Below, piece by piece: positions 1 through 64,000 of a DNA stretch of 64,000 nucleotides. The notes beneath the pieces were generated by a model that saw only the letters and a program-made list of their open reading frames with translations, had not been told where the DNA came from and did not search any database. Within the stretch, counting starts at the first letter, position 1, and each line of letters starts with the position of its first letter. The stretch comes from the human T2T-CHM13v2.0 reference genome, Homo sapiens, in NCBI RefSeq assembly GCF_009914755.1, contig NC_060938.1. The stretch is one strand, 5' to 3'. The position numbers were made by a program, and so were the translations under genes.

Positions 1-129
1 CCTTCTCTACTTTGAACCCCACAAAGGCTTCTCACTGCCCACAGGATAAAGTCCTCTTGAGGAATCCAGGACACACAACAGCTGGATGGTTTGATGCCTC
101 AAGTCAGAAGACCACACTGCCTGCGTCTG

Positions 130-950
130 AACCCCAGCTCGCCAGCTGTGAGATCTTGGGCAACTTAATGTACCTTTCAGAGCCTCAACATTTTCATCTG
201 TAAAATGGGAATAAAAATAGTATCTATTTCATAGGATTGCTGAGATTAGATAATATATGTGAAGCTGTGAGGCCTCGCACAAGGCAAAAACCCAGTATCT
301 CACCTGTTAGCTCAAGGGCCTCTACTATCCAAGCTCTGCCCACCACTTCAGCTTCTACCCTTTCCCACTTGCCCTCTGTGCATCAGAGCTGGCTCTGTAC
401 AAGTTCTGACTTTGACCTGGAATATTTTTCCTATCTGTGTGTGTCCCCACTCCCCTGCCTCATACTTAGTATCCTCACTTTAAAATATCATCTTGATTTA
501 TCATTCATTCTTTACTTAAACAACAAATATTTGCTTACTGCCTACAATACGCCAGGCATGGGGGAATGAAGTGATTGAATGAGACGGACCAGGACCGTTT
601 TCATGGAACTTACTTTCCAAAGGGGAGGCAGATAATAAACAAATGACCACGATCAGTTCAGATCATGATTAAGTGTGTGTGGAAAATAAAACAGGGTCTT
701 GTGTTAGTGTGATCCCCTGAGAAGGTGTCGTTTAGGCTGAGATTTGAATGATGAAAAGCCAGAAATAGGGTAGGTCAGTAGTATGTGCCCTAATTATGAT
801 AATGAGGTTGGTGAGTTCAAAAAACAGAAAACAAAACAAAACAAACAAGCAAACAAAAAAACCAGTGTGCTGGAATGAAATAGACAGAAAAGGACTAGTG
901 CGTGAGTAGGTGATCAGACAACTAGAACCTAATAGGCCAAGATAAGAAGT
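130..950. mobile_element. MIR (~130-280) and L2 (~490-950) remnants
   Basis: MIR core gagcctca..ttttcatctgtaaaatggg. L2 3' end tcattcattc..caacaaatatttgc. Confidence 0.6.
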
Positions 951-951
951 T

Positions 952-1292
<341 letters not shown>

Positions 1293-1297
1293 CTAAG

Positions 1298-1378
1298 TAT
1301 TAGCTTGGTGCAAAAGTAACAGATTTTGCCATTACTTTTAACAGCCAAAATTGCCATTACTTTTGCACCAACCTAATA
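1298..1378. mobile_element. MADE1 (Hsmar1-derived MITE)
   Basis: TA-TTAGCTTGGTGCAAAAGTAA...TTACTTTTGCACCAACCTAA-TA: ~80-bp palindrome with TA TSD. Confidence 0.9.
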
Positions 1379-2168
1379 CAATGGGGAGTGAGCAATGAGC
1401 TCTGGATAGGGCAGTGAAATTATCTGATTTAGGTTTTTAGAAAGTCATTTCCACAGAGAAGTATTCCTGGATCCCCCAGGTTGGGTTACGACTCACCACT
1501 AGATATGTGGTACACCCTATAATTCTGCTATCATGATATTCACCAGTGGAGTGTATTTGCTTGTTTAATGTCTATATTCCCTGCTAAACTGGAAATTCGA
1601 CTAGGGTAGGAACTATGTCTCGTTCTCTTTCAAACCTTCCACACATAGGAGGCTTTGCATAAAATGAGGTAAATGGAGGAATAGCTCTTACCACCTGTTC
1701 TATAATTGTCTAAGGGTTTTCCCCCCAACAGGAGATTCTGAGGGCAGGATCACATCTGATTCATGGTCAGCCTGACTCATACGGGGCACATATTTAGGAA
1801 CCAAAAACATAACTGACTTCAAGAAACTCAAGGGCTGGTAAAGACAGACCAGTCATCAGCGTCACAGGACAGGGTAGGGTGAGGGCACAGTGGCTAAGTT
1901 ACTTATCCCCTCTGAGCCTCGATTCCCCATCTGCAAAATGGGGTTGACATTACTTCATGGGACCACTGTGAGGTTCAAATGAGATGATCCACTTAAAGTG
2001 CTTGGAGCAGTACTCAGCAAACTGAGCACTAGGCGAAAGCCAGCTTTCATTACAAGCAGAATGTTCTGACTGAGGGCAGTTCAGAGAGGAGTTTCTGGAC
2101 GAGATGAGCATGCAAGGCTTGGTACCCAGTGAACTCTGTTAGTACTAATTTATAGTGACAATAATTAC

Positions 2169-2220
2169 AATTTGGATGTCGGATCTGCTGACACTCATTT
2201 GCGTATATCGTCCCGTTCAT
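2169..2220 (-). CDS. CINP: CINP alternative first coding exon, MNGTIYANECQQIRHPN(S)
   Basis: Reverse strand ATGAACGGGACG...CCAAATT|gtaatt: 17 codons + 1 nt, then a GT donor at 2168-2167. Same phase (1) as the 2440 exon, so it splices in frame. Matches my recollection of a longer CINP isoform N-terminus. Confidence 0.65.
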
Positions 2221-2439
2221 CTGTCACTGCACATGTGAAAAAACGGAGGCTCGGCAAAACTGTCTCCCGAGCAGCTCGCAGAGGCTGCGAGGGGCCTGCG
2301 GGCTAGGCTGGGGTAAGACAGAGGACCTCCATTTAACCTCATGTAATCCGGGGAGCTCCTGAGCTTCTGGTCCAACCTGCGGCCTAAGCAGTAACATTCA
2401 CAGCCACCCCACCCCGGGAAAGGAACCGATCTCACGCAC

Positions 2440-2446
2440 CTTCCAT
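2440..2446 (-). CDS. CINP: CINP (CDK2-interacting protein) first coding exon segment, ATG GAA G | GT (Met-Glu-Ala...)
   Basis: Reverse strand reads ggaccttATGGAAG|gtgcgtgag: start codon, 7 coding nt and a phase-1 GT donor at 2439-2438. Matches the recalled CINP N-terminus MEA. Lies head-to-head with TECPR2 exon 1. Downstream CINP exons are left of the window. Confidence 0.8.
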
Positions 2447-2544
2447 AAGGTCCACAGATATCCGTAGAAGGAGACGCGAAGCCCCGCCCACCCCACCGGA
2501 AACGCATTTGCGTCACGTCCGCCCCGCCCGCTGCCACTTGTGGC

Positions 2545-2711
2545 TCTGCCGCTCTAGCCCCCGGCGGAGCCAGCTGCTGCTCTTCGGTGCTGGCCCCGGT
2601 GCCGGCCCCGTTGCCCAGGGAACAGGCTCCCGGCAGCCCCCGCGGCCCGGAGTCCATCCCGCCTCCTCCGGCCCGGCGGGGCCGACGAGTCCGGAGGGGC
2701 TGCCGCGGGAG
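2545..2711 (+). other. TECPR2: TECPR2 non-coding exon 1 (start approximate)
   Basis: Strong donor GAG|GTGAGT at 2711/2712 inside the CpG island. No ATG on + in this segment. The next exon carries the start codon. Confidence 0.75.
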
Positions 2712-2736
2712 GTGAGTCCGGCGACGCCGCAAGCGG

Positions 2737-2763
2737 CCCCGACGCCCCCGACGCCCCCGACGC
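2737..2763. repeat. (CCCCGACGC)x3 short tandem repeat
   Basis: Three perfect 9-bp units just downstream of the exon 1 donor. Confidence 0.85.
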
Positions 2764-5074
2764 CTGGCCCCGAGCCCCTCCTCGGCCTCCCCCGGGCCAC
2801 TCTTCCCTTGCCTCAGCCCCGCAGGGTCTCCATGCCCGTCCGCCCCGTCTCCCTCGCCCGCGGTCTCGCCCGCGCGGAGTGGCGGACACTAAATGCCACA
2901 ACACACGGAGCGCCTGGCTCGCCGCCCGCAGAATCCGGCGGTCCGCAGCGGGGAACAGGGGCCGCCCGCCCCTCCTCAGGCCTCCGCTGCGCGTCCCGCG
3001 CCCTCGGCCCCCGGCCCCACCCTGCATCCCGGCTGCCGGTCTGGCCGCGGGCTCTGCTCCTTCGCCTTAAGATTGACGTCGTGTTCTGTCCCCCACTCGC
3101 AGCCCGCGTCCCTTACATCCGCCCACCGGCGCCTGGCCCCAGGCCTTGACACTCATCCAGTTGGTGTTCAGTGTTCGATGAGTGGATAAGTGAATGACTC
3201 CTTTCCCAATCCTATTTGAAGGCATGGGAGGCAGAATAGGTAGTAAGTGTTAAAGGATGGGGTGTCCTGGAGTCAGAGCCGGGCAGGTCCCAGCGGCCCC
3301 TTCCTAGCTCTGTGCTGGGGCAAGTGCCCTACCTCACTCCGCTCCAGTTTCATCACCAGTGGAATGGAGATGAGAATAGTTTCTACCTCTGGCTTGGTAA
3401 GAGGATTAAATGGGTCAGTGCATGTAAAGTTAAGCACGGTGCCTGCCGCTGTACATTTCAGTAAAGGGGAGCCCCTGCTGTCATCTGTGCTAGCCTGCGT
3501 TCTCGCCCTCTAGTCCCTTCTGATATGTCTCTGACTTCTCATGACTTTAGTTTCTCCTTCTCTACCTCCATTTCTCTTCCCTGCACTTTTTTCTTCCTCT
3601 CTTATTGGGATTCAGGAATTTTATTCTGTTCTGTGACTTATGTTCCATGTGTTGGCAGAATGTGGGATACCAGCCTGGGTGCATCCTTTTCTCATCTATT
3701 GGAGTGACCAGTTGCACTTGTGGACTGCCTCCTTGCAGCCAAGGTCTTGTAGACAGAGTTCTGGGAAATCTCAAAACGCAAATCCCAGGCATAGGTAGAA
3801 TCTGGGAATGAAGCCACTGTAGCTCCTTGTGATCACCAGCGATTCCTGGTCTTTTAGGCTGCAGGACTTTGTGTTTTCTCACACCCAGCTATAATGTACC
3901 TTGATAAACCTCTGACCTTATTTTTGTTGTTGTTGTTGTTAACCTGACTTACGTCCCATATTGGTGGTTATTTGGCCATCGTGTGCCAGCACTGTGCCAG
4001 GCTGGCTCTAGGGATGCTGTGGTGAACCAGACAGACCCTTCCTGAGGTCACTGCCTCAGAAAGATCATGGTCTGGCCCATGAACTTTAAAAGGGAGAACT
4101 AAGTGCAGGTGTAGGGGACACACAAATTGAATTTTCAGGACTGCCTTGGAAAACCAGTGGTGGGGAAGATGGAATGAGGATAACCCTCTTCTGAAGGAGT
4201 GACTAGGAAGTAGCTTTTGTTAGGCATCAGCTATATTATACCCACGTGTCTTTTTCAATAGAAGACTGGCATCTACTGGATTTTTTTTTCCAATTTTTTC
4301 TTAAAGAAGTTACACTTAAGTTTGGGGAGAATTTCATTTCATATTAGCCGCTGTAGGAGTTGAAAAAAATGGCTACTGGAACTTAGTGGGAAGAAAAGGA
4401 AGGAAACAGGCATCAGGCAGAGGCAGTTGATTGAACTTGGGAAGATGAGGAATAGATCAGGAAAGGGTTATAATGAAAAGCTTTGGTGTCAAGCACGAAG
4501 AGATTTCTAGATTCAGTAATGCACAGAGAGATCAGTAAAATTAGAAGGGAGTAGTTGATGGCTTTGCGAATTGCTAAGGTAGAAGGGAGCTGTTACTCAA
4601 GATGCATGTTCAATTTAAAATGAATGTATTCTTTGGACCTGGACATAAGAGTTCTATTGACTTTTTGCCACTATTTTATATTTAGGGCTGTCATACTTGG
4701 GTGAATCTAGCACAGTGCTTTGAGAGAGAGATTCATTCAACAAACGTGTATTGAGCATTGATTGTACCATACTCTTTATTGGTCTTTTAAAGCACCACAA
4801 AGTATACAGACTAGAAGAACATAGGTGAAGATGAGAAAGAGTCCATTGAAGGGGAGAGAAAACAGATAATGATGGTGCTGTGCGATAACTGCCATCATGG
4901 AGTTCTGTGAAAGCAGAGAAAGACCAACCAAGTATCTGAGGGAATTTATGAAGGCTTCCTGGTGGCGGAGGACTAGTTCTTACAGGGCACATGTGGGGGA
5001 ATAGGGAAGAGTGGAAAGGGACTTTGTTCTGCAGAGACATACAGGTTATGGTGTGTGCAGGGACTGTGATGGAA

Positions 5075-5350
5075 AGCTGATGGATGCACAAACAAAACGT
5101 GGCCTGTCTACACAATGGAAGGCTGTTCAGCAATAAAAAGGAACGAAGTACTGATTTGTGCTACAACATGGAGGAACCTTGAGAACATTAGGCTAAGTGA
5201 AAGCAACCAGACACAAAATACCACATATTATATGATTCAATTTTGATGAAATCTCCAGAATAGGCGAACTGTAGACAGAGAGGAGATCAGTGGTTGCCCA
5301 GGGCTGAGAGAAGAAGCGTGTAGAGGGGTGATTGCTAAAGGGTAGGGAGT
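5075..5350 (+). mobile_element. Old L1 3' UTR fragment
   Basis: L1MB/ME-like gctacaacatggaggaaccttgagaacattaggctaagtgaaag...gttgcccagggctg. Confidence 0.7.
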
Positions 5351-5934
5351 GCACAGTGTGTGGATGGAAGAGTGGCCTGAGATGAAGTTAGATATAGACT
5401 GTTTTGTCATAGTGTCTAATTTCCATGCTTGTGTTAGGCTTTAGCTTGTGACCATTGGGTAGCCAATGGGGATGGGAGCAAGGAAGTGACAAAATTTTGT
5501 CTGGAAGATAAATGACTGCCTCAGTCTCATTACGTTCCTCCTTAATAATTTAATACTCAAATAATTAATAGATGTCGTAGCCAGATTTCAAACATAGATT
5601 CTACAATAGGGATACAAATTGTTGCTTCCTAGGGATTTTGGAGAGAATCCTGAAACCATTAGTGTACCCAGAGCACTCTGATAACATGGTTATTGTACAG
5701 CGAAGTGGATGACTTAGACTCTATATTAGTCCTAGCTCCAGTTTGAGAAATCATCCATCTGGGTGGCAGTTGGGTGTTAGTAGTCAGCAGTGAAGGCTAG
5801 CTGCCACCTTCCAGGGTTATGAGATTGACAGGGCTAGTGGGGAAAGGAAGCATCGTAACTTGAAGGATGCCATAGGGTGGTGTTTTGTATTTTTTTAACT
5901 GAAATAGTCATGACTAAGGAAGCATTATTCATTA

Positions 5935-6278
<344 letters not shown>

Positions 6279-6834
6279 TAAGACCTGAAGTTAACAAATC
6301 TTTACTGAGCATCTACTCTGTGCCAAAGCTATTATTAGATACTAGGATTTACCTTGGTAAGCAAGAGAGAATTCATGTTGCTTACATTCTTGTAGGAGAG
6401 ATGATTTTTAAATGGTTTAGCAAATAAAGCAATTAGAGGTTGTAATGAGGATTATGAAGCACATATGATAGAGGAAAGAAGGGACAGTTGGGTACTCTTG
6501 AGTGATCTGGTCAGAGAAGGCCTTTCTGTGGTGGTGATATTTAAGCTGAGACCCCACAGTTGAGAAGAAGCCAGATAAATGGAGTGAGATCATTTATTCT
6601 GCATAGAGGAAATAATTATGACACCTGAGTGGGACAGAGTGGGTCAGTGGAGCTAGAACTTGGAGGACAAGTGGAGACGGGTAGAGAGGTGACAGGGGAG
6701 CTGCAAAGGGCTTAGACCACACGGGGCATTTGGTTTTTATTCTTAGAGCACTGGGCAACCAGTGAGGAGTTTTGAGTAGAATGGGTAGTATGGTCTGATT
6801 TCTCTTTGAAGGAGCTGATATTTTCCTTTGTTTT

Positions 6835-7586
6835 TTGGGGGGTAACAGCTTTATTGAGATATAATTTACATGCCACACAGTTCACCCATTTATATACAAT
6901 TCAATGGTTTTTACTGTATTCACAGCTATGCAACCGTCACTACGTCAATTTTAGAACTTTCTCATCACCCTAAAAGGAAACTCCGTACCCTTCAGCAATA
7001 CACCCTAACCCCTTCTTCTCCCAGCCCTGGGCAACCACTGACCTACTCTGCCTACAGCTTGCCTATTCTAGACATTTTGTATACATGGAATCATATAATA
7101 TATGGTGTTTTGTGCCTGGTTGCTTTCACTTAGCATAATATTCTCAGGATTCCTCCGTGTTGTAGCATGAATCAGTACTTCATTCCTTTTTATTGCTGAA
7201 CAGGCTTCCATTGTGTGGATAGATCACATTTTGTTTGTCCATTCATCAGTTGATGGACAGTTAGGTTGTTTTGACATTTTGGCTATTATGAGTGGTGATA
7301 TTATGAACATTTATCTACAAATTCTTTGTAGATATGTTATCATTTCTATTGGGCATAAACCTAGGAATAGAACTTCTGGGTCACATGGTAACTCTGTAAC
7401 CTTTTGAAGAACTGCCCACTGGTGGCTGCACCATTTTATTTTTCACCAGCAATGTATACAGTTTTTTCCACATCCTTGCTAACACTTGTTCATACCCTAG
7501 TGGGTATGAAGTGGTATCTCCTTGTGGTTTCGATTTGCATTTCCCTGATGAGTAATGGTGCTGAACATCTTTTTATGTGCTTATTG

Positions 7587-7620
<34 letters not shown>

Positions 7621-8310
7621 GAAATAAAGTCTCGCTCTGTTGCCCAGGCTGGAGTGCAGTGGTGCGATCTTGGCTCACTACAACCTCCACCTCTCGGGTT
7701 CAGGTGATTCTTGTTCCTTCGGCCTCCTGAGTAGCTGGGATTACAGATGTGCGCCACTATGCCCACCTAATTTTTGTGTTTTTGGTAGAGACAGGGTTTC
7801 ACCATGTTGGCCAGGCTGGTCTTGAACTCCCAACCTCAGGTGATCCACCTGCGTTGGCCTCCCAAAGTGCTGGGATTACAGATGTGAGCCACCGTGCCTG
7901 GCCTTACTGGGCATTTGTGTGTCTTCTTTGGAGAAATGTTTCTTAGACTTTGCCCATTGTAAAATTGTCTTTTGTTGTTGTTTTGAGATGAAGTCTTGCT
8001 GTGTTGATCAGGCTGGTCTCAAATTCCTGGGTTCAAGCGATCTTCCCACCCCAGCCTCCCAAGTAGCTGAGACTATAGCCACGTGCCACTGCACCCAGCT
8101 TTTAAAATTGTCTTTTTATTATTGAGTTATAAGAGCTCTTTATATATTCTGGGTAAAATCTCTTTATCAGATATATAACCAGGAGATATTTTCTTCCATT
8201 TTGTGGGTTTTTTTTTTTTATTTTTGTCGGTGGTGTGGATTAGATGTATTTTTACTTTCTTGATGGTGCCCTTTGGAGCACAAGCGTTTTTCATTTCAGT
8301 GAAGTCAAAG
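6835..8310 (-). mobile_element. Old L1MB-like 3' fragment with Alu and FLAM insertions
   Basis: cagctttattgagatataatttaca...gtggtatctccttgtggtttcgatttgcatttccctgatg, an antisense L1 3' end. Confidence 0.8.
7590..7903 (-). mobile_element. AluS
   Basis: Poly(T) plus antisense dimer. Confidence 0.9.
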
Positions 8311-8994
8311 AGCTAATTTTGATGGCTGAATGAGCCTGGCTTCTGGGGGCAGGTGTGGAAGACCATGGCAGCAGTGTAGGCGAGGGATATGATAGCTTGT
8401 ACTGTGGCATGGCCACAGAGTTGGTGAGGAGGCGCCAGGCTTGAGGGAGGCTTGGAGATAGGGCTGATGGACTGAGTTGAGAGATTGTTGTACGGGTGAG
8501 GGAAACAGAGGAATTGAGGGTGAATACTAGGATTTCAGCTTGAACAACACTTTTGATTCAAAATGTGATTATGCTGTTACCTGCCGGACAATTGTGACAG
8601 TTTCTAATACCTGCTGGAGCCTAGCAAGGGCAGCCCTGCGCTCCCTCCCTGGGTTCTGAAGTTGCTTTTGGTAGGATTATCACTGAGTGTGCCAAGGAGA
8701 TGGTCAGGGATTCTGACCTTTTGTAATACCCACTAAGACCTCCTAAGCCACCACAAATAAACATATTATCTGAGTAGAATAGTGCACTTGCTCTGCAAAT
8801 GCACTTTTGAGGCAAATCTCTTGACTCCCTTCTAGCTAGACTGCAGTCTCAAAGCCCTTCTTGTGTAGAGCCTGCGAGCTGTCAGTGGATAGCATCAAAT
8901 CAAGCGGATGGATTCTTGAAAGCTAAATGTCATCATTTGACAGAGCTACTATGAGGAAAAATATTTTTATTTTTAAAAAAGTTTTATTGATCGA

Positions 8995-9966
<972 letters not shown>

Positions 9967-11589
9967 GTAATAAGATTTTTAAAGGAGGAAATAACATTAG
10001 GCAATACTTACTGGTGAAGAGCTCAGTACTTCCGCTTGCTTGCTAGGAGATCTCATGAGCTAAAGCAGATACGAAAGTGCCTGCCAGAGATAGGGAGTAG
10101 AAGGTGTGAAGGCCAGGACGTGAGAGGCCAGGCCTGTTGTAATTAGAAGCAATTCAGTGTGGCTGGAGGACAAGTGAGAGATCCTCGGGTGGCAGAGGCC
10201 AGATCACCAAGGTTCTTGTAAGCCAGCAACACTTGGGCTTTAGCAGGAGGAAGATGGGGACCACTGCAGAGTGTTAAGCAAGGGAGTGATGACATCAGCT
10301 TTGCACATCAGGAAAATCCCTCTGTTTGCCACGTGGATGACGGGGAGGGAGAGGCGGGCAGATGAGCTGGGCACCAGAGAGAGCTGCAGGTGAGAGGTAA
10401 TGGTGGCCCGAGCTAGGGGTGACACACTGAGGTGTGTGGGAGATGTACTGAATGGAGAATCGGGGACATGGAGAGGAGAGGAGGAGGGATCAGGGATGAT
10501 GCTCCTTTTCTGGCTTGGTCAGCATGGCCCAGGCAACTGGTAGAAGATACAAGATAGGTAAGTGTCTTTGACATTGTTCATTTACTCTGTGTTTATAGCT
10601 AGGATGTAAGTTTTACTAATCCCATTTCAGATGGTAATTGGAGATCTAGAGAGGTTGAGCAGTTATTCCAGGGTGCCTCAGGTAGTTTTAGGAGCATTGG
10701 GATTTGAACTTGGGTCTTTTTCACTTCAGTATCATTAGCCACTCATTGTGCAGTTCTTCCTCGGTGGAAAGAGGGTCAGTTCTGTGGCTGTGGGTCTGAG
10801 ACCTGGGGGTTGGGTGAGGTGGAACATGGAGTTGGGTGAACATTGGGTAAGGAGGAGGAGCAGAAAGTCTTAGCAGAAATGTTTGCTGTGTCTGCATTGT
10901 TTTTCCCAAACCTAGCGCAGGACAGTGAGACAGCGGCTCTATGCCTTTTCCTCAGCCCGTCCTAGACACTGTTTCTGCCAGGAGGACAGTTTTGCTGGGA
11001 GTTGGCCTCAACCTGCTCCTCCTATCTGAATGGTGGGTGAAGGACAGACAAGCCTGGTGCTAAGCTCATCCAGAGGCCCCCAGATAGGGAAATAGCATGG
11101 ATTCTCTTCTGCCCGCTGGGGACTTCTTGGGCACCTGGCCCCCAGGCATGGCTGTCCTGACTCATCTGGGTGCTATGGCTTACGGGCCTCTAGATATCCT
11201 TTGGAAAAACGTGTGAGGCATAAATTGATATGAACATTCTTCAAGGCAGTTTGGCAATACATTTTTTTTTAATTCAACATTTCCACCTCTTGCAGTGTAC
11301 TCCAAGAATATACTTGGATATATTTCTGTTGTTTTTGATGGCAAAATTAAAATCTTTTGGTTGAGAAAATTTTGGTTTATCCATACAGTGTGTTCTCTGC
11401 AGTTTTTCTGTATAGTCACTAAAAATCACATTCTAGGGGAATATTTAATGACATGGAAAATACTCATGATTTATTAAGTGAAAAAGTCTGTGTGTGTGCA
11501 TATATGTTTATATACATATATCTGTAGCTATCTGTGTACATGGCATATCTCAGTATGATGAGATTGTGACTTTTCTTTACTTCTTTGTC

Positions 11590-12520
<931 letters not shown>

Positions 12521-12851
12521 AACTTTTTGATAGTGAGCATTTATAACTGTTATAAAAAGAAACCTTTATTTTTAAAAAGTTAAATAAATTATGGCACATC
12601 AATGTGTGTATGAGTATGTATGTATGCACTCTTTAAGGAAACAAAGCCTTTTACTATTTCTGTGCCTTGGAAAGAAGAATAAGAAGTTTCTGCATCCATG
12701 AAGTGGAGGTAACATTCATGTCTAATGTTTGGGGATTGCAGGAAAAAAAAATGGAAGTAACTATGATGCCTACTTCATGTTTGTTTTTTTTTTCTTTCTT
12801 TTTGGTGAGGATTTAATGGGTTTGTGTGCTAAGAACAGTTTGTATTAAGTA

Positions 12852-13211
12852 CAGACGGTTTTCAACTTACAGAGTTTCAACTTACTATTTTTTGACTTTA
12901 AGATTGAGCGAAAACGATACCATTCAGTAGAAACTGTATTTCCAGTAACCATACAACCATTCTGTTTTTCACTTTCAATATGGTATTAAATAAATTACAT
13001 GAGATATGCAACACTTTGTGATAAAATAGGCTTTGATTAGATGATTTTGCCCAGCTGTAGGCTAACATAAGTATTCTAAGCACATTTAAGTTAGGCTAGG
13101 CTAAGCTAAGATGTTCGGCAGGTTAGGTGTATTAAATGTATTGTGACTTATCTTTTCAGCTTATGACGGTTTTATTGGGACATAACCCCATTGTAAGTTG
13201 AGGAGCATCTG
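12852..13211. mobile_element. Tigger-family MITE (MER47-like)
   Basis: TA-CAGACGG...GCATCTG-TA terminal inverted repeats, ~360 bp. Confidence 0.75.
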
Positions 13212-13393
13212 TAAAAACATTAGCTATTCCCATTATTATTACTGCAAAAGAGGGTGGATTGGGTTCTTAAGTATCACAGAGGAATGCAATTATTATTATT
13301 ATTGTTATTTACTTACCTTTAAGAAAGTTCTCATACGTGGATATGTTCTGCCTGTATTGGCTATTGTGACTGTCAGATGAAATGGGAATCTAA

Positions 13394-14950
<1,557 letters not shown>

Positions 14951-16244
14951 AAGAAAGGGGCTGTGTAGAGAAAGTAAAACTGGGAGAGGTGACAGAGAGA
15001 GAACTCAGTAGGGGGAGGAGAAATCAAGTACGGCCTCATGAAAGAGGGCACAATTGAGAAGGAGGAAGAGCTCAGTAGAGAAAGAACATTCCAAGTGGAC
15101 GGAACAGCCAATGCAAGGGCCCTGGGGTGAGAACGAGCTGGATTAATTTGATCAGAAGAGGGACTGGAAGTTGGTCAGTCCACTATGTAGAAATAGAAAA
15201 CCTACAGTTCAAAGAGACCATAAATCCATGATGCAAGAAGTTTCTGTGAGAGGAGCTTGGAAGTCTCCATAGAACCTGTAGAGCTAAAATATCCCTCCAG
15301 GTGTAATCAGGTACAGAGCATCTACCTGGACTGTTACAGCCTGCCTGTCAGAGCTGTGACTGTGCTGTTGTCAAGAGCCTAGGACTTGGAGGGAAAAGAC
15401 CTAGAGTCAAGTCTCGGCTGTTTGATCTTGAGTGAGTCTCATGACCCTCTGGCCCCCAGTCCCTTCTAAAAGTTAGGGATGATGCTACCTGCCTTATAAG
15501 GTAGGGTCAGGATTAAATCAGTGAGTGAGCACTTTGTGAAAGATGGCGTGCATGGAAGGGTTGCATATCTTTAGTAAGGGAAGCTTTGAAGCCAAAGTGC
15601 AAGTGGGTGGGTCTCCATGTGGAACAGAGTAAGGTGCTGTGTGGCTGGACTCTTGAGCGCTGAGGAGGCTGTGGGCATCCAACCAGGCCAGGGCACCTGT
15701 TCTTCACCATCTCATTAACACAGCCAGCATATCTGCATCTGAGATTGGCCCACTATTCTCCTAATAGAGTGTCTTTCCTGTTTCTCTTTTCCATATCCTG
15801 TCCAACCTGGTGGGCTTCATAGTTCAGGATGTGTTCAGTGAAGCCATGTCTACACTCACTCTAATCCCCACTGATCTCTCTCTCCTCATGAAAACCCACA
15901 AATTATCACCTCATTACTTGTGGATTTGTGTCTTTTCACTATTTCATCTGCCTCCCTGTCTAGATCATAAGCTACTTGGGAGTAAGAACTGTTTTGTTTT
16001 TTGTATTCTTTCCACTCCTCCATGGCATTCACTACAACATAAATCATAGAGGTCAGAACATACTGAAGTGCATTTTGAGTTAAAATGCTCAAAAGTGATC
16101 TTAGTGACACGTGTTTACTTTCCCTGTTTATTTAAGCTCCAGCTATAATGTTTACCTGCCTAAAAGTTCCATGTTGCCAGTATTAAACATACTTCTTTTT
16201 GCCATGACTAGGCATTGAAAGGATTGTAATGCTTTGTTCTGTAG

Positions 16245-16316
16245 CCCCCAGGTTTCCCTAGATGACAAATAAACATTCCTTTTCCTGCGTGAAGATAGTC
16301 TGTGGAAACCTTGGCC
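16245..16316 (+). other. TECPR2: TECPR2 exon 2, 5' UTR part (72 nt)
   Basis: Acceptor ctttgttctgtag| at 16244. In-frame TAG at 16296-16298 upstream of the main ATG. Confidence 0.8.
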
Positions 16317-16534
16317 ATGGCATCGATATCAGAGCCTGTTACATTCAGAGAGTTCTGCCCGTTGTACTATCTCCTCAATGCCATTCCGACAAAGATCCAG
16401 AAGGGTTTCCGCTCTATCGTGGTCTATCTCACGGCCCTCGACACCAACGGGGACTACATCGCGGTGGGCAGCAGCATCGGCATGCTCTATCTGTACTGCC
16501 GGCACCTCAACCAGATGAGGAAGTACAACTTTGA
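16262..16534 (+). promoter_or_regulatory. Overlapping upstream ORF (90 codons, out of frame) in TECPR2 exon 2
   Basis: ATG at 16262, 55 nt upstream of the main ATG, in a weak context (tagATGa). TGA at 16532-16534. Entirely exonic. Translation not demonstrated. Confidence 0.5.
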
Positions 16535-16535
16535 G
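16317..16535 (+). CDS. TECPR2: TECPR2 (tectonin beta-propeller repeat-containing 2) exon 2 CDS, MASISEPVTFREFCPLYYLL...QMRKYNFE (73 codons)
   Basis: Strong Kozak gccATGG, recognisable TECPR2 N-terminus, phase-0 donor GAG|GTGAGC. Confidence 0.97.
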
Positions 16536-16752
16536 GTGAGCCTTGCTTTGCTTTTCACCTGAGGGGGCACGAGCCATAGCTGACGCTTAACATGCTTGTG
16601 TTCTAGGATGAGATAATTTACTTCTGATTTGCCAGAATATGGCCTTAATACCTCACCCAAACAATACTTTAAAACCATCTTTAGCTGAAGTGGAATATAA
16701 CTAAAAACATTGGTGTTTTTAACTTTTTCCTGCCTCCAAAAATCTAACATCA

Positions 16753-18571
<1,819 letters not shown>

Positions 18572-18744
18572 TGAGTAATAGCTCATGGATTCGACTGATC
18601 AAATTCCCCAAACATTTAAAACCATTACGTAATCTTTCAAACTGTAGTTAGGAGTTTAATAGTCTGAAATCTCTCAAATGCTTCAGACACTTTATAAGGA
18701 AGACTCGTGAATCCAACGATGAACCCCAACAAGATCTATCAAAG

Positions 18745-20172
18745 AAATCCATGCACAGAGGCACCCTAGTCACACTGCTAAAGATCACAATCTTAAAATC
18801 CGTGCACAGAGGCGTCCTAGTCACACTGCTAAACATCACAATCTTAAAATCCATGCACAGAGGCGTCCTAGTCACACTGCTGAACATCACAATCTTAAAA
18901 TCCATGCACAGAGGCGTCCTAGTCACACTGCTAAAGATCGCTGTCTTAAAATCCATGCACAGAGGCGTCCTAGTCACACTGCTAAAGATCACAGTCTTAA
19001 AATCCATGCACAGAGGCATCCTAGTCACACTGCTGAAGATCACCATCTTAAAATCCATGCACAGAGGCGTCCTGGTCACACTGCTAAAGATCACCATCTT
19101 AAAATCCATGCACAGAGGCGTCCTGGTCACACTGCTGAAGATCACAATCTTAAAATCCATGCACAGAGGCACCCTAGTCACACTGCTGAAGATCACAGTC
19201 TTAAAATCCATGCACAGAGGCACCCTAGTCACACTGCTGAAGATCACCATCTTAAAATCCATGCACAGAGGCATCTTAGTCACACTGCTGAAGATCACCA
19301 TCTTAAAATCCATGCACAGAGGCATCTTAGTCACACTGCTGAAGATCACCATCTTAAAATCCATGCACAGAGGCGTCCTAGTCACACTGCTAAAGATCAC
19401 CATCTTAAAATCCATGCACAGAGGCGTCCTAGTCACACTGCTGAAGATCACAGTCTTAAAATCCATGCACAGAGGCGTCCTAGTCACACTGCTGAAGATC
19501 ACCATCTTAAAATCCATGCACAGAGGCACCCTAGTCACACTGCTGAAGATCACCATCTTAAAATCCATGCACAGAGGCGTCCTAGTCACACTGCTGAAGA
19601 TCACCATCTTAAAATCCGTGCACAGAGGCGTCCTAGTCACACTGCTGAAGATCACAGTCTTAAAATCCATGCACAGAGGCACCCTAGTCACACTGCTGAA
19701 GATCACCATCTTAAAATCCATGCACAGAGGCGTCCTGGTCACACTGCTGAAGATCACAGTCTTAAAATCCATGCACAGAGGCACCCTAGTCACACTGCTG
19801 AAGATCACAATCTTAAAATCCATGCACAGAGGCGTCCTGGTCACACTGCTGAAGATCACAGTCTTAAAATCCATGCACAGAGGCACCCTAGTCACACTGC
19901 TGAAGATCACCATCTTAAAATCCATGCACAGAGGCGTCCTGGTCACACTGCTGAAGATCACAATCTTAAAATCCATGCACAGAGGCACCCTAGTCACACT
20001 GCTGAAGATCACCATCTTAAAATCCATGCACAGAGGCGTCCTGGTCACACTGCTGAAGATCACAGTCTTAAAATCCATGCACAGAGGCACCCTAGTCACA
20101 CTGCTGAAGATCACCATCTTAAAATCCATGCACAGAGGCGTCCTAGTCACACTGCTAAAGATCACAATCTTA
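18745..20172. repeat. VNTR: 28 x 51-bp unit AAATCCATGCACAGAGGCGTCCTAGTCACACTGCTAAAGATCACAATCTTA
   Basis: 1428 bp = 28 x 51 with no indels. Variation is confined to a few positions per unit. Confidence 0.98.
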
Positions 20173-20249
20173 AAAATAGCCAGAGAACAATGACGTATTA
20201 CCTGTAGAGGAACAATGATTTAAATGACTGTGGATTTCTCATCAGAAAC

Positions 20250-24119
<3,870 letters not shown>

Positions 24120-24586
24120 GGAAGTTGTTTTTATTTTTTTACTATTTTTAATTTTTTTAAAGAGGTTTATTTGGCCCACAATTCTGTAGCTGGAAAGTCC
24201 AAGATTGGGCAGCTGCATCTGGTGGGGACCTCATGCTGCTTCCACTCATGGTGGGAATTGGAAGGGGACCAGGTGTGTATCAAGAGATCACATGGTAGGC
24301 CGGGCATGGTGGCTCAGGCCTGTAATCCCAGCACTTCAGGAGGCCAAGACAGGCGGATCACGAGGTCAGGAGTTTGAGATCAGCCTGGACAACATGGTGA
24401 AACCCCATCTCTACTAAAAATAGAAAAATTAGCCAGGCATGGTGGCCCATGCCTGTAATCCCAGCTACTCAGGAGGCTAAGGCAGGAGAATCACTTGAAC
24501 CCGGGAGGCGGAGATTGCAGTGAGCCAAGACTGCACCACTGCACTCCAGCCTGGGTGATGGAGCAAGACACCACCTCAAAAAAAAA

Positions 24587-24672
24587 TATATATATATATA
24601 TGTGTGTGTGTGTGTATATATATATACACATATATATGTATATGTATGTGTGTGTATATATATATATCTATA
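24587..24672. repeat. Compound (TA)n/(TG)n microsatellite in an Alu tail
   Basis: Directly visible. Confidence 0.9.
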
Positions 24673-24776
24673 TCTCACATGGTCACATGGCAAGAGAGGA
24701 AGCAAGACAGGAACCAAGGATGCCAGACTCATTTTCTTTTCCTTTCCTTTTTTTTTTTTTTTTTTTTTTTTTTTGA

Positions 24777-25067
<291 letters not shown>

Positions 25068-25107
25068 TAGTATGGAGTGCTTCACAAATTTGTGTGCCAT
25101 CCTCGTG
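25068..25107 (-). pseudogene. 5'-truncated U6 snRNA retrocopy (3' ~40 nt)
   Basis: Reverse strand GCACGAGGATGGCACACAAATTTGTGAAGCACTCCATAC + A tail resembles the U6 3' end GCGCAAGGATGACACGCAAATTCGTGAAGCGTTCCATAT. 16-bp TSD CAAGGA(T/A)GCCAGACTC at 24715-24730 and 25108-25123. Confidence 0.85.
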
Positions 25108-25370
25108 CAAGGAAGCCAGACTCTTTTTAACAACCTGCTGTCTTGGAAACTAATCCAGTCCTTGGAGAGTGAGCACTCATTCACCCATGAGGAGGGCATT
25201 AATCTATTCATGAGGGATCTACCCCCATGGCCCAAACACCTCCTACTAGGCCCCACCTCCCAGCACTGCCACTTTGGGGATCAGACTTCAACATAAATTT
25301 TGGCAAAGACAAACCACATCTAAACCATAGCAGATATGATAAGTCACGTGAGCTTTGAAGGACTGTGACA

Positions 25371-25472
25371 TGGTAGAACAGCATCCACAGGCTCTACCAG
25401 AGTTTGGTGGAACAGCATCCACAGGCTCTACCAGAGTTTGAGGGAGCAGCATCCACAGGCTGTACCAGAGAT
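25371..25472. repeat. 3 x 34-bp tandem repeat (core CAGCATCCACAGGCTCTACCAGAG)
   Basis: Three consecutive near-identical units. Confidence 0.9.
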
Positions 25473-26112
25473 TGAGGGAAGCTGGTACAAATTACTGGAT
25501 CCAGCACCATAGAAGGGGACTCTGGGAGAATCCCATGTAAAGATTTTAGCTAGTCCAGGCATAGTGGCACACACCTGTAATCCCAGCACTTTGGGAGGCC
25601 GAGGCGGACAGATAGCTTGAGCTCAGGAGTTCGAGACTAGCCTTGGCAATACAGCAAGACCCCCATCTCTACGAAAGAATACAAAAATTATTCAGGCGTG
25701 ATGGCGTGTACCTGTAGTCCCAGCTACTCAGGAGGCTCAGGTGGGAGGATCATTTGAGCCCAGGAGGTCGAGGTCGTAGTGAGCCGAGATCGAGCCACTG
25801 CACCCTAACCTGGGCATCAAAGTGAGACCCTGCCTCAAAAAAAAAAAAAATTTAGCTAGTTATCCTTTAAATGTATTTCACCCATACATGCATATGCCTG
25901 CTGTGTACCTACAAAAACTTTTTAAATCTAAAATATTAACATTTGGAAAAAAAATGTATTTTGCTGGGGCCAAAATCCATACTTGGTAGCCCTGAGTATC
26001 AACAGCATTTTTTGAGCGCCCATTATATATAGGATATCAAACTTATAATTGTGGAGAATCACAAGGGAGGTATAAAATAAATTTCTTGTCCAGGCACGGT
26101 GGCTCACGCCTA

Positions 26113-26505
<393 letters not shown>

Positions 26506-27401
26506 TTACTTAACTCTAGGTAGGGATTAAGATTGGGATGGGCTGAGGGAGGAAGAGTGAAAGGGAATTACGTATTTTTTTAACTTTACTGAGGAATTAC
26601 TAGAAATTTTTGGTACATATTACACGCATAAACACAGCAACACAAAGATTTGTTTTGAGCTTTGGCTGCCAGTTATTAGTGGTTTAACCCCAGAGATGAA
26701 TTAAATATTTATGTTGTTGTTGTTGTCATTTTCATCATGAGAGCTGGCTGGGTCTTAGAATCATTTGGTACAATCCCCACTTTTTATAGATAAAGAAATT
26801 CTAAGATTCCTGCTTCAAGGCACGTATCTCTGATTGCCTAACCATTGTGCTTACTTCTTGTGAGAGGAGGTAGGCCCTCTGTGCAGTCTGTGGATTTCAA
26901 GGATATGGAATACAGATGCGTGGTCTCTTTGGAATGTCCAAGTCGAAAGTTAAAGATGCATTAACTAGTTTAGGGAAAATCTAAGATTTTATGGGAAGAT
27001 AAATAAAAAAGTTTATGCTCAAATAAATCCATGTATGGCATGATTGAAAGATTATGTTTTTAAATGAAGTTATGTTTCCTAAAGAGGAAAGCAGACCTTT
27101 TCTGTGGTAAATATAGCCTTGCATGTGTTTTCAAGAATGGTGCTTTGGAAACCATTTTTTTCTACAGAAGTTAGTGGGAGAGGGCAGATGGAAACACAGA
27201 TTCTTCCTACCTAGTGCCAAAAGCACTGAGAAAATGTTGCAAGGAGCTAATAACAAGTACAAAAATGTTAGAAATGTGTTAAATATATAGGTCTGATATG
27301 TGTAAGCATAGACCAAAAAGACTACCTGACCTGAGTTTCTAATGTTCTGTTTTGAAGTTAAACATATGATCCCTTTTCCTTAGCATTCAACAAGCCAATG
27401 A

Positions 27402-27632
<231 letters not shown>

Positions 27633-28312
27633 TAGCCAGGATGGTCTTGATCTCCTGACCTCGTGATCCACTCGCCTCAGCCTCCCAAAGTGCTGGGATT
27701 ACAGGCGTGAGCCACCACACCTGGCTGGGTGGTTGCAGTTTTAAATAGCATTCCAGGGAAGGTCTGACTGAGAAGGTGACAGTTGAACAAAGACGTAAAG
27801 AGCATGACCAACACACCATACTGACATGTCTGTATTCCAAGAAAACGGAAGGGAAAGGCACTGAGCCTGAAACATGTCTTGGATATTTCGCATTGAGAAA
27901 AGTCATGCTTCAGAATGTTACAAGTATTTCATTGGCTTATACTTTATAGACATATTTTAAAGAGGTGCAGAAAGGACAGTTTTTGTCTCACCATAGCAGC
28001 CAAGGTGCATTTGCCCAGTGCCTTCCATTGTCTTTCCCTGTGGGAGTAACTTTTAGGTCCAGTGATGAGGAGCCTGTGATGTCTGTGTTCTGGTTTGTTG
28101 ATAACATTACCATACAGGGCTTCACGGGTGTCCTTCTTAGCATGGATTGCTTCCATTCATTGGTTGCTGGAAAATTTGCTTTCAAATGTTTTTAACAGTG
28201 ACTCTTAGGGAAAAAAAATACATTTTATTAGATGTCCATTCTCCCTAAATTTACCTGAGTTCAACTGAATTCCAATAGGTTTTTTTTTAGTGTTAATTTA
28301 AAAAAACAAGCT

Positions 28313-29258
<946 letters not shown>

Positions 29259-30961
29259 TTAAAAATGCATATGAAATTGTAGTGGGTGGAATAGTCATAC
29301 TAGTGGAAAAGAGGAAGCAAATGGGAGAAGTTGCTATTAGGTAACAAAACTTATAGAGCTTTAGTAATTAAGGGAGTGTGGTATTAGCACAAGAAAAGAT
29401 ACATAGATCACTGGAACAGATTAGAGAAGTCAGAAGACCAACATGTATATGGATACTTGAGTAATTGCAAAGGTGATACGACAAAGTCTTTTTCAGTAAA
29501 TGATGTGGGACAGCTGGATATGAATGGGAAGAAAAATGAAACTGGATCCCTACCTCACTTCATATGGTGGTTATTTTGAGCACTTTAAAGTATTAATGCC
29601 ACTGTCTCTTGACTGCTGAGATTCTGCTGGCAGTGTAATTATTTCCTTTACCGGGAATTTGCCTTGTCTGTTTCTGCTTTAGATCTTCTCTAATGATAGA
29701 GTCCCTGGCTTTAGGCTTCTTCCTTCAACTCCAGTGGATATTCCCTACTTTGTTTTGTCCTATGGAGTTAAGAAAATTATTCCAGAAAAGCAGATATCTT
29801 TGTTTAACTTCCAGATCATTAAAAAGTTGTGTTAGTATTCAAACATTAAACAGATGTTCTTTGTTAGTAAAAGGAGGAAAATAGTGTAACCATTCTTAAT
29901 AATTGAATGAATTCATATTTGGTCTTAAATATTTCAAAATATTTCAGATCAATTCTTTGGTATGCTAGTGGTTTCTACTGAAGGTTAAGCTTTGACCTAC
30001 TAAAAGCAGCTCATAAAGAAAGCTTTGTCAGACTTCAGTTCCCATGAACCTGCTCACAAAGAACACTTTTTCCCAATGTAGTTTTGTCTTGTGTATGAAA
30101 GGAAAACTGCCTGCCAAGGAGGCTAAGAAGGTTAGCTGAATGCTATTGTAATGGTGAGATGTTTGTCCAGAAAACCATTCCTGACACCTTTCAAATCAAA
30201 AGCCTTTTTTTTTTCCTTAAACTTTTTGATTGCTGGATTTCTGTTTGAGGAAGTTATGTTGCTACAATGAGGGTAGCAATAAATGCCTCCTGGGAAGTTG
30301 GAAATAAAGGCAAAGGAGAGTTAAACACAATAGATGAGATCAGAAATGGGCAAAGTTATCTTAAAGAGACAGAATGGCTCCCTGGCTAGAATAAGACTGA
30401 ATTGTCCCTAGATCAAAAAAAGAAGAGAATGTGTGTGGCAGAAGGAAGAAAGTGGACTCTACACTGTGTTAGTTAGGAAAACCAGAAATTGGGCCAAATT
30501 GCCTGTTTAGTGGGAGAGATAGCTTTTGAGAGCTGTGATCCCGCTGGTGTGGCTGGCTCTGGGCAGATATTTGTATCTGAAATGACTCATGCTGTGGGAC
30601 CCTTCCTGAGATCTAACACTTACAGTGGTTTGATCAGAAATTGCACCATGCTTGCCAAGCAACTTTTGGACTAAAAGTTGCTGCCCACGTATATCAGGGG
30701 AAGAATATATATATATATATATATAGTACCTATCTTAGCATCTGATTTGTATGACCATTACTTCAATGTAAAATAATAAATTGGCTTTCCAGCTTAAACT
30801 TCAATTTCTTGTATATTATATGATCATGAGACAACCTCCCTGGGCTGATCAACAGCAGGACGCTAAAAAGATTGAGTATCTGAGTCAGGAAGGTAGAGGG
30901 CCAGACCCTACATGTAGCTAATTCACCATTGTGAATCTGCATGTTAGGTAAAACTATGGAT

Positions 30962-36310
<5,349 letters not shown>

Positions 36311-36439
36311 TAATAAGAGCTCAGCATATTCATACTTGATTGATCAGCATTTTCGTCATTAGAAATGAGGTGGGGTTTTTTTGTTTTTGTTTTTTTGTGT
36401 TTTCATTTCAAAGATTAAAAACCTAGAGAGGAAGGAGAG

Positions 36440-46160
<9,721 letters not shown>

Positions 46161-46167
46161 GGATGAG

Positions 46168-47060
<893 letters not shown>

Positions 47061-47238
47061 CTGTTTTTGTTTTTGTTTTTTCAACAGATGTAATTTCTGA
47101 CTTGTATACCTTTTCAATCAAGAATATGTATGGACTGCAGCCTGATGAAGTTTTTCACTCCTTTAGTAATGTCCTCCTTGTTTTACATTTTCAAAGCCTG
47201 CATAGTTACAGATTCATTTGTTTTCAACGTTTCCCCAG

Positions 47239-47367
47239 GGGAAGACGGAATCTATCACTGTGGTGAAGCTGCTGAGCTGCTTTGATGACCTGGTGGCAGC
47301 AGGCACAGCCTCTGGCAGGGTTGCAGTTTTTCAACTTGTATCTTCATTGCCAGGGAGAAATAAACAG
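47239..47367 (+). CDS. TECPR2: TECPR2 exon 3, GKTESITVVKLLSCFDDLVAAGTASGRVAVFQLVSSLPGRNKQ (WD40 blade)
   Basis: Acceptor tttccccag|, donor CAG|gtgagt, 129 nt, phase 0-0, continues the exon 2 frame. Confidence 0.95.
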
Positions 47368-47470
47368 GTGAGTACTCATGATCTTAACACGTGTTAACTT
47401 CTTGGCACATTCCTCATGGATTTTTAAAATTAGAAATCCTCATCTGCTTAGAAAGTTTATGCTCAGAGAA

Positions 47471-48083
<613 letters not shown>

Positions 48084-48388
48084 ATGCTCAGAGAAGCTTA
48101 ACACTGTGCTGTTTATAATTGGAGAACATTTTTGTGCTGGGTTGGACACTTGGCATAAAGTACATGTGGGTCATTTCATTTTTGCTTAATATTCTCAAGG
48201 TATGCTCTCTGTGGGTTTTGAAGGTGACTAGACAGATGGAACTTTGTGCAGGGTTCTGCTTGGAAAACGAGATTGGGAAAACCAGCTCTTCCCTAACTAG
48301 GAGTGATTGTATACCTTTTCCATGTAGCCCCAGCTCACAGCATTTATCCTTTTTTTTTCTTGTGTATATTTTTATCCCTTGTTCATAG

Positions 48389-48520
48389 CTTCGGAGATTT
48401 GATGTCACTGGTATTCACAAAAATAGCATTACAGCTCTGGCTTGGAGCCCCAATGGAATGAAATTGTTCTCTGGAGATGACAAAGGCAAAATTGTTTATT
48501 CTTCTCTGGATCTAGACCAG
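48389..48520 (+). CDS. TECPR2: TECPR2 exon 4, LRRFDVTGIHKNSITALAWSPNGMKLFSGDDKGKIVYSSLDLDQ (WD40 blade)
   Basis: Long pyrimidine tract then catag|, donor CAG|gtaaaa, 132 nt. Classic WD40 pattern H..SITALAWSPNG..LFSGDDKG.I. Confidence 0.96.
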
Positions 48521-49171
48521 GTAAAATTATTTTCAGAAATACTGTTGGCTCTTACCTTCTTACATTTGGAAAAACTATATTTATAACTTGTATTTTTAGT
48601 CAACTTGTATTCTTGATCATCATCCCTTTATAATCTCAATTGTTATTTGTAACATTTACTTTTATAGACTTATGTTTTATAAGCTTCCACTTCTATGACT
48701 AAGGAGTTGGCCTACTGGAACATTCACTTTTTTCATTCCACTGTTGTGTATTACTTTTACTTGAAAAAGAAGCTATTATCATTCCTACTTCCTTGAAAGG
48801 TTAGTAGGAGTGATGCCAAGCACTTCTGAATCCTAACTGTGGACAAGTCAGTGATTTCAATGGATGGAGGACTCTGCCAGCCACCTGGCCTGTGTGAGAT
48901 GACCTCATGTGACAGGAAGTGGCAGAGGAGGTTAGGTGGCAGTATGGTGAAGATGAAGAAACTGGAGTGCCAAGAGATCCAGGAACTAGTCCAGGGGTGC
49001 AGGCTTGCACCTCACAGAGCTTGCTTTCAAACTGTGCTTCTGCTTCGACGCCCGTGCCTTTTCCACTGCACGTATGGCTTGATGATCTGCTGGGTTTTAT
49101 TTGTTTTGTCATGTGTCTGCAACCAAACTGAACTCCTTGGTGGCACAGTCCTTTCTTTTTCTTATTTGTAG

Positions 49172-49381
<210 letters not shown>

Positions 49382-49622
49382 TAGAGACGGAGTTTTACCA
49401 TGTTGGTCAGGCTGGTCTTGAACTCCTGACCTTAGATGATCTGCCTGCCTCGGCCTTCCAAAGTGCTGGGATTACAGGCGTGAGCCACCACGCCCAGCCA
49501 AGAATTCAGCAATTATTAGCTGCATGACTTTCAGTCCCTCTGATCCAAGACTGACCTAGTACAAATATTCTCTAGTAGTAGTTCTCAAGCTTTGTAGTCA
49601 CAGGATCCCTTTACACTCTTAG

Positions 49623-49888
<266 letters not shown>

Positions 49889-50189
49889 TAGAGATAGTGT
49901 TTCACCGTTTTAGCCAGGATGGTTTCAATCTCCTGACCCTGTGATTGAAATCTCCCACCTCAGCCTCCCAAAGTGCTGGGATTACAGGCGTGAGCCACTG
50001 CGCCTGGCTGAAATTTAAAAATATTTTACTTTGAAATAATAAATCCATAACATCTGCACATAAGTGACATATTTTGTGAAAATATCTCTATAGCTCTATT
50101 TTCAAAACAGGTGAGAAGAGTGAGTGGCATTGATTTATATTTTTACAAATTTCTTTATTATCTGGCTTAATAGAAGATGGCTGGATTCT

Positions 50190-50410
50190 CCCTAATCTCA
50201 AGTAATCAGGGACACAAACACTGCGGAAGGCCGCAGGGTCCTCTGCCTAGGAAAACCAGAGACCTTTGTTCACTTGTTTATCTGCTGACCTTCCCTCCAC
50301 TATTGTCCCATGACCCTGCCAAATCCCCCTCTGTGAGAAACACCCAAGAATTATCAATAAAAAAATAAATTAAAAAAAAAAATAAAAAATAAAAAATAAA
50401 AAAATAAAAA
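50190..50410 (+). mobile_element. 5'-truncated SVA (SINE-R 3' end, SVA_F-like) with its A-rich tail
   Basis: CCCTAATCTCAAGTAATCAGGGACACAAACACTGCGGAAGGCCGCAGGG...CACCCAAGAATTATCAATAAAAAAATAAATT. Left TSD AGAAGATGGCTGGATTCT at 50172-50189. Confidence 0.93.
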
Positions 50411-51189
50411 CACACCTCACCAAGCTCAGCCACCAACTTAAAAAGGACTGGACAATACTTTTACCACTTTCCCTTCTCAGAATTCAGGCCTGTCCTCGGA
50501 ATGCTACAGGGTACAGCCCATTTGAGCTCCTGTATGGATACTCCTTTTTGTTAGGCCCCAGTCTCATTCCGGACACTAGACCAACTTAGACTGTGCCCCC
50601 CCTCAAAAAAAAAAAACTTGTCATCCCTACTATCTTCTGTCTAGTCATATTCCTATTCACCATTCTCAACTAACTCATACATGCCCTGCTCTGGTTTACA
50701 CTGCCGGTTTACACTGTTTTTCCAAGCCATCGCAGCTGATATCTCCTGGTGCTATCCCCAAACTGCCACTCTTAACTCTTGAAGTAAATAAATAATCTTT
50801 GCTGGCAGGACTGTGCTGAATCTCCTTAGGCACTCTCTAATCAGATATCCTGAGTCGTCCCAATTCTTAGACCTTTTATACCTGTTTTTCTCCTTCTGTT
50901 ATTCCATTTAGTTTCTCAATTCATCCAAAACCATATCCAGGCCATCATCAATCATTCTATATGACAAATGTTTCTTCTAACATCCCCACGATATCACCCC
51001 TTACCACAAGACCTCCCTTCAGCTTAATCTCTCCCACTCTATGTTCCCACGCCGCCCCTAATCCTGCTTGAAGCAGCCCTGAGAAACATCGCCCATTCTC
51101 TCTCCATACCACCCCCCAAAAATTTTTGCCGCCCCAACATTTCAACACCATTTTGTTTTATTTTTCTTATTAATATAAGAAGGCAGGAA
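50411..51189 (+). mobile_element. HERV-H internal 3' segment (integrase end / env-deleted region / PPT), transduced by the SVA
   Basis: HERV-H-like sequence (acacacctcaccaagctcagccaccaactt...cccatttgagctcctgtatgga...) ending in a purine tract directly before the LTR. Confidence 0.88.
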
Positions 51190-51599
51190 TGTCAGGCCTC
51201 TGAGCCCAAGCCAAGCCATCACATCCCCTGTGACTTCCACGTACGTATACGCCCAGATGGCCTGAAGTAACTGAAGAATCACAAAAGAAGTGAATATGCC
51301 CTGCCCCGCCTTAACTGATGACATTCCACCACAAAAGAAGTGTAAATGGCCTGTCCTTGCTTTAAGTGATGACATTACCTTGTGAAAGTCCTTTTCCTGG
51401 CTCATCCTGGCTCAAAAAGCACCCCCACTGAGCACCTTGCGACCCCTGCCCCTGTCCACCAGAGAACAACCCCCTTTGACTGTAATTTTCCATTACCTTC
51501 CCAAATCCTATAAAACGGCCCCACCCCTATCTCCCTCTGCTGACTCTCTTTTCGGACTCAGCCTGCCTGCACCCAGGTGAAATAAACAGCCATGTTGCT

Positions 51600-51600
<1 letters not shown>
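51190..51600 (+). mobile_element. LTR7 (HERV-H LTR), U3+R only, followed by poly(A) 51601-51632 and the right TSD 51633-51650
   Basis: Starts TGTCAGGCCTCTGAGCCCAAG. TATAAAA at 51509-51515, AATAAA at 51581-51586, then poly(A). U5 is absent. Confidence 0.92.
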
Positions 51601-51635
<35 letters not shown>

Positions 51636-52052
51636 AGATGGCTGGATTCTGCATTCAATCTGTTGCCATACATTGTTTTGATTGAAGTGTATAAAGAAAA
51701 ACTGGCTTTACACAGACATGTAGTTGGAAATGGGAGGAGTATTTTGATAGCCTTTTCAGATAGTTGTGGACATTCTTTAATAATATCCTCATATGACTAC
51801 CTCATAAAGCAAATGGTAGTTGCTTTAAAGGTTACGGTGACAAATGACAAATGGTAGTTTCTTTAAAGGTTAGTAAAAATGTGGAATCTGAAACCACATG
51901 GATGAATTTTTCCTACTCTGTTACATTAAAATCTACTTTACCCATGTTGGATTTTGTAACATTATGTATTGGTCACTTAGAAAATACTATTCACAGAGTG
52001 ATGCAGATCTTCCAAATGTTGACACTTTTTTTTTTTTTTTTTTTTTTTTTGA

Positions 52053-52253
<201 letters not shown>

Positions 52254-52674
52254 TGAACATCTGGGCTCAAGCAATCTGCTCACCACAGTCTTCCAAAGTT
52301 CTTGGATTACAGGTTTGAGCCACCGTGCCAGCTGATAAATTTTCTAATACAATATCAAAAAAATACCTTCATTAACATCAACATCATTGTAATCGGGAAA
52401 GTCTAGCTATAAGGAATCATGTCAAGTTCACAGGGACAGATACAAGTTTTCAGATTGCTAATCTTTGTGTGAGAGCAACAAATACCATTACTTGTTTTCC
52501 TTGAAGTGACAGGCTTTTTTTTTTTTTTGAGAAAATGTCTGCTAAATACCCAAATTTGAATAATTACAGCATTTCAAATAAAAATGGTGTTTTGTGAAAA
52601 AAGCAGCTGGCTCAGCTCATAGCTGCAACAGTTGCACAAGTGGTTTCCTTGAGAGAACCACTGAGTGTATTTCA

Positions 52675-53077
<403 letters not shown>

Positions 53078-54537
53078 TCAAAATTCATAGAATTGTATAC
53101 CCAAAAAGGGACGAAATTTACTGTAAGTTTTACCAACAAATCTGATCACTGCCCCCTACTTCCCTCACAAAATGTCAGTGATGTTACAGCAGTATTTCTG
53201 AAATAATTGATGAAACTTTTCATATATATATTGGATTTCATATATATGAAATATACATATATTTCATATATATATAATGTATATATATATATATTTTTTG
53301 AGACAGAGTCTCACTGTGTTGCCCAGGCTGGAGTGCAGTGGTGCGATCTTGGCTCACTGCAACCCTTGCCTCTGGGTTCAAGTGATTCTCCTGCCGCAGC
53401 CTCCCAAGTAGCTGGGATTACAGGCATGTGCCACCTCGCCCAGCTAAATTTTGTATTTTTAGTAGAGACGAGGTTTCACCATGTTGGCCAGGCTGGTCTC
53501 GATCTCCTGACCTCAAACGATCCACCCACCTCGGCCTACCAAAATATAGGGATTACAAGTGTGAGCCACTGCACCCGGCCTGATGACACTTTTCTGTAAA
53601 AGTAACTTACAGAATCAGATTTTTTATACAATGAAATATGCTTTGTGTTAGCAGTCGTATGCCTTCTAGAATTTTATTTTGTGTTTATATATAAAATATG
53701 GTTTTTTTTTCTTTTTTAAAGACAGAGTCTCACTCTGCTACCTGGGCTAGAGTGCAGTGGTGTGATCACAACTCACTGTAACCTGAACTCCTGGGCTCAA
53801 ATGATCCTTCTGTCTCAGCCTCCCAAGTAGCGGGGACCATAGGCACGTGCCAACATGCCTGGCTAATAAAAAAAATTTTTTTGTAGAGACATGATCTCAC
53901 AATGTTGCCCAGGCTGGTCTTGTAAAGTATCATTTTATGTTAATAGCATTTTATATATTTAATATCATTTAATTTCTTCTAACCTTCTGTTTTCTATTAC
54001 CCTTTCAGTTGGCAAGGATATAATGTCCTCAAAGCTGCTTTGAACCCTTTGTGAGGGGAGACTATAATATGAACTTACAGAGCTGATTATTGTCGCAATA
54101 ATTTTATAGAATGTTCCATTCCATTGTTTTATAATAGAATAAGCAATACACACAGTGCAACAGATTTCTGTTTAGATCTTTATGGATTCTTCTTTGAACT
54201 CTCTGCATGTTTACTGCATCATCCCTGAGCCTGCTATGGTGCACAGTAAAGAATGTATCTACTGAGGACATGTTTTTAAAAATTATGCAGATTTTAAAAT
54301 GTTTCCTGTCAAACTGGATGCAGCATGAGGGAGATGTTAGTATGGACTCTTTTCCCATCCGTCAAATAATCTCGCTATGGTGGGTTGAGAGTGAATCTGC
54401 AGAGAGTGAAAGCATGCGTTAAGTAAGGTGCAAGCTGACCTAAGCACAGCTAGCGGGAAGGACACTGACTTGTCCTAAGGGAGGTCCATTCTTTAGCCTG
54501 GCGCTGATGTGAGGTGTAACCAGACTTTCTCTGCCAG

Positions 54538-54695
54538 GGGCTCTGTAACTCCCAGCTGGTGTTGGAGGAGCCATCTTCCATTGTGCAGCTGGATTATAGC
54601 CAGAAAGTGCTGCTGGTCTCTACTCTGCAAAGAAGTCTGCTCTTTTACACTGAAGAAAAGTCTGTAAGGCAAATTGGAACACAACCAAGGAAAAG
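54538..54695 (+). CDS. TECPR2: TECPR2 exon 5, GLCNSQLVLEEPSSIVQLDYSQKVLLVSTLQRSLLFYTEEKSVRQIGTQPRK
   Basis: Acceptor actttctctgccag|, donor AAG|gtaagt, 158 nt, open in the exon 4 frame, ends in phase 2. Confidence 0.94.
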
Positions 54696-56042
54696 GTAAG
54701 TTTCACAAGTTTGCCAGTTTGGCCTAAATGCTGGGCCTTGTTGTAGAAGGTGCTTTAGGGTTTCTTAGGTCTCCTGTTTGCCGGAGACCTCCTGTTTGCA
54801 AACCCACAGCGCCTCTAAGCCTGGGGTTCCTGGTGGGGCCCTGTGCCTGCTTAGGATTTCTCCTCCCAGAGGCAGACAAGAAGAGTGTGTTCTTCTTGTC
54901 GCAGAGCTGTAGGAGCCTGCACACACAGCCACTCTGCCTCTCAGGGTGCCACAGTCAGCGCAGAGAAGCCTCAGGGGTGGCCTGGTCTATCTGTTCCTTG
55001 TGGAGCCACCTCCTCCACACAGCCCTGGTGAGGGGTCAGGGTTGTGGGGCTCACTCGTTATTCAGCACGTGTTTACCATGCACCCCTGTGCACTGTGGCA
55101 GGCTCAGCAGTGACATGGTAAACACGGCAGATCTGAGCCCTCCGTTGTGGAAATGGAAACACAGATAGAACACTTGTTGACCACTGTGTCAGCTGCTGTG
55201 GACCAAAATACACAGGATGCTGTGTGAGTTTAGACACACTTTTGTCCAGGTGAAGGGTCAGGGAAGACATCCTGAAGGCATGGGTTCCAGGTTGAGAGAT
55301 CATTCCTCCTTTGACCAGTGATGTGGAGGAAGGGCATCGAGAAGTCCACCAGCCATACCAGCCGTGTGGGAAAAGACAACTGGAACACCTGGGGAACCTG
55401 TAATTCATCATCCCACCCTAGCCTGTAAAGCACTCTTGTAGGACTCTGCAGCGAGTTTGCGTGGGGATGGGGTGAGGAGGGGTAGGTAGAGCAGTGGAGC
55501 TGACCCCTCCTATGCCAAGGAGGAGGTAGACTGGGGCCAACGTGGGGGTGGGAAGCAGAGGGCGGCATTAGTACAGATCATGCGTTGATGAGTCTACAGT
55601 CATGGATTGTCGATTGGCCGATGGGAGCTGGAAGAGTTCCCGTCTTGTGTCTCCCAGGAAAGGGCACTGTTTGCCTGCATAGAATCAGGGGCAGGGCAGC
55701 TGATGGTCACGGCATGTGGGGAGGGCTTGAGGCTGGCCCTGTGGAGAGTGACAGCAGGGACTGGGAAACATGGTGAGATTGGCAGGCGTTGATGAGGCCC
55801 TGCGGCTGGTGGTGCCGTTGGGGACAGGCCGTCCTGGAGAGTCGGGTGAGGCGGAGCCAGCCCCTGTGGTCGTAGTCACTGCCCGTTATTCTGTGTTCTG
55901 GGCTTTGCGGCAACACACAAGTTTATTCTCTTTTCTGCATGGCAGCCCTCCGGCTGTTAAAAGACGCTCTCAAACCTCCCCTTTCTTCTATTTTCGATGC
56001 TGAACACCTTCTTTTTTCTTTTTCTTTTTCTTTTTTGTTTGA

Positions 56043-56147
<105 letters not shown>

Positions 56148-56158
56148 TGAGTAGCTGA

Positions 56159-56527
<369 letters not shown>

Positions 56528-56684
56528 TAAAGAGAGGCATTGAAAACCAATTACTTTACATGTGGGTCCTATTCCCAACAATCTCTCTTAAAACCTGGCC
56601 CTTGGCCGGACACAGTGGCTCACGCCTGTAATCCCAACACTTTGGGAGGCCAAGGTGGGCGGGTCACTTGAGGTCAGGAGTTCA

Positions 56685-56927
<243 letters not shown>

Positions 56928-57596
56928 TTAACCTCTTGTGTGGAGACCCAGGCAGTTTCTGTAAACCTCTCCTAGTGCGTCTGTGCAGTCAAGTCTTTAG
57001 GGAACATTGATTGAAAGCGTGCTCTGCTCCCCAGGAACGTTTTAGGATGCAGAAACAAATAAATGTGTCCCCTTCTCAGAAGGAGAGAGATTTTACTGAG
57101 CCTTGGGGAAATGAGGGCTAACAGAATAAGAGGAAATGTTTTTAACATCTGTGTCTTAAAGACTTGCTTTCTGCTGTAGACTATTGTGTGCGTCTATCCC
57201 TGGAAGCAGTGCTTCCCTCACAACTGTTTAGTGAGCGGAGCTAGGCATGTACACGTGGAGGCGTGACAGCAAGTACGGAGGCATCCAAGGAGACAAGGCC
57301 TCTGCCCTCAAACACAATGAGAGAGACTGTCGGTCAGCAGGAGGAGAGTAGAGGCTGTCAGTGCTGTAAAGGAGCGGGCTAGGTGAAGCATTAGGGAGTG
57401 CTAGGCATGGGGCAGGAAGTTGCATTTGGATAGGATGGTCAGGAAAGGCCTCTACAAGGGCAGTGATCTTTGAGCTGAAGCCTGGGAAGAGCTGCTGGAA
57501 GAGCATTCCAGGCTCAGGGAACAGCATATGCCAAGACCTCAATTGGGCAAGAGCTTAGATGTTCAAGAAGCCAGAAGTGACTAGGGCACTGGCTAT

Positions 57597-57885
57597 GGCT
57601 GGAGTCCAGGGGAGCCGTGGGGAGGCTGACACGGGAGTCCAGGGGAGCCGTGGGGAGGCTGCCATGGGAGTCCAGGGGAGCTGCGAGGAGGCTGGCACGG
57701 GAGTCCAGGGGAGCCTGGCATGGGAGTCCAGGGGAGCCGTGGGGAGGCTGCCACGGGAGTCCAGGGGAGCCGTGGGGAGGCTGGCACGGGAGTCCAGGGG
57801 AGCCACGGGGAGGCTGCTGCAGGAGTCCAGGGGAGCCGCAGGGAGGCAGGGGAGCCGCAGGGAGGCTGCCTTGGGAGTCCAGGGA
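57597..57885. repeat. G-rich minisatellite, ~9 x 33-bp unit GGGAGTCCAGGGGAGCCGTGGGGAGGCTGCCAC
   Basis: Nine GAGTCCAGGG cores. Some units are internally deleted. Confidence 0.93.
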
Positions 57886-60379
57886 AACCATTGACTGAGA
57901 TGGAGACTGGAGACTGGGGAAGGCTGGGCCAGAGGTCAGGACATCAGGACCTCTGCTGTGGACATAAGGGGTTTGACGGGCCTGTCAGGTGGCTGCGTGG
58001 GAGTCGCAGAAGAGAGTTCTGTGGACCGGTCTGGAGCCCAGGGAAGAAGTCTTGACCAGAGGGGAAAATGAGGTCACCAGATACAGGTGACACTGACACC
58101 CTGACATTGGATGAATCCACGCAGGGAATGTCTGTTCATTCAGCGCTGGAGCTTTGCGCCAAGCCTCTGCCCTGCTCCAGTACTCCTCATCGGGGGATAT
58201 CTGTGAACAAGGCAGAACAGATCTCTAATCTCAGGGAGCTGTGTGCAGAGTAGTGAACAGATAAACATGTCAGAGGGTGCAGAGCCAGAGAGGGAGGAGC
58301 AGGAGACACAGGTGTCTCTTTAATAGGATGACAGGGAAGGCTCCTCTGAGGAGGTAGCATGGGCTGATTCCTGAAACAAAGAGGCAACTAGTGCGAGAAG
58401 ACCTTAGAGAGAGGCTCTGGAGGCAGAGGGCCCTGCGCACCGAGGATCTGAGCAGCCAGGCTGGCTGTGTGGAGCACGGTGTGGGGAGCCCCCTCCCGTC
58501 GGCTTTGTGGGCCCTGCCCATGGGGCTCTTTCAGTCCAGTGCTGTGGTCAGTCACAGAGGGCTGTGGCCAAGCCAGGGAGGTCACTCTGGCTGCTGCTTG
58601 GAATATGCTGGAGGGGGCAGGTGTGGCAGCTCAGCAGGGCCAGCAAGGATTCTGGGTGATCCGGGTAGGAGAAGACAGGATGGGGCGGGGTTGGTGGTCG
58701 GACTGCTTCCAAGGCAGAGCTGGCAGATTTGCTGCCACGTTGGTTCTGAGGTGTGAGAGGGATGAGTTGGAGATGATTCCTAGGTCTGTGGTCTATGCAG
58801 CTGGGTGAGTGGACATGCTGTGGATTGACGCAGAGAATCCTGGAGGCACGGGGAGAAGGAGGAGATGGAACAGCCTGCTGTGGCCCCGCCATGTCCTCTC
58901 CCTGCAGTGGAGAGCTGGCGTGGGAGGCGGGTGGCGGGTGTACCTCTCGGGGAGCTGTGCGCTGGCAGCCACTGGCATGCAGACAGGAGCTCGCCTAGGG
59001 AGATTTGGGCAGGCTTGTGTTCTGAAGAGGAAAGGGCATCAGGAGAGAACAGGAGTTGGGGGGTCAGAGGAGTCGGAGGCCATATGGAGGGACATAGCAG
59101 CTGCTGCGAGACCGGGGGCTGAGGCAGCTTCGACGGGCCTGAGTCTGTAGCATGGAGGCTGTGCACAGCCCTCCTCATCAGCAGGGCCAAGGGATTGGAA
59201 GGGCTGAAAGAGGAGTTGACGGCGAGTATGGAGAGCTTTTAGGAGGAGTGTTTTTGTAGAAGAGAACAAAGAAAGACAAATAGGTGGTGCCCAGGGGGGA
59301 ACCATGTGGCCTGGTGGGAGTTTTGGGAGAGGGGCCGTGTGGCAGCACATTGGTGTGTGACGCGGGTGCCTGTGGAGGGAACACAGTGCTGGTGGGGACA
59401 GAGTGCAGGCGGTGGCCTCAGTTGGGCCCTCTCATGGGCAGCAGTGTAGGGTTGACCAGAAACCGGGACAGAGACTCTCTTCCAGAGAAAGGGCAGGGCA
59501 CTGAGCACAGGGCAGGTGCAGGCAGGTCAGGAGGCCCAGAGGTAGAAGACGAGGGGTCCTCTTCCCGTCGAGTCCGTGAACCTCTTCAGACCGGATGATG
59601 TGTGTTACATCCAGAAAACCTCAGAGGCCCTAGCCATCTGCAACCGTGGGTTTGCTGTCCTGTGTATTTATGTTGCATTGTTTCATGTGTCAGAGCCCTC
59701 TGCAGACCTGTTACTGTGTCCCCTGTGAGTCTAGTACTCAGGGAAGCCCTCCCTGGCAGTAGCACTTTGCCCTGGGGAAGGAGAAGGAGACGCAGCAATC
59801 TGTAGGTGTGGCGCCCGCATGTGGGTAAGAGCCAGCAGCCGGTTCTGGAACCCCGCGACTAGCACATCTGTTTGGATGGCCAGTGGGTGTTAGCTGTTGA
59901 GATCTCTGGCAGGGCTTCTGTGGATCCTTCTTCTCACTCAGCTTAGACTTTCAGGCTCCCATTTTGGGTGCTGTCAGCTTTCAGCGTATCAGCTCTGTGG
60001 CACCATACATTATGCACAAAATCATAAAACACCATTTTATAGCTAGAATTTGTTAGCCAGAACACACTCCTTACATATCAACGTGGTCTATAAAGGGAAT
60101 TAAAATTTTTTTAGGTAATCAATGAGGTTTTTGGAAATCATCTCTACCGAAATTAAGAAATTATATTAATTTGTTTATGATTTTAGAATCCTGCAATACT
60201 TAGACCTTAAAAGTTGGAGCTTCAGTGTCAAATTCAGAAAGCACCAGCAAGTACTGCAGAATCGCACTGCAAGTGGATGGTGGCTGAGTCGGGGGCTTAG
60301 GACAATTTGTACCTGGCTCTAGCTGGTTCTTCACAACTTCACTGCCTTTGACCAACCCACTCATCAGACATTTCCGTTC

Positions 60380-60671
60380 TTTTTATTTTTTAGAGACAGG
60401 GTCTTGCTGTGTCACCAAGGCTGGGGTGCAGTGGTGTGATCACAGCTCACTGCAGCCTTGAACAGCTGGGTTCAGGCGATCCTCCTCCCTCAGCCTCCCG
60501 AGTAACTAGGACTACAGGCACGCACCACCATGCCTGGCTAAATTTTTTAATTTGTAGAGATGGTGTCTCTCTAGGTCACCCAGGCTGTTGTCAAACTCCT
60601 GGGCTCAAGCAGTCCTCCCTCCTTGGCCTCCAAAAGTGCTGGGATTACAGGTGTGAGCCACCATGCCCAGC
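60380..60671 (-). mobile_element. AluJ
   Basis: Antisense diverged Alu dimer. Confidence 0.85.
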
Positions 60672-62179
60672 TATTCAGCAGTTTTAGAGGCAGCCACTCC
60701 CAGGACCTTGCTCAGCAGGGCTCCTTTCCCTTCCTCCAGGGTAAGAGTCCACCTGGTGTTCAGGACCTCGCCTTCTCATGCCCACTCAGATGCACCACCT
60801 TGATCTGAGCTCTTTGAGCAGCTCTTTGAGCCTCAGATGGCGCTTCCAGATGCTGATGTGATTGTTCACACAGGTCAGCACAGTGTTATGAGACAGGCTG
60901 AGGACCTCATCTTATTTATTTTTTATTTTACCCAGAGCATCAAACACGATGTCTTACAGAATGTAGGAATCACTAAATGTTTGTTAACATGAGTGCTTTA
61001 GTTACATAAGATGAACCAGTCAAAATGGAAATGACAAGAGATTTTTCAGAGGTCCTACAAATAGAAGGAAAACATTTAAAAATTGGATCGCCAAGAGAAA
61101 TTGATTGACAGGAAAGGCAGAGGAAGAGATTATGGGCTCCCTTGCTGGAATTCCTCTGGTTCGCTCTATTTAGAGGACATCTCCAGAACAAACCCACCAA
61201 AGGCAGTAATCAGATACGATGCTGTTGATAGAGTTGTCCATAAAAGATCCACGATGTCAAAACACCCTTGGTTCGTCCTAACGATCATTGTTTCAAAGCT
61301 GAATTTGATATATAATATCCTCCTTGGACCCTATCCAAAGGGATTTAGTTACTGAGGTGCCAGAGGGACCTAGTGAGATTCTGGTGTGCGAAGAAACCCC
61401 GCAAATAACTATCTGTTTGCCTATGTGGGTGGGCCCTGGGGGTGGCCTCTAGGGTTGGGTGTGCTGCTGTGTGCAGGGAGTGTGGGAACAGGCACAGCAC
61501 AAGTTGGCCGAGGTCTGGTGGGGAAGCAGTGGCACGGAGGCAGCTCTCAACTGTGACCTGCCTGTAGCCTCGTTCAGGACAATTGAGCACTTATGGGGAC
61601 TTAGTGTCACAAGCATTGCTTTTGTGCTGCATGTAAGTAATCTCATTAATTCCTCACTTCAGCCTTTGAGATGGGAGTTACTCTGCCTGGTTTACAGAAT
61701 GGGAAACGGGTCCAGAAAAGTTCAATAATTGCACGTACCACATACCCACTAGGTGTCAGGGCTGGACATCGAGCCCAGGGCTAGCTCTAAAACCAGTGCT
61801 GTTTCTGCTTTTCACAATCTGAGAAGTATTTGGGAGAAGGAATCAGCCAGGCATAGGGCTGAACTGAAATGCTTACATGTGAACTCTGTTAGCATCCTGA
61901 GAAATAACGAGAACTCAGATTGCCAGTGGGAGTGTAGATTGTATAATCACGTTTAAAAAGCTTGAAGTTGTCTTCTAAACTTGAATATGCTCTCAGCAAC
62001 CCAGCGATTACCCCACAGCCCACCAACTGCATCCTGAGTGTCCGTGACAGACTCTGACACCTGTGGGCTAAGGGGTATGCACAGAAATGCTCATAGCACA
62101 ATTGCTCAAAATAGCTTTAAAAAATAATAATTGAAATATCCATCAACAAGAAAATGAATAAATGAATTGTGGAATACAT

Positions 62180-62372
62180 TAAGTCCTCGTTTAATGTCAT
62201 TGATAGGTTCTTGGAAACTGCGACATTAGCAAAACAACGTATAACAAAACCAGTGTTTTTCCCTCACCAATGTTGTTGAAGGAGATGGTGTTATCTGAGG
62301 ACCTGCTCTATGTCATTTCGCTTACAGTTGTAGTTTCTAAGAACCTGTGGACGCTGAGTAGGACGTACTGTA
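62180..62372. mobile_element. Tigger-family MITE (MER82-like) inside an old L1 3' fragment
   Basis: taagtcctcgtttaatgtcattgataggttcttggaaactgcgac...gaacct...ggacgtactgta, partially palindromic. Confidence 0.55.
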
Positions 62373-62758
62373 CCATTCAGCAGTAGAAATGAATTAGTGC
62401 GACAGCTTCTTTTTATCAAGAAGGATAAATCTGAGAAACATAGTGTTAAGTGAGAAAAAGCAAAAGAGTACAATTAGCATCATACATTTTAATAAAAATG
62501 AAAGATAAACAATACTAAATTATATTGTCTTTAGAGATACATAGATATGTGATTAAACCAACAAAAAAGTGAGGAAATGATAAAGGCAAAATGCAGTCCA
62601 GTGGTTCCATCTGGGGCACAAGGGGGCAGGAAGTGTTAGGAGCACAGGAGAACATTGGTTGGGTGACTGATGATTTCTTTCCTAAGTTTGGGGATGGGTT
62701 CCCAGGTGTACCTTTCCTTGCTAGGCTTCATAACTGCATGGATATATGTACATATACA

Positions 62759-63626
<868 letters not shown>

Positions 63627-63914
63627 TATATATAGCATATTCTTTTGTTTGTGTCAGATATTTCATAATTTCAGAAAGAAAAAATATCAAGCTTGGGGGC
63701 AGGAAGGGACATTGGTGCCTCTGATGGGTTTAGAGAAATTCTGAAAAGGCAACAATATAGATGGGTTGCTGTGAAGCTCATTCATTCAGGATGTGGACTG
63801 AGCACAGCAATCAGACGTCAGAAGCAACAGAATCAGAGCAGGGAAAGGATGAGCAGACCTGGATTCTTCACCTTCTGCCTCAGTTTCCTCTCCTCCAAAA
63901 CGGGAGTTGTAATA

Positions 63915-64000
63915 CAGTCATGTGTCACCTAACAACTGGAATATATTCTGAGAAATGCATTGTTAGGTGACATCTTTGTTGTATGAACAGCATTGAGTGT
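63915..64000. mobile_element. Start of another Tigger3-like element (runs off the window)
   Basis: TA-CAGTCATGTGTCACCTAACAACTGGAATATATTCTGAGAAATGCATTGTTAGG. Confidence 0.7.

What the first reader, a model, noticed from the sequence alone, without database searches (positions are those of the whole stretch)
18745..20193. 51-bp VNTR born in frame from L1 ORF1, giving a 480-aa repeat ORF (+) and a 505-aa ORF (-)
Seen: exactly 28 units without indels. The + frame repeats (M/V)HRG(V/T/I)LVTLLKIT(I/V)LKS and runs straight into IAREQ*RITCRGTMI*MTVDFSSET. Established: that matches the L1 ORF1p stretch K.TPRHIIVKL.K....KILKAAREK..ITY.G..IR.TADFSSET. Inference: the array is an amplified 17-codon slice of a dead L1 ORF1, probably seeded by the A-rich AAAT microhomology at both ends, and it keeps the ancestral frame. 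If translated it would be a basic, hydrophobic, aggregation-prone polymer whose length scales with allele size. Caveat: 3 of 6 frames are open (a second ATG-less + frame reads KIHAQRRPSHTAEDHHL), and (61/64)^17 = ~0.44 per frame is the chance expectation. The ATG context is weak (tccATGc), so ORF length alone is not evidence of coding.
Basis: partly seen in the sequence, partly recalled or inferred. Interest (0 to 1): 0.7.

Follow-up and report, generated by a model that had tools for sequence, protein, structure and literature searches.

The report
Intronic minisatellite from dead L1 ORF1
A 51-base piece of a long-dead L1 retrotransposon gene has been copied head to tail 28 times inside an intron of TECPR2, and its long open reading frames are what chance gives, so it is an ordinary, already catalogued variable repeat rather than a new gene.

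Summary
TRF finds a 51-bp array at 18745-20175 with 28.1 copies, 93% matches and 0% indels. The + ATG ORF is 480 aa. The - ORF is 493 aa from ATG, and 505 aa only from a GTG.

The L1 ORF1 origin also holds. The last unit plus its 3' flank, read in the ORF frame, hits only LINE-1 ORF1p chains in the PDB (4 of 4). It aligns end to end with a genomic L1 ORF1 fragment that passes Pfam Transposase_22 at 6.8e-29.

The ORFs carry no coding signal. A 51-base unit leaves a frame open 44% of the time, and three or more open frames of six arise in 41-54% of controls. Differences between units show no synonymous excess. The array is intronic on both strands according to the hub's gene table.

The locus is already in published VNTR catalogues as chr14:102379148-102380274 (GRCh38). 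It measures 1126 bp in the reference and 1098 +/- 60 bp in 18 assemblies. One weak length-expression association exists, with ZNF839. CHM13 carries a long allele of 1431 bp.

Verdict: an ordinary transposon-derived intronic minisatellite of low interest.

The parts
18745..20175 (+). 51-bp minisatellite (VNTR): 28 full units plus 3 bases, in TECPR2 intron 2, 2,210 bp after exon 2 and 27,064 bp before exon 3
   Evidence: TRF; unit table; distances; exon places from the hub's gene table
19663..20121 (+). Units 19-27: sub-array with a 102-bp (two-unit) higher-order period
   Evidence: Mean differences are 4.5 between neighbouring units and 0.57 between units two apart. In units 1-18 the figures are 2.65 and 3.5. 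Unit-type order is ...ABQBACABA
18751..20193 (+). 480-aa ATG ORF in the ancestral L1 ORF1 frame; by-product of a stop-free unit whose length is a multiple of 3
   Evidence: pI 12.0, GRAVY +0.87
18648..20129 (-). 493-aa ATG ORF on the opposite strand (505 aa from the GTG at 20165; 523 aa stop to stop, up to 20219)
18723..20207 (+). Second open + frame, 494 codons stop to stop; no ATG ORF of 100 aa or more in it
18712..18744 (+). Near 5' flank, homologous to the L1 ORF1 sequence just upstream of the unit; homology further upstream is faint
   Evidence: MAFFT with paralogues L012, L026 and L022. One weak colinear blastn hit to L026, E 0.036. No hit at E<=1e-3
20176..20249 (+). 3' flank: L1 ORF1 RNA-binding-domain remnant continuing the unit's frame, with two stops
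   Evidence: PDB LINE-1 ORF1p hits; Pfam Transposase_22 E 0.13, below cut-off; BLASTP and tblastn against the L014 ORF1 fragment; blastn to 15 of 19 paralogous loci
20250..20537 (.). Later insertion of a dispersed repeat that splits the L1 ORF1 remnant. The 5-bp direct repeat GAAAC flanks it at 20245-20249 and 20538-20542
   Evidence: Read. The own-genome search gave 5182 candidates, of which 40 were scored, yielding 67 other matches
21499..21631 (+). C-terminal (dsRBD-like) part of the same L1 ORF1, colinear and on the same strand, separated from the rest by Alu insertions
   Evidence: Pfam Tnp_22_dsRBD E 0.0049, below cut-off. tblastn of L014 residues 163-178 at 21499-21546, E 0.79. SRP-like Alu matches lie between

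Best explanation
This is a non-coding, copy-number-variable minisatellite in intron 2 of TECPR2. It was made after an old L1 element had already decayed at this spot. A 51-bp piece of the L1 ORF1 RNA-binding-domain region was duplicated in tandem. That piece corresponds to about 21 codons of ORF1 and had already lost 4 of them. The array then grew and was partly homogenised by unequal exchange or replication slippage, most recently in two-unit (102-bp) steps at its 3' end. The unit is 3 x 17 bases long and happens to lack stops in three of six frames, so every copy added lengthens three open frames automatically. The 480-aa and 493-aa ORFs are a geometric by-product and not genes. The array most likely has no function, or at most a small length-dependent effect on nearby gene expression. 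What is shown: the array, its L1 ORF1 origin and frame, its uniqueness in the CHM13 genome search, the chance level of the ORFs, and published length variation. What is inferred: the mechanism of birth and growth, and neutrality.
For: Array: (28.1 copies, 0% indels). Origin: (4 of 4 PDB hits are LINE-1 ORF1p, best E 9.4e-4). (the flank protein finds 7785 candidate places genome-wide, 150 scored). (unit 28 plus flank aligns to 15 of 19 fetched paralogous loci at E<=1e-3; L013 73.5% over 136 columns covering query 2-128, L026 72% over 132 columns covering 1-128). (L014 fragment: Transposase_22 6.8e-29; the window peptide aligns 1-44 with one 4-residue gap, E 7e-11). (tblastn E 1.85e-07 at 20122-20262 in the ORF frame). 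(dsRBD-like part downstream). Single locus: (the DNA search of the own genome returns only this array). Chance level of ORFs: (per-frame open probability 0.44; P(>=3 of 6 open) 0.41 in shuffles of the unit, 0.54 in random 51-mers of the window; P(>=1) 0.96). No coding constraint: (11 variant alleles; synonymous/non-synonymous 5/6 in the ORF frame, 1/10 and 3/8 in the other open frames, and 6/5 in a closed frame). Intronic on both strands: hub gene table. No Rfam match inside the array. The single strand folds worse than 198 of 200 shuffles. Variation: Lu et al. 2021, supplementary file 1 row 9066 gives ref.len 1126 and asm.len 1098.1, SD 59.7, n=18. Its informative 21-mer occurs once in the window, in unit 2. 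Growth in 102-bp steps.
Against: Lu et al. 2023 list the locus as a length eVNTR for ZNF839 in one GTEx tissue (p 2.8e-4, q 0.020, slope -0.16), so a small regulatory effect is not excluded. No RNA, ribosome-profiling or proteomic data could be consulted, so the absence of translation is inferred and not shown. The far 5' flank aligns poorly to L1 copies (no blastn hit at E<=1e-3). Only 1 of 3 paralogues tested in three frames each gave a Pfam hit. The window's own fragments stay below Pfam's cut-offs.
Confidence: 0.88

Rival explanations
1. The array is a cis-regulatory VNTR. Its copy number tunes expression of a neighbour (ZNF839, TECPR2 or CINP), for example by multiplying a protein-binding site or by changing intron chromatin or transcript elongation.
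For: Listed as a length eVNTR for ZNF839 in Skin_Not_Sun_Exposed (p 2.8e-4, q 0.020). It lies 2.2 kb from TECPR2's first coding exon. Alleles differ in length: 1431 bp here against 1126 bp in GRCh38.
Against: There is one tissue-gene pair, with a marginal q. It is flagged 'eqtl False' in the 2021 study. It is absent from the fine-mapped table of the 2023 paper (file 5, 0 occurrences). All 5 TECPR2 eVNTR rows in that paper point to another repeat at chr14:102525618. The paper itself says most eVNTRs are linked to nearby eQTLs (passage seen). None of the RefSeq enhancer or silencer marks in the hub's table overlaps the array. The eMotif table (file 4) was cut when stored, so a motif-level association may have been missed.
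Confidence: 0.1
2. One of the array-spanning ORFs is translated from a retained intron or an unannotated transcript. It would give a basic, hydrophobic 17-residue-repeat polypeptide whose length follows allele size.
For: The ORFs exist. 26 of 28 units carry an in-frame ATG. The + product would have pI 12.0 and GRAVY +0.87.
Against: Open frames are at chance level. There is no synonymous excess, and a closed frame looks as 'constrained' as the ORF frame. The ATG context is weak. The array is intronic in TECPR2 and in the antisense lncRNA model (hub table). The predicted tryptic peptides appear in 0 papers of the searched library. The only Pfam match of the polymer (LytTR, 0 stretches passing) is a repeat artefact.
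Confidence: 0.02
3. The resemblance to L1 ORF1 is fortuitous and the repeat arose from unique intronic DNA.
For: The window's fragments do not reach Pfam gathering scores, and the far 5' flank aligns poorly.
Against: Independent lines agree: PDB hits to L1 ORF1p only, thousands of dispersed genomic relatives, end-to-end DNA alignments to paralogues, a BLASTP alignment to a certified ORF1 fragment, and colinear downstream ORF1 pieces.
Confidence: 0.01

Closest known systems
Transposable-element-derived minisatellites (Ahmed & Liang 2012, PMC3389668; abstract and passages read)
   Same: A tandem array born from an internal piece of an inserted TE and expanded locally. The abstract states that at least 7,276 tandem repeats, or 23% of human minisatellites/satellites, are TE-derived.
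   Different: This locus was not found in their supplementary file 2, either by coordinate prefix or by four 12-14-mers of the unit. The unit here happens to be an in-frame slice of ORF1; that paper's main text has 0 occurrences of 'ORF1'.
Catalogued human VNTR locus chr14:102379148-102380274 (danbing-tk; Lu et al. 2021 PMC8275641, Lu et al. 2023 PMC10234305; supplement rows read)
   Same: It is the same locus. The position predicted from the TECPR2 start (102362963 + 18745 - 2536 = 102379172) is within 24 bp. The catalogue's informative 21-mer matches unit 2 of the window exactly and only once.
   Different: The rows seen do not give its L1 ORF1 origin or its ORFs. The CHM13 allele (1431 bp by TRF) is about 6 units longer than GRCh38 (1126 bp) and about 5.6 SD above the mean of 18 assemblies. 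The boundary definitions differ, so this comparison is approximate.
Intronic regulatory VNTRs such as TERT intron 6 VNTR6-1 (38-bp unit; PMC11830802) and the CACNA1C intron 3 repeat (PMC12452837); search-listing abstracts only
   Same: Intronic minisatellites with units of tens of bases and dozens of copies, variable between people.
   Different: Those have strong links to traits or splicing. Here there is only one marginal expression association.
Exonic protein-coding VNTRs and repeat-derived peptides from intronic expansions (recalled from general knowledge, no call)
   Same: A repeat whose unit length is a multiple of 3 gives a polypeptide whose length scales with allele size.
   Different: Those repeats lie in exons or are shown to be translated. 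This one is intronic, with chance-level ORFs and no expression evidence.

Membership tests
Minisatellite / VNTR | Head-to-tail copies of a unit of about 10-100 bp | tested here: met
   Period 51, 28.1 copies, 0% indels; unit table
Minisatellite / VNTR | Copy number differs between individuals | tested here: met
   1431 bp in this assembly, against 1126 bp in GRCh38 and 1098.1 +/- 59.7 bp in 18 assemblies in a published table. Locus identity is confirmed by a 21-mer. I compared no further genomes myself.
L1 ORF1 (Pfam Transposase_22 / RNA-binding domain) derived sequence | Significant similarity to L1 ORF1p, in one frame, across unit and flank | tested here: met
   4 of 4 PDB hits are LINE-1 ORF1p. 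BLASTP E 7e-11 over residues 1-44 against an ORF1 fragment that scores 100.5 bits on Transposase_22. tblastn E 1.85e-07.
L1 ORF1 (Pfam Transposase_22 / RNA-binding domain) derived sequence | The window's own fragment reaches the Pfam gathering score | tested here: not met
   13 bits against a cut-off of 22.4 for Transposase_22; 17.3 against 22.2 for Tnp_22_dsRBD. This is expected for short, decayed, interrupted pieces. It bears on 'intact domain', not on descent.
L1 ORF1 (Pfam Transposase_22 / RNA-binding domain) derived sequence | Neighbouring parts of the element lie colinear on the same strand | tested here: met
   ORF1 residues 99-149 map to 20122-20262 and residues 163-178 to 21499-21546. 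A dsRBD-like match lies at 21551-21631. No Pfam hit for ORF2 domains was found at E<=1 in 20537-24138.
Protein-coding gene / de novo ORF | Open frame longer than chance allows | tested here: not met
   P(>=3 of 6 frames open) is 0.41-0.54, and P(>=1) is 0.96, for 51-base units
Protein-coding gene / de novo ORF | Substitution pattern showing purifying selection in the ORF frame | tested here: not met
   5 synonymous and 6 non-synonymous variant alleles in the ORF frame, against 6 and 5 in a closed frame. With only 11 alleles the test has little power.
Protein-coding gene / de novo ORF | Present in mature RNA and translated | not testable with these tools
   Intronic in both annotated transcripts (hub table). 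No RNA-seq, Ribo-seq or MS data were on hand. The peptides occur in 0 papers.
Expression-associated VNTR (eVNTR) | Reproducible association of length with expression of a nearby gene | tested here: inconclusive
   One pair (ZNF839, one skin tissue, q 0.020). 'eqtl False' in the earlier study. Not in the fine-mapped table. No TECPR2 entry in the supplements of two other VNTR studies.

The most novel reading that the evidence does not exclude
The array is read by ribosomes from a retained TECPR2 intron or an unannotated transcript. Each person would then make a very basic, hydrophobic repeat polypeptide descended from the L1 ORF1 RNA-binding domain. Its length (about 22 to 28 units of 17 residues) would follow their allele, making it a natural, polymorphic, transposon-born repeat protein.
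Probability: 0.02. Interest if true: 0.6.

Novelty: already known. Interest (0 to 1): 0.12.

Why it matters
It matters little. It is a tidy example of a dead transposon gene seeding a minisatellite. It also shows that any stop-free repeat whose unit length is a multiple of 3 produces impressive but meaningless ORFs, which is a useful warning for ORF-based scans of repeat-rich T2T sequence. The locus is already in VNTR catalogues. Three details are of some use: its L1 ORF1 ancestry, the 102-bp higher-order growth zone, and the fact that CHM13 carries an unusually long allele. That last point is relevant to anyone using CHM13 as the reference for genotyping this repeat near TECPR2, a gene that papers in the listing mention alongside spastic paraplegia and dystonia.

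Tried and rejected
1. Paralogous L1 ORF1 copy inside the window, to serve as a single-copy comparison: none found. The best off-locus blastn hit was 33 bp at E 0.017.
2. Pfam on the 5' flank (P0001): 0 families.
3. Pfam on the whole polymer: LytTR E 2.6e-06 with 0 passing stretches, and DUF6142 E 0.082. I rejected both as repeat-bias artefacts.
4. Pfam on three paralogues in three frames each: only L026 gave Transposase_22 (E 0.0017). L013 and L012 gave nothing at E<=0.01.
5. Hairpin-driven slippage: three units fold at -9.5 kcal/mol, worse than 198 of 200 shuffles (z +1.89). No structure supports it.
6. Structured RNA: the Rfam E-value scan of 18000-21000 gave 10 matches, all in the flanking Alus and all below gathering scores, and none in the array.
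7. Literature on this locus. 'TECPR2' + 'VNTR' gave 1 irrelevant abstract book. 'TECPR2' + 'tandem repeat' + 'intron' gave 4 unrelated papers. 'L1 ORF1' with tandem repeat, minisatellite and expansion listed nothing specific in the 12 papers shown.
8. Supplements. Bakhtiari 2021 and the 2024 Cell Genomics study hold no TECPR2 entry. Garg 2021 (PMC8206010) is not held, and bioRxiv supplements are closed. Some files were cut or unreadable: file 1, file 4, and files 1-2.
10. L1 ORF2 endonuclease-like sequence near 22340-22590: seen by eye only, with no Pfam support at E<=1.

Full report
**1. The observation**

Tandem Repeats Finder reports one dominant array at 18745-20175: period 51, 28.1 copies, 93% matches, 0% indels, score 2421. 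Cutting the sequence every 51 bases from 18745 gives 28 units in perfect register. Only 10 columns vary. The 29th 51-mer differs from the consensus at 37 of 51 positions, so the array ends sharply.

Under the standard code:
- The - strand has an ATG ORF 18648..20129 of 493 aa.
- Stop to stop, three of six frames are open: 513 and 494 codons on +, 523 on -.
- The ATG context is AAATCCATGC in 26 units and AAATCCGTGC in 2.
- The + product would have pI 12.0 and GRAVY +0.87, so 'basic and hydrophobic' is correct as a description.

**2. Where the unit came from**

I translated unit 28 plus the 3' flank in the ORF frame, with X at the two stops.
- Against all PDB chains it hits four distinct sequences, and all four are LINE-1 ORF1p (E 9.4e-4, 1.5e-3, 1.6e-3 and 0.11).
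- Pfam gives Transposase_22, the L1 RNA-binding-domain model, at E 0.13, below the cut-off.

The window's own assembly (3.1 Gb) could be searched.
- The same 44-residue peptide finds 7785 candidate places, of which 150 were scored. That is the signature of a dispersed repeat.
- I fetched 19 of these places (L012-L030). At the DNA level, unit 28 plus flank aligns to 15 of the 19 at E<=1e-3.
- Two alignments cover the whole unit and flank. L013 has 73.5% identity over 136 columns (query 2-128). L026 has 72.0% over 132 columns (query 1-128).
- One place, L014, keeps a 195-codon open frame that passes three Pfam L1 ORF1 models above their cut-offs: Transposase_22 6.8e-29, Tnp_22_dsRBD 5.7e-11 and Tnp_22_trimer 9.3e-5.
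- The window peptide aligns to residues 99-146 of that frame over its full length: 20 of 48 identical, 69% positives, one 4-residue gap, E 7e-11.
- tblastn of the frame against the window puts its only significant hit at 20122-20262, in the ORF frame (E 1.85e-07).

So the 17-codon unit is a slice of about 21 ORF1 codons that has lost four, and the array keeps the ancestral frame.

The evidence is weaker on the 5' side.
- The 5' flank plus unit 1 gives no blastn hit at E<=1e-3 and only a short colinear hit to L026 (E 0.036).
- In a MAFFT alignment, roughly the last 33 bases before the array (18712-18744) line up with three paralogues. Identity over 18590-18744 is only 44-52%.
- Of three paralogues scanned in three frames each, only L026 gave a Pfam hit (E 0.0017).

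**3. The rest of the element**

The ORF1 remnant is cut at 20249/20250 by a 288-bp insert (20250-20537) bounded by the direct repeat GAAAC (read).
- The insert is itself a dispersed repeat: 5182 candidates in the genome, 40 scored. Most copies carry about 75 bp more between the two halves.
- I recall its ends as those of a MaLR-type LTR in reverse orientation. That is memory, not a test.
- ORF1 then resumes for about 25 bases (20538-20562, by eye).
- It is interrupted again by Alu copies, seen as SRP-like Rfam matches below threshold.
- It reappears at 21499-21631: tblastn of residues 163-178 at E 0.79, and Pfam Tnp_22_dsRBD at E 0.0049.

The pieces are colinear and on one strand. The picture is an old L1, riddled by later insertions, in which one 51-bp piece was amplified.

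**4. Are the ORFs meaningful?**

No. In a repeat whose unit length is a multiple of 3, a frame is open through the whole array if its 17 circular codons lack a stop.
- For random 51-mers of this window the per-frame probability is 0.44, the same as (61/64)^17.
- Three or more open frames of six occur in 54% of random window 51-mers and in 41% of shuffles of the unit.
- At least one open frame occurs in 96-97% of both controls.

Among the 11 variant alleles that distinguish units (8 transitions, 3 transversions), the synonymous/non-synonymous split is:
- 5/6 in the ORF frame;
- 1/10 and 3/8 in the other two open frames;
- 6/5 in a frame that is closed.

There is therefore no sign of constraint, although 11 alleles give little power.

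Other checks agree.
- By the hub's gene table, the array lies in TECPR2 intron 2, 2,210 bp after exon 2 and 27,064 bp before exon 3. It also lies in intron 1 of the antisense lncRNA model.
- No Rfam family matches inside it.
- The single strand folds worse than 198 of 200 shuffles.
- The predicted peptides occur in none of the searched papers.

**5. How it grew**

There are 18 distinct unit types, in the order FGHIJKLCMADDNOEAEPABQBACABAR.
- In units 19-27, neighbours differ by 4.5 positions on average but units two apart differ by 0.57.
- In units 1-18 the figures are 2.65 and 3.5.

The 3' third therefore has a 102-bp higher-order period, the mark of recent two-unit duplications. The two edge units differ from each other at only 2 positions. 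In register, the two ends of the array share just AAA. Birth by slippage or unequal exchange is an inference.

**6. What is already in print**

Lu et al. 2021 (PMC8275641, supplementary file 1 row 9066; row read) lists chr14:102379148-102380274 in GRCh38.
- ref.len is 1126; assembly length is 1098.1, SD 59.7, n=18.
- len.vst is 0.0043 and eqtl is False.
- The informative k-mer is a 21-mer that occurs exactly once in the window, in unit 2.
- The position predicted from the TECPR2 start in the same papers' tables is 102379172, 24 bp away.

Lu et al. 2023 (PMC10234305, Supplemental Data S2 row 14037; row read) lists the locus as a length eVNTR for ZNF839 in one skin tissue: p 2.8e-4, slope -0.16, q 0.020.
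- It is not in their fine-mapped table. Their eMotif table was cut when stored.
- All 5 TECPR2 eVNTR rows concern a different repeat at 102525618.

Ahmed & Liang 2012 (abstract read) state that 23% of human minisatellites/satellites derive from TEs. This locus was not found in their supplementary list.

So both the kind and the locus are known. I did not see its L1 ORF1 ancestry stated in the rows or passages I read.

The CHM13 allele (1431 bp) exceeds GRCh38 by 305 bp, about 6 units or three 102-bp steps. It lies about 5.6 SD above the 18-assembly mean. TRF and the catalogue draw boundaries differently, so this comparison is approximate.

**7. Verdict**

This is an ordinary TE-derived intronic minisatellite with chance-level ORFs. 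My odds are:
- neutral or nearly so, 0.88;
- weak cis-regulatory effect, 0.10;
- translated, 0.02.

Primate orthologues, population long-read alleles, RNA and proteomic data, and Dfam naming could not be consulted here. These are listed as next steps.

Noticed in passing
window 20250-20537 (direct repeats 20245-20249 and 20538-20542): A 288-bp dispersed repeat is inserted into the L1 ORF1 remnant and is flanked by the 5-bp duplication GAAAC. Most genomic copies have about 75 bp more between its two halves. From memory, its ends look like a MaLR-type LTR in reverse orientation.
   Followed up: partly
window 18235-18518 and 20563-21490: Alu copies bracket and split the old L1. One lies just upstream of the 5' flank and three lie between the ORF1 pieces. 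They show as below-threshold SRP, mir-1268 and mir-3135 Rfam matches. Short direct repeats at their edges were seen by eye.
   Followed up: partly
window 18745-20175 against GRCh38 chr14:102379148-102380274: The CHM13 allele is about 305 bp (6 units) longer than GRCh38 and about 5.6 SD above the mean of 18 published assemblies. The excess equals three of the 102-bp two-unit steps seen in units 19-27.
   Followed up: partly
outside the window: GRCh38 chr14:102525618-102525901: A different tandem repeat downstream of TECPR2 is the lead length eVNTR for TECPR2 in five GTEx tissues in Lu et al. 2023, with p down to 1.1e-07.
   Followed up: no
window 22340-22590: By eye, the sequence reads like the end of an L1 ORF2 endonuclease region on the + strand, colinear with the ORF1 remnant. 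No Pfam match at E<=1 supports this.
   Followed up: partly
window 18751-20190 (+ ORF translation): The repeat polymer scores E 2.6e-06 on Pfam LytTR with no single stretch passing. This is an example of a repeat-driven false positive.
   Followed up: yes
window 17967-18012: A small AT-rich 24-bp tandem duplication, 1.9 copies.
   Followed up: no

What the first reader, a model, noticed from the sequence alone, without database searches (positions are those of the whole stretch)
50172..51650. SVA_F-like insertion carrying a 3' transduction of HERV-H internal sequence plus LTR7 U3-R
Seen: an 18-bp TSD (AGAAGATGGCTGGATTCT, 50172-50189 and 51633-51650) encloses, in order, ~180 nt of SVA SINE-R, an A tail, ~780 nt of HERV-H internal sequence, LTR7 from its TG start through TATA and AATAAA, and a pure A32 tail. 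U5 is absent and there is no retroviral 5-bp TSD. Established: L1-mediated TPRT leaves a long TSD plus poly(A), SVAs transduce 3' flanks, and LTR7 is a pluripotency-active promoter/enhancer. Inference: a source SVA inside a HERV-H provirus read through to the 3' LTR poly(A) site, so an LTR7 regulatory module was moved by L1 machinery with no retroviral step. The intact TSD, pure A tail and SVA_F-like diagnostics suggest a young, possibly human-specific or polymorphic event. Annotation tracks would probably show three unrelated repeats.
Basis: partly seen in the sequence, partly recalled or inferred. Interest (0 to 1): 0.8.

Follow-up and report, generated by a model that had tools for sequence, protein, structure and literature searches.

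The report
SVA copy carrying HERV-H LTR7 transduction
A young SVA jumping element in an intron of the human gene TECPR2 dragged along 1.2 kb of an old endogenous retrovirus, including its stem-cell-type promoter, from a source on chromosome 3; the copying mechanism is well known, so the case is tidy rather than new.

Summary
An exact 18-bp target-site duplication (50172-50189 and 51633-51650) encloses 168 nt of SVA 3' end, a 52-nt interrupted A-rich tail, 780 nt of HERV-H internal sequence, LTR7 U3-R without U5, and a pure poly(A) tail.

The predicted donor exists. On chr3 of the same assembly, a full-length SVA with its own TSD sits inside a two-LTR HERV-H provirus. It is followed by the same A-rich tail and the same 1.19 kb, which there runs on into U5. 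Outside the tails, copy and donor differ at 2 of 1,359 positions, both CpG transitions.

That SVA is already catalogued as a fixed SVA_F source element with non-reference offspring (PMC12593883 supplement). Two more offspring lie in this genome, on chr2 and chr11. The moved LTR and the donor provirus are both listed as LTR7up1, the subfamily transcribed in pluripotent cells (PMC8912925 supplement).

The mechanism is a textbook SVA 3' transduction. I found no paper linking the two catalogue entries. Human-specificity and enhancer function are inferred, not shown. Interest is moderate.

The parts
50172..50189 (+). 5' copy of the 18-bp target-site duplication AGAAGATGGCTGGATTCT
   Evidence: identical to 51633-51650
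50190..50357 (+). 5'-truncated SVA: the last 168 nt of the SINE-R region, ending in the SVA's own AATAAA (50354-50359)
   Evidence: no differences from the chr3 donor SVA over this stretch; 40 of 40 scored genome matches cover it, which marks it as an SVA 3' end.
50358..50409 (+). Interrupted A-rich tail inherited from the donor SVA (AATAAAA-type units)
   Evidence: TRF; one substitution against the donor (50390) and no length difference.
50410..51189 (+). Transduced HERV-H internal sequence, 780 nt: the 3' copy of the donor SVA's TSD, then the pol/integrase C-terminal remnant through to the polypurine region
   Evidence: listed as HERVH-int plus LTR7up1 'truncated' at hg38 chr14:102410504-102411706; a weak integrase-core match just upstream of the SVA in the donor.
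51190..51601 (+). LTR7 (LTR7up1) U3 and R, from TGTCAGG to the R/U5 boundary. U5 is missing. The 8-bp string AAAAGAAG occurs at 51283-51290 and 51333-51340.
   Evidence: the donor continues into U5
51581..51586 (+). LTR7 poly(A) signal AATAAA, 14-15 nt before the cleavage site that was used
51602..51632 (+). Pure poly(A) tail added to the read-through transcript
   Evidence: A run 51601-51633
51633..51650 (+). 3' copy of the 18-bp target-site duplication

Best explanation
This is one L1-mediated (target-primed reverse transcription) insertion of a read-through transcript from a known SVA_F source element. The source lies in sense orientation inside the pol/integrase region of an LTR7up1-type HERV-H provirus at 3p12.3 (T2T chr3:78,635,944-78,644,209).

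The proposed sequence of events is as follows.
1. Transcription ran past the SVA's own AATAAA and its A-rich tail.
2. It continued through 780 nt of HERV-H internal sequence and the 3' LTR.
3. The RNA was cleaved and polyadenylated at the LTR7 R/U5 boundary.
4. It was reverse-transcribed into intron 4 of TECPR2, in the sense orientation of the gene.
5. Severe 5' truncation left 168 nt of SVA, and an 18-bp TSD formed.

Shown here: the donor-copy relationship, the poly(A) site used, the TSD, the truncation, and several siblings from the same source.

Inferred: the use of L1 proteins; a date after the human-chimpanzee split, because the donor is SVA_F and the copy is almost identical to it; and any enhancer or promoter role of the relocated LTR7up1.
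For: - Whole-genome search with 50380-51600: 40 of 3,115 candidates were scored. Two of the 40 are 100% matches over the full query, namely the window and chr3:78635989-78637209. The other 38 are 93-95% and lack the first 25 or more nt.
- BLAST of the window against the chr3 locus: 1,419 nt aligned (window 50189-51607), 5 mismatches, no gaps. Of the 5, one is in the A-rich tail and two are where poly(A) replaces U5. That leaves two CpG transitions, at 51091 and 51564.
- In the donor, the SVA continues 5' through SINE-R, VNTR and the Alu-like part to G+(CCCTCT)n. It has its own TSD, AAAAACACACCTCA.
- The host provirus has 450- and 456-bp LTRs that are 96.06% alike, a 5-bp TSD (ATATA), and a primer-binding site complementary to tRNA-His.
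- Published tables list the donor as an SVA_F source that is fixed, present in GRCh38 and T2T, and has the same TSD. They also list offspring that carry its flanks (PMC12593883 supplement).
- Further offspring in this genome: chr2 with a 27-nt 3' transduction and a 14-nt TSD, and chr11 with a 19-nt 5' transduction.
Against: I found nothing that contradicts the mechanism. Several points remain open.
- The target site (bottom strand TTCT/AT) matches the recalled L1 endonuclease consensus at only 4 of 6 positions.
- Human-specificity rests on the published SVA_F label and on low divergence, not on an ape empty site.
- The SVA_F label was not re-derived here, because no subfamily consensus was available.
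- Only one human assembly was searched.
- No functional data were seen for the copy itself. In the published table the donor provirus is scored RNA 0 in hESC.
Confidence: 0.95

Rival explanations
1. Template-switch chimera. L1 reverse transcriptase began on a polyadenylated HERV-H RNA and jumped to an SVA RNA, joining two unlinked transcripts.
For: The layout (SVA end, A tail, second sequence, A tail) is what such chimeras look like. A template switch involving an SVA is proposed for another case in PMC12593883 (passage seen).
Against: The junction already exists as contiguous genomic DNA in the chr3 donor. That includes the same 52-nt interrupted A-rich tail and the donor SVA's TSD copy. The chr2 sibling carries the same junction with only 27 nt of flank.
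Confidence: 0.02
2. Two independent insertions. An L1-made retrocopy of HERV-H RNA (LTR7 U3-R plus poly(A)) landed first, and an SVA fragment later landed directly upstream, or the reverse.
For: L1-type copies of the HERV-H 3' end do exist. There are 41 genome places with the LTR7 R end followed by poly(A), against 0 in the control. Two of them have clear TSDs.
Against: One TSD pair encloses everything, and no second pair was seen. Junction and tail are identical to the donor's. None of the other R-poly(A) copies exceeds 95% identity to the window.
Confidence: 0.02
3. DNA-level copying from chr3, by segmental duplication or gene conversion, rather than retrotransposition.
For: Near-identity to chr3 over 1.4 kb.
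Against: Homology starts inside SINE-R and stops exactly at the LTR7 cleavage site. There it is replaced by about 32 A's, and the whole is flanked by an 18-bp TSD. No flanking chr3 sequence is shared.
Confidence: 0.01

Closest known systems
SVA-mediated 3' transduction (L1-driven read-through retrotransposition; described in PMC12593883, PMC9311842 and PMC10681720, passages read; Xing 2006 and Damert 2009 recalled only, not held)
   Same: An SVA 3' end with its own A tail, then flanking donor sequence, a second poly(A), a long TSD and 5' truncation. The donor is identifiable from the flank.
   Different: The transduced flank is itself a retroviral fragment ending at a retroviral poly(A) site, so a near-complete LTR7 (U3-R) was relocated. 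Only 168 nt of SVA remain, so it is close to an 'orphan' transduction.
Catalogued SVA_F source element chr3:78582482-78584298 (GRCh38, 3p12.3) and its offspring SVA_Chr7_221 and SVA_Chr11_336 (PMC12593883 Tables S2, S4, S7, S8; supplement rows seen)
   Same: Same source locus, same TSD, same HERVH-int flanks.
   Different: The published offspring are non-reference insertions with short transductions: a 52-nt 5' one, and a 3' one reaching about 13 nt into the flank. The TECPR2 copy is a reference insertion with a 1.19-kb 3' transduction. It is not mentioned in that paper's main text (TECPR2 and LTR7 gave 0 hits) or in the supplement search.
HERV-W processed pseudogenes made by L1 (PMC5016936, PMC5537654; abstracts and passages read)
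   Same: A retroviral 3' end (U3-R) followed by poly(A), no U5, an L1-type TSD, and no retroviral integration step.
   Different: Here the retroviral RNA segment rode as the 3' flank of an SVA transcript rather than as a retroviral transcript of its own. The family is HERV-H, not HERV-W.
LTR7up1 HERVH elements (PMC8912925; abstract, passages and supplement rows read)
   Same: The window's LTR and the donor provirus are both listed as LTR7up1. The 8-bp string that the paper found necessary for promoter activity in iPSC occurs in the window LTR.
   Different: The window copy was not made by retroviral integration and lacks U5, the 5' LTR and the HERVH leader. It is far younger than the 10-14 My wave the paper gives for the subfamily.

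Membership tests
SVA 3' transduction (L1/TPRT product) | One long TSD encloses the SVA part and the non-SVA part together | tested here: met
   18/18 at 50172-50189 and 51633-51650; no inner pair reported
SVA 3' transduction (L1/TPRT product) | The non-SVA part is contiguous with a source SVA's 3' end at another locus | tested here: met
   chr3 donor: 1,419 nt, 5 mismatches, 0 gaps, and the A-rich tail is included
SVA 3' transduction (L1/TPRT product) | The transduced part ends in poly(A) just downstream of a poly(A) signal | tested here: met
   AATAAA at 51581-51586, cleavage at 51600/51601, A run to 51633
SVA 3' transduction (L1/TPRT product) | The source SVA is full-length with its own TSD | tested here: met
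   G+(CCCTCT)n 5' end; AAAAACACACCTCA on both sides. Table S8 gives TSD TAAAAACACACCTCA.
SVA 3' transduction (L1/TPRT product) | Target site resembles the L1 endonuclease consensus (recalled as TTTT/AA on the nicked strand) | tested here: inconclusive
   Window site reads TTCT/AT on the bottom strand, 4 of 6. The chr2 sibling reads TTTT/AG.
SVA 3' transduction (L1/TPRT product) | An empty site with one TSD copy in an outgroup or another haplotype | not testable with these tools
   Only the window's own assembly could be searched
SVA_F subfamily | Subfamily-diagnostic positions in SINE-R | not testable with these tools
   No subfamily consensus was at hand. The label F is taken from PMC12593883 Tables S4 and S8 for the donor and its offspring.
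HERV-H provirus (donor) | Primer-binding site complementary to the 3' end of tRNA-His | tested here: met
   The 18-nt site follows the 5' LTR. Its complement with a tRNA T-loop prefix hits 12 places against 0 in the control. In 4 of the 4 loci examined, it is the 3' end of a tRNA-His(GTG) gene.
HERV-H provirus (donor) | Two LTRs and a short integration TSD | tested here: met
   LTRs of 450 and 456 bp, 96.06% alike; ATATA on both sides
HERV-H provirus (donor) | Recognisable pol domains | tested here: inconclusive
   Nine stop-free pieces were scanned. Integrase core gave E=0.003 at 18.2 bits and RVT_1 gave E=0.0078 at 16.4 bits, both below Pfam's cut-offs.
LTR7up1 | Phylogenetic placement by Carter et al., and the 8-bp block-2b insertion | tested here: inconclusive
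   The placement is taken from their supplement 2. The string AAAAGAAG is present twice in the window LTR (motif). I did not establish which copy is the block-2b insertion.
Retroviral integration product (solo LTR or truncated provirus) | A complete LTR (U3-R-U5) with a 4-6 bp TSD | tested here: not met
   U5 is replaced by poly(A), and the only TSD is 18 bp and also encloses the SVA part
Direct processed pseudogene of HERV-H RNA | The 5' end of the insert is HERV-H sequence next to the TSD | tested here: not met
   The 5' end is SVA SINE-R

The most novel reading that the evidence does not exclude
SVA_F and L1 have placed a human-lineage extra copy of a pluripotency-type LTR7up1 promoter/enhancer in sense orientation in TECPR2 intron 4. 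Over U3-R it differs from the donor's 3' LTR at one CpG. On this reading, it acts there as an embryonic-stem-cell enhancer, and the RefSeq enhancer feature 50711-51701 covers it.

There are also 40 other places where the LTR7 R end is followed directly by poly(A). Together these would mean that L1-driven copying is an overlooked route for spreading HERV-H regulatory modules long after HERV-H itself stopped moving. It would also blur the dating of 'young' LTR7 insertions.
Probability: 0.2. Interest if true: 0.6.

Novelty: new member of a known kind. Interest (0 to 1): 0.4.

Why it matters
This is a clean, fully traceable example of regulatory-module shuffling. A promoter/enhancer of the HERV-H subfamily that is active in human pluripotent cells was copied to a new gene by SVA and L1, with no retroviral step, probably in the human lineage.

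It links two published catalogue entries that I did not find connected in print: an SVA_F source element and a 'truncated LTR7up1' element.

It also matters for method. Such copies are counted as HERVH/LTR7 insertions in family-wide surveys although they arose differently and much later. Near-identity to the donor makes short-read ChIP or RNA signal ambiguous between the two loci.

TECPR2 is listed among inherited neurological disease genes (listing only). A sense-oriented insert with several poly(A) signals in its intron 4 is therefore worth a look in transcript data.

Tried and rejected
**Rival mechanisms.** Template switch, two independent insertions and DNA-level duplication were considered and rejected on the donor locus and the single TSD.

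**Search for more siblings.**
- The junction pattern gave 39 hits against 21 in the control. Five were exact: the window, the donor, the chr2 sibling, one chance hit at chr3:97.65 Mb with no SVA or HERV-H, and another HERV-H copy on chr10 with an L1 at the same site.
- Of the 34 one-mismatch hits, only 7 were fetched, and none was a sibling. The other 27 were not examined, so siblings with a mutated junction are not excluded.
- The 40 other LTR7-R/poly(A) places were tested as possible orphan siblings. Of these, 29 were fetched as loci (L030-L058), and none exceeded 95% identity.
- The A-rich tail signature after the SVA end is shared with unrelated SVA copies, so offspring without a transduction cannot be assigned to this source.

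**Donor for the chr6 composite.** No donor was found for the second SVA+LTR7 composite.

**Literature.** Full-text searches for SVA+transduction+LTR7, SVA+TECPR2+retrotransposon, SVA+transduction+HERVH and TECPR2+LTR7 found no paper describing this insertion. Xing 2006 (PMC1693794) and Damert 2009 (PMC2775593), whose reference-genome transduction lists might contain it, are not held. The supplement of PMC10681720 held no matching coordinates.

- Earlier findings of the scan were not open.

**RefSeq enhancer feature.** The attempt to tie it to hESC H3K4me1 tiles of PMC6084406 stayed open. The tile that would cover it is not in the stored part of the file, and the coordinate conversion relies on a recalled hg19-hg38 offset.

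Full report
**1. What is in the window**

- The 18-mer AGAAGATGGCTGGATTCT occurs at 50172-50189 and again at 51633-51650.
- Between the two copies lie, in order:
  - 168 nt matching the 3' end of SVA elements (50190-50357), ending in AATAAA
  - a 52-nt interrupted A-rich tail (50358-50409; TRF)
  - 780 nt of HERV-H internal sequence (50410-51189)
  - an LTR7 from its TGTCAGG start (51190) through AATAAA (51581-51586) to ...GCTCA (51600/51601)
  - a pure A run (51601-51633).
- The insert lies in sense orientation in the intron between the TECPR2 coding exons at 48389-48520 and 54538-54695. That is intron 4 by the hub's table.

**2. The donor**

- A search of the window's own assembly with 50380-51600 scored 40 of 3,115 candidates.
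  - Two of the 40 are 100% matches over the whole query: the window itself and chr3:78635989-78637209 on the minus strand.
  - The other 38 are 93-95% identical and start at query position 26 or 46. They are ordinary HERV-H copies without the A-rich junction.
- BLAST of the window against the chr3 locus aligns window 50189-51607 in one block of 1,419 nt, with 5 mismatches and no gaps.
- Read on the minus strand, the chr3 locus shows an SVA that continues 5' of the window's truncation point through SINE-R and the GC-rich VNTR, on to the Alu-like part and a G+(CCCTCT)n start.
- This SVA has its own duplication. AAAAACACACCTCA precedes the hexamer repeat and follows the A-rich tail.
- Downstream, the same 780 nt and the same LTR follow. 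There the LTR runs on for 44-45 nt of U5 before unrelated flank begins.
- In the window, poly(A) replaces U5 exactly at that point.

**3. The host of the donor is a HERV-H provirus**

- The 3' LTR (456 bp) has a 450-bp partner 7.4 kb upstream. The two are 96.06% identical over 457 columns, with 10 mismatches and 4 gap openings.
- Both ends of the provirus are flanked by ATATA.
- The 5' LTR is followed, after two T's, by an 18-nt primer-binding site.
  - The complement of this site, with a tRNA T-loop prefix, hits 12 genome places against 0 for the control.
  - In all 4 loci examined, ARAGORN calls a tRNA-His(GTG) gene ending at the match.
- Stop-free pieces just upstream of the SVA give only weak Pfam hits, below the curated cut-offs: integrase core E=0.003 and reverse transcriptase E=0.0078. 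The placement of the SVA 'after the integrase core remnant' is therefore tentative.

**4. Divergence and age**

- The three-way alignment shows how the 5 BLAST mismatches break down.
  - One is in the A-rich tail (50390).
  - Two are where poly(A) replaces U5.
  - Two are real substitutions: 51091 (window G, donor A) and 51564 (window T, donor C). Both are CpG transitions.
- That is 2 differences in 1,359 non-tail positions (168 + 1,191), with no indels.
- With recalled human substitution rates of 0.5-1 x 10^-9 per site per year, this suggests roughly 0.7-1.5 million years. The Poisson range is wide, up to about 5 million years. This is an inference, not a measurement.
- The donor provirus is much older, with about 4% divergence between its LTRs.

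**5. What is in print**

- The supplement of PMC12593883 (Mob DNA 2025; rows seen) lists a source element at GRCh38 chr3:78582482-78584298. It is at 3p12.3 on the minus strand, subfamily F, present in GRCh38 and T2T, 'Fixed', with TSD TAAAAACACACCTCA and one non-reference offspring.
  - Offspring SVA_Chr7_221 (in an RNF216 intron) carries a 52-nt 5' transduction that equals the donor's upstream HERV-H flank read. It also has a short 3' transduction ending ...CACACCTCACCAA, with TE content 'HERVH-int'.
  - SVA_Chr11_336 carries a concatenated 5' transduction from chr3 and chr11.
  - That paper's main text does not mention TECPR2 or LTR7.
- PMC10681720 states that SVA_E and SVA_F are human-specific (passage).
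- The supplement of PMC8912925 (eLife 2022) lists hg38 chr14:102410504-102411706 (+) as 'LTR7up1_chr14_1ltr_int_fr_711', truncated. It lists chr3:78581213-78588918 as a full two-LTR LTR7up1 element.
  - Its table of marks for the donor provirus reads RNA 0, KAP1 1, NANOG 1, KLF4 1, ZNF534 1 and H3K4me3 1.
  - The paper reports that nearly all HERVH transcribed in ESC belong to LTR7up.
  - It dates 7up1 mostly to about 10-14 My ago.
  - It reports that an 8-bp insertion (AAAAGAAG), a predicted SOX2/3 site, is needed for promoter activity in iPSC (passages).
  - That string occurs at 51283-51290 and 51333-51340 of the window. I did not determine which copy is the insertion.
- I found no paper that links the two catalogue entries. 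Two older papers whose lists might contain the event are not held.

**6. Other offspring of the same source in this assembly**

- chr2:203,059,4xx-203,060,026: an SVA truncated at the start of SINE-R, with the same tail signature, 27 nt of the HERV-H flank, about 27 A's and a TSD of AAAGAGTTTTTTCT. It differs from the donor at 4 positions in about 505 nt of SVA.
- chr11:62,267,095: a full-length SVA preceded by 19 nt of the donor's upstream flank, with TSD GCTAACATCC. It fits the intermediate source implied by SVA_Chr11_336.
- The source therefore used at least three different 3' ends: about 13 nt, 27 nt and 1.19 kb into the flank.
- The published chr7 offspring is absent from this assembly. 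No chr7 hit appeared.

**7. Mechanism**

- Shown here:
  - contiguity of the SVA, tail, HERV-H and LTR7 in the donor
  - the end of homology at the LTR7 cleavage site, 14-15 nt after AATAAA
  - poly(A), an 18-bp TSD and 5' truncation.
- Inferred from established knowledge of L1-driven SVA mobilisation (PMC3287187, title and abstract in the listing):
  - the read-through RNA was inserted by L1 ORF2p at a nick on the bottom strand. The sequence there is TTCT/AT, a loose match to the recalled consensus
  - reverse transcription stopped early.
- The three rival mechanisms are each contradicted by the donor locus and the single TSD.

**8. Function**

- Nothing here shows activity of the copy.
- Points in favour of regulatory potential:
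  - the LTR is LTR7up1
  - over U3-R it differs from the donor's 3' LTR at one CpG
  - the hub's table gives a RefSeq 'enhancer' at 50711-51701 that covers the end of the internal part, the whole LTR and 50 nt of flank
  - H3K4me1 ChIP-seq tiles from hESC (PMC6084406 supplement 5; hg19 chr14:102875166-102876156 and 102876157-102877146) end about where that feature starts, if a recalled hg19-hg38 offset is right. The next tile is not in the stored part of the file.
- Points against a promoter role:
  - U5, the HERVH leader and its splice donor are missing
  - the R poly(A) signal lies right after the expected start site
  - the donor provirus is scored RNA 0 in hESC.
- I put an enhancer role in pluripotent cells at about 20%.

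**9. Verdict**

- This is a real and correctly interpreted feature.
- The mechanism is well known and the source element is already catalogued.
- The specific event, a 1.19-kb transduction that relocated an LTR7up1 U3-R into TECPR2, was not found described in print.
- I classify it as a new member of a known kind, of moderate interest.

Noticed in passing
Genome-wide; loci L029-L058 (e.g. L042 = C14:17398448, L043 = C14:33487231): 41 places (0 in the reversed control), including the window itself, have the LTR7 R end followed directly by poly(A). Thirty were fetched, and 26 showed tails of 12-34 nt. Only 2 of 14 short ones gave a clear TSD, of 17 and 13 nt. These look like L1-made retrocopies of HERV-H RNA, yet a review abstract calls HERV-W the sole HERV group mobilised by L1 (PMC5537654).
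   Followed up: partly
L054 = G000:C6:75028194 region, minus strand (L054 1505-1930): A second composite: an SVA 3' end, A13, about 230 nt of LTR7-like U3-R, then poly(A) after the LTR7 signal. No locus with the same SVA/LTR junction was found elsewhere in this assembly. It may be another SVA transduction ending at an LTR7 poly(A) site, or an SVA inserted into an older retrocopy.
   Followed up: partly
L062 = G000:C10:54342681 region, minus strand: In another HERV-H copy (93% identical to the window's), an L1 3' end with an A-rich tail sits at exactly the same TTTT/AAAAACACACCTCA site where the SVA entered the chr3 provirus. This suggests a recurrent L1-endonuclease target inside HERV-H pol.
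   Followed up: no
L081/L082 = G000:C11:62267095-62269700: A full-length SVA of the same lineage with a 19-nt 5' transduction of the chr3 HERV-H flank and TSD GCTAACATCC. It matches the intermediate source implied by a published concatenated transduction.
   Followed up: yes
window 49720-50010: An Alu-like element (GGCTGGAGTGCAGTGG..., in reverse orientation with a leading T run) lies about 160 nt upstream of the insertion. It looks ordinary and was not examined.
   Followed up: no
window 51280-51306 and 51330-51356; also 51308-51325 and 51359-51376: An imperfect 50-nt tandem duplication inside LTR7 U3 (27 nt at 85% and 18 nt at 89%). Each unit carries the AAAAGAAG string discussed for LTR7up.
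   Followed up: no
L026, L027, L028 (C3:131700906, C7:139923509, C11:47254893): Other SVA copies share the same unusual 3' end and tail start as the chr3 source, but with different flanks. This looks like a sub-lineage marker rather than a mark of this source.
   Followed up: partly
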